From contig CAZSQT010000028.1 in the NCBI GenBank assembly GCA_964609295.1, positions 1-50,297 on the forward strand: a DNA stretch of 50,297 bases, written 5' to 3'. This document shows, piece after piece, positions 1 to 50,297 of the stretch. Numbering within the stretch: position 1 is the stretch's first letter; each line of letters opens with the position of its first letter. The position numbers and the translations under genes are program-made. Under the pieces are notes generated by a model, which was not told the origin of the DNA, did no database searches, and was given only the letters and a program-made list of their open reading frames with translations. The DNA comes from an uncultured Gammaproteobacteria bacterium. GTDB lineage: Bacteria; Patescibacteriota; Microgenomatia; UBA12405.

Positions 1-4
1 AATT

Positions 5-1603
5 ATGAATGGTGGTAAAAAGATTAAGTCTTTAATTTTAATTCCTGTTTTATTAGGTGTTTTAGCTTTGACTTTAACTTTAGTTAAGCAAAGACAAGAG
101 ACAAGGAGGGGGGCAGCAGGAGATGATTTGACTATTTCTGTTAATAAGACTGTTTTTGAAGATGTTGAAAAAAATGAAACTTTTAAGGTGGATGTGCTTG
201 GAAATTATGATTCTAGCTTAATTCGTATGGGGGCTTTTTCAGTTTGTTTAACTCCCAATTTGGAGATTTCTTCAGATACTATAGTTACTAGTTCTTTTAA
301 TGATATTAAATTTAAAGAAGCAAAATCTGATTATGTTGTTGATGGATTTAACTGTTATACGATTAATTGTTTGATGAATAGTTATTCGTCAGCTGGTGAA
401 TTTGATTTTTTTACTATGAATGTTAAATCTAAAGATGGTAATAAAGGTGAAATAAATATTTCTCCACTTGAAGGAGAATTTATTTCTACAGAAGACCCTT
501 ATAGTGCCCTTGATGTGAGTAGTGACTTGGTCTTGAAGGTTAAGATTAATGATGGAGGAGAAAAAAGTGATTATGATTTGAAAGTGGAGACTAAAGTGGA
601 TAAGGAGGATGTTAATGTAGGTGATAATGTAAAAATTGTTTTTAGTAGAGATGATGGTTATAAATTATATGGTCTTGATGTGTCTTTTTTGTATAGTGAT
701 AAATTTGATGATATTGAGAAGGATGATGTTTTAATTTTTAATCTAGGAGAGCCTGATTCTTGTAATATTCAAAGTTTTAAAAAAGCCAAAGAAGGTGTTT
801 TTAAAAAGGTTAGTTTTGGTATTAATTGTGGTGATAAATCTGAGAAATTATATGAAGGGAAAGATGATTTTTTACAATTAACTTTAAAGGCAATTAATGA
901 GGGAAATGCTATTGTTAAGACTGAAATAGACCAAGTTACGTTTTTTGAAGATACAACTAGATTTTTTAATGTTGCCCCTATCGATGATGTTAAGTTGACT
1001 ATTACTAAATCTTCTGTACCACCTGTAATTCCAAATGATGAGGCGAAGGTTTCGGCTAATTTTACTTTTGTAGGGATTAATACAGGTTCACCTCCGAGGT
1101 GTATGAGTAGTCCAGAGATGGATATTTTGGTGGTTTCTGGTGATACTAAGGTAGAAAAGCAAGTGACAGCTCATTGGGTTAAGGATACTAATTATTACAA
1201 TGTAGTCTTTGATTTGGAATCTGATTTTGTAGGCAAAGATAATGTCTCAATATTTTTGAAAGGGCCTCAACATTTGAGAATAAAATATGGTATAGATGGA
1301 CAAGATAGTGTTTACAATGAATTGCATGGTCAATTGTCAATTGAAGGGGGTAGGGAAAATAAGTTTGATTTTACCAAGTTTCCTGTGCTAGGTGGAGATA
1401 TTGCTGAAAGTAAAAGAGATGGTTCTATTAATGGCGAGGACTTTTCTTTTATGAAGAAGAGGTCTCGTGAAATAGTTAGACATGCAAATAAAGAGTCTAC
1501 TGACATGATTTGGGGTGATTTGAATGGAGATTGTGTAGTTAATGGGGCTGATGTGGCTTTGTTCTTAAAATCTCTAGTTGAAAAGCAGGACCAAACTTAT
1601 TAA
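5..1603 (+). CDS. membrane-anchored surface protein with two cohesin-like beta-sandwich modules and a C-terminal dockerin-like segment
   Basis: 532-aa ORF. N-terminal hydrophobic anchor IKSLILIPVLLGVLALTLTLV. The C-terminus carries RDGSINGEDFSF and DLNGDCVVNGADVALFL, which fit the DxNxDGxhNxxD Ca-loop pattern of dockerins. Call made by eye. Confidence 0.5.
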   Translation: MNGGKKIKSLILIPVLLGVLALTLTLVKQRQETRRGAAGDDLTISVNKTVFEDVEKNETFKVDVLGNYDSSLIRMGAFSVCLTPNLEISSDTIVTSSFNDIKFKEAKSDYVVDGFNCYTINCLMNSYSSAGEFDFFTMNVKSKDGNKGEINISPLEGEFISTEDPYSALDVSSDLVLKVKINDGGEKSDYDLKVETKVDKEDVNVGDNVKIVFSRDDGYKLYGLDVSFLYSDKFDDIEKDDVLIFNLGEPDSCNIQSFKKAKEGVFKKVSFGINCGDKSEKLYEGKDDFLQLTLKAINEGNAIVKTEIDQVTFFEDTTRFFNVAPIDDVKLTITKSSVPPVIPNDEAKVSANFTFVGINTGSPPRCMSSPEMDILVVSGDTKVEKQVTAHWVKDTNYYNVVFDLESDFVGKDNVSIFLKGPQHLRIKYGIDGQDSVYNELHGQLSIEGGRENKFDFTKFPVLGGDIAESKRDGSINGEDFSFMKKRSREIVRHANKESTDMIWGDLNGDCVVNGADVALFLKSLVEKQDQTY

Positions 1604-1642
1604 TATTAAATTATTAAAGATAATAAAGGGAGAATTAAAAAA

Positions 1643-2254
1643 ATGAAAGAAAAAAATAAAAAGTTTTTTGATGTTTTGATACCGTTAATTGCTTTTGTAA
1701 TAATAGTTCAGAGTATTGTGATAGTAACTAGTTTCAAAAAGGCCTCTGATGCCAATCAAGATGTGGTGAAAAAACCAACTGCATCAGAAGAGTTGGAAAA
1801 AAAGCAAGATCCTGTTTACAATTTGGTTTTTAGTACTCCTAGCACTGAGATGGAAAAGGGTAAATCATACCCTGTTGTCTTGAAAGCTTTGAGTGATACT
1901 AACAATGCTATTGATGCGGTGAGCTTGTATATCAAATATGACAAAGAGGCTTTTACTGTATCTAATTTGGAGTTTAGCGATAAATTACCCAAGCCTGGCT
2001 ATAGCAAAATTAGTGACAAGGTGGGAATGGTAGTGGTTCATTATTTTGTTAGTGAAGCTAATGGTTTGGCTATTAACAAGGATGAAACTTTTGATCTTTT
2101 GGGTTTTGAGATAGTGCCCAAAAAGTCGGGAGATTTTAAGTTTGAAATAAGTACTGGAAATGATGGTTTAGATTCTGTTACTATGATAGTAGATAATGCG
2201 ACTACCAAATTACTGCCCATAAGTAGTAATGCATTAAATGTTGAAGTCAAATAA
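1643..2254 (+). CDS. membrane-anchored cohesin-like domain protein
   Basis: 203-aa ORF with an N-terminal TM helix (FFDVLIPLIAFVIIVQSIVIVT). A single beta-rich module (YPVVLKALSD..AIDAVSLYIKYDKEAFTVSNLEF) resembles a cohesin. Same strand as the previous gene, 39 nt downstream, with a GGGAG Shine-Dalgarno. Confidence 0.45.
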   Translation: MKEKNKKFFDVLIPLIAFVIIVQSIVIVTSFKKASDANQDVVKKPTASEELEKKQDPVYNLVFSTPSTEMEKGKSYPVVLKALSDTNNAIDAVSLYIKYDKEAFTVSNLEFSDKLPKPGYSKISDKVGMVVVHYFVSEANGLAINKDETFDLLGFEIVPKKSGDFKFEISTGNDGLDSVTMIVDNATTKLLPISSNALNVEVK

Positions 2255-2263
2255 TCAAAATAA

Positions 2264-2995
2264 ATGACAAACTTAAATAAAATTTTAACTTTGATAGGAT
2301 GTTTTGCAATGATGTTTTTATTGTCGCCAATGAAGGTTATGGCTGGTCCTCATTATACTTTGGATGCGGCCACAGGTGAGCATACTAATGGTTCTTCTTT
2401 TAGTGTAATTGTTGGGGTAACAGGCATAGGTGAGTCAGGAATGGTCACTGGAGATGTTGATTTGAATTTTGATAAATCTAAATTGGAAATTAGTTCTGTA
2501 GAAAAGTTGTCAAATACAGTTTTTCCTTATAGTAGCGATATTAATTTTAAGACTGATAATGTTAATGGAACGATGATGGTATCTATTTTTTCTGGCGATC
2601 AGGAGATTTCTTTTGGTAATGGTGTGACTAATATTTCTGGTCCTTTGTTTAAAATAAATTTTAAAGCTAAATCAGAAGGGACGGCAGCGGTGACTTTTAA
2701 TTGTACAACTGGTAAAACAGATGATACTAACATTTTTTTGGCTCCAGGAGCAACTGAAGGGATTGTTTGTAGCGAAAATACAACAGGGAGTTATACAATT
2801 AAGGCAGCTTCTTCGACTTCAACAACTTCAACAACAACTTCAACAACAACTTCAACAACTTCGACGACAACTCCTACTCCAACAACAGCGGTTACGGCAA
2901 CTGAATTACCACAAACTGGGAGTGTTGGAACAACTATATTATTGACTCTTTTGGGAACTTTGGGTGTTATTGGTGCTTTCTTGTTAAAGATCTAA
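2264..2995 (+). CDS. cell-wall-anchored cohesin-like protein with a Thr/Ser linker and an LPXTG sorting signal
   Basis: Signal peptide ending VMA/GP. Beta-rich module (DVDLNFDKSKLEISSVE...). STTSTTTSTTTSTTSTTTPTPTT linker. C-terminal LPQTG followed by a hydrophobic stretch and a terminal K, which is a canonical sortase substrate tail. Confidence 0.6.
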   Translation: MTNLNKILTLIGCFAMMFLLSPMKVMAGPHYTLDAATGEHTNGSSFSVIVGVTGIGESGMVTGDVDLNFDKSKLEISSVEKLSNTVFPYSSDINFKTDNVNGTMMVSIFSGDQEISFGNGVTNISGPLFKINFKAKSEGTAAVTFNCTTGKTDDTNIFLAPGATEGIVCSENTTGSYTIKAASSTSTTSTTTSTTTSTTSTTTPTPTTAVTATELPQTGSVGTTILLTLLGTLGVIGAFLLKI

Positions 2996-2996
2996 T

Positions 2997-3722
2997 ATGA
3001 ACAAGAAAAAAATAAGTTTTAAAACGATTTTAATTTTTGTGATAGTAATTTTGACGGGTGTTTTGGCAGTAATGGGTTTGAATGTCACTAGGACTTATTT
3101 GTCGGGGGCCGATACTAGTATTAAACCACAAAATGTTTTGGCTATTCCTGGCAAGGATGGTAGGAGTGTAACTATCACCTGGACAACAGAAAAACCATCT
3201 ATCAGTATGGTTTCGTGGGGGACAACTCCGGCTAATACTATGATTAAGGCAGGTCAAACTGATTTGGTAACTTCTCACAACATCAAGGTTGATACTTTGA
3301 GGCCGGGGACAACTTATTATTTTAAGATTGTAATTGGTAGTGATGAGTATATGGAGAATGGAGTACCTTATAGCTTTAAGACGCCCAGTGGAACAGCTGA
3401 TCAAACTAGTGCTTCGGAAGAAGAGACAGAGGCGGTGCCTACAGTGGTAGTACCAACAGCAGCAGTGGCAACACCAGAAGCCACTCCAACAACAGCGGAG
3501 ATTGATACTAGTAAATGTGACAGAGTGACTGATTACAATAGCGATGGGGTGGTCAATAGCTTGGACTATTATTATTGTATTCAATCTTTATCTGATTCGA
3601 GTAGTACTCCAAGTGCAACTCCGACAACTGCTAGCACTGGTTGTGATGCTGGCAAGGATAACAATGGCGATGGGGTGATAAATAGCCTAGATGCTTTGTG
3701 GTGTTTACAAAACACCAACTGA
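2997..3722 (+). CDS. membrane-anchored FN3-like protein with two dockerin-like Ca-binding repeats
   Basis: N-terminal TM helix. FN3/PAP-N-like module (SVTITWTTEKPSISMVSWG...LRPGTTYYFKIV). DYNSDGVVNSLDYYYC and DNNGDGVINSLDALWC repeats. Starts 2 nt after the previous stop. Confidence 0.55.
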   Translation: MNKKKISFKTILIFVIVILTGVLAVMGLNVTRTYLSGADTSIKPQNVLAIPGKDGRSVTITWTTEKPSISMVSWGTTPANTMIKAGQTDLVTSHNIKVDTLRPGTTYYFKIVIGSDEYMENGVPYSFKTPSGTADQTSASEEETEAVPTVVVPTAAVATPEATPTTAEIDTSKCDRVTDYNSDGVVNSLDYYYCIQSLSDSSSTPSATPTTASTGCDAGKDNNGDGVINSLDALWCLQNTN

Positions 3723-3782
3723 TGAGGTAAAATATAGCTTGATATTATTTAAATAATTTAACACCAAGGAGGTGTATTTTTA

Positions 3783-3989
3783 ATGCCTATAATTGTAAAA
3801 AGAAAAAAAGGTGAAAGCAAGGATGATGTTATTGGTAAGTTTAGAAGACTTTGCATGGAAGAAGATATCACTGAAGAAGTCAAAAAAAGAGTGGCTTATA
3901 CTAAGCCTTCTGCTTTGAGATATGCTAAAAAAAAGATTATTTTTTGGCGAGAAAAATGTAGAAGAAGAGCCAAAAACTCAAGAAGATAA
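3783..3989 (+). CDS. rpsU: 30S ribosomal protein S21
   Basis: 68 aa, basic. The sequence KFRRLCMEEDITEEVKKRVAYTKPSALRYAKKK is typical of S21. An AAGGAGG Shine-Dalgarno lies upstream. Confidence 0.85.
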   Translation: MPIIVKRKKGESKDDVIGKFRRLCMEEDITEEVKKRVAYTKPSALRYAKKKIIFWREKCRRRAKNSRR

Positions 3990-3990
3990 A

Positions 3991-4425
3991 ATGATTAAAG
4001 ATAAATTAAAACAAAATAGTATTGAGGCCTTAAAAGAACATAATTCTGTTTTGGTGGATATATTGCGATATTTGATTTCTTTGATTGATAAAAAAGCATT
4101 GCAATTACCTCCAGGGGAGATGAAAGAATCGGATGAAATTGCGGTTTTACAAAAGGAGTTAAAAAATAAGGAAGAATCAAAGGCTGTTTTTCAAAAAGCT
4201 GGTAGAAATGACTTGGTAACTTCTTTAGATTATGAAATTGAAGTTTTAAAATCATATTTACCAAAACAGATGGATGAGGCAGAGATTACTACAATAGTTG
4301 ATGAGGCGATAGAATCTAATGGAAATAATTTTCCATTGGTGATGAAGGAAGTAATGGGAAAAGTTGCTGGTAGGGCTGGTGGTGATGTGGTTGCAAAAAT
4401 AGTTAAGCAAAAATTAAGTGCCTAA
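3991..4425 (+). CDS. GatB/YqeY domain-containing protein
   Basis: I use the internal ATG at 3991, just after the rpsU stop; the track ORF starting at 3922 overlaps rpsU. Motifs AGRNDLV..EIEVLKSYLPKQM..EI and GKVMGKVAGRAGGDVV are typical of YqeY. rpsU-yqeY synteny is common. Confidence 0.7.
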   Translation: MIKDKLKQNSIEALKEHNSVLVDILRYLISLIDKKALQLPPGEMKESDEIAVLQKELKNKEESKAVFQKAGRNDLVTSLDYEIEVLKSYLPKQMDEAEITTIVDEAIESNGNNFPLVMKEVMGKVAGRAGGDVVAKIVKQKLSA

Positions 4426-4789
4426 AAAAAATTTAATTTTCATCAAATCAGGGGGTAGGTTTTGTCTGGATAAGGAATTGATTTTGGCTTGTGCCCAAAA
4501 AACTTTAAAAAAATATGGTTATCCTCAGGGGGTGGAGTTGAGTATTATTTTTGTAGGCGTAAAAAGGGCTAAGGCTTTAAATGAAAAATACAGAAGGATG
4601 GATTATATTCCACAGGTTTTGGGTTTTCCGATGTCAAAAAAAGCAGATGCTGATGGTTATACTAGATTGGGGGATATTGTAATTTGTACTAGCAAATTGC
4701 AAAGAGAAGTAATATATCAAAAAAGTGATTTGAAGACAGTTTTGCAAAGCTGGTTGGATCATGGTCTGGAAAATTTATTGAAGGGCTGA
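4418..4789 (+). CDS. ybeY: YbeY-like rRNA maturation factor (metal-binding His triad not intact)
   Basis: GTG start. The LNEKYRRMDYIPQVLGFPM and LGDIVIC motifs match YbeY. The C-terminus reads DHGLENLLKG-stop where the HGxLHLxGxxH motif is expected. Confidence 0.5.
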   Translation: MPKKNLIFIKSGGRFCLDKELILACAQKTLKKYGYPQGVELSIIFVGVKRAKALNEKYRRMDYIPQVLGFPMSKKADADGYTRLGDIVICTSKLQREVIYQKSDLKTVLQSWLDHGLENLLKG

Positions 4790-4842
4790 TTGATACAGAG
4801 GTTTATATTGATAAAGAGGTGGGGAAGTGGTTAAATTAGTTG

Positions 4843-6375
4843 ATGTCTGTTTATCACTTAAAATATCGTCCACACAAAATATCGGAGTTGGATTTGGCGG
4901 ATGTTGCTGATAAAATTTCCAAAATATTGCTTTCTGAAAGTTTACCTCATTCTTTTTTGTTTTCTGGGCCTAAGGGTTCGGGTAAAACTTCAGCAGCGAG
5001 AATTTTGGCTCAAAATGTAAATTGTTTGGAAAGAATTGACGGTGAAGCTTGTGGAAAATGTAAAAATTGTTTGAGTATAGAAGACAAAAAAGCAATCGAT
5101 ATTATCGAAATAGATGCAGCGTCTAATAGGGGAATTGATGATGTGAGATCAATAAAGGAAAATGCTTATTTATCACCTGTTGGATTAAAGTATAAGGTTT
5201 TTATCATTGACGAAGTGCATATGTTGACCAAAGAGGCTTTTAATGCACTTTTAAAAATCATCGAAGAGCCACCGGCACATGTTTTGTTTGTTTTGTGTAC
5301 TACTGATGAAAACAAAATTCCTGAGACGGTATTGTCGAGATTGGTAAAAATATCTTTTAGGAAAGGTAAAAAGGATGAATTGAAGAAATCTATCAAAAGA
5401 ATTATTGATGGAGAAGGTTTTAAGATGGAGGATGATTTTTTGGATATTTTGGTAGAAAATAGCGATGGAAGCTTTAGAAATGTTCATAAAATTTTTAACG
5501 AAATTGTGATGCAGTATGGTGGGGAATTTAAGACAGATTTGCTTATGTCTTTTTTTGCCAATAAGGGGGGAGATTATACAGGTGAAGAAATAGAAAAAGA
5601 TTTAATATCAAAGGATAAGAGTAAGATTGTTAAAAAATTAGAAGATATGGCTCAGAGGGGAGTTGATTTTGAAATTTTAAGACAAAACTGGATAGCTTTT
5701 TTTCAAAAAAGATTATTGTCAAATTTGGGTATAGGTGAAAAATTGGTCGGTGGTTTGGGTAATGAAGTTTTGAGTAAATGGTTAAATTTATTGATTGTTT
5801 CTGGTAAATTACAAAAAGAAGTTGATATTGACCAATTACCTTTACAGTTGGCAGTGATTGATTTTATTGGTGATGCTAGAGTTGAAAAGAAAGATAAAGA
5901 ATTAGAGACAGAAAAGCCTAAAGTAAATGTGGTTAAGCCAACTATTAAAAAGGTAACTAAAGAAATCCAATCGGTTGAAGAAACTATAAACAAAAGTTGT
6001 GGTTGTGATTTGACCCAGATAGAAGAGTCTTGGGGCAAATTATTATCATGTGTTAAACCTCATAATCATAGCGTAGAAGCGTTTTTGAGGGCAACCAGAC
6101 CTAAAATTTTTGATGGGAGGAAGTTGGTAGTAGAAGTTTTTTATCCTTTTCACAAAGATAAATTGGAAGAGTTAAAAAATAAGCAAATAGTTGAGAGAGG
6201 AATTAAAGATGTTTTTGGAATAAGTGCTGTTTTTGAGTGTGTTTTGTCGAAAAGCAAAAAAAAGCCTTTGGTGGTTAACAATGAAACACCAATTAATGAA
6301 GTTAGCTCCAAATTAGGAGAAGAAAGAAAGAGTGATAATGATTTGTATAGTGTAGTTAAAGATATTTTTAGTTAA
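4843..6375 (+). CDS. dnaX: DNA polymerase III subunit gamma/tau
   Basis: YRP..ISEL, Walker A GPKGSGKTSAARILA, zinc module CGKCKNC, IDEVHML, and LLKIIEEPP...SR sensor motifs. ATG at 4843; the track starts at the TTG at 4840. Confidence 0.88.
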   Translation: MSVYHLKYRPHKISELDLADVADKISKILLSESLPHSFLFSGPKGSGKTSAARILAQNVNCLERIDGEACGKCKNCLSIEDKKAIDIIEIDAASNRGIDDVRSIKENAYLSPVGLKYKVFIIDEVHMLTKEAFNALLKIIEEPPAHVLFVLCTTDENKIPETVLSRLVKISFRKGKKDELKKSIKRIIDGEGFKMEDDFLDILVENSDGSFRNVHKIFNEIVMQYGGEFKTDLLMSFFANKGGDYTGEEIEKDLISKDKSKIVKKLEDMAQRGVDFEILRQNWIAFFQKRLLSNLGIGEKLVGGLGNEVLSKWLNLLIVSGKLQKEVDIDQLPLQLAVIDFIGDARVEKKDKELETEKPKVNVVKPTIKKVTKEIQSVEETINKSCGCDLTQIEESWGKLLSCVKPHNHSVEAFLRATRPKIFDGRKLVVEVFYPFHKDKLEELKNKQIVERGIKDVFGISAVFECVLSKSKKKPLVVNNETPINEVSSKLGEERKSDNDLYSVVKDIFS

Positions 6376-6426
6376 AATTTGTTACAATAATTTATCTATT
6401 ATTTTTTTAAAAAGGATTTTTAAAAT

Positions 6427-6675
6427 ATGTTTGATAAAGCAAAAATGTTAGCCAAAGCTTTTAAATTAAAAAAGATGATTGGTTCAGAGGTGGTTGAGAT
6501 GGAAGAGAACGGGGTAAAGGTGATAGTTTCTGGAGACCAAAAGATAAAGTTTTTGTCGATTAATGGAGTGGAAAATAAGATATTGGTGGAAGTAGTTAAC
6601 AAAGCAATGAAAAAATCACAAGAAGTAGCGGCAAAAAAAATGAAAGATATGGGTGGGCTTGATGGTTTGTTTTAA
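6427..6675 (+). CDS. ybaB: YbaB/EbfC family nucleoid-associated protein
   Basis: 82 aa. Lies between dnaX and recR, which is conserved synteny. The overall pattern (helical N-terminus, central beta segment VKVIVSGDQKIKFLSI, helical tail) fits the family. Confidence 0.75.
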   Translation: MFDKAKMLAKAFKLKKMIGSEVVEMEENGVKVIVSGDQKIKFLSINGVENKILVEVVNKAMKKSQEVAAKKMKDMGGLDGLF

Positions 6676-6680
6676 AAAAT

Positions 6681-7280
6681 ATGACCGATTTTCCAAAATC
6701 TATTAAGAATTTAGTCGAATATTTTGAAAGATTGCCAGGTATTGGGCCTAAAACAGCAGTTAGGTTGGTTTTTTATTTACTAACAACCCCCAAAAACTTT
6801 GTTGATGATTTTGCACTTAATTTGCAGAAACTAAAAACAATGATAAAAACTTGTGAAGTTTGTTTTGGAGTAAGTGAGAGTGATGTTTGTGATATTTGTA
6901 AGGACCAAAAAAGAGATAAAAGTAAGATATGTGTGGTGGAGAGATCAATTGATTTGATGGCTATCGAGAAGGTAGGTGGTTTTAATGGTATTTATCATGT
7001 TTTGGGTGGAGTAATTAATCCGTTGGACCATGTTAGCCCTGATGATTTAAAACTTGGTGAACTATTCGTTAGATTGGATGGAGCAAAAGAATTGATTATT
7101 GCTACCAATCCAACTATGGAGGGCGAAGCGACGGCTTTGTATATTAGTAAAAAAGTTAAAGAGATTAAACCTGATTTATTGATTAGTAGAATTGGTCGAG
7201 GATTACCTATTGGGGCTGATATTGAGTTTGCTGATCAGGCAACTTTGAGTCGAGCTTTTGAAGGGAGGCAAAAAATATGA
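6681..7280 (+). CDS. recR: recombination protein RecR
   Basis: LPGIGPKTAVRL helix-hairpin-helix, C4 zinc finger CEVCFGVSESDVCDIC, and a Toprim segment VVERSIDLMAIE. Confidence 0.9.
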   Translation: MTDFPKSIKNLVEYFERLPGIGPKTAVRLVFYLLTTPKNFVDDFALNLQKLKTMIKTCEVCFGVSESDVCDICKDQKRDKSKICVVERSIDLMAIEKVGGFNGIYHVLGGVINPLDHVSPDDLKLGELFVRLDGAKELIIATNPTMEGEATALYISKKVKEIKPDLLISRIGRGLPIGADIEFADQATLSRAFEGRQKI

Positions 7281-7735
7281 TAGGTAATAAACATAAGATT
7301 AAAAAGAAACTAGTTGAACCATTGGAGGTTTTGGAAAAAAGTACTAACAAAATAGTTGATTCAACTATTGGTAAGATTAGTTTTAAGGATTTTTTTACTG
7401 ATTTAAAAACAGATGATGCGAGTAAAAAAGAGGAAGATGATAAAAAAAAGACAAAAGAGATGGAAGAAAAACAAAAAAATAAAATGAAAGGGAGAGATGT
7501 TGAATCAGAATTAAAAGAATTAAGAGAGAAAAAAAGAAGAGAAGAAGAAGATGAAGAAAGAAAATATCAAGAAGCAGAGCAAGAAAAAAAGAAGAGGTTA
7601 GAAGCAGAACAGGAAGCTATGCTTCAAGATGAGATGGTGAGTCATCCTTCTAAACAGAAAAAGAAGAGAGGGGGAGCTTTTTTGCCAGCAAGTAAAAAAT
7701 CTCAAACAAAAGAGTATGCCAATAATCCAGATTGA
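7277..7735 (+). CDS. hypothetical Lys/Glu-rich protein
   Basis: 152-aa low-complexity charged ORF. Its start overlaps the recR stop (ATGA), suggesting co-translation in the dnaX operon. Confidence 0.4.
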   Translation: MIGNKHKIKKKLVEPLEVLEKSTNKIVDSTIGKISFKDFFTDLKTDDASKKEEDDKKKTKEMEEKQKNKMKGRDVESELKELREKKRREEEDEERKYQEAEQEKKKRLEAEQEAMLQDEMVSHPSKQKKKRGGAFLPASKKSQTKEYANNPD

Positions 7736-7761
7736 CAGTTAGTCAATGATAAAATAAGATA

Positions 7762-9126
7762 ATGAAAATATTTAATACAGCGACGAGACAAAAAGAGGAA
7801 TTAAAAACAATAGAGCCAGGTAAGGTGGGGATATATGCGTGTGGTCCTACAGTTTATTCATCGCAACATATTGGTAATATGTATGCTTATATTTCTTGGG
7901 ATATTTTGACTAGATCTTTGAGATATTTGGGTTATCAGGTGAAATATGTGATGAATGTGACGGATGTTGGGCATTTGATAAGTGATGGTGATGAAGGTGA
8001 AGATAAGATGCAAAAAGGGGCAAAAAAAGAAGGTTTGTCTGTCTGGGAAATTGCTAAAAAGTATGAACAACAATTTTTTGAAGATGAAAAAAAATTAAAT
8101 ATTGTTAGACCTGATGTAGTTTGTAGAGCTACTGATTATATTCAAGAACAGATTGATTTGGTTAAGCAAATTGAAAATAATGGTTTTGCTTACAAAACTA
8201 GTGATGGAATTTATTTTGATACAAGTAAATTTGAGGCTTACGGAGATTTTGCTAAATTAAATTTGGATGAATTAAAAGAGGGGGCGAGGGTAGAAAAAAA
8301 TAAAGAAAAAAGAAATCCAAGCGATTTTGCTTTATGGAAATTTAGCCCTTCGGTAAGCTTGGGGCAAGTAAGACAAATGGAATGGGATAGTCCTTGGGGT
8401 AAAGGTTTCCCAGGTTGGCATGCTGAGTGTACGGCAATGTCAGCCAAAGAGTTAGGGGTACCTTTTGATATTCATACAGGAGGCATCGACCATATACCGG
8501 TTCATCATACAAATGAGATTGCTCAGGCTTATGGAGCTTTTGGTAAAAAGACAGCTAATTATTGGATGCATAATGGTTTTTTGACTTTTGGAGGAGATAA
8601 GGTGAGTAAATCTTTGGGTGGTTTGTATACTATATCTGAATTGGAGCAAATGGGGTTTGATCCTTTGGCTTATCGTTATATGGTAATTTCATCACATTAT
8701 CGTAGTGGTTTAGATTTTTCTTTGGAAAATTTAAAATCGGCGCAAACATCCTTACATAAGTTAAAAGGGATTGTGGCTAATAAAATTAAAGGAGAGATTG
8801 ATAATAAAATAATTGAAGAATTTAAGGGATTGATAGCTAATGATTTGGCGATGCCTGAAGTGATGGCTTTAGTATGGAAAGTGGCTAAAACTTCTCCGGC
8901 AACAGTTTTGGAGATGGATAAGGTTTTGGGTTTGGATTTGGACAAGGGAGTGGGTGAAGATGATATTCCTAGTGATATTTTGGATTTGGTAGCAAAAAGA
9001 CAGGAAGCAAGGGCAAAAAAGGATTGGAAAAAAGCGGATTTATTAAGAAAAGAAATTGAAGAAAAAGGATATCTAGTTGAAGATTTACAAAATGATTGTA
9101 AAATAAGGAAAGTTATGTTAATCTAA
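7762..9126 (+). CDS. cysS: cysteine--tRNA ligase
   Basis: Class I signatures CGPTVYSSQHIGN (HIGH-type) and KVSKS (KMSKS-type), plus WHAECTAM for Zn/Cys binding. Confidence 0.9.
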   Translation: MKIFNTATRQKEELKTIEPGKVGIYACGPTVYSSQHIGNMYAYISWDILTRSLRYLGYQVKYVMNVTDVGHLISDGDEGEDKMQKGAKKEGLSVWEIAKKYEQQFFEDEKKLNIVRPDVVCRATDYIQEQIDLVKQIENNGFAYKTSDGIYFDTSKFEAYGDFAKLNLDELKEGARVEKNKEKRNPSDFALWKFSPSVSLGQVRQMEWDSPWGKGFPGWHAECTAMSAKELGVPFDIHTGGIDHIPVHHTNEIAQAYGAFGKKTANYWMHNGFLTFGGDKVSKSLGGLYTISELEQMGFDPLAYRYMVISSHYRSGLDFSLENLKSAQTSLHKLKGIVANKIKGEIDNKIIEEFKGLIANDLAMPEVMALVWKVAKTSPATVLEMDKVLGLDLDKGVGEDDIPSDILDLVAKRQEARAKKDWKKADLLRKEIEEKGYLVEDLQNDCKIRKVMLI

Positions 9127-9134
9127 ATAGTTTT

Positions 9135-9431
9135 ATGGAAGACAAAAAAATAAATTATCAATTAGTCTTGGTGTTGAAGCCAAAACTAGAAGAAAAAGAA
9201 AGAAACTCAGTTTTTAAAGAAGTTGAGTCTAAATTAAATACCTTAAAGGCAGAAGTTGCTAGTCGTGATCATTTGGGACAAAAGGAAATGGTTTACAAGA
9301 TACAAGGTTTTAGTAGGGGAGATTATTGGGTTTGGGAATTAGAATCAGAAAAACCTTTGGTAGTTAAGGATTTTAATGTATTTTTAAACAGAGAAACGAA
9401 CATTATTCGTTATTTAATATTAAAAAAGTAA
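9135..9431 (+). CDS. rpsF: 30S ribosomal protein S6
   Basis: YQLVLVLKP start, 98 aa, first gene of the conserved rpsF-ssb-rpsR arrangement. Confidence 0.8.
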   Translation: MEDKKINYQLVLVLKPKLEEKERNSVFKEVESKLNTLKAEVASRDHLGQKEMVYKIQGFSRGDYWVWELESEKPLVVKDFNVFLNRETNIIRYLILKK

Positions 9432-9447
9432 AAAAAAGGAGAAAAAT

Positions 9448-10029
9448 ATGCCAAGTAGATGTCTCAATCGAGTTACTTTAATAGGTAATTTAACTCGTGA
9501 TCCTGAGCTTAGATATACCCCAGCGGGTATGGCTGTTGTTAGTTTTGGTTTAGCCACCAATCGTTCCTGGATGACTAAGCAAGGAGAAAGAAAAGAAGAT
9601 GCCCAATTTCATAGAATTGTGGCATGGAATAAATTAGCCGAGCTATGCTCTCAATTATTGGCTAAAGGTAGGAGAGTATATGTTGACGGTCGTATTCAGT
9701 ATAGAGAATATGTTGATCAAGAAAATAATAAAAAGCAGATTTCTGAAATAGTTATTGATGATATGATTATTTTGGACAACAAAGGAAGTCACCATAATGA
9801 TAATTCATCTTTTTCTCATGAAGATGATTTGAGTAATGGTCCAGTTGATGTTTCTTCAGATCAAATTGAAGATATTGTTATTCCTGATGATATAGTTGAA
9901 GATAGTTCTTCTGAAGATGCCAAAGAGGAAACTCCAAAGCCAGAGGAAACTCCTCAAGTTGAGGAAACTCCAAAAGCAGAAGAAAAAAAAGAGGAAGATA
10001 ATAAGGCAACTGAAGATTTGCCATTTTAA
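9448..10029 (+). CDS. ssb: single-stranded DNA-binding protein
   Basis: OB-fold N-terminus LNRVTLIGNLTRDPELRYTPAGMAVVSFGLATNR, FHRIVAWNKLAE, a long acidic tail, and a C-terminal DLPF tip. Confidence 0.9.
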   Translation: MPSRCLNRVTLIGNLTRDPELRYTPAGMAVVSFGLATNRSWMTKQGERKEDAQFHRIVAWNKLAELCSQLLAKGRRVYVDGRIQYREYVDQENNKKQISEIVIDDMIILDNKGSHHNDNSSFSHEDDLSNGPVDVSSDQIEDIVIPDDIVEDSSSEDAKEETPKPEETPQVEETPKAEEKKEEDNKATEDLPF

Positions 10030-10042
10030 TAGTTTGTAAAAT

Positions 10043-10300
10043 ATGAATATAAGAAAAAACAGAAAAGATGCCTTGTTGGCTGCAAAGAGAAAAGGAAAAG
10101 AAAGAGGCTGTGTTTTTTGTAAAACTGCTAAGGTACCATCTTGGCAGGATTATGAAAACTTGGGTATTTATCTAAGTTCGAGAGGAAGGATTATAGCTTC
10201 GGTTTATACTGGTGTATGCAAAAAACATCAGAGAAAATTGGTAGCAGCGATTAAGCAGGCAAGACATTTGGCTTTGTTGCCTTTTACAACTCAGTTTTAA
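10043..10300 (+). CDS. rpsR: 30S ribosomal protein S18
   Basis: CVFCK...DYENLGIYLSSRGRI...TGVCKKHQRKLVAAIKQARHLALLPF is typical of S18. Confidence 0.88.
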   Translation: MNIRKNRKDALLAAKRKGKERGCVFCKTAKVPSWQDYENLGIYLSSRGRIIASVYTGVCKKHQRKLVAAIKQARHLALLPFTTQF

Positions 10301-10308
10301 TCTTTTTA

Positions 10309-10348
10309 CCCCTTCTATTTTGTTTGTTTGAGAAATAGGAGGGGTTTT
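10309..10348 (+). terminator. intrinsic terminator after rpsR; its 3' arm contains the Shine-Dalgarno of the next gene
   Basis: Arms ccccttctattt (10309-10320) and aaataggagggg (10333-10344) give 12 bp including one G-U pair. The loop is 12 nt and the hairpin is followed by TTTT. Confidence 0.5.
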
Positions 10349-11113
10349 GTGTATAATTTAGATAAGGATATGAAAAAGAAAATAAAGACTAAATGGATAA
10401 TAAAGAGGTTGGGCGGGGAAGTGGTTGTTGAAAAAGGGCAAAAGGTAAAATGTGGTGATTTGATTTTGAGAGATAATACTGAGGTAATCAAATGTTTTAC
10501 TTTACCTGGTTGTTTGAAAAATTTTAAAAAAGAAAAAATTGAAGAGCTTATTTTCCCATTGGCTAATAAGCATTTGGCTAAAGGAGAGATGATGTTTAAA
10601 CTTGGTGGTATCTGGGGTCATAGAATTGTGGCTCCTATTGCTGGAGTTTGTGTTGGAGTAGATGAATTTTCAAATTTTATGTTTCAAGTAGCTAATGAGG
10701 CGATAAGAGATGTTTTTAGCCCGGTGGATGGGGTAATTGATGATATAGATAAGGATCAAATAGTGATTGTTTTCGAAGCTTTTGAATTTGGGGGAATTGG
10801 TTTGGTCGAAGGTAAGGTTTGGGGTAACGGTGATTTGGAAGAAATTGATTTGATAACTGATTTGTCGGCTTCTTTAGATGGGGATATTTTGTTAACTAAT
10901 AATTTTGAAAAATGTTTTTTGACTAAAGCAGAAGTAGTAGGAGTGAGGGCATTTGTAGTTTTGGATAAAGAAAGTGATTTTGAAGTAGAAACGACTTTGC
11001 CAGTTTTATCTTTAACATCTAAGGAGTGGGAAGAATTAAAAAAATATAAAGATGGGATTAAAAGAAGATTTTTATTAAATTCTAAAATTGGTCGGTTATT
11101 GATGGTATCATAG
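10349..11113 (+). CDS. hypothetical protein
   Basis: In-frame GTG at 10349, 6 nt after AGGAGG (10337-10342). The track ORF begins at the TTG at 10328, and ATG 10370 is an alternative start. No family recognised. Confidence 0.45.
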   Translation: MYNLDKDMKKKIKTKWIIKRLGGEVVVEKGQKVKCGDLILRDNTEVIKCFTLPGCLKNFKKEKIEELIFPLANKHLAKGEMMFKLGGIWGHRIVAPIAGVCVGVDEFSNFMFQVANEAIRDVFSPVDGVIDDIDKDQIVIVFEAFEFGGIGLVEGKVWGNGDLEEIDLITDLSASLDGDILLTNNFEKCFLTKAEVVGVRAFVVLDKESDFEVETTLPVLSLTSKEWEELKKYKDGIKRRFLLNSKIGRLLMVS

Positions 11114-11118
11114 ATTTT

Positions 11119-12294
11119 ATGATGTCTTTTAAAAATAAAATTTTATATTTGTTGTTTTTAGTAGTAGTGGCTTGGGGATCTTTTTCCTATGGTCAAGATT
11201 ATAATCGTAAAAAATATGAAGGTTTTGATTTTTCTCTTTTGTCTAAGGTCAAAAAAGAGTTAGAAGTAAAGTATCTTGATGCTCAAGATATGGATAAGAA
11301 AAAGATGGAATATGGAATGATATCTGGTTTGGTTGATTCTTTGGGTGATCCTTATACTGTTTTTCTGCCTCCAGAGGAAAATGAGACTTACAATGAAGAT
11401 TTGTCGGGTGAATTTGGAGGAGTAGGTATTTCGCTTGGTTTTAAGGATAATAATTTGGCAGTGATGTCACCTTTACCTAAAACTCCTGCAGAAGAGGCGG
11501 GCTTGAAGGCGGGTGATTATATATTAAAAATTGTAGATGAAAAAAATAATGTTGACAGAGAGACAACAGATATTTCTTTGCAGGAAGCGGTTAAGTTAAT
11601 TAGGGGAGAAATAGGAACGGAAGTAATTTTGAATATTTATAGAGAGGGAGAAGATAGTCCTTTTGATGTTTCTTTGAATAGAAGTAATATTGTTGTGCCA
11701 AGTATAGAGTTAGAATGGGTGGAAAAAGATAACAAAAAAATTGCCGTAGTTGGTTTGTATAAATTTACAGAAAGAGTGGTAGAAGAATGGGATAAGATTG
11801 TAAATGAAATAAAAATAGCAAGTAAAAAAGAAGAGTATGGTGGAATTGTCTTGGATATGAGAAATAATCCGGGAGGTTATTTACAGGCTAGTGTTTTGAT
11901 TGGAAGTGATTTGGTTAAAGATGGTGTGATTGTAAGACAAAAATCTAATTTAAAGGATGAATTATCTTATGGGGTCGAGCGAGGTCGAGGGAAGTTATTA
12001 GATGATGACTTGGTAGTTTTGGTAAATAGTGGTTCGGCCAGTGCGGCTGAAATTTTGGCAGGAGCTTTGCAGGAGTATGGTCGAGCTAAATTGGTTGGAG
12101 AAAAGACTTTTGGTAAAGGGACAGTGCAACAACCAGATAATTTTAGTGATGGATCAGGGATTCATATCACTATTGCTAAATGGCTTTTGCCAAGTGGTAA
12201 AAATATTCATGGTGAGGGAGTAATCCCTGATATTGAAGAAAAAGATACCGAAAAACAACTTGACAAAGCCTTTGAGCTGTTGTTGAATAAATAA
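11119..12294 (+). CDS. ctpA: S41 family carboxy-terminal processing peptidase with a PDZ domain
   Basis: N-terminal anchor, PDZ segment PAEEAGLKAGDYILKI, and catalytic region VVLVNSGSASAAEILAGALQ...GEKTFGKG. Confidence 0.85.
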   Translation: MMSFKNKILYLLFLVVVAWGSFSYGQDYNRKKYEGFDFSLLSKVKKELEVKYLDAQDMDKKKMEYGMISGLVDSLGDPYTVFLPPEENETYNEDLSGEFGGVGISLGFKDNNLAVMSPLPKTPAEEAGLKAGDYILKIVDEKNNVDRETTDISLQEAVKLIRGEIGTEVILNIYREGEDSPFDVSLNRSNIVVPSIELEWVEKDNKKIAVVGLYKFTERVVEEWDKIVNEIKIASKKEEYGGIVLDMRNNPGGYLQASVLIGSDLVKDGVIVRQKSNLKDELSYGVERGRGKLLDDDLVVLVNSGSASAAEILAGALQEYGRAKLVGEKTFGKGTVQQPDNFSDGSGIHITIAKWLLPSGKNIHGEGVIPDIEEKDTEKQLDKAFELLLNK

Positions 12295-12298
12295 GATT

Positions 12299-13459
12299 AT
12301 GGAAATAAAAAAGATGAAAACTTTTTTTGTCGGTTTGTTGTTGGGCCTATTGATTATGGGTTTAATGGCTAGTGGGGCATTTTTTTATAGTGTTTGGTTA
12401 AATAAACAGGGTGGTGAAGAAGGAATATTGGCTCCTAAGACACGAGAAATTGTAACCGAAGAATCAGTCGTAACTCGAGTAGTAGAAGAAGTAACACCAG
12501 GGGTGGTGACTATTTCTATGAGCAAAATACAGGTTGTCAATGATCCTTTTGCTGATTTTGATTTCTTTTTTGATTTTTTTGGTCAGCCCCAAAATACTCA
12601 AAAAGAGGAAAAAATTGAACAGGATATTGGAACAGGTTTTATTATTAGTGAAGATGGATTAATAGTAACGAATAAACATGTAGTGGCTGATATAGAGGCG
12701 AAGTATAAGGTGGTGATTGGAACAGATGAAGTGGTGGAAGTAAAAAATATTTATCGAGATCCTTTAACTGATTTGGCAATTTTAAAAGTTGAAAAAGAAG
12801 GTTTAATACCGATTGCTATGGGTGATTCGGATAATTTAAAAGTTGGGCAATTGGTTGTGGCTATTGGGACTGCTTTGGGTGAGTTTAGATCAACGGTAAC
12901 GACGGGAGTTATTTCTGGCTTGGGGAGAGGTATTGTGGCAGGTTCAGCTTTTGCTGGTTCAGAGAAATTGGAAAATGTGATTCAGACTGATGCGGCGATT
13001 AACCCGGGTAATTCTGGTGGTCCTTTACTTAATTCTTCTGGAGAAGTTATTGGGGTAAATGTAGCAGTTTCTGCTTCTGGAGAAAATATAGGATTTGCTT
13101 TGCCTATTAATTTTGTAAAAGAATCAATTAATAATTTTAAGACAACAGGGGAGTTTGATAGGCCTTATATAGGCGTTGTATACCAAATGATATCTAGACA
13201 GGCGGCTTTGTTAAATGAAGTGCCTCAGGGGGCTTATATTCAGGAAGTCGTTAAAGATAGTCCTGCAGAAAAGGCTGGTATTTTGGCGGGTGATATTGTT
13301 ACTGAAATTGCTGGAATTAAGTTAAATGATGAAAAAGATAATTCTTTTATCAATGTCATTAATAAACACAAGATAGGGGATGAAATTACAGTAAAGATTT
13401 ATAGGGGTAATGAGGAAAAGCTTTTGAAGGTAAAGTTAGAAAAAAGAGAGCTCAAGTAG
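12299..13459 (+). CDS. htrA: HtrA/DegP family serine protease with a PDZ domain
   Basis: His region GTGFIISEDGLIVTNKHVV, Asp region DLAILKV, Ser region GNSGGPLLNSSGEVIGVN, and C-terminal PDZ SPAEKAGILAGDIV. Confidence 0.88.
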   Translation: MEIKKMKTFFVGLLLGLLIMGLMASGAFFYSVWLNKQGGEEGILAPKTREIVTEESVVTRVVEEVTPGVVTISMSKIQVVNDPFADFDFFFDFFGQPQNTQKEEKIEQDIGTGFIISEDGLIVTNKHVVADIEAKYKVVIGTDEVVEVKNIYRDPLTDLAILKVEKEGLIPIAMGDSDNLKVGQLVVAIGTALGEFRSTVTTGVISGLGRGIVAGSAFAGSEKLENVIQTDAAINPGNSGGPLLNSSGEVIGVNVAVSASGENIGFALPINFVKESINNFKTTGEFDRPYIGVVYQMISRQAALLNEVPQGAYIQEVVKDSPAEKAGILAGDIVTEIAGIKLNDEKDNSFINVINKHKIGDEITVKIYRGNEEKLLKVKLEKRELK

Positions 13460-14137
13460 TAAATCTTCCAAGTCGCCTTGCATAATTTTGTCTAAATTGT
13501 TGAATGATTTGTTAATACGGTGGTCCTTTACCTGATTTCTCGGGTAGTTGTAAGTTCTTATTTTGTCAGCACGGTCGGATTGACTTATTCCTGATCGGGC
13601 TTGGTTAATTCGTGAATTTTTTTTATTTTCTTCAATTTGCCAAAGTTTAGCCTTTAAAACGTTCATGGCAACTTCTCGGTTTTGAGCTTGTGATCGTTCT
13701 TGTCTAGCGGAGACAACTACACCACTTGGTTTGTGTGTAATTCTGACAGCGGTTGAAACTTTGTTGACATTTTGACCGCCATTGCCACCAGCACGGCAGG
13801 CTTGGAAATCTAAATCTTCTGGCTTGATTACGATATCTTTGGAACTAATTTGGGGTAAAACGACGATAGAGGCGGTTGATGTTTGGAGACGGCCTCTTTT
13901 TTCGGTAATAGGGATACGTTGGACTCGATGAGTGCCAGTTTCTAGTTTAAGTTGGTTAAAGACATCAAAACCGGAAATTTGAATAACATTATTGTCTATT
14001 TGTTTAACTTTCCAGCCAAGTTTATTGCTGTAACGGACATACATATTTTGTAGATCGTTAGCCCATATTTGAGCTTCTTGACCTCCAGGTCCGGGATAAA
14101 ATTCGAGAATGGCAAAATTTGGATTGATAGTGGGCAT
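13436..14137 (-). CDS. prfA: peptide chain release factor 1, lacking the N-terminal domain 1
   Basis: GGQ motif RAGGNGGQNVNKVSTAVRITHKPSG. RF1-type decoding segment HRVQRIPITE (PxT position reads PIT). RF1-like tail DRADKIRTYNYPRNQVKDHRIN. Only 233 aa, beginning at the segment that precedes GPGGQEA. Confidence 0.8.
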   Translation of the reverse strand: MPTINPNFAILEFYPGPGGQEAQIWANDLQNMYVRYSNKLGWKVKQIDNNVIQISGFDVFNQLKLETGTHRVQRIPITEKRGRLQTSTASIVVLPQISSKDIVIKPEDLDFQACRAGGNGGQNVNKVSTAVRITHKPSGVVVSARQERSQAQNREVAMNVLKAKLWQIEENKKNSRINQARSGISQSDRADKIRTYNYPRNQVKDHRINKSFNNLDKIMQGDLEDLLLELSFF

Positions 14138-14382
14138 TATTTATTTTTTTTAGCCTTTTTGGTTTTCTTTTTGTAGCCTTGGCTTTTTTTGAGACGTTCG
14201 TTGAATTTGTCTATTCTTCCCTTAATATCGACAAATTTTTGTTGGCCAGTAAAGAAAGGGTGACATTTATTGCAGACTTCAACCTCTATTTTGGGTAAGG
14301 TAGAGCCGGTAGTAAATTTGTTGCCACAAACGCAGCTGACTTGACAGTCATCATAATATTTTGGATGAATTCCTTGTTTCAT
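14137..14382 (-). CDS. rpmE: 50S ribosomal protein L31 (Zn-ribbon type)
   Basis: [10 protein letters not shown] start, with CVCG...[10 protein letters not shown]. The stop TAA overlaps the prfA ATG (TAATG). Confidence 0.9.
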
Positions 14383-14489
14383 AGGGGTTATTATAGCAGA
14401 TATATCAAATAATTTCTAATCAATTTTAATTTCTTTAGCGAAAGGCTTTGCTCTTATTGAAAATTTCTAATTTCTACTTATTTTAATTA

Positions 14490-14519
14490 TTGACATTGTA
14501 ATAATGATAGGTTTATAAT
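14490..14519 (+). promoter_or_regulatory. sigma70-like promoter of vapBC; probably yields a leaderless mRNA
   Basis: TTGACA (14490-14495), an 18-nt spacer, then TATAAT (14514-14519). The vapB ATG at 14526 lies 7 nt after the -10 box, with no Shine-Dalgarno. Confidence 0.45.
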
Positions 14520-14525
14520 ATTATT

Positions 14526-14765
14526 ATGCAACAAATAATAAATATAACAAGCCAATGGCAAATATATGTACCGGAGATAATTAGAAAACAAATGAATCTT
14601 GATAAGCCTACTAGGGCAACAATTTTTGCCAAGGATGGTTTAATTTATATTAAACCTATAAAAAGTAAAATATTATCTTTGGCTGGAAAATTTCGCGGAA
14701 GAAAACCGGTTATTGATATTATTATTAATAAAGAGAGGGATTATATAGATTATAGTGATTTATGA
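14526..14765 (+). CDS. vapB: AbrB/SpoVT-type antitoxin (VapB-like)
   Basis: 79 aa. QIYVPEIIRKQMNLDKPTRATIFAKDGLIYIKP looks like a swapped-hairpin beta-barrel motif. Overlaps the downstream PIN gene by ATGA. Confidence 0.6.
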   Translation: MQQIINITSQWQIYVPEIIRKQMNLDKPTRATIFAKDGLIYIKPIKSKILSLAGKFRGRKPVIDIIINKERDYIDYSDL

Positions 14766-15166
14766 AAAAAGTATTAATTGATTCAAATGTGTGGCTTCGG
14801 TATTTTTTAGAAGATAATAAAGAACAGTTTGTATTGGCAAAAAAATTAATTGAAAATATTGAAAATAATAAAATATATCCATATATTTCATCATTTATAT
14901 TTATGGAGATAGTATATGTTTTGGAGAAATTATATCTTTTTAAAAAAGATGACATAAAAGAAATTGTTGAAAGTATTTTGTTAATGCGAAATATTGTAAT
15001 TGTTAAGGATACTGATTTTATCAAGGCTTGGAAATGGTGTAATGAGTGTGGGGTTAAAATGGCGGATTGTTTAATAGCAACTTCAATAAAGGAAAAAGTT
15101 AAGTTAGCAACTTTTGATAATGAATTTAAGAAATTGAAAGAAGTTCAATTATTTGATTGGAATTAA
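14762..15166 (+). CDS. vapC: PIN-domain toxin (VapC-like)
   Basis: 134 aa. KVLIDSNVWLRYF supplies the first acidic residue, FMEIVYVL the second, and the C-terminal MADCLIA...ATFDNEF completes the pattern. Confidence 0.72.
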   Translation: MKKVLIDSNVWLRYFLEDNKEQFVLAKKLIENIENNKIYPYISSFIFMEIVYVLEKLYLFKKDDIKEIVESILLMRNIVIVKDTDFIKAWKWCNECGVKMADCLIATSIKEKVKLATFDNEFKKLKEVQLFDWN

Positions 15167-16346
15167 GAGTTTTTTGTTCTTTGGTTTCTAGGTTTTTGAG
15201 GGTAATACTATTATTTTTTGCTTCATCTTCACCAATAATGCCGATATATTTGATGTCTAGTTTATCCGCATATTTTATTTGTTTGCCTAATTTTTCTTCA
15301 ACGGGGTAAATTATTGAAGCAATATTGTTTTTTCGAAGTTCATTTAGTAAGTTGATTGATTCTTTTTCTTGACCAAAATTAGCAACCATAATTTTGGTTT
15401 TTGTGTTTGATATTTCTGGCATCAAATTTAGTTCTAAAATACAATCAACAATTCTTTCAAAACCGATGCTACTACCAACAGCAGGGATATCTGGTCCTCC
15501 TAGAGTTTTGACTAAGTTGTCGTAACGACCACCACCAGTGATAGAACCGATTTTTGGTTTTTTGACATAAGTTTCAAAAATAATACCAGTGTAGTAGTCA
15601 AGACCTCTGACCATACTGGGGTCAAATTCGTAAAATTTTTGAGGGATATCGAGACTGTCTAAACAAGAAAAAACTTGTTTTAAATAATCATCTGGTTGTA
15701 CTGTTTTGATATATTTGAGAGTATCGTTGATTTGGTCTGATTTAAAGCCTTTACTTTTGAGTTCATTTATTACTCCTTTTTCACCTATTTTGTCTAATTT
15801 ATCGATAGATTGAAGTATGCTATTTGGAATGTTTTTGAGTAATTCGCGGTTGTTAATTTTGATCTTGTAGTCTTGAAAATTTAGTTTTTTGAGGATGGTA
15901 TAAATGATGGCAATTATTTCAGCATCGACGATAGGAGATTTGATACCAAAGGTATCAAAGTCACATTGGATAAATTCTCGGTAGCGACCTTTTTGGGGTT
16001 TGTCGGCACGCCAGACGGGTTGAATTTGATAGCGTTTAAAGGGTAAGGGAAGATTGTAAGATGATAAAACTCGGCAAGTGGGGACGGTGAGATCATATCT
16101 CATACCGACTTGGCGATCCCCTTTGTCTTTAAAAGAGTACATCAACTTATCAGCTTCTTCTCCATATTTACCTTTGAGAATTGAAGCATATTCGAGGGTA
16201 GGTGTTTCTAATGGTTGGAAACCAAAAAGCTCGAAAGTTTCAATACAAATGTTTTTGACATAGTTACGAACTGCCATTTGTGATGGCAGAAAATCGCGAA
16301 ATCCTTTTAGGGTATTATCTATTGTCGACATTGTTAATTTTAACAT
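15126..16346 (-). CDS. hisS: histidine--tRNA ligase
   Basis: GFRDFLP motif, RYDLTVP, FKRYQIQPVWRADKPQKGRYREFIQCDFD, and GGGRYDNL. An anticodon-binding domain follows at the C-terminus. Confidence 0.9.
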   Translation of the reverse strand: MLKLTMSTIDNTLKGFRDFLPSQMAVRNYVKNICIETFELFGFQPLETPTLEYASILKGKYGEEADKLMYSFKDKGDRQVGMRYDLTVPTCRVLSSYNLPLPFKRYQIQPVWRADKPQKGRYREFIQCDFDTFGIKSPIVDAEIIAIIYTILKKLNFQDYKIKINNRELLKNIPNSILQSIDKLDKIGEKGVINELKSKGFKSDQINDTLKYIKTVQPDDYLKQVFSCLDSLDIPQKFYEFDPSMVRGLDYYTGIIFETYVKKPKIGSITGGGRYDNLVKTLGGPDIPAVGSSIGFERIVDCILELNLMPEISNTKTKIMVANFGQEKESINLLNELRKNNIASIIYPVEEKLGKQIKYADKLDIKYIGIIGEDEAKNNSITLKNLETKEQKTLNSNQIIELLSIS

Positions 16347-16367
16347 TTATGGGTTAAAATAGGAAAA

Positions 16368-17108
16368 ATGAATATAAAAGTTGTTAAAACTAAAAAAATT
16401 ACTAATAAAGATATTGGTCTGACGAATTTTATTGATAAATATATTAAAGAGTTATCTGAAAAATCTATTGTTGTGTTGACTTCAAAGGTAGTGGCTATTT
16501 TGGAGGGAAATTATTTGGCAAAAGATGTTATGGATAAAGAAAAATTGGTTTTTAGAGAGAGTGATTATTATGCCTTTGTTGATAGTAAATATGGTTTTAG
16601 ATTGACGATAAACAACAATATGTTGATTCCTTCAGCAGGAATTGATGAATCAAATTCTTTTGGTTATTATGTTTTGTTGCCTAAAAATTCATATAAATCG
16701 GCGAAAATAATTTGGAAATATTTGAAAAATAAATTTAATTTGAAATATGTCGGAGTGATTATTACTGATAGTAAGACGACACCATTGCGATGGGGAACAA
16801 CTGGAATCAGTACTGGTTATTGTGGTTTTTGTGGGTTGAATGATTATATTGGTAAAAAAGATATTTTTGACAGGGAAATGAAGGTAACCAAATCAAATAT
16901 TGTTGATGGTTTGGCGGCTGGGGCGGTGGTAGAAATGGGTGAAGGAAAGGAGCAAACTCCTTTGGCGATTATTACTGAAGCCAAACAGGTAAGATTTAAA
17001 AAAACAGCAACTAGCCAACAAGAAATTGATGATTTTAAGATTGCTTTGGAAGATGATCTTTATTATCCGATTTTGAGTAGGGTTGATTGGATTAAGGGTG
17101 ATAAGTAG
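16368..17108 (+). CDS. CofE-like gamma-glutamyl ligase family protein (F420-0:gamma-glutamyl ligase fold)
   Basis: VVLTSKVVAILEG, PSAGIDESN, VGVIITDSKTTPLRWGTTGISTGYCGF, and VDGLAAGAVVEMGEGKEQTPLAII match the CofE family pattern. Confidence 0.65.
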   Translation: MNIKVVKTKKITNKDIGLTNFIDKYIKELSEKSIVVLTSKVVAILEGNYLAKDVMDKEKLVFRESDYYAFVDSKYGFRLTINNNMLIPSAGIDESNSFGYYVLLPKNSYKSAKIIWKYLKNKFNLKYVGVIITDSKTTPLRWGTTGISTGYCGFCGLNDYIGKKDIFDREMKVTKSNIVDGLAAGAVVEMGEGKEQTPLAIITEAKQVRFKKTATSQQEIDDFKIALEDDLYYPILSRVDWIKGDK

Positions 17109-17110
17109 GG

Positions 17111-17185
17111 GGTGAGTAACCGGACTTGAACCGGCAACCTTCTGCTCCACAGGCAGACGCTCTAACCAATTGAGCTATACCCACC
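17111..17185 (-). tRNA. tRNA-His (anticodon GUG) with an encoded G-1
   Basis: Cloverleaf folded by hand. An extra 5' G pairs with discriminator C73. D stem GCTC/GAGC, anticodon stem TCTGC/GCAGA with loop CTGTGGA, and T arm GCCGG-TTCAAGT-CCGGT. No CCA is encoded. Confidence 0.9.
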
Positions 17186-17289
17186 ATATAAAAAAATAAC
17201 CAATAACCAAATTCCAAGAAACAAAATAAGATTTAAGTTATTTTCTGTCTAATTTTAGCCAAAAGAGAGAAAAATAGCAATAGTAAGAG

Positions 17290-17964
17290 TTAATTTAAGA
17301 CAATAATATAGTTGGCGAGATAGTTTTTGTTGTTTTCGGTTGTGGGCGAGATCGAGACAATTAATTTACTGCCGGCTTTAATCTCTTTGCTAGTTATTTT
17401 TTGTTTTTCTTTATTAACTATTTTGGTTATTTTATTGTCAATAGTAATTTGATATTGTGTTTCTTTATTTTTACTAGGAATTAAGACAAAAACGGGGGAT
17501 GTTTGAGAAATATCGACAACATTGCCAGCGGTGATTATTTTGTTTATTTGTGTATCTTTTTTGTCAACAAAGACTATTCTTTTGGCGAGGAGAACTTGGT
17601 CGTTGTTTTTGTATCCCATGGCAATAATATTTTGTCCAACAACTAAATCTTCAGTTTTGATGCTAGTTTTTCGATTATTAACAATAATAGTTTCATCATC
17701 AATTTTGATTGATCTGGACATATTTTTTCTTTCAATAGTGATAATGTTATCTTCTATTTTGGTAATGGCACCGATGATTGATATTTTTTTATTAATGGTT
17801 TTATTTTCCATCTCTTGTAATTTTTCGTTAACTTTTTGTTCTACCTTTTCTCTTATTTTTTGGATTTCTCCGTTATCGTTAATTGGTGCAGTAGGGCTTT
17901 GAGCTAAAGCATTATTTTTGATCAAAAATAGGGTGATAATTAGTACTAGGATGTATTTTTTCAT
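17290..17964 (-). CDS. hypothetical secreted protein
   Basis: 224 aa with signal peptide MKKYILVLIITLFLIKNNALA/QS. Overlaps the upstream gene by 4 nt. Confidence 0.5.
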   Translation of the reverse strand: MKKYILVLIITLFLIKNNALAQSPTAPINDNGEIQKIREKVEQKVNEKLQEMENKTINKKISIIGAITKIEDNIITIERKNMSRSIKIDDETIIVNNRKTSIKTEDLVVGQNIIAMGYKNNDQVLLAKRIVFVDKKDTQINKIITAGNVVDISQTSPVFVLIPSKNKETQYQITIDNKITKIVNKEKQKITSKEIKAGSKLIVSISPTTENNKNYLANYIIVLN

Positions 17965-18431
17965 ATTTTGGCGGTTGAATATGTAACTAAAATTTCTTTT
18001 TCAATTTGGGAGTCATCGGAGTTAATAGCGGTAAAATGAAGGATGTTAATCCCTGGTTTAAGAGTGATATCTATATCAAATTCTCCTGACTCTTTTGATA
18101 CAGTGTGAAATGTTTCATCAAGAGTGTTGATTAAGATAATGTTGTTGGGGTTACTTTTGCCAAAAATAGATAAAGTTTCTTTTTCAACAATTGATTCGTT
18201 TTCTGGAACTAAAATGTCTAAAAAAGTAGTTGAAATATTTTCTTGTACATCATAATTATTTTCATCCTGTTTATCGGTATTTTTTTCTTCTGTTTTTTCT
18301 TCTTCTATTGTTGTGTTTTCGGTTGGAGGAGGGGAAGGGTTATTTTTATTTTTTGAATAAAAGTAGGCGGTAGTAAGGCTGAGGCCTAAAAAACTACCAA
18401 TGATAATAGCAATAAAAATTTGTTTGAACAT
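17961..18431 (-). CDS. hypothetical membrane-anchored protein with a beta-rich ectodomain
   Basis: 156 aa. N-terminal TM helix IFIAIIIGSFLGLSLTTAYF, a charged linker, and an Ig-like beta-rich C-terminus. Confidence 0.5.
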   Translation of the reverse strand: MFKQIFIAIIIGSFLGLSLTTAYFYSKNKNNPSPPPTENTTIEEEKTEEKNTDKQDENNYDVQENISTTFLDILVPENESIVEKETLSIFGKSNPNNIILINTLDETFHTVSKESGEFDIDITLKPGINILHFTAINSDDSQIEKEILVTYSTAKI

Positions 18432-18483
18432 ACTTTATTGATTCTATCATAACTTTATCAAAATAAATGTTAAAATTAACTAT

Positions 18484-19062
18484 ATGGAAATTAGATATCT
18501 AGGAAAAAAGGCAATTGCCGTTAAAGGAAAAAAAGAAATAATTTTAGTTAATGAGGATTTTGCAAAATCTAAAATAAATTCTCGAGTTTCTATTTATACT
18601 GACCATGAGAATGTATCTCCTGTTTTTTTTGATAAGGGGATTGTAATTGCTGGGGCAGGGGAGTATGAAGTTGGTGGAGTTGATATTAATGGTTGGGTTG
18701 ATGGTAGTGGGGGGACTCTTTATACTATTAATGTTGATGGGATAAAGGTTATGTTTTTAGACTCTATTGACAAGGAATTGGATGATAAAAAAATTGAAAA
18801 AATTGATGGAGTAGATGTGTTGGTAGTATCAATAGATAAATTAAATGGTATTAGTGGAAAAAATTATTTAGATTTGGCAAAGAAATTAGGAGCTAATTAT
18901 TTGATACCAATTGGTTTTGATAAAGGTGATGAAAAAATTAATAAGTTTTTGGATGATGTTGACGAAGAGGGTTTGGACTATGTGGATTTTTTGAAAATAG
19001 ACAAAGATGATTTACCTGATGGTTTAGAAATCAAATTAATCAAAAATGAAGGATGTAATTAA
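18484..19062 (+). CDS. MBL-fold-like protein lacking the HxHxDH metal motif
   Basis: MEIRYLGKKAIAVKG...GEYEVGGVDI...VDVLVVSI...LIPIGF follows the layout of small Lactamase_B_3-type proteins, but the His ligands are absent. Weak call. Confidence 0.35.
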   Translation: MEIRYLGKKAIAVKGKKEIILVNEDFAKSKINSRVSIYTDHENVSPVFFDKGIVIAGAGEYEVGGVDINGWVDGSGGTLYTINVDGIKVMFLDSIDKELDDKKIEKIDGVDVLVVSIDKLNGISGKNYLDLAKKLGANYLIPIGFDKGDEKINKFLDDVDEEGLDYVDFLKIDKDDLPDGLEIKLIKNEGCN

Positions 19063-20353
19063 AGTACCACCAAATTCAAACGAGGCAGAACTTTGTATTT
19101 TGGGGGCTATATTAATTGATAACGATGTTGTTTTGAATGTTTCTGATTTTTTGAGACCAGAACATTTTTATAATGAAAATCATGAAAAGGTTTTTGAGGC
19201 AATGATGTCTTTGTATGAGGATAGGATGCCAATTGATATTGTAACGGTAGCGGAAAAGTTGAAGGAAATGAATTTGCTTAAAAAGATTGGAGGTAAGTCT
19301 TTTTTGGCAAAATTGGCCAATGAAGTGCCAACGGCGGCAAATGCTGAAAGTTACGGTAAAATTATTAAATCTTTGGCAGCAAAAAGGGAATTAATTACTG
19401 TTGGTTCAAAAATTGCCGAAAGAGCTTTTGATGAAAGTATTCCAGCGGATCAATTGATGGATATGGCAGAGCAGTCAGTTTATGCTTTGTCACAAAAACA
19501 TTTAAAATCAGTACCGTCATCTTTAAGAGAGGTGTTAACGGCAAGTTTTGATCGTTTGGACGAATTACAAAAAATGGGGACAGGTTTGAGAGGGGTTCCA
19601 ACAGGATTTGCTTCTTTGGACAGAATGTTGGCAGGTATGCAGGATAGTAATTTGTTGATTTTAGCAGCGAGACCAGGAGTAGGAAAGACAGCTTTTGGCT
19701 TAAACATTGCCAGACATGTAGCAGTTGAGCAGAAGTTGCCAGTGTGCATTTTTTCGCTGGAGATGAGTAAGGAGGAGTTAGTGGATAGATTGTTGGTTAG
19801 ACAGGGTCTGATAGACGCTTGGAAATTAAAAACTGGTCAATTGTCTGAAAATGATTTTGCTTCTTTGTCTGAGGCAATGGGAGTGTTGGCAGAGGCTCCT
19901 TTGTATATTGATGATACTCCGGGATTGACAGTAACTGAATTGAGAACAAAAGCTAGAAGGTTACAGGCAGATAAAGATATAAAATTTATTATTGTTGATT
20001 ATTTACAATTGATGCATGGAAATGTGCGTGACAATAGAGTTTTGGAGGTTTCTGAGATTTCACAAGGTTTAAAAAATTTAGCTAGAGAATTAAGAGTTCC
20101 AATTTTGGCAGCAGCTCAGTTGTCAAGAGCAATGGAAACAAGAGGAGGTAAACCTAGATTGAGTGATTTGAGGGAATCGGGGAGTATTGAACAGGATGCT
20201 GACGTAGTTATGTTTTTGCATCGAGAAGATGAAGAAGCTAAGGATTTGGTGACTTGCTCGGTAGAAAAGCACAGAAATGGTCCGACAGGTTATAGTAATT
20301 TATACTTTAATGGTAAGCAGGTTAGTTTTTTTGATACCGATAAAAACCGATGA
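19046..20353 (+). CDS. dnaB: replicative DNA helicase DnaB
   Basis: PPNSNEAELCILGAIL N-terminus, Walker A AARPGVGKTAFGLN, SLEMS, IIVDYLQLM, AAAQLSR, and LRESGSIEQDADVV. Confidence 0.92.
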   Translation: MKDVIKVPPNSNEAELCILGAILIDNDVVLNVSDFLRPEHFYNENHEKVFEAMMSLYEDRMPIDIVTVAEKLKEMNLLKKIGGKSFLAKLANEVPTAANAESYGKIIKSLAAKRELITVGSKIAERAFDESIPADQLMDMAEQSVYALSQKHLKSVPSSLREVLTASFDRLDELQKMGTGLRGVPTGFASLDRMLAGMQDSNLLILAARPGVGKTAFGLNIARHVAVEQKLPVCIFSLEMSKEELVDRLLVRQGLIDAWKLKTGQLSENDFASLSEAMGVLAEAPLYIDDTPGLTVTELRTKARRLQADKDIKFIIVDYLQLMHGNVRDNRVLEVSEISQGLKNLARELRVPILAAAQLSRAMETRGGKPRLSDLRESGSIEQDADVVMFLHREDEEAKDLVTCSVEKHRNGPTGYSNLYFNGKQVSFFDTDKNR

Positions 20354-20997
20354 ATATAGCTGTTGTAAGAATTATTGGAATTGTGGTTTATTTATACTTA
20401 GTTTGGAGAAATATGAAGGAAGAGTATAATTCTGAAAAGATGATTTCTTTTGGTTGGCTATCTTTTTTTTGGTTTTTAATTGGAGGAAGAATTTTTTTTG
20501 GAATTTTTGACTGGGGAGTATTTAATGATAGTTGGGTAAATTGGTTTTCTTTTTGGTCATATCCAGGTTTTAGTTACTTTGGCGGTTTTTTGTCTGTTTT
20601 GTTGTTTTCTTGGTGGTATGTTAGTCGAAATAATTGGAAATTTTATTCTTTTTTGGAAAGTTTAACTCCTAATTTTTTGTGGTTAATGTTTTTTTTATTG
20701 GCTGATGAATTATTGTTTGGTTCTTATGAAATTTGGTTGTTGGTGAAATTATTGTTGGTGATTTTGATGTTATTTTTATCTCGTTTTTTTAGGTTTAAAT
20801 ATAGATCTTGGGTTTTTTATAAAAGTGGGAAGAAAGGTTTTGTTTTTTTAGCGATTACTTTATTGTATTTTTTATTTCTGTTTATTTTTTCGTTGGTTTT
20901 TAGGTTAAATTTTGTTTATAGTTTGCTTTATCTTATTTGCAGTTTGCTTTTTGTCTTTCAATTAGTTATTCTAGGAGACATATGTCGGAAAAAATAA
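20350..20997 (+). CDS. polytopic membrane protein, Lgt-like (prolipoprotein diacylglyceryl transferase-like)
   Basis: IGGRIFFGIF and WSYPGFSYFGGFLSV resemble the Lgt GGR and GG motifs. At 215 aa it is shorter than typical Lgt. Confidence 0.4.
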   Translation: MNIAVVRIIGIVVYLYLVWRNMKEEYNSEKMISFGWLSFFWFLIGGRIFFGIFDWGVFNDSWVNWFSFWSYPGFSYFGGFLSVLLFSWWYVSRNNWKFYSFLESLTPNFLWLMFFLLADELLFGSYEIWLLVKLLLVILMLFLSRFFRFKYRSWVFYKSGKKGFVFLAITLLYFLFLFIFSLVFRLNFVYSLLYLICSLLFVFQLVILGDICRKK

Positions 20998-21350
20998 ATA
21001 TTCCTAAAAGACTATTATTGCCTGTCAAAATTTTTTTGGAAGCTGAGTTGATGAAGTTAAAAAAGATGTTAAGGAGAATAAAAAAAAGTGATCCCTTTAC
21101 TGATCCTGATAGGGCAGGGGAAAATTCATCAGAAGAAGATTTGGATGAACAAGTGGGGCATTTTGATTCACAGGTTAAGTTAAATTTTTTAAAAAAACAA
21201 ATAATTCAATTAAGAAAGGCTTTATCGATGATTAAGATAGGTAAATATGGAGTTTGTGAGAGGTGTGGCAAAATGATAGATACTGATAGATTGGGAGTGA
21301 AACCCGATACAACTATTTGTATTAAGTGCGAAAAAGAAAGAGAAAAATAA
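20982..21350 (+). CDS. DksA/TraR-family C4 zinc-finger protein
   Basis: ATG at 20982; the track ORF from 20937 overlaps the previous gene. CERCGKMID...ICIKCEKE forms the zinc finger after a coiled-coil region. Same position as Bacillus ylyA, upstream of lspA. Confidence 0.7.
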   Translation: MSEKINIPKRLLLPVKIFLEAELMKLKKMLRRIKKSDPFTDPDRAGENSSEEDLDEQVGHFDSQVKLNFLKKQIIQLRKALSMIKIGKYGVCERCGKMIDTDRLGVKPDTTICIKCEKEREK

Positions 21351-21357
21351 ATTGATT

Positions 21358-21648
21358 ATGAATGTTTATAATAGTGGTATTTTTTTGGGAATCAATATTC
21401 CGGGGGTTTTGTATTGGACAGGACTTATTCTATTTTTTTTGATTTTGTGGGAAATAAGGTTAAAAAGTTGGGGTTTGGTTTTTATAATTATTGGTGGTTT
21501 TTTAAATTTTTGGCAAAGATTGAAATATGGTTATGTGATTGATTATTGGAAAATGCCGATTGGAGATATTTATAATAATTTTATGGATTGGCTTATTTTC
21601 ATTGGAATTATTATCTTTATAATAGAATTATGGAAGAGAAAAAAATAG
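21358..21648 (+). CDS. lspA: minimal lipoprotein signal peptidase (LspA-like)
   Basis: YNSGIFLG (like NxGxAFG), GGFLNFWQRLKYGYVIDYW (like GNxxDR..G.VVDF), and YNNFMDW (like FNxAD). Both catalytic Asp positions are present. Only about 96 aa. Sits upstream of rluD, as in Firmicutes. Confidence 0.5.
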   Translation: MNVYNSGIFLGINIPGVLYWTGLILFFLILWEIRLKSWGLVFIIIGGFLNFWQRLKYGYVIDYWKMPIGDIYNNFMDWLIFIGIIIFIIELWKRKK

Positions 21649-22298
21649 AGGTAGTTTTTGAAAATGAGGATTGGTTGGTTATTAATAAGCCAGCAGGTTA
21701 TGTGACTACTAATGAAAACAATAATTCTTTGTTAACAGTAGAAAATTGGTTAAAAAAAAATCGTAAAAATAATTTAGCAAGAGAGGGGATAGTTCATCGT
21801 TTGGATAAGGGAACTTCTGGTTTATTGTTGATTGCTAAAAATCAGCGATATTTAGATATTTTTAAGAATAAATTTAAAAGTAGGCAAGTTGAAAAAAAAT
21901 ATTTAGCTTTAGTTGGGGGTGATGTTGTTAGTGAAGGTCAAATCAAAGTGCCTATAGTTAGGTCAAAATATTCTTTTGGTAAATTTGGAGTTGGAGTTGA
22001 TGGAAAAGAAGCCTTGAGTTTATTTAAGGTAATTAAAAAATATAAATATGACAATAAAATTTATAGCTTGGTGGAAGTACAAATTAAGACAGGTAGAACC
22101 CATCAAATTAGAGTCCATTTTGCTTATTTGGGTTGGCCTTTGGTGGGGGATAGAGTATATGGTGGAATTTTAAATTTTGATTTACAAAGACCTTTTTTGC
22201 ATGCTTATAGTTTGTCTATGAAAGATAATTTTAGTTATAAGATAGAATTACCAGAAGAGTTAAAAGATCATTTGGTTAAATATAATGAACAGACATAG
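21630..22298 (+). CDS. rluD: RluA-family 23S rRNA pseudouridine synthase
   Basis: WLVINKPAG, catalytic HRLDKGTSGLLLIAK, and GRTHQIRVH. ATG at 21630. No S4 domain is present. Confidence 0.82.
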   Translation: MEEKKIEVVFENEDWLVINKPAGYVTTNENNNSLLTVENWLKKNRKNNLAREGIVHRLDKGTSGLLLIAKNQRYLDIFKNKFKSRQVEKKYLALVGGDVVSEGQIKVPIVRSKYSFGKFGVGVDGKEALSLFKVIKKYKYDNKIYSLVEVQIKTGRTHQIRVHFAYLGWPLVGDRVYGGILNFDLQRPFLHAYSLSMKDNFSYKIELPEELKDHLVKYNEQT

Positions 22299-23121
22299 TT
22301 TAAATTTGTTGATAATGTGGTTGTTTTTGGTTTTTTTATTGATTTTAGTGGCAGTTTTTAAATTTAACAAATGGAATGGTAAGGATGATTTTAGGATGGG
22401 AATTTATACTGACGACAAGATTGCCTTATTGAATATTTCACCAGATAGAAAAATGGTTAATTTTTTGGAAATTTTACCTGAGGTCGAGTTGTGGATACCG
22501 CAGGGTTTAAGTTGGTATCGTGTCGATAAAATCAAAGGAATATTACAAGAAGAGCAAAAAAAGGATTTAGCTGATGATATTTTGTTTTATAATTTTGGTT
22601 TTTTGGTTGATAAAGTTGTCTGGAAAAAGGAAACTAATTTTTGGCAAAATGATTGGAACTTATTGAATCATTTGGGGATAATAGGGTGGATTAATTATCG
22701 TTTGGGAATTAATAATTGGTTGGTAAAGACAGAAATTTATCAGGGTAATGTTGTCGAGGATAAGTCTATTATTAGGGAGTGGGCTTTTAGAGATTTTGCT
22801 GATAATAAGATTATTAATGGTGAAGTGAAGTTGTCAGTCATTAATACAACTAATCAAAATGGGTTAGGAACTTTTATGGCTAATTTATTGGAATTTGCTG
22901 GTTTTTCGGTAATTTCTATTGATAGTGTTTTTGAAAATATTGATAAATGTAAATTTGTTTATGGTAAAGAAGTGGAAAATTCTTATGAATTTTTTATGAT
23001 TGATAAAATTTGGGATTGTGAAAATATTTTGGATGAAACTTTGGACGAGTGGAATGGTGAACTATATTTTGGTGAAGAAGAAGTTTTAATGTTAAAATAC
23101 TCTAATTATGTCCGGTCATAG
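22285..23121 (+). CDS. membrane-anchored protein with a LytR_C-like C-terminal domain
   Basis: N-terminal TM helix. KLSVINTTNQNGLGTFMANLLEFAGFSVISI resembles the LytR C-terminal domain. Confidence 0.45.
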   Translation: MNRHSLNLLIMWLFLVFLLILVAVFKFNKWNGKDDFRMGIYTDDKIALLNISPDRKMVNFLEILPEVELWIPQGLSWYRVDKIKGILQEEQKKDLADDILFYNFGFLVDKVVWKKETNFWQNDWNLLNHLGIIGWINYRLGINNWLVKTEIYQGNVVEDKSIIREWAFRDFADNKIINGEVKLSVINTTNQNGLGTFMANLLEFAGFSVISIDSVFENIDKCKFVYGKEVENSYEFFMIDKIWDCENILDETLDEWNGELYFGEEEVLMLKYSNYVRS

Positions 23122-23779
23122 TAAATGGAATAATATCAAAAATAGGAAGGGTCTTCAGGATAAAAAAAGAAGTGCTTTGTTTACCAAAGCAGCGAGGAAT
23201 ATTTTGACGGCTTTGAGGACGGGTTCTGGCCTAGATTCTGCTATTGCTAAGGCAAAAGAAATAAATATGCCTAAAGAGAATATTGATCGTTTGGTTAATA
23301 AATTTAATGCTAAAAAAGATAATTTAATTAGTTTTTTTATAGAGGGCTTTGCTCCTCACAATATTCCAGTGATGGTTGAAGTGGAGACTGATAATAAAAA
23401 TAGAATTTTGGCTGAAGTTAAGCTTTTTTTTAAAGAAAATAATGGAGTAGTTGGGGAGAATGGGAGTGTTTCTTTTGGTTTTGATAGAGTAGGGGAGATA
23501 GAGTTGGAAAATCGTTTAGACGAAGAAAAAGAGCTAGAATTAATTGATATGGGCTTAATTGATTATAAAGATAATTGCATTTATTGTAAGATGGAAGATT
23601 TGAAAAAATTTGAAGATAAATTGGGGGTAAAAGGGGAATTGATTATGCAATCAAAGATGCCAGTAATGTTAGATAATGAGGGCCAGTTGGATGATATTTT
23701 GGATTTTGTTGAAAGATTGGAGGAAAATGATGATGTAATTAATGTTTTTGCTGGTTTTGATTATGAACAAAAAAATTAA
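23108..23779 (+). CDS. yebC: YebC/PmpR family DNA-binding regulator
   Basis: MSGHSKWNNIKNRKG...KRSALFTK is the hallmark N-terminus. Confidence 0.85.
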   Translation: MSGHSKWNNIKNRKGLQDKKRSALFTKAARNILTALRTGSGLDSAIAKAKEINMPKENIDRLVNKFNAKKDNLISFFIEGFAPHNIPVMVEVETDNKNRILAEVKLFFKENNGVVGENGSVSFGFDRVGEIELENRLDEEKELELIDMGLIDYKDNCIYCKMEDLKKFEDKLGVKGELIMQSKMPVMLDNEGQLDDILDFVERLEENDDVINVFAGFDYEQKN

Positions 23780-24527
23780 GTTTTTTTTCTTATCTTTAAT
23801 TAATGCTTGCTTGTTTTTGATATTTGTTTCTTTGCCTTATGATTGGCGTAATATTGGTTTGGTTCTAATTTCTTTGGGGATAATGTTGGTTTTTTGGTAT
23901 GGTTTTGGTAAGGTGAGGTTGGCATATGTGGTGTTACCAATAAGTTTATTTTTGGGTTATGCTTTGTTTACGACATTGTTGCCTTTTCAAGCTATATTGG
24001 TAATTTTGATGAGTGTGATTTACGGAATACTTTGTTATTTTATATTTTTATTACAAAATGTGTTTGTGGTAGCGATAGAGTATAGGACGGTACCTCTTTA
24101 TCGAGCGGCTTATACGGTTGGTTCGATTATTTCTTTATTTTCTGCTTTCTTTTTGTTTAACACGATTTTTTCTTTTTGTTGGTTGTTTGTGTGGAATGCC
24201 TTGGCGGTTTTTGTGGTTTCTTGTTTTTTGTTTTATTATACTTTTTGGTCAGTGAGTATTGAAAATTATGTTGATAATAAGACCAAAAAATGGTCTCATT
24301 ATGTTTTAGTACCGGCTTTTTTGATGTCTCAATTGGCAATAATTTTTTCTTTTTGGCCAGTGGGGATTTTTAAGGGATCTATTTACTTGGTATCTGTGAT
24401 GTATATTATTCAAGGTTTGTTACAATCAGATTTGAGAGATAGATTTTTTAAGCGAGTTTGGTTGTCTTTTCTTTGGATTGGAATAGCAATAATTTCGGGA
24501 ATTATTTTGACGACTGAATGGCGGTAA
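23763..24527 (+). CDS. polytopic membrane protein, unknown function
   Basis: At least six hydrophobic helices. ATG at 23763; the track ORF starts at 23742 inside yebC. Confidence 0.5.
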   Translation: MNKKIKFFFLSLINACLFLIFVSLPYDWRNIGLVLISLGIMLVFWYGFGKVRLAYVVLPISLFLGYALFTTLLPFQAILVILMSVIYGILCYFIFLLQNVFVVAIEYRTVPLYRAAYTVGSIISLFSAFFLFNTIFSFCWLFVWNALAVFVVSCFLFYYTFWSVSIENYVDNKTKKWSHYVLVPAFLMSQLAIIFSFWPVGIFKGSIYLVSVMYIIQGLLQSDLRDRFFKRVWLSFLWIGIAIISGIILTTEWR

Positions 24528-25437
24528 TGGCAGCAACCCCGACAATATCTTGAATACTAGAGCTGCGGGAAAGATCATTAACTGGTTTTTGTAAACCTTG
24601 AACAATTGGGCCAAAAGCGCTTAGATTACCAAATATTTTGGCTAATTTATAGCCAATATTGCCGGCGTTAAGATCGGGGAAAATAAGAATATTGGCATCA
24701 CCTTTTAGTGGACTTTGGGGGCATTTTAGTTGAGCAGTTTCGGGTAGGAGAGCGGCATCAAGTTGAATTTCACCATCTATTAAGAGATTGGGGTTTTTTT
24801 GTTTGACCAAGGTGGTGGCTTGTTGAATTTTTTCAATTGATTCACTAGTAGAACTACCTTTTGTAGAGTAAGAAAGCATGGCAATTTTGGGTGTTTTTTC
24901 GACTAAAGCGAGGAAGGAATTGGCAGAATCAAGGGCAATATCAGCAAGATTTTGAGCATTAGGGTTAGGGTTAATGGCACAATCGGCAAAAATAAATGTT
25001 TTTTGTTCATTACTCATAATAAAAAAACCGGAAGCATATTTATTTTTGATTCTTAAAATTTGTAAGGCTGGTTTTAAAAAGCGGGGAGTGGGGGAAGCTG
25101 ATCCACCGACTAAGCCGTCAGCAAGATTTTCTTTGACCATCATGGTTCCTAGATAAAAGGGATCATTGATAAGTTCTTGGGCTTTTTTGAGGGTTAGCCC
25201 CTTTTCTTGTCGTAATTCAAAAAGTTTTTGGGCCAGTTCATTTTTTAGCTTTGAATCTGTAAAATATTCGGATTTTTCCAACAAAATTACTTGTGCAATA
25301 GAGTTGTCTTCAATCTCTTTAGCAGCTTTGCTTATGCGATTATCAACATCACTTTCAAGTAAAATTATTTTTTTGTTGAGAAGTTTAGCTTTGGAAATGA
25401 TTTGTTCGTAAAAATTTGACATAAAGTATTTTAACAT
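24502..25437 (-). CDS. pta: phosphate acetyltransferase
   Basis: PTA_PTB motifs GLVGGSASPT, SYSTKGS, DGEIQLDAAL, and ANILIFPDLNAGNIGYKL. The start is uncertain: candidates are TTG 25449, ATG 25437 and ATG 25422. Confidence 0.85.
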   Translation of the reverse strand: MLKYFMSNFYEQIISKAKLLNKKIILLESDVDNRISKAAKEIEDNSIAQVILLEKSEYFTDSKLKNELAQKLFELRQEKGLTLKKAQELINDPFYLGTMMVKENLADGLVGGSASPTPRFLKPALQILRIKNKYASGFFIMSNEQKTFIFADCAINPNPNAQNLADIALDSANSFLALVEKTPKIAMLSYSTKGSSTSESIEKIQQATTLVKQKNPNLLIDGEIQLDAALLPETAQLKCPQSPLKGDANILIFPDLNAGNIGYKLAKIFGNLSAFGPIVQGLQKPVNDLSRSSSIQDIVGVAAITAIQSSK

Positions 25438-25493
25438 TTTTTTGGGCAAAGGGTATTAGCAGGGAAGGGGGAGGGTGCTAATTTTCACGCCAC

Positions 25494-25525
25494 GTCCTAT
25501 AATTTTCACGGAATAATTATAGGAC
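25494..25525. repeat. perfect 11-bp inverted repeat with a 10-nt spacer (candidate recombinase core site or operator)
   Basis: GTCCTATAATT-ttcacggaat-AATTATAGGAC. It overlaps a direct repeat aattttcacg (25480-25489 and 25501-25510). Confidence 0.7.
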
Positions 25526-25780
25526 ATAAATAAATGGGTGATATACTATGATATAGTTTGTGTGGAAAACTATATTGATCATTTTGAACCTGTCAAGAGG
25601 GCTCTTCTAAGTTAACTTAAGAGTAATATTTAAATTTAATTAATTTATTTTGTTACTTAGGATTGGCTTTAATTGTTTTATTTTGTAGATAGCTCCCCCT
25701 TGTGAGGGGACAAGAATTTATTATGTCGCACAATGTATCTTTTGCGACATAGGGTTGGAAAAGATGGTGGGGGAGGAAGA

Positions 25781-25822
25781 TTTTCTAATTATTATTTTCT
25801 AATTATTATTTTCTAATTTTAT
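25781..25822. repeat. three tandem AT-rich 14-mers
   Basis: ttttctaattatta occurs twice exactly (25781-25794 and 25795-25808), then a third copy ttttctaattttat follows at 25809-25822. Confidence 0.8.
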
Positions 25823-26051
25823 TATTTTTTACAAAACATCTTTTTTGAAAGTTAATTTTTGGGACATAATTCTCTATTACTGTCCCAATGCTTTTTTTTA
25901 CTTTTTTAGCTTGGATACTACCTCTTGACTCCTCTTTGACTCCCCTGATATTAAATTATGCCTATCTTTGGGTATAAAGTATAACAGACTTCATTAAATC
26001 GCCTGTAAGCGATGTTTTTTATTTTTGTGACATTAGTATCGTCTGTATTTT

Positions 26052-35696: not shown

Positions 35697-36926
35697 TTAT
35701 TCGTATCTTAGGGCTTCGATGGGTGAAAGTTTGCTGGCTTTGCGGGCGGGAGCAACACCAAAAATTATACCGACAATTGTTGATACACCAAAGGCGAGGA
35801 TTATTGATTCGAGGGTGACTTTGGCGGGAAAAATCTTGTCTATACCCCAGGATCCAAGACTACCCAAGATAATGCCGATACCACCACCCAAACAAGATAA
35901 AATGATAGCTTCGATAAGGAATTGAAGAAGGATAGCTTGAGGATAAGCACCGACGGCTTTACGAAGACCAATTTCTTTAGTTCTTTCGGTAACGGTAACT
36001 AGCATTATGTTCATAATGCCGATACCACCGACAATCAGAGAAATGGCGGCAATACCAGAAAGGGCGACGGTCAAAGTACTTAAAATTGTATTGATGGAAG
36101 AAAGAATTTGAGATTGATCAACAACACTAAAAGAATCTTCTTTTTTGTAATCTTTTTTGAGAATTTCTTCTGTTTGCTTTTTAATTTTTTCGATATCTTC
36201 TTTGTCTTTGACTTTTATACCAATACTTTGGATATTTTTGTGGCCAACTATGTTGTAACCGACATTAAGGGGAATATAAACAGCATCATCAATACTGGCA
36301 CCGCCTAGTCCCCTACCCTTTTGATCGAGATAACCAATAACCTTGAAAGTGTGTCCCGAAATATTTATTTTTTTGTTGAGAGGATTGGATTTGCCAAAAA
36401 GTTCGTCTTTGACATTGTAACCTAAGATAACGACTTTACTATTTTTATTTTCTTCCGCTTTGGTAAACCAACGACCATTACCAGAAGAAGGTAAACTGTT
36501 CATACTTTTGCCATATTGGTAATTAGTTATTTCTAAACTGGTTTTTTTACTATTGGTAAGATACTTAACTTCGGCCCTAGTTTCTATCATAGGGAAAATA
36601 GCTTCAATATCAAGTTTTCTTGTGAGGTTGGTTAAATCTTTTTCTTTAAAAGAATTATTCATCATGCTTTGACCACCGCCTGCAAAACCTTCACCATTAC
36701 CACTAAACATTTTGCCAGGCATAACATAGACAATATTGGAACCAAGGCTGTCAAATTGTTCAACTACAAAATCTTTGAGGCCATTACCAATAGAAACTAG
36801 GAGAATAACAGAGGTAACACCAATAATAATGCCCAAAGAAGTGAGAAAAGTTCTAACTTTGTTTTTTAAAATTGAGCGAATTGATGATTTGATGAGATCG
36901 TCGAGACTGGGTTTTAGTTTTAACAT
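35697..36926 (-). CDS. ABC transporter permease, MacB/FtsX family
   Basis: N-terminal TM helix, a large extracytoplasmic domain, and a C-terminal FtsX module (ERTKEIGLRKAVGA, with three TM helices). Confidence 0.85.
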   Translation of the reverse strand: MLKLKPSLDDLIKSSIRSILKNKVRTFLTSLGIIIGVTSVILLVSIGNGLKDFVVEQFDSLGSNIVYVMPGKMFSGNGEGFAGGGQSMMNNSFKEKDLTNLTRKLDIEAIFPMIETRAEVKYLTNSKKTSLEITNYQYGKSMNSLPSSGNGRWFTKAEENKNSKVVILGYNVKDELFGKSNPLNKKINISGHTFKVIGYLDQKGRGLGGASIDDAVYIPLNVGYNIVGHKNIQSIGIKVKDKEDIEKIKKQTEEILKKDYKKEDSFSVVDQSQILSSINTILSTLTVALSGIAAISLIVGGIGIMNIMLVTVTERTKEIGLRKAVGAYPQAILLQFLIEAIILSCLGGGIGIILGSLGSWGIDKIFPAKVTLESIILAFGVSTIVGIIFGVAPARKASKLSPIEALRYE

Positions 36927-37633
36927 TTTTCTTCTCCTATAATTTTGCCATCTTTAATAATAATTATCCGTTGAGCTTGTTTGGCTAAGTCCATATCGTG
37001 AGTAACCATAACGATAGTCCTTTTTTCTTTTTGGTTAAGATGTTTTAAAAATGCTAAAACATCTTTGCCAGATTTACTGTCCAAATTACCAGTTGGTTCG
37101 TCGGCGAGAATTATTTTGGGATTGTTGATAAGAGCTCTGGCAATGGCAACTCTTTGTTGTTGTCCGCCAGAGAGTTGGGCGGGGGTATTTTTTGTCTTTG
37201 AACTTAAATCAACTTTTTGAAGCATTTCTAGAGCCAGGGAAAGATGTTTTTCTTTGGGAATATCGGAGTAAAGAAGAGGTAAGATAACATTTTCTAGAGA
37301 TGAAGTTTTGGGTAAAAGATTGAACTGTTGAAAAACAAAGCCAAGAGTTTTGTTTCTTAGAGAAGCTAATTCGTTTTCGTTTAATTTTTCAATATTAGTA
37401 TCTTCAAGAATTATTTTTCCGGAAGTAGGAGTATCAAGAAGACCAATGATATGCATGAGGGTTGATTTACCTGATCCAGAAGCGCCAGTAATGGCGACAA
37501 ATTCTCCTTGGTAAATTTTGAGACAGACACCATCGAGGGCATTGAAAAGAGTATCGCCAGTTTTGTAGGTTTTAAAAATATTTTTGAGTTCGAGAAGAAC
37601 TTTTTTATCTTTTTTGGATGACGACTTGATCAT
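36920..37633 (-). CDS. ABC transporter ATP-binding protein (MacB/LolD-type)
   Basis: Walker [11 protein letters not shown]-loop, signature [15 protein letters not shown], Walker [12 protein letters not shown], and H-loop VTHD. Confidence 0.9.
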
Positions 37634-38645
37634 ATTGAGACAAACCTTCTAAAACTTCATATTCTAACTCTGATTCGATACCAGTTTTTATTTCTTGTTT
37701 AACTATTTCTTTGTTTGATTTATAGACAAAGACAAATTTGGTATCGTCTTCTTCAATAACAGCTTCGATGGGGATGGTTAAGGCATCTATTGATTGGTCC
37801 ATAATAATTTCGGCATTGCCAGTCATACCAAGTCGATAAGTTAGGTCATTATTGGTTTGAGGAAATTCAAATTGAACTTCATAAACGATAGAACTTTGTC
37901 CAGCAATGGGGGTAAAAGATATGTATTTGATTTGAGAATCAATGATTTCATCTTCAAAACTATCCAAAATGATTTGTGCTTTTTGTCCTTCTTGTATGTG
38001 ATTTACTTCTTCTTGATCTATCTCTGATTTGAAATAAATAGTGTTGGGGTCAACTATTGTATAAGTGTTACTACTAGGAATAATATTGGTTCCGGGTAAA
38101 GCGGATCCAACGGTGGTTACAATTCCATTTATTGGAGAAGTTAAAGTAGCATATTTAATAGCTAGGTCAGTTAGTTCATAGTTGATAACAGAATTGTTTA
38201 AAGTATTTTGATTTCTGTCCAAAATTCTTTGGAATTCGGTAGTGATAACTGTGTCTTTGTAATCATCAGTAGTATCGTAAAAATTGCTCAAAGCGGTGTG
38301 ATAATTATTAAATTGGATTTCGAGATTTTTTTTGAGGGAAGTTTTGTCTAGCGAAGCGATGGCTTGATATTTTTTGACGGTATCCCCTACTTTAACTCCG
38401 AGCCATGATAATTGTCCGGCACTTTGAAATTGGAGAGTAACTTTGGATTGAGCATCGATTGATCCAGCTAAATTAAGCTTGGAAGCAATAGTTTGTATTT
38501 GGGGAGTGACTAAAATGTCTTGCTTGGGATTGTAGCCCAAAGATTCCATTTTTTTGATATTGTAATTACGAATTATCAAAAAAATTATTAGAGCAATAAT
38601 TAGTATAGTTATTATTTTTTTGGGGTTTTTAAAGAATTTTTTCAT
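37605..38645 (-). CDS. HlyD/MacA-like membrane-fusion adaptor protein
   Basis: N-terminal TM helix, a lipoyl-like half GQLSWLGVKVGDTVKKYQAIASLD, a coiled coil, and TSPINGIVT. Forms an operon with the ABC pair. Confidence 0.7.
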   Translation of the reverse strand: MKKFFKNPKKIITILIIALIIFLIIRNYNIKKMESLGYNPKQDILVTPQIQTIASKLNLAGSIDAQSKVTLQFQSAGQLSWLGVKVGDTVKKYQAIASLDKTSLKKNLEIQFNNYHTALSNFYDTTDDYKDTVITTEFQRILDRNQNTLNNSVINYELTDLAIKYATLTSPINGIVTTVGSALPGTNIIPSSNTYTIVDPNTIYFKSEIDQEEVNHIQEGQKAQIILDSFEDEIIDSQIKYISFTPIAGQSSIVYEVQFEFPQTNNDLTYRLGMTGNAEIIMDQSIDALTIPIEAVIEEDDTKFVFVYKSNKEIVKQEIKTGIESELEYEVLEGLSQYDQVVIQKR

Positions 38646-38690
38646 AGGATTATTGGTATGATTATTTACACTGTAGTATTATACACTAAA

Positions 38691-38969
38691 TTATTTTTTT
38701 TGCCTAAGTTCTTTGAGTTTCCACATAAAAAGTTTGTAAGGGGTTTGAATATTTCGTTGATCTTTGACAAAATATCTAGCTTGATCCAAAATTTTTCGGT
38801 CAATGGTTTTGGCTAGACGAATATAGAGGGAGCGATTTTTCCAATCGTTAAGCTCTTTGGCCAAATCAAGACCGTAGGCCTGAAAATCATTTTTGACATA
38901 TTTGCCACGACCTTTGATTAACTCCTTTTGTTTGTTTAGCAGATCTGATATTTGAATGGGTTTTTTCAT
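38691..38969 (-). CDS. hypothetical protein
   Basis: 92 aa, basic. Overlaps the upstream gene by ATGA. No family recognised. Confidence 0.45.
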   Translation of the reverse strand: MKKPIQISDLLNKQKELIKGRGKYVKNDFQAYGLDLAKELNDWKNRSLYIRLAKTIDRKILDQARYFVKDQRNIQTPYKLFMWKLKELRQKK

Positions 38970-39352
38970 TGGAGCTTGGAAATAAGTTTTTTAGGAGTTT
39001 TAATAATTTCCCTAAATAAGGATTGACGACAAAGTTCTTTGTCTTCGCTTAGAGCATAAATTGGTTTACCCAAGGCAACGGCATAGCCAATTTCTAAAGT
39101 AGTACTGTTACCAACATATCCATCTTTATTGTATATGAAGACAGTATCAGCCATTTTTATTTTATAGAAATGATCATGGGTTAATCCTAGGGAAATAAAT
39201 TTTTGATATTCTTTGGAAAATTGTTTCCATTCTTTTTGGTCACAGTGTAGATATGGTTCAAAAACAATAACATCGAGTTTTTTTAGCTGACGGCTAAATT
39301 TTCTTATTTCTGGTTTAAAGCGACGACTGCCACAAATGACTACACTTTTCAT
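38966..39352 (-). CDS. nucleoside 2-deoxyribosyltransferase-like (Rossmann-like) protein
   Basis: MKSVVICGSRRF start and ADTVFIYNKDGYVGNSTTLEIGYAVALGKPIYAL fit the NDT-like layout. Weak call made by eye. Confidence 0.4.
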   Translation of the reverse strand: MKSVVICGSRRFKPEIRKFSRQLKKLDVIVFEPYLHCDQKEWKQFSKEYQKFISLGLTHDHFYKIKMADTVFIYNKDGYVGNSTTLEIGYAVALGKPIYALSEDKELCRQSLFREIIKTPKKLISKLQ

Positions 39353-39371
39353 ACTCTATTTTAACAGGTTT

Positions 39372-39443
39372 GTGGACCGTAGCAGACTTGAACTGCTCTC
39401 TCTGCAATGCGAATGCAGTGCTCTACCAGATAAGCTAACGGCC
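39372..39443 (-). tRNA. tRNA-Ala (anticodon CGC)
   Basis: Hand fold. Acceptor GGGCCGT/ACGGTCC with the G3:U70 identity pair and A73. Anticodon stem CTGCA/TGCAG with loop TTCGCAT. T arm AGCAG-TTCAAGT-CTGCT. No CCA is encoded. Confidence 0.9.
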
Positions 39444-39453
39444 CATTTAGCAA

Positions 39454-39948
39454 TTAGTAAATGGTAATTAGTATTTCTTTAATTACTTTGTCTATTATAT
39501 CGCGTTCTTTTGGCAAAAAGGATTGTAATACATAATCCTCGACTGGGATATTGTTTTGAGGTTTACCAATACCAATTCTAATTCTATTAAAGGCTTGGGT
39601 GCCGATATTTTCAATTACAGAAATGACACCATTGTGACCAGCAGGTCCTCGGTCAAGTTGGGTCTTCCACTCCCCTACCCCCAAATCTAAATCATCATGA
39701 ATGATATATAAATCTTTTGGATCAATTTTAAAATAATTTAAAATTTTTTGAGCTGTAATGCCAGATAGATTCATATAGTCAGTAGAAATGGCATAAAAAT
39801 TATTGCCATCGCGAAAAATTTTGGCTTTGAGTTTGGGAAAGTTGTCAAATTTGTTTTTGGCAATTTTATTGATGACCATTTGGCCCAAGTTGTGACGAGT
39901 GTTTTGATATTTTTTATCAGGATTACCCAGACCGAAAAATAGTTTCAT
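39454..39948 (-). CDS. pth: peptidyl-tRNA hydrolase
   Basis: MKLFFGLGNPDKKYQNTRHNLG, HDDLDL, and GPAGHNG motifs. Confidence 0.9.
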   Translation of the reverse strand: MKLFFGLGNPDKKYQNTRHNLGQMVINKIAKNKFDNFPKLKAKIFRDGNNFYAISTDYMNLSGITAQKILNYFKIDPKDLYIIHDDLDLGVGEWKTQLDRGPAGHNGVISVIENIGTQAFNRIRIGIGKPQNNIPVEDYVLQSFLPKERDIIDKVIKEILITIY

Positions 39949-39957
39949 AAGGGTATT

Positions 39958-39987
39958 TTAACATTTTAGAAATTTGTCTGATATAAT
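39958..39987 (+). promoter_or_regulatory. sigma70-like promoter facing away from pth
   Basis: TTAACA (39958-39963), an 18-nt spacer, then TATAAT (39982-39987). Confidence 0.4.
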
Positions 39988-39993
39988 ATTGGT

Positions 39994-40079
39994 ATAACTA
40001 GAACTTTGGGACAAATCCCAGTGGGAAAGCTTTATGGCTACCAAGGTTTCTGACCCCGCTTTGGCGGGGTTTTATTTTA
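39994..40079 (+). ncRNA. candidate small RNA of about 85 nt ending in an intrinsic terminator
   Basis: Lies between the promoter above and the hairpin accccgc-tttg-gcggggt (40053-40070) plus TTTATTTTA. No plus-strand gene is present in this pth-ligA gap. The 5' end is inferred. Confidence 0.35.
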
Positions 40080-40229
40080 TGGTGATAATTATTTTCTTTT
40101 CAAGTTGTTTAAAATATTTTTGATATTTTATGATATAAAATGATAGATATTGATGTATGGTTTAGATTTAACCTAAGGATAGGTTTTATCGTATTTTAGG
40201 GGTTAGTTAGCACTCGGAGTGTTTGACTG

Positions 40230-42152
40230 CTAAGCAATTAATTTGTTAAATTCATCTTCATTTATTATTTTTACACCAAGCTTTTTGGCTTGAATAAATT
40301 TAGAAGAATTAGAATCGGTTTCATTGCTTAAAAGATAATTGGTGTTTGAGGTGACGGCGGAGGTGAATTTGCCACCAAGGGATTCGATTTTGGCTATCAT
40401 TTCTTTGCGAGGGATTGATAAGTCCCCTGTTATTGCAAAAGAGAGATTGCTTAGATTACGGGATTGCTTCCCCCGCAGCTGCGGGGTCGCAATGACGGTG
40501 TTAGAAAGAATCGAATTGATTATTTCTTTTCGTAAATTAATACCATGGATAATTTTTTGAGCGAGGGTGATTTTAAAACCAGGGAGATTGTCAAAATCGC
40601 TTAATTTTAAATTTAATAATTTATCTGGGGTGTCAAAACCAAAATCTATCATTTGTTTGATACGGGCATGAGAAAAATTGGGGATTTGGGCGGCATCAAA
40701 AACTTGGTTGAGGGTTAATGTTTTTTTTGATTGGATTTCGTTGATTATATTTTTGGCTGATTTTTCACCGAGATTGGCCAGGGTAGCAATATCTTGAATT
40801 TTTAATTTATAAAAATCACCAGGAAGTTTTAATTTGCCAGCATCAAAGAGTTTTTTGATGGTTTTTTGGGAAATGTTTTTGATATTTAGGGTCTTGCAAA
40901 AGAGATTTAAAACACCAAGGGTTTGGCCAAGACAAGTGGGGTTGGGACATTTTATAAATTTATTATCAGTAATTAATTTTGTGTCACAGACGGGACAATG
41001 GGTGGGAGCGATAATATGGCCAGAATTAACTTTAGTAATTACTTTTTCGATATGAGGAATAACATCTCCCCTACGGCTGATTTCAACGATGTCACCAATA
41101 TTAACATTTAATTTTTTAATTAAATCATAATTAGCTAAGGAGGCATAAGTAATAATGGCACCAGAGGTTTCTACTGGAGTGACTTGGGCAACTGGAGTGA
41201 TGGTGCCAAGAGGACCAACTTGCCAAGTAATTTTTTCTATTTTTGTTTGAGAACTAGAAGCAGGAAATTTGTAAGCGACTTGACCTTTGGGGCGATTGTT
41301 GTGTTGACCAAGCTGGGTTTGAATTTTAATGTTGTTTATTTTGATAACCAAACCATCGATTTCATAAGGGTATGTTTTTCTTTTGTGATTAAGAAAATCT
41401 TGATAAATTTTTTCTATTTCGACAAAAGAATGGCAGAGGTGAGATTCGACAGTGGTGACGCCTAGTGATTGGAGTAGCTTGATATTTTCCAATTCAGTTT
41501 TTTGATTAGGGTAAATTTCAACCGCATAGATGGAGCAAAATTGACTGTATTTACTGTCGAGGCGTTGGGATAGACCAGAGGCGGCATTGCGAGGATTGGA
41601 ATATTTTTCTTGAGATTGTTGATTGAGTTTTTTAAAATCACTTAAGGTAACTACAATTTCGCCACGGATAAAACCAGTAAAACTGTTTTTTAATTGAGGA
41701 AGAAAGTTTTTCATTTTAACAGCATTTTGAGAGATTAGGTCCCCTGTTTTGCCATCTCCCCTAGTGATGGCATCGACAAATTTACCGTCTTGATATTTTA
41801 GTTCGAGAGATATGCCGTCGCATTTTGGTTGCACCACGAATTTTGTAGTGGTGAGTTTTTTTAATTCAAAATAGTGAACGAGTTGCTCAAAAGTATTAAC
41901 TTTGTTTTGGGAGCCCATGGGCATTTGATGTTCTTTTTTATCAAAGCCAGTATTGAAATTTTGGGAACCGATTTTTTTGAATATCCGATGATGAGGGGCT
42001 TTGAGGCGAAGAATTTCTTCTAGGGTGTCAAAAGTATGATCATCCATAATTGGCTGACTATCGGTGTAATAGGCTTTTTTGGCAGAAATTAAAATTTCAC
42101 CTAACTCTTCTGGGGTAATGGTTTCTAGATTAAAATCGGATAGTTTTAACAT
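40230..42152 (-). CDS. ligA: NAD-dependent DNA ligase
   Basis: Start at the ATG at 42152 (MLKLSDFNLE...AKKAYY). Adenylation motif VQPKCDGISL. Zn finger CPVCDTKL...CPNPTC. HhH repeats and a C-terminal BRCT domain (FAITGDL...GGKFTSAV). The track ORF carries a spurious 43-aa N-terminal extension. Confidence 0.92.
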   Translation of the reverse strand: MLKLSDFNLETITPEELGEILISAKKAYYTDSQPIMDDHTFDTLEEILRLKAPHHRIFKKIGSQNFNTGFDKKEHQMPMGSQNKVNTFEQLVHYFELKKLTTTKFVVQPKCDGISLELKYQDGKFVDAITRGDGKTGDLISQNAVKMKNFLPQLKNSFTGFIRGEIVVTLSDFKKLNQQSQEKYSNPRNAASGLSQRLDSKYSQFCSIYAVEIYPNQKTELENIKLLQSLGVTTVESHLCHSFVEIEKIYQDFLNHKRKTYPYEIDGLVIKINNIKIQTQLGQHNNRPKGQVAYKFPASSSQTKIEKITWQVGPLGTITPVAQVTPVETSGAIITYASLANYDLIKKLNVNIGDIVEISRRGDVIPHIEKVITKVNSGHIIAPTHCPVCDTKLITDNKFIKCPNPTCLGQTLGVLNLFCKTLNIKNISQKTIKKLFDAGKLKLPGDFYKLKIQDIATLANLGEKSAKNIINEIQSKKTLTLNQVFDAAQIPNFSHARIKQMIDFGFDTPDKLLNLKLSDFDNLPGFKITLAQKIIHGINLRKEIINSILSNTVIATPQLRGKQSRNLSNLSFAITGDLSIPRKEMIAKIESLGGKFTSAVTSNTNYLLSNETDSNSSKFIQAKKLGVKIINEDEFNKLIA

Positions 42153-42184
42153 TATGTTTATTATATGATAAAATCTTTGATTAT

Positions 42185-42433
42185 ATGAGTCTAAAAGAAT
42201 ATTCCTTATCTTGTGTGACCGATCTTTTGGGTCGAGAAGTTGATGATTTGAGCAACAGTGATTTTGTGAATGCAGTAGCATTTGTGCGAGAAATGTCTTC
42301 TCCTATAAGTAGAAAAAATTTTGGAAAACAAATTATTAAAAAAAATATGGAAGGTCGTAAACCGAGGGATGAACGGAAGTTTTATAAATTGAGCCCGGTC
42401 AGTGGTTTGGTTAAATTGATGAGTAGAAAGTAA
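42185..42433 (+). CDS. hypothetical protein (uncertain gene)
   Basis: 82-aa ORF in the 286-bp fic-ligA gap. Its composition looks more protein-like than the antisense 76-aa ORF. No Shine-Dalgarno is present. Confidence 0.3.
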   Translation: MSLKEYSLSCVTDLLGREVDDLSNSDFVNAVAFVREMSSPISRKNFGKQIIKKNMEGRKPRDERKFYKLSPVSGLVKLMSRK

Positions 42434-42438
42434 CAATT

Positions 42439-43608
42439 TTAGACGTTGGTCAAGCAGTAGTAAGCGCCTTTGGTAGAACCGCGTTTTTCGACAACTTTGT
42501 CATCAATGAGTTTTTTGAGATCACGCCAAATAGTATCATCTGAGACCATGGGGAGAATTTGCTTGGCATCAGGCATACGAAGGCCACCGAATTGTTGCAT
42601 ATATTCCACTAATTTAATTTGTCTTTCGGAGAGATGGACTTGTTTGCCACCTAACTTTTGTTTAAATTTGAGATCGCGAGAGAGAGATTGAACTTTTTCT
42701 TTAATTCTATTTAATTCGATAGCTAAAACTTTGGTGAAATAGGTAATCCAAGAAGTCAAGTCTCTTTTAAAGATGTTGCTGGATAAATTGTGAGTAGACT
42801 GAATAGTGTTGTAATATTCTTCGGCATTTCTATCAAAATATTCTTCTAGAGAAAAAAGTCTTTTGATATCATAACCTTCGACATAGAGAGGAAGCATTCC
42901 AAAAGCACGAGAGACACGACCATTACCTTCGATAAAGGGATGGATAGCGACTAAGACATATTGGGTGATGGCAGAGCGGATGGTTGAATGAATTTCACGA
43001 GAAGATTTGTCGTTGAGCCAGGCGATTAGATCGGTAATGAGGTATGGGACTTCGATGGCGGGTGGTGGTCTGTGGGCAATTTCACCTGTTTGGGTGTTTT
43101 TGAGGACCACTTGTTGGTGACGGTATTTGCCGATTTCTGATTCGGGAATGATTTTTTGGGTGGTGAGTTCGTGAATTCTTTTGACAATGGTTTCAGAATA
43201 ATAAAAAGGACGATGGCCGCTTTCATCAAATTCGGGAATAGTTTTTTCTTCTGGTAGAGGCATGTTGGCGTCGTACAAAGCCCAAAGTTCTTCGAGATAG
43301 GAAACGACATTGCGATAGTTGATAACTTCTTGGATATCACGGTTTTGTCCAGTGATTTGTTTACCTTCGACTAATTTAGCAACTTCTTGGTAAGTTAGGT
43401 CATTTCCTTCTATTCTTGTACCATAATGAACAGTCCTGACGATAGCTTCTTGTTGGAATTGTTTCTCATATGCTGGAATCAATGGGGCTTCATCAATAAT
43501 CGCCTTGGCTCCTTCAATTGTGCTGATGTTTTTTAGAACTTCATTATTGATTGTAAATATAGGAGAAAACATATCTATAGATATTATATCACTATTTTGG
43601 AAAATCAA
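42439..43608 (-). CDS. fic: Fic family protein with a C-terminal winged-helix domain
   Basis: Fic motif HPFIEGNGRVSRAFG. An N-terminal TRIEGN segment resembles the inhibitory-helix Glu motif. The C-terminal wHTH-like region is SERQIKLVEYM...DLKKLIDDKVVEKRG. Confidence 0.85.
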   Translation of the reverse strand: MIFQNSDIISIDMFSPIFTINNEVLKNISTIEGAKAIIDEAPLIPAYEKQFQQEAIVRTVHYGTRIEGNDLTYQEVAKLVEGKQITGQNRDIQEVINYRNVVSYLEELWALYDANMPLPEEKTIPEFDESGHRPFYYSETIVKRIHELTTQKIIPESEIGKYRHQQVVLKNTQTGEIAHRPPPAIEVPYLITDLIAWLNDKSSREIHSTIRSAITQYVLVAIHPFIEGNGRVSRAFGMLPLYVEGYDIKRLFSLEEYFDRNAEEYYNTIQSTHNLSSNIFKRDLTSWITYFTKVLAIELNRIKEKVQSLSRDLKFKQKLGGKQVHLSERQIKLVEYMQQFGGLRMPDAKQILPMVSDDTIWRDLKKLIDDKVVEKRGSTKGAYYCLTNV

Positions 43609-43632
43609 TGAGGGAAAAATGCGGAGATAAAA

Positions 43633-44241
43633 TTAATTTAGGAAAAAATAGTCGAGGGCGAGGAGGGGGTCGACATTGTGTTTGATCATATCAAGGGTTT
43701 TGATTATTGTTTTTATTTTTTGACTGATTTGGGTTGAAGGATTTTTGACCATAGCTTGTTGATGGAGATAAAGTTGTTCTTCAAGTAAGGGTTTGACTTC
43801 ATCCTTTTGATAATTTTGGGAGGGTAATTGGCCATTAGTAGGGATAATTTTACCAGTATTTTGGTGTTGTTTTTTGAGATTTACCAGAGAACAACGGGAC
43901 AAAATGGTATTGAGAAGATTGTTTTTGTTGTTTGAGATTAAAAAAATATAGTTATCCCCTATTTCTTCTAAAGTTTTGAGGAGAGCATTTTGAGATTCTG
44001 TTTTTAAATTTTGGGCAGAATAGATAACAATAACTTTGGATTGATGTTGAAAGGGTTTTTTGGATAAAAAAGTTTTGACTTCTCTTATTTTGTTAATAGA
44101 ATAGTCTTCTTGAATAATAAATAAATCTGGATTGTGAGGTGATAATTCTTGATTTATTTCTTTAAATTTATTTTTTAACCAGTTATCGGTTTGGTTTTGG
44201 TTGTCATCAATGATGAGTATTGAATGAAAATCATTTTTCAT
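43633..44241 (-). CDS. holB: DNA polymerase III delta'-like clamp-loader subunit (short, no P-loop)
   Basis: KVIVIYSAQNLKTESQNALLKTLEE and ILSRC match the clamp-loader box VII / sensor region. Only 202 aa, and the Walker A region is absent. Confidence 0.55.
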   Translation of the reverse strand: MKNDFHSILIIDDNQNQTDNWLKNKFKEINQELSPHNPDLFIIQEDYSINKIREVKTFLSKKPFQHQSKVIVIYSAQNLKTESQNALLKTLEEIGDNYIFLISNNKNNLLNTILSRCSLVNLKKQHQNTGKIIPTNGQLPSQNYQKDEVKPLLEEQLYLHQQAMVKNPSTQISQKIKTIIKTLDMIKHNVDPLLALDYFFLN

Positions 44242-44257
44242 ATAGTATTAGTATACT

Positions 44258-46003
44258 ATGATTGGTGCTGCCCCAAAAGTCTATAAGAATTTGACGGATG
44301 TTTTGTTGGATAAAAATTTAATCAAAAAAGAAAAAGCAGAAGAGATAAAGTTAAGACAGCTAAAGACAGGAGAAAGCGAAGAGGAAATTATCAAAAATTT
44401 GCGCTTGGTTTCTAGCGATGAATTGGTTGAAGCGAAGGCGATTTTTTTGAGAGTTCCTTTTATTGATTTAAATACGATTGGTTTTTCTCCTGAGGCTTTG
44501 TCTTTGGTGCCAGAAGTGGTGGCAAAAAAATATTTGGTAGCACCTTACAATCTCGATACCAAAAACAAGATTTTGTATGTGTCGATGGTGAATCCCTTGG
44601 ATTTGGAAACGGTTGAATTTATAGAGAAAAAATCTGGAATGAGAGTTAAGACAGGAATGTCGACTCAGAAACAGATTTCAGTTTTTATTGAAGAAAAGTA
44701 TGAGAGAGAAAAAGGGATTGCGACTGAGGTAGGTAAGGCTTTGGATGAGAGAAAAAAATATGAAAAGGAAGAAGTTTTGATTAGTGAGGCTAATAAAGTT
44801 TCAGCAGAAGCGCCAGTGGCTAAGATTGTTAATACGGTTTTGGAATACGCGATTAAGGCACGAGCCTCGGATGTCCATATTGAGCCGCAAGAAGAAAATG
44901 TCAGAGTTAGATATAGGATTGATGGTATTTTACAAGAAAAATATATTTTGCCTCGCAATGTTAATGATGCAGTGGTTTCCAGAATTAAGATTTTGTCTGG
45001 TTTGAAAATTGACGAGAAGAGGGTGCCTCAAGACGGTAGATTTTTCTTTTCCAATGATGGAGTTGATGTTGATTTGCGTGTATCTAGTTTGCCTACAACT
45101 TATGGGGAAAAAGTAGTAATGAGACTTTTACAAAAATCTCAAAAGGTACCAACTTTACCAGATTTGGGTTTAAGAGGATTAGCTTTAAAAAATTTAATGT
45201 CATCAATTGAAAGACCTCATGGAATTATTATTGTTTGTGGTCCGACTGGATCAGGTAAAACAACGACTCTTTATTCTATTTTGGATATTGTAGCGACGAC
45301 GAAAGTCAATGTGGTGACTATCGAGGACCCAGTTGAATATCAGATGAAGGGGGTCAATCAGGTGCAAGTAAATAGTCAGGCTGGTTTAACTTTTGCTAGT
45401 GCCTTGCGTTCTTTTTTGCGTCAGGATCCTAATGTCATAATGGTAGGAGAAATCCGGGATACAGAAACAGCTGAATTGGCAGTAAACGCAGCTTTGACAG
45501 GACATTTGGTCTTCTCTACCCTACATACCAACGATGCCTCTGGAGTACCACCAAGAATGATGGATATGGGAGTAGAACCTTTTTTGCTAACTTCGGCAAT
45601 GAATTGTGTAGTGGGACAGCGGGTTTTGCGAAGAGTGTGTAAGGAATGTAGTCAAGAGATGGATATGACACCATCTCAAATTGAGGATTTTAAAAGAACT
45701 TTGGGTCCTATCTATGACATGATTGAAGACAAGTGGAAAAAAGAAAATCGACCAATGAAGATTCCCAAATTAGTTGGTTGTGAAAAATGCAATAATACTG
45801 GTTACCATGGACGAATTGCTATTTATGAAGTTATGCCGGTTAATGAAAAAATAAGTAAGGCAATTTTGAGTAAAGCGACAGCCGGTGATATCCAAAAGAT
45901 GGCAATGGATGATGGTATGTTAACAATGAAGCAAGATGGTTATGTTAAAGTTTTAGAAGGGATAACAACCATTGAGGAAGTTATTAGAGTAGCTCAATAC
46001 TAA
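44258..46003 (+). CDS. pilB: type IV pilus assembly ATPase PilB (GspE family)
   Basis: N-terminal T2SSE_N-like domain, Walker A GPTGSGKTTT, Asp box, Walker B IMVGEIRD, His box GHLVFSTLHTND, and tetracysteine CKEC...CEKC. Confidence 0.9.
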   Translation: MIGAAPKVYKNLTDVLLDKNLIKKEKAEEIKLRQLKTGESEEEIIKNLRLVSSDELVEAKAIFLRVPFIDLNTIGFSPEALSLVPEVVAKKYLVAPYNLDTKNKILYVSMVNPLDLETVEFIEKKSGMRVKTGMSTQKQISVFIEEKYEREKGIATEVGKALDERKKYEKEEVLISEANKVSAEAPVAKIVNTVLEYAIKARASDVHIEPQEENVRVRYRIDGILQEKYILPRNVNDAVVSRIKILSGLKIDEKRVPQDGRFFFSNDGVDVDLRVSSLPTTYGEKVVMRLLQKSQKVPTLPDLGLRGLALKNLMSSIERPHGIIIVCGPTGSGKTTTLYSILDIVATTKVNVVTIEDPVEYQMKGVNQVQVNSQAGLTFASALRSFLRQDPNVIMVGEIRDTETAELAVNAALTGHLVFSTLHTNDASGVPPRMMDMGVEPFLLTSAMNCVVGQRVLRRVCKECSQEMDMTPSQIEDFKRTLGPIYDMIEDKWKKENRPMKIPKLVGCEKCNNTGYHGRIAIYEVMPVNEKISKAILSKATAGDIQKMAMDDGMLTMKQDGYVKVLEGITTIEEVIRVAQY

Positions 46004-46005
46004 AT

Positions 46006-47073
46006 ATGAATACAAAAATAGAAGCATTATTAAAAATGGCAGTAGCCAATAAGGCAAGTGATATTCATTTGTCTTCGGAGATAGCTCCAAAAATGAGGAT
46101 TAGGGGACAATTGGTCAATGTGACTAATTTTGAAATTGGTTCTAAAACAGAAATGGCAGAATTAATTATGTCAATTTTGGATGAAGAGCAAAAAAAGAAA
46201 TTTTTGGAACAGAAAGAATGGGATTTTTCAATCGAAGTTGAGGGTTCTCGTTTTAGGGTCAATATTTTTTTGCAAAAAGGGATGGTGTCAGCCGCTTTGA
46301 GAATTATTCCGCCAGATATTCCTACTTTTGAAGATTTGAGTTTACCAGAGATTTTTAATTCTTTTTTGGAATATAAACAAGGTTTTATTTTGGTGACAGG
46401 GCCAACAGGTATGGGTAAATCAACAACAGTAGCTTCAATGCTTAACAAAATAAATCAACAAAAGGCTAGTCATATTGTGACGGTTGAAGATCCAGTAGAA
46501 TACTTGATTAAGCCTAAGCTGTCGATTGTATCTCAGAGAGAAGTCGGCCATGATACTTTAGATTTTCCATCGGCTTTGAGATCATCATTGAGGCAAGATC
46601 CAAATACCGTTTTTGTTGGTGAGATGAGGGATCTTGAGACAATTCAATCAGCTTTGACAATCGCCGAGACGGGACACTTGGTCTTCTCTACCCTACATAC
46701 CAATTCAGCGGCTCAAACTATTGATAGAATTATTGATGTTTTTGAGGTGAAGGAGCAAATTAGAACCCAATTAGCTTCAGTGATTACGGCGGTAATTTCT
46801 CAAAGATTAGTACCAACAATTGATGGTAAATTGACTCCAGCTTTTGAAATTTTGGTAGCGACACCGGCTGTCAAAAATTGTATTAGGGAAGGTAAGGTTT
46901 TTATGATTGACAATATTATCCAGACAAGTAGCGATGTGGGGATGATTAGTCTCGAGTCTTATTTGGCCAAACTAGTGAAGAGTGGCAAAATTAGTGAAGA
47001 AGTAGCGACTAGTTATGCATTAAAACCAGCAGACTTACAAAATAGTTTGCGATCAAACAAATTAAATGCCTAA
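46006..47073 (+). CDS. pilT: type IV pilus retraction ATPase PilT
   Basis: ASDIHL, GPTGMGKSTT, VFVGEMRD, GHLVFSTLHTNS, and about 355 aa with no N1 domain. Confidence 0.88.
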   Translation: MNTKIEALLKMAVANKASDIHLSSEIAPKMRIRGQLVNVTNFEIGSKTEMAELIMSILDEEQKKKFLEQKEWDFSIEVEGSRFRVNIFLQKGMVSAALRIIPPDIPTFEDLSLPEIFNSFLEYKQGFILVTGPTGMGKSTTVASMLNKINQQKASHIVTVEDPVEYLIKPKLSIVSQREVGHDTLDFPSALRSSLRQDPNTVFVGEMRDLETIQSALTIAETGHLVFSTLHTNSAAQTIDRIIDVFEVKEQIRTQLASVITAVISQRLVPTIDGKLTPAFEILVATPAVKNCIREGKVFMIDNIIQTSSDVGMISLESYLAKLVKSGKISEEVATSYALKPADLQNSLRSNKLNA

Positions 47074-48277
47074 TTTTATTTTTAAAGCTAGAGATTGGAA
47101 TGGAAAGTTAATTCAGGGTAAATTAGATTCGGCAGACAAAAAACAAGTTTTGGCGTCTATCAAAGAAACTGGATTGATACCAATTAGTGTGGAAAAGAAA
47201 ATGAGTGGGATATTGGAAGAAATTAATAAAAAGATTTTGGGTAGAGTTGGTTTGAAACAAATTTCTAATTTTACTCGCCAATTGTCGACAATGATGACAG
47301 CTGGATTGGCCTTGACTGATTCCTTATCACTTTTAAAAAATCAGTCTAAAGAGAGTACTTTTATGTTTGAAATTTTGGACTATGCTTTGACAAAAGTTCA
47401 AGGAGGAGAACCATTGGGTGAGGCCTTGGAGAAATATAAAAATGTTTTTGGCGAAGCTTATATCGCTTCGATTAAGGCGGGTGAAGAAGGGGGGGTTTTG
47501 GAAGAGATTTTGCAAAAATTGGCTAACAATCTAGAGGAAGAAGAGGAATTTAAGGGCAAAATTAAAGGAGCGATGATTTATCCTATTATCGTTATTATCG
47601 GAATGGTGATTGTGACTTTTATTATGATGATTTTTGTGATTCCTAAAATGATGGGTTTGTATGGAGAATTTGGTTCGGAAATGCCTGCGATGACAAGAGT
47701 GTTGATTTCGATTTCTACAGTGGTTTCAAAATTGTGGTTTTTGTTTCCTTTATTGATCGTTGGGGCGATTGCAATGTTTAAGGCAGGAAACAAAAATAAA
47801 CAGTTTAGATTGAAAAGAGATAAATTGTTTTTAAAGATTCCTATTGTTGGAGAATTAAACAAAAAAACAATTATTTCCAATACTATTAGAACTTTATCAA
47901 TGTTGTTGGCAGCTGGTATTTCGCTAGTTGATGCTTTGAGAATTACAGCTTCGGTGGCTGGCAATGAACATTATTACAATGCTTATCAAAAAATTGCAGA
48001 AAGGGTCCAAAAAGGTTTTAATATAGCCTCTTCTTTTGAAGAAACAGCTATTTTTCCAATTGTAGTTACCCAAATGGTAGCAACTGGTGAGGCGACGGGA
48101 AAATTGGATGAAGTATTGATGAGAGTCTCAAATTTTTTCAAAATTGAGGCGGAACAATCGGTCAAATCGTTAACGGCAGCGATTGAGCCTTTGATTATGA
48201 TAGTGTTAGGGGTAGGGGTAGGATTTTTGGTGATTGCCGTAATTATGCCAATCTATAACTTGACAAGTCAATTTTAA
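47066..48277 (+). CDS. pilC: type IV pilus platform protein PilC (GspF family)
   Basis: Two T2SSF repeats (FTRQLSTMMTAGLAL.., TIRTLSMLLAAGISL..) and three TM segments. Confidence 0.9.
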   Translation: MPNFIFKARDWNGKLIQGKLDSADKKQVLASIKETGLIPISVEKKMSGILEEINKKILGRVGLKQISNFTRQLSTMMTAGLALTDSLSLLKNQSKESTFMFEILDYALTKVQGGEPLGEALEKYKNVFGEAYIASIKAGEEGGVLEEILQKLANNLEEEEEFKGKIKGAMIYPIIVIIGMVIVTFIMMIFVIPKMMGLYGEFGSEMPAMTRVLISISTVVSKLWFLFPLLIVGAIAMFKAGNKNKQFRLKRDKLFLKIPIVGELNKKTIISNTIRTLSMLLAAGISLVDALRITASVAGNEHYYNAYQKIAERVQKGFNIASSFEETAIFPIVVTQMVATGEATGKLDEVLMRVSNFFKIEAEQSVKSLTAAIEPLIMIVLGVGVGFLVIAVIMPIYNLTSQF

Positions 48278-48297
48278 TAGTTTTTAATTAAAGTATT

Positions 48298-48999
48298 ATG
48301 AAACAAATATTAAAAAAAGGTTTTACTTTAGTAGAGTTGTTAATTGTTATCGCTTTGATTGCGATTTTGTCAGTAGCAGTGCTTTCAACTATTAATCCTA
48401 TTGAACAGACGAATAAGGCTAGGGACTCTAAATTTAAAAATGATGCAGCTGAGGTTTTGAATGCATCTGAGAGGTATTATGCTTCAGTGCAAAGATATCA
48501 ATGGACTGATGCTTATCCAGAGACAGAAACAGCTTATGTGGCTGATGGAACTGAAGGTATATCTTTTGTTTCTGTTGATCCGAGATTTGGTATTTTAGGA
48601 AATGATATAGCAGATAATACTTATGAAGATGATGGTCCTTTAATTAAAACATCTGAACTTAAAGGTGTTTTTGCTGGGAAAGAACAGTTTGCCAGTACTG
48701 TTGAGATTGATTCAACTGATGCGATGTATGTTTTCCACACTAGTGATTCTAATTATGTTTGTTTTTGTCCTAAAGCTAAAGCTAGTAGAACTGGAGCAAG
48801 TGCCTCTGAATTAAAGTGTTTGAATGGTGTTTCTGAAGTTGAAGGAGCTTATGCTACTGCTACTTTGGTTGATGTTGATGGAGTAAATTGTACCGCTCCA
48901 ACCGAATCTGAAGCTAGCGAAACTGGTTTCTGTGCTGTTAATAAAGGTACTGGTGATTATGCTAATTTAATGTGTGTTCCTGAAGGTAGTATCCAATAA
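48298..48999 (+). CDS. type IV pilin (probable major pilin), large Cys-rich globular domain
   Basis: Prepilin leader MKQILKKG/FTLVELLIVIALIAIL with Glu5. 233 aa with 7 Cys in the C-terminal half. A strong terminator follows. Confidence 0.85.
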   Translation: MKQILKKGFTLVELLIVIALIAILSVAVLSTINPIEQTNKARDSKFKNDAAEVLNASERYYASVQRYQWTDAYPETETAYVADGTEGISFVSVDPRFGILGNDIADNTYEDDGPLIKTSELKGVFAGKEQFASTVEIDSTDAMYVFHTSDSNYVCFCPKAKASRTGASASELKCLNGVSEVEGAYATATLVDVDGVNCTAPTESEASETGFCAVNKGTGDYANLMCVPEGSIQ

Positions 49000-49021
49000 G
49001 TTTTAATTTAGTCTGAAATTT

Positions 49022-49047
49022 AAAACCCGCCTTAGGGCGGGTTTTTT
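49022..49047 (+). terminator. intrinsic terminator after the pilin gene
   Basis: aaaacccgcc-ttag-ggcgggtttttt. Confidence 0.75.
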
Positions 49048-49060
49048 GGTATAAATAGAT

Positions 49061-49861
49061 ATGGAACTTTTGGTCTTTATAATTGGTTTGTGTTTTGGTT
49101 CATTTATTAATATGTTGATTTTTCGCACTTCGTGCGAAAAAAAAATCACAAGAAACAATAACCAAGAAACAAACAGAAAAAGATCTTTTTGTGACTATTG
49201 TGGAAAGAGGTTGAATTGGTGGAATAATGTGCCGGTGTTGTCGTTTTTGTTGCAAAAAGGCAAAAGTCAGTGTTGTGGTAAAAAATTAGATATCTCCTAC
49301 CCTATTGTCGAAATAATAATGGGAATATTATTTCTTCTAAATTTTAAATTACCATTTACTAATTACTATTTACTAGTTACTAGTTACTGTATTATTATTT
49401 TAGTTGTTTATAGTGCAGTCTATGATGCCAAGACGATGTATCTCCCCGATTGGTCAACATGGGCGTTGATTTTTTTGGCAATTATTTATCAAATAATAGG
49501 GCGGCCCGTAGGGCCGCCCATGCTGTATTTGTTAAATATTGTTTATAGTGCGATGGGGGCAAGTTTGTTTTTGTATTTGTTGAGCTTGGTCAAAATTAGA
49601 GGTCAGTCAGGTATGGGGATGGGTGATGTATTATTAGCGATATTTATGGGATTATTGTTGGGTTACCCTAATATAATAGTGGCATTTTATGTGGCTTTTA
49701 TAATTGGAGCAGTTTTTGGAATTGTTTATCTTTGGGTATTTAAAGGAAAAAATAAGAGCACAATGATTCCCTTTGGTCCGTTTTTGCTGTTGGGGACTCT
49801 GGTGGCTTGGTGGTGGGGAGAAGGTTTGTGGTATTATTTTAGTAATTTAGTGATTAGATAA
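49061..49861 (+). CDS. pilD: prepilin peptidase (A24 family) PilD
   Basis: Cys pairs CDYCGKRL...CCGKKL, and two Asp regions (YDAKTMYLPD and GMGMGDVLLAIFMG..) in a polytopic protein. Confidence 0.85.
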   Translation: MELLVFIIGLCFGSFINMLIFRTSCEKKITRNNNQETNRKRSFCDYCGKRLNWWNNVPVLSFLLQKGKSQCCGKKLDISYPIVEIIMGILFLLNFKLPFTNYYLLVTSYCIIILVVYSAVYDAKTMYLPDWSTWALIFLAIIYQIIGRPVGPPMLYLLNIVYSAMGASLFLYLLSLVKIRGQSGMGMGDVLLAIFMGLLLGYPNIIVAFYVAFIIGAVFGIVYLWVFKGKNKSTMIPFGPFLLLGTLVAWWWGEGLWYYFSNLVIR

Positions 49862-49863
49862 AT

Positions 49864-50297
49864 ATGAAAAAAGGAGTAACTTTTGTAGAAGTTTTGTTGG
49901 TGATGGTGATACTATCTGTTTTGATTGTGGGGGCGGTGATGACTATCAATCCTATTTTGCAAGTAAATAAGGCAAAAGATGCGAGAAGAAAAAAAGATTT
50001 GGCCAGGATTAAAATAGCTTTTGAAGAATATTATAATGACAAATTGTGTTATCCGTCTCAGGAGGAGATTGATCTTTTGAATTGTGGGGATAATTTTTAC
50101 AGCTACCTCAAAGATTGGCCTTGTGATCCAAATGGGAGTAAATATGCGATATTTATCGATAGTGAAGATGAGTGTCCTAGCTATTATCGTGTTTATGGTA
50201 AATTGCAATGGGAAGATGATACTCAAGCCGTTAATTGTGATTATGGTGAATCAAGTAGTAATGTAGATTGGAGGGAATTTCCTGATGAATATGAGAC
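49864..50297 (+). CDS. type IV pilin-like protein (minor pilin), 3' end outside the window
   Basis: ATG at 49864: MKKG/VTFVEVLLVMVILSVL, with prepilin leader and Glu5. The frame stays open to the window end. It is not in the ORF track, which instead shows a spurious antisense ORF at 49912-50226. Confidence 0.75.
   Translation, partial: MKKGVTFVEVLLVMVILSVLIVGAVMTINPILQVNKAKDARRKKDLARIKIAFEEYYNDKLCYPSQEEIDLLNCGDNFYSYLKDWPCDPNGSKYAIFIDSEDECPSYYRVYGKLQWEDDTQAVNCDYGESSSNVDWREFPDEYE

What the first reader, a model, noticed from the sequence alone, without database searches (positions are those of the whole stretch)
5..3722. Four-gene cohesin/dockerin-like, sortase-anchored surface module with no enzyme cargo
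Four consecutive same-strand genes, separated by 2-40 nt, all encode proteins with an N-terminal signal peptide or anchor.

Seen directly:
- The third gene (2264-2995) ends in LPQTG, a hydrophobic stretch and a terminal Lys, preceded by a Thr/Ser linker encoded by ACTTCAACAACA-type repeats (about 2815-2880).
- The first protein ends in RDGSINGEDFSF and DLNGDCVVNGADVALFL.
- The fourth protein carries DYNSDGVVNSLD and DNNGDGVINSLD after an FN3-like module. These fit the DxNxDGxhNxxD Ca-loop pattern of dockerins.
- The first three proteins contain beta-rich modules that look cohesin-like.

Inference: the locus encodes both halves of a cohesin-dockerin assembly, namely a wall-anchored receptor and dockerin-tagged partners. 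No glycoside hydrolase or other catalytic module is present. In a reduced, probably host-dependent bacterium this could be a self-assembling adhesion or attachment scaffold rather than a cellulosome. It is my best candidate for an undescribed system in this window.
Basis: partly seen in the sequence, partly recalled or inferred. Interest (0 to 1): 0.7.

Follow-up and report, generated by a model that had tools for sequence, protein, structure and literature searches.

The report
Wall-anchored cohesin-dockerin surface display cassette
A tiny, probably host-dependent bacterium related to Candidatus Shapirobacteria carries a conserved gene cassette for plug-and-socket (dockerin and cohesin) proteins fixed to its membrane and cell wall, and it appears to display binding proteins rather than cellulose-degrading enzymes; the parts are of a known kind, but the arrangement and likely use are a new variant.

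Summary

- **g3 (2264-2995):** a signal peptide, a Pfam-significant cohesin, a Ser/Thr linker and an LPQTG sorting signal.
- **g4 (2997-3722):** an FN3-like module plus a Pfam-significant dockerin.
- **g2 (1643-2254):** a membrane-anchored protein whose confident AlphaFold model matches solved cohesins.
- **g1 (5-1603):** one or two cohesin-like modules, an uncharacterised beta module, and a C-terminal dockerin that passes Pfam thresholds in orthologues.

The g1-g2-g3-g4 order is conserved at the same chromosomal position in about 26 loci from at least 22 species, mostly named Candidatus Shapirobacteria.

A sister contig shows the locus continues upstream. It adds three more dockerin-tagged genes: a cohesin adaptor, an FG-GAP protein and a Cys-rich giant protein. 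No enzyme is present in this locus.

The best reading is a hierarchical cohesin-dockerin surface-display system. It resembles the Ruminococcus flavefaciens ScaE/XDoc anchor but carries adhesin-like cargo.

Not shown: actual cohesin-dockerin binding, which dockerin fits which cohesin, and a sortase gene (none in the window; the literature calls sortase near-ubiquitous in Microgenomates).

Cohesin and dockerin proteins of Shapirobacterales have already been detected in a metaproteome and called a "cellulosome". This is therefore a new variant of a known kind, not a new category.

The parts
5..1603 (+). g1: adaptor-type protein made of an N-terminal anchor/signal, two cohesin-like modules, an X-like beta module and a C-terminal dockerin
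   Evidence: ORF. Architecture from local HMMs and hhalign. The family has 187 clusters at 50% identity in 1.84 billion representatives.
5..121 (+). g1 N-terminus: basic residues, a hydrophobic helix and the conserved motif KQRQETRRGAA
   Evidence: RQETRRGA is invariant in alignment A5. The motif is present on 28 cassette-associated proteins. The first 117 nt are near-identical to the start of upstream gene A in L001.
122..574 (+). g1 cohesin-like module 1 (residues about 40-190)
   Evidence: hhalign of the 14-sequence module family against the g3 cohesin family gives probability 96.5%, E 9.8e-10, 147 columns. Pfam gives no hit on its own.
575..1036 (+). g1 cohesin-like module 2 (residues about 191-344), a probable diverged duplicate of module 1
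   Evidence: hhalign against the module-1 family gives probability 76.8%, E 2e-5, 139 columns. This is moderate support only. Orthologues have one module.
1037..1390 (+). g1 X-like beta module (residues 345-462), always directly N-terminal to the dockerin
   Evidence: No Pfam or PDB sequence match. In 146 of 148 representative homologues it is followed by the dockerin, with 59-72 residues left to the C-terminus.
1391..1600 (+). g1 dockerin (type 'beta'): loop 1 GDIAESKRDGSINGED carries an insertion, loop 2 GDLNGDCVVNGAD is canonical
   Evidence: Pfam Dockerin_1 scores 20.3 bits against a gathering score of 22.9. Orthologues score 50.2 and 28.6 bits. Alignment.
1643..2254 (+). g2: cohesin held at the membrane by an N-terminal transmembrane helix (residues 6-29) and a linker of about 25 residues; cohesin fold at residues 55-203 (nt 1805-2251)
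   Evidence: AlphaFold2 mean pLDDT is 80.6, and above 95 in the domain. The top 32 Foldseek PDB hits are all cohesins. Pfam Cohesin scores 19.8 bits, and 7 of 21 orthologues match. hhalign against the g3 family gives 68.6%, E 4.6e-5.
2264..2995 (+). g3: secreted cohesin with a cell-wall sorting signal
   Evidence: Pfam Cohesin scores 41.3 bits against 24.1. 21 of 25 orthologues match. A27 at the likely signal-peptidase site and two Cys are invariant.
2807..2902 (+). g3 Ser/Thr/Pro linker encoded by tandem repeats
   Evidence: Tandem Repeats Finder array at 2816-2872. Translation.
2906..2992 (+). g3 sorting signal: LPQTG, a hydrophobic stretch and Lys-Ile
   Evidence: Seen directly. LP[QRK]TG occurs in 23 of 25 orthologues, and all have the hydrophobic stretch and a K/R. 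Pfam Gram_pos_anchor scores only 15 bits against 20.
2997..3722 (+). g4: N-terminal anchor/signal with a conserved SGA site, an FN3-like module (residues 43-129, nt 3123-3383), a P/T/S linker and a dockerin
   Evidence: Pfam Pur_ac_phosph_N scores 35.2 bits against 30, and fn3 18.6 bits. Family alignment A6.
3510..3719 (+). g4 dockerin (type 'alpha'): two loops, DYNSDGVVNSLD and DNNGDGVINSLD, each bracketed by a near-invariant Cys pair and joined by a Ser/Thr-rich linker
   Evidence: Pfam Dockerin_1 scores 34.3 bits against 22.9. The family profile's best PDB matches are dockerins (2y3n_B, E 5.8e-6). Cys brackets and variable linker.

Best explanation
The four genes are the conserved core of a cohesin-dockerin cell-surface display system in a CPR bacterium related to Candidatus Shapirobacteria.

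**Proposed mechanism.**
- Two "socket" proteins are fixed to the envelope. g2 is a cohesin tethered to the membrane by an N-terminal transmembrane helix. g3 is a cohesin that a sortase links covalently to peptidoglycan through LPQTG, at the end of a Ser/Thr stalk.
- Two "plug" proteins are secreted alongside them. g4 is an FN3-like module with a Cys-bracketed dockerin. g1 carries an X-like module plus a dockerin at its C-terminus.
- g1 also has its own cohesin-like modules at the N-terminus, so it can act as an adaptor. These modules recruit a third dockerin type, which is found on the proteins encoded just upstream: an FG-GAP protein, a Cys-rich giant protein and a further cohesin adaptor. 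In relatives the upstream genes include TSP1/FG-GAP proteins.
- The result is a Ca2+-dependent, hierarchical and exchangeable coat of binding proteins. It most likely serves attachment to a host cell or substrate, not polysaccharide breakdown.

**Shown:** module identities, conserved gene order and synteny, conservation of the sorting signal, co-occurrence of module types, and absence of enzymes in this locus.

**Inferred:** that cohesins and dockerins bind each other, which pairs with which, sortase processing, and the adhesion role.
For: **Module identities.**
- g3 Cohesin and g4 Dockerin_1 plus Pur_ac_phosph_N score above Pfam gathering scores.
- The g2 model has a cohesin fold.
- g1 module 1 is homologous to the g3 cohesin family.
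- The g1-family dockerin passes Pfam in orthologues.
- The third (gamma) dockerin profile hits PDB dockerins at about 1e-5, and Dockerin_1 is the best Pfam family for 11 of 11 members.

**Conservation.**
- The order [X-like module + dockerin] - cohesin g2 - cohesin g3 with LPxTG - [FN3 + dockerin] is kept in about 26 loci from at least 22 GTDB species.
- The cassette always lies directly upstream of YqeY-DnaX-RecR-CysS-S6-SSB-S18.
- LPxTG is conserved in 23 of 25 orthologues.

**Module pairing.**
- All 10 loci that have a g1-type N-terminal cohesin-like module and a visible upstream gene also have a gamma-dockerin protein there. None of the 5 loci without the module does.
- The X-like module and dockerin travel as a dyad in 146 of 148 homologues. 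In L017 the dyad is fused to another protein.

**Cargo.**
- Upstream genes in the sister contig L001 are a cohesin plus dockerin protein, an FG-GAP plus dockerin protein, and a Cys-rich 985-aa protein followed by a frameshifted dockerin.
- Relatives carry TSP_1/FG-GAP, Big_2 and Y_Y_Y modules.

**Literature.**
- Sortase is near-ubiquitous in Microgenomates (PMC6744442).
- Six of the 12 proteins detected for a Shapirobacterales genome in a groundwater metaproteome are cohesin or dockerin proteins, including three consecutive genes (PMC9123182 supplement).
- The R. flavefaciens ScaE/XDoc system is a precedent (PMC5301203).
Against: - No binding or interface was tested. Co-folding was not possible with the tools.
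- No sortase gene lies in the 50-kb window or in any of the 28 loci.
- The LPXTG HMM scores are below threshold.
- The first Ca loop of g1 carries an insertion, and its Dockerin_1 score is below the gathering score.
- The g4 dockerin is atypical. It has Cys brackets and a linker of 15-35 residues, and two species have only one repeat.
- AlphaFold of g1 failed (pLDDT 38.6), so g1 module 2 and the X-like module rest on sequence profiles alone.
- The mirror-tree analysis did not resolve the pairings.
- One relative puts the same X-like module plus dockerin dyad on a NAGPA glycosidase, so enzymes can be cargo.
- The rest of this genome was not available.
- Published work reads such proteins as a cellulosome (PMC9123182).
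Confidence: 0.6

Rival explanations
1. It is a true, minimal cellulosome. g2 and g3 anchor dockerin-tagged glycoside hydrolases encoded elsewhere in the genome, and the system degrades polysaccharides, as proposed for Cand. Shapirobacterales and Roizmanbacterium.
For: Published interpretation in PMC9123182. One relative (L017) has a NAGPA phosphodiester glycosidase carrying the same X-like module plus dockerin dyad about 4 kb from the cassette. A weak CBM_56 hit (21.4 bits against a cut-off of 27) occurs in an L009 neighbour. The remainder of this genome was not examined.
Against: None of the 7 locus proteins here has a CAZyme or CBM domain. Of about 30 cassette-adjacent dockerin proteins scanned in relatives, only the one NAGPA is an enzyme. 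There is no multi-cohesin scaffoldin with a CBM. The cargo is FG-GAP, TSP1, Ig-like and Cys-rich modules.
Confidence: 0.13
2. The modules do not pair with each other. These are independent surface proteins: the cohesin-like beta sandwiches bind external ligands, and the dockerin-like EF-hand loops are only Ca2+-stabilised structural elements.
For: Many non-cellulosomal cohesins and dockerins have no known partner (Peer et al. 2009, cited in PMC10066038). The g4 dockerin is atypical, and two species have a single repeat. No interface was tested.
Against: Two cohesins and two dockerins co-occur strictly in one operon across at least 22 species. The 10/10 against 0/5 co-occurrence of the g1-type cohesin module with gamma dockerins is hard to explain without pairing. 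The X-like module plus dockerin dyad behaves as a mobile unit.
Confidence: 0.12
3. It is a cohesin-dockerin assembly, but its role is structural. It builds or tethers the bacterium's own surface coat, linking membrane to wall in an S-layer-like way, rather than attaching to a host.
For: One cohesin sits at the membrane and one on the wall, which suggests a link between layers. The cassette is vertically inherited next to housekeeping genes in all relatives. The proteins are abundant in a metaproteome.
Against: The upstream cargo array varies between close relatives, which fits diversifying recognition better than a fixed structural coat. FG-GAP, TSP1 and Ig-like modules are typical of adhesins (established knowledge of those families).
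Confidence: 0.15

Closest known systems
Ruminococcus flavefaciens sca cluster: ScaE (single cohesin, LPXTG, sortase-anchored), which binds the X-module-dockerin (XDoc) dyads of ScaB and CttA
   Same: Both have a single cohesin with an LPXTG sorting signal encoded in the same cluster as its presumed partners. Both have a partner with a beta module fused directly to a C-terminal dockerin. Both have an adaptor with cohesin and dockerin in one protein. In both, a non-enzymatic binding protein (CttA) is docked for adhesion (PMC5301203).
   Different: There is no sequence similarity of the X-like module to solved X modules. No CBM, enzyme or multi-cohesin scaffoldin is present. A second, membrane-anchored cohesin (g2) is present. 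The cargo is FG-GAP, TSP1, FN3 and Cys-rich modules. The host is a CPR bacterium whose relatives have chromosome-scale contigs of 0.7-0.95 Mb. Binding has not been tested.
Non-cellulosomal cohesin and dockerin modules (survey by Peer et al. 2009; the Archaeoglobus fulgidus cohesin 2xdh; Clostridium perfringens cohesin modules 2vo8 and 2jh2)
   Same: Cohesin and dockerin modules occur in an organism with no cellulosome. The g2 model matches 2xdh, 2vo8 and 2jh2 among its hits.
   Different: Here the modules form a conserved, syntenic operon with envelope anchors and three co-occurring specificities. They are not scattered single modules. The C. perfringens modules sit on glycosidases.
"Cellulosome" proteins reported for Cand. 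Shapirobacterales (Olkiluoto metaproteome) and Cand. Roizmanbacterium
   Same: The lineage and module types are the same, and consecutive cohesin and dockerin genes are expressed (PMC9123182).
   Different: Those reports rest on domain annotation and infer cellulose degradation. They do not describe the cassette anatomy, the anchors, the adaptor logic or the non-enzymatic cargo found here.
Sortase-anchored adhesins of Gram-positive bacteria (MSCRAMM-type LPXTG proteins)
   Same: g3 has an N-terminal signal peptide, a stalk-like low-complexity linker, and an LPXTG, hydrophobic and basic C-terminus.
   Different: The anchored protein is not itself the adhesin. It is a receptor for exchangeable dockerin-tagged proteins. 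The basic tail is only one residue long.

Membership tests
Cohesin domain (Pfam PF00963) | Significant match to the family HMM | tested here: met
   g3 scores 41.3 bits against a gathering score of 24.1, and 21 of 25 g3 orthologues match. g2 scores only 19.8 bits, and 7 of 21 orthologues match.
Cohesin domain (Pfam PF00963) | Nine-stranded beta-sandwich (jelly-roll) cohesin fold | tested here: met
   For g2, AlphaFold2 pLDDT is above 95 over residues 55-203. The top 32 Foldseek PDB hits are all cohesins, with E down to 3.4e-9, TMt 0.72-0.79 and rmsd 2.6-3.0. g3 and g1 were not modelled usefully.
Cohesin domain (Pfam PF00963) | Homology of the g1 N-terminal modules to cohesins | tested here: inconclusive
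   Module 1 family against the g3 cohesin family gives hhalign 96.5%, E 1e-9, which is good. Module 2 matches only the module-1 family, at 76.8%. Pfam gives no hit, and the structure model failed.
Dockerin type I (Pfam PF00404) | Significant HMM match and two repeats, each with a DxNxDGxhNxxD Ca loop followed by a helix | tested here: met
   g4 scores 34.3 bits against 22.9 and has two canonical loops. Its profile's best PDB matches are dockerins. It departs from the norm in its Cys brackets and its Ser/Thr linker of 15-35 residues.
Dockerin type I (Pfam PF00404) | The same feature, for the g1 C-terminus | tested here: inconclusive
   The window copy scores 20.3 bits against 22.9, and loop 1 has an insertion. 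Orthologues pass at 50.2, 28.6 and 32.6 bits.
Cohesin-dockerin system | Specific, Ca2+-dependent binding of dockerin to cohesin | not testable with these tools
Indirect support comes from operon conservation and the co-occurrence of module types.
Sortase-dependent LPXTG wall anchor | C-terminal tripartite signal: LPXTG, a hydrophobic segment and a basic tail | tested here: met
   Seen directly in g3 and conserved in 23 of 25 orthologues. HMM scores are below cut-off: PF00746 at 15 against 20 bits, and NF053819 at 19 against 47. The tail is a single Lys.
Sortase-dependent LPXTG wall anchor | A sortase gene in the same genome | not testable with these tools
   None found in the window. There is no TLxTC motif in a plausible ORF and no Sortase Pfam hit among the 10 unassigned, mostly membrane, proteins. 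None was found in the 28 loci. The literature calls the sortase family near-ubiquitous in Microgenomates (PMC6744442) and reports it in the closed Microgenomates genome Ch65 (PMC7143001).
Cellulosome | Dockerin-tagged carbohydrate-active enzymes and a multi-cohesin scaffoldin with a CBM | tested here: not met
   No GH, PL, CE or CBM domain occurs in g1-g4 or in L001 genes A-C. This was tested for the locus only, not the genome.
ScaE/XDoc-type anchoring (R. flavefaciens) | An X module fused to the dockerin that binds the sortase-anchored cohesin | tested here: inconclusive
   A conserved beta module always abuts the g1-type dockerin (146 of 148). It has no detectable similarity to solved X modules or to any Pfam family. 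Its partner cohesin is unknown. The mirror-tree analysis gives cohG3-Xmod 0.53, which is weak.

The most novel reading that the evidence does not exclude
The cassette is the core of a modular "adhesome", a cohesin-dockerin attachment organelle specific to Shapirobacteria-like CPR bacteria. Three orthogonal plug-socket specificities build a membrane-to-wall-to-adaptor hierarchy. The fast-changing upstream array of dockerin-tagged FG-GAP, TSP1 and Cys-rich proteins sets which host or surface the episymbiont can attach to. This would be a host-recognition mechanism distinct from the type IV pili currently credited in CPR bacteria.
Probability: 0.3. Interest if true: 0.75.

Novelty: new variant of a known kind. 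Interest (0 to 1): 0.55.

Why it matters
How ultrasmall CPR bacteria other than Saccharibacteria attach to hosts or surfaces is largely unknown. Type IV pili are the usual candidate.

This cassette has several features that suggest it matters. It is retained next to housekeeping genes in lineages whose chromosome-scale contigs span only 0.7-0.95 Mb. Related proteins are abundant in a metaproteome. It is built from parts whose binding rules are easy to test in vitro.

If the pairings hold, three things follow:
- It gives a concrete, testable attachment mechanism.
- It corrects the "cellulosome" reading, which has been used to assign these organisms a role in carbon cycling.
- It adds new orthogonal cohesin-dockerin pairs, including a disulfide-bracketed dockerin and a new X-like module, to the toolbox for protein assembly.

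Tried and rejected
- **AlphaFold2 of full-length g1.** Only six sequences were admissible, and mean pLDDT was 38.6. The model was unusable and was not sent to fold search.
- **Sortase search.** I tried a TLxTC-type motif over all window ORFs, phmmer with S. aureus SrtA (sequence recalled from memory) plus the motif over all 28 loci, and Pfam on 10 unassigned window proteins. Nothing was found. One motif hit, in L013, was a Cys-rich repeat protein.
- **X-like module.** The profile against PDB sequences, and Pfam scans of its members, gave no meaningful match.
- **Pairing by mirror tree.** I computed partial correlations of distance matrices over 17 loci, with YqeY as the control. The same-protein control (beta dockerin and X module) gave 0.68. 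Cross-protein values were 0.53 to 0.07. They do not separate the alternatives, so no pairing is claimed.
- **Co-folding of cohesin and dockerin.** This was not possible.
- **Genome scan.** The GTDB genome scan did not return the window's own genome, so a genome-wide census of dockerins and sortase could not be made.
- **Teneurin-like reading of the g4 repeats.** I considered that they might be teneurin-like Cys-rich Ca-binding repeats (phmmer E about 0.1). I rejected this because the family profile prefers dockerins by three orders of magnitude.
- **Sortase-assembled pilus.** I considered and rejected this. g3 is a single cohesin with no pilin motif, and the other three proteins have no LPXTG.

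Full report
**1. The observation**

The window holds four + strand ORFs at the stated coordinates: g1 5-1603 (532 aa), g2 1643-2254 (203 aa), g3 2264-2995 (243 aa) and g4 2997-3722 (241 aa). The gaps between them are 39, 9 and 1 nt. All four start with a basic then hydrophobic N-terminus.

- LPQTG at nt 2906, followed by a hydrophobic stretch and ...LLKI.
- A tandem DNA repeat at 2816-2872 that encodes the Thr/Ser linker.
- RDGSINGEDFSF and DLNGDCVVNGADVALFL in g1.
- DYNSDGVVNSLD and DNNGDGVINSLD in g4.

The strict dockerin-loop pattern occurs nowhere else in the six-frame translation of the 50-kb window.

**2. Module identities**

*Family searches.*
- Pfam places g3 in Cohesin (41.3 bits, gathering score 24.1).
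- Pfam places g4 in Pur_ac_phosph_N (35.2 against 30) plus Dockerin_1 (34.3 against 22.9).
- g1 Dockerin_1 (20.3) and g2 Cohesin (19.8) fall just below threshold.
- NCBIfam adds nothing.

*g2.* I aligned 30 database homologues and modelled the protein. Residues 55-203 have pLDDT above 95. The 32 best Foldseek matches in the PDB are all cohesins (for example 6kgf_C, E 3.4e-9, TMt 0.77, rmsd 2.6 A). The hits include the non-cellulosomal cohesins of A. fulgidus and C. perfringens. Residues 6-29 form a helix with no obvious cleavage site, so g2 is probably a membrane-tethered cohesin.

*g1.*
- The N-terminal module family (14 sequences from related loci) aligns to the g3 cohesin family with hhalign probability 96.5%, E 1e-9, over 147 columns.
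- A second module, found only in this lineage, matches the first at 76.8%.
- A conserved beta module of about 120 residues follows. It has no Pfam or PDB sequence match.
- The dockerin comes last. Orthologues pass the Pfam threshold (50.2, 28.6 and 32.6 bits). In the window copy the first Ca loop carries an insertion.
- AlphaFold of whole g1 failed with pLDDT 38.6.

*g4 dockerin.* It is atypical. Each loop is bracketed by a near-invariant Cys pair, the inter-repeat linker is 15-35 Ser/Thr/Pro residues, and two species have only one repeat. Even so, the family profile prefers solved dockerins (2y3n_B, E 5.8e-6).

**3. The locus is larger than the window shows**

The window is an entire 50,297-bp contig. 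A near-identical JGI contig, L001, extends 6.2 kb further upstream. It adds three same-strand genes:
- **Gene A (290 aa).** It has the same 39-residue N-terminus as g1, a cohesin-like module and a dockerin-like C-terminus.
- **Gene B (688 aa).** It has FG-GAP repeats and a dockerin-like C-terminus.
- **Gene C (985 aa).** It is Cys-rich. Its dockerin-like tail is broken in that assembly by a 16-nt duplication and a frameshift.

The window starts inside the 117 nt shared by A and g1, which is a typical assembly break at a repeat. The A/B/C tails form a third dockerin flavour, GDANCDGKIxxxDFxIW...ADFNC...DFxIW. Its profile hits PDB dockerins at about 1e-5. All 11 members have Dockerin_1 as their best Pfam family, though below threshold.

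**4. Conservation and organism**

Exact and profile searches found the same cassette in metagenome contigs L003-L006 and in 22 GTDB species genomes. Most of the informatively named ones are Candidatus Shapirobacteria; 13 carry a generic "uncultured Gammaproteobacteria" title that I take to be a placeholder.

In about 26 loci the gene order is the same:
1. [..X-like module + dockerin]
2. membrane cohesin
3. LPxTG cohesin
4. [FN3 + dockerin]

The cassette always lies directly upstream of YqeY-DnaX-RecR-CysS-S6-SSB-S18. Housekeeping identity to the window is 50-65%. The cassette is therefore ancestral to this clade and vertically inherited, in lineages whose chromosome-scale contigs span 0.7-0.95 Mb.

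Further points:
- The sorting signal is LP[QRK]TG in 23 of 25 g3 orthologues.
- The X-like module has 187 clusters at 50% identity among 1.84 billion representatives. In 146 of 148 examined it is followed by the dockerin, with 59-72 residues left to the C-terminus. More than half also carry an N-terminal cohesin-like module.
- In L017 the same dyad sits at the N-terminus of a NAGPA glycosidase. The dyad therefore behaves as a portable unit, like an XDoc dyad.

**5. Logic of the assembly**

There are three cohesin flavours (g2, g3 and the g1/A N-terminal module) and three dockerin flavours (g4 "alpha", g1 "beta" and A/B/C "gamma").

- *Gamma dockerins.* They appear upstream in 10 of 10 loci where a g1-type cohesin module is present and the upstream gene is visible. 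They appear in 0 of 5 loci where the g1-like protein lacks that module. This argues that gamma dockerins plug into the adaptor's cohesin. The loci are phylogenetically related, so the counts are not independent.
- *The other four modules.* g2, g3, alpha and beta always co-occur, so their pairing cannot be read from presence and absence. The mirror-tree analysis was not decisive.
- *Cargo.* Cassette-adjacent cargo in relatives is TSP_1/FG-GAP, Big_2, Y_Y_Y and Cys-rich modules. The NAGPA is the only enzyme.

**6. Sortase**

No sortase gene lies in the window or in any flank, and the rest of the genome could not be reached. The literature gives two relevant points:
- A closed Microgenomates genome encodes a sortase and shows no sign of an outer membrane (PMC7143001).

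The conserved sorting signal is indirect evidence that a sortase acts on g3.

**7. Comparison with what is known**

- *Closest analogue.* The closest system is the R. flavefaciens sca cluster. ScaE, a single cohesin with LPXTG, is wall-linked by sortase. It binds the XDoc dyads of the scaffoldin ScaB and of the non-enzymatic adhesion protein CttA (PMC5301203).
- *Non-cellulosomal modules.* Cohesin and dockerin modules outside cellulosomes are known across the three domains of life (Peer et al. 2009, cited in PMC10066038).
- *Prior reports in this lineage.* Cohesin and dockerin proteins of Cand. Shapirobacterales were detected in a groundwater metaproteome. They make up six of the 12 proteins identified for that genome, including three consecutive genes. 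The authors interpreted them as a cellulosome, and the same claim is cited for Cand. Roizmanbacterium (PMC9123182).
- *What appears to be undescribed.* I found no paper that describes the cassette anatomy, the two anchors, the adaptor logic or the non-enzymatic cargo.

**8. Verdict**

It is a member of the cohesin-dockerin kind. It is not a cellulosome as far as this locus shows.

It is best described as a new variant: an envelope-anchored, hierarchical display system with adhesin-like cargo in a CPR lineage. Binding, pairing, sortase processing and the attachment role are inferences. All of them can be tested directly.

Noticed in passing
window 5-121; also L003, L004, L009, L011, L014-L017, L019, L020, L024, L025, L027 (28 proteins in all): A conserved N-terminal motif: basic residues, a hydrophobic helix, then LVxQxQ(E/D)(T/N)R(R/S)xA (KQRQETRRGAA in g1). 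It sits on g1-family and other cassette-associated secreted proteins. Some copies have a prepilin-like KGF(A/S)QI before the helix. Pfam and NCBIfam gave no match to the g1 N-terminus. It may be a dedicated cleavage or sorting signal.
   Followed up: partly
window 1-120 compared with L001 1-120 and L001 5860-6300: The window contig begins inside a 117-nt sequence shared by g1 and upstream gene A. The sister assembly L001 has a 19-nt deletion in the g1 signal region. It also has a 16-nt tandem duplication and a second frameshift that break the dockerin tail of gene C. These are either assembly errors or population variants.
   Followed up: partly
window, whole length: The + strand has a strongly positive GC skew throughout (0.07-0.52 per 2 kb) at about 30-37% GC. 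This resembles the strand composition disparity reported for the closed Microgenomates genome Ch65 (PMC7143001).
   Followed up: no
window 39994-40055 (+): A match to Rfam DUF3800-II RNA (RF02961) at 65.1 bits against a gathering score of 43.2. It lies between a tRNA and a 683-aa gene on the minus strand.
   Followed up: no
window 44258-50297 (+): A type IV pilus gene cluster, read from the translations only. It has PilB-, PilT- and PilC-like proteins, a pilin with KGFTLVELL (48298-48999), a prepilin-peptidase-like protein (49061-49861), and a second pilin that runs off the contig end.
   Followed up: no
window 32502-33479 (-): A membrane-anchored, Cys-rich thioredoxin-like protein (Pfam VSR_TRX 41.9 bits, and GILT). 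It has CPYG where a CxxC motif would be expected. It may be related to the extracytoplasmic thiol-disulfide oxidoreductases that Meheust et al. 2019 noted in CPR bacteria. It could matter for the disulfide-bracketed dockerin and the Cys-rich cargo.
   Followed up: partly
L017 12223-14025 (+): In one relative, the X-like module plus beta dockerin dyad lies at the N-terminus of a NAGPA phosphodiester glycosidase, about 4 kb downstream of the cassette. It is the only enzyme seen with these dockerins.
   Followed up: partly
L013 1360-3703 (+): One relative encodes extra proteins with alpha-type (g4-like) dockerins just downstream of g4, next to a Cys-rich repeat protein. This suggests that the alpha socket also takes several alternative cargos.
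   Followed up: no
window 14526-15166 (+): A small two-gene pair of 79 aa and 134 aa. From the translations it looks like an AbrB/SpoVT-type antitoxin with a PIN-domain toxin. This was not checked with any tool.
   Followed up: no
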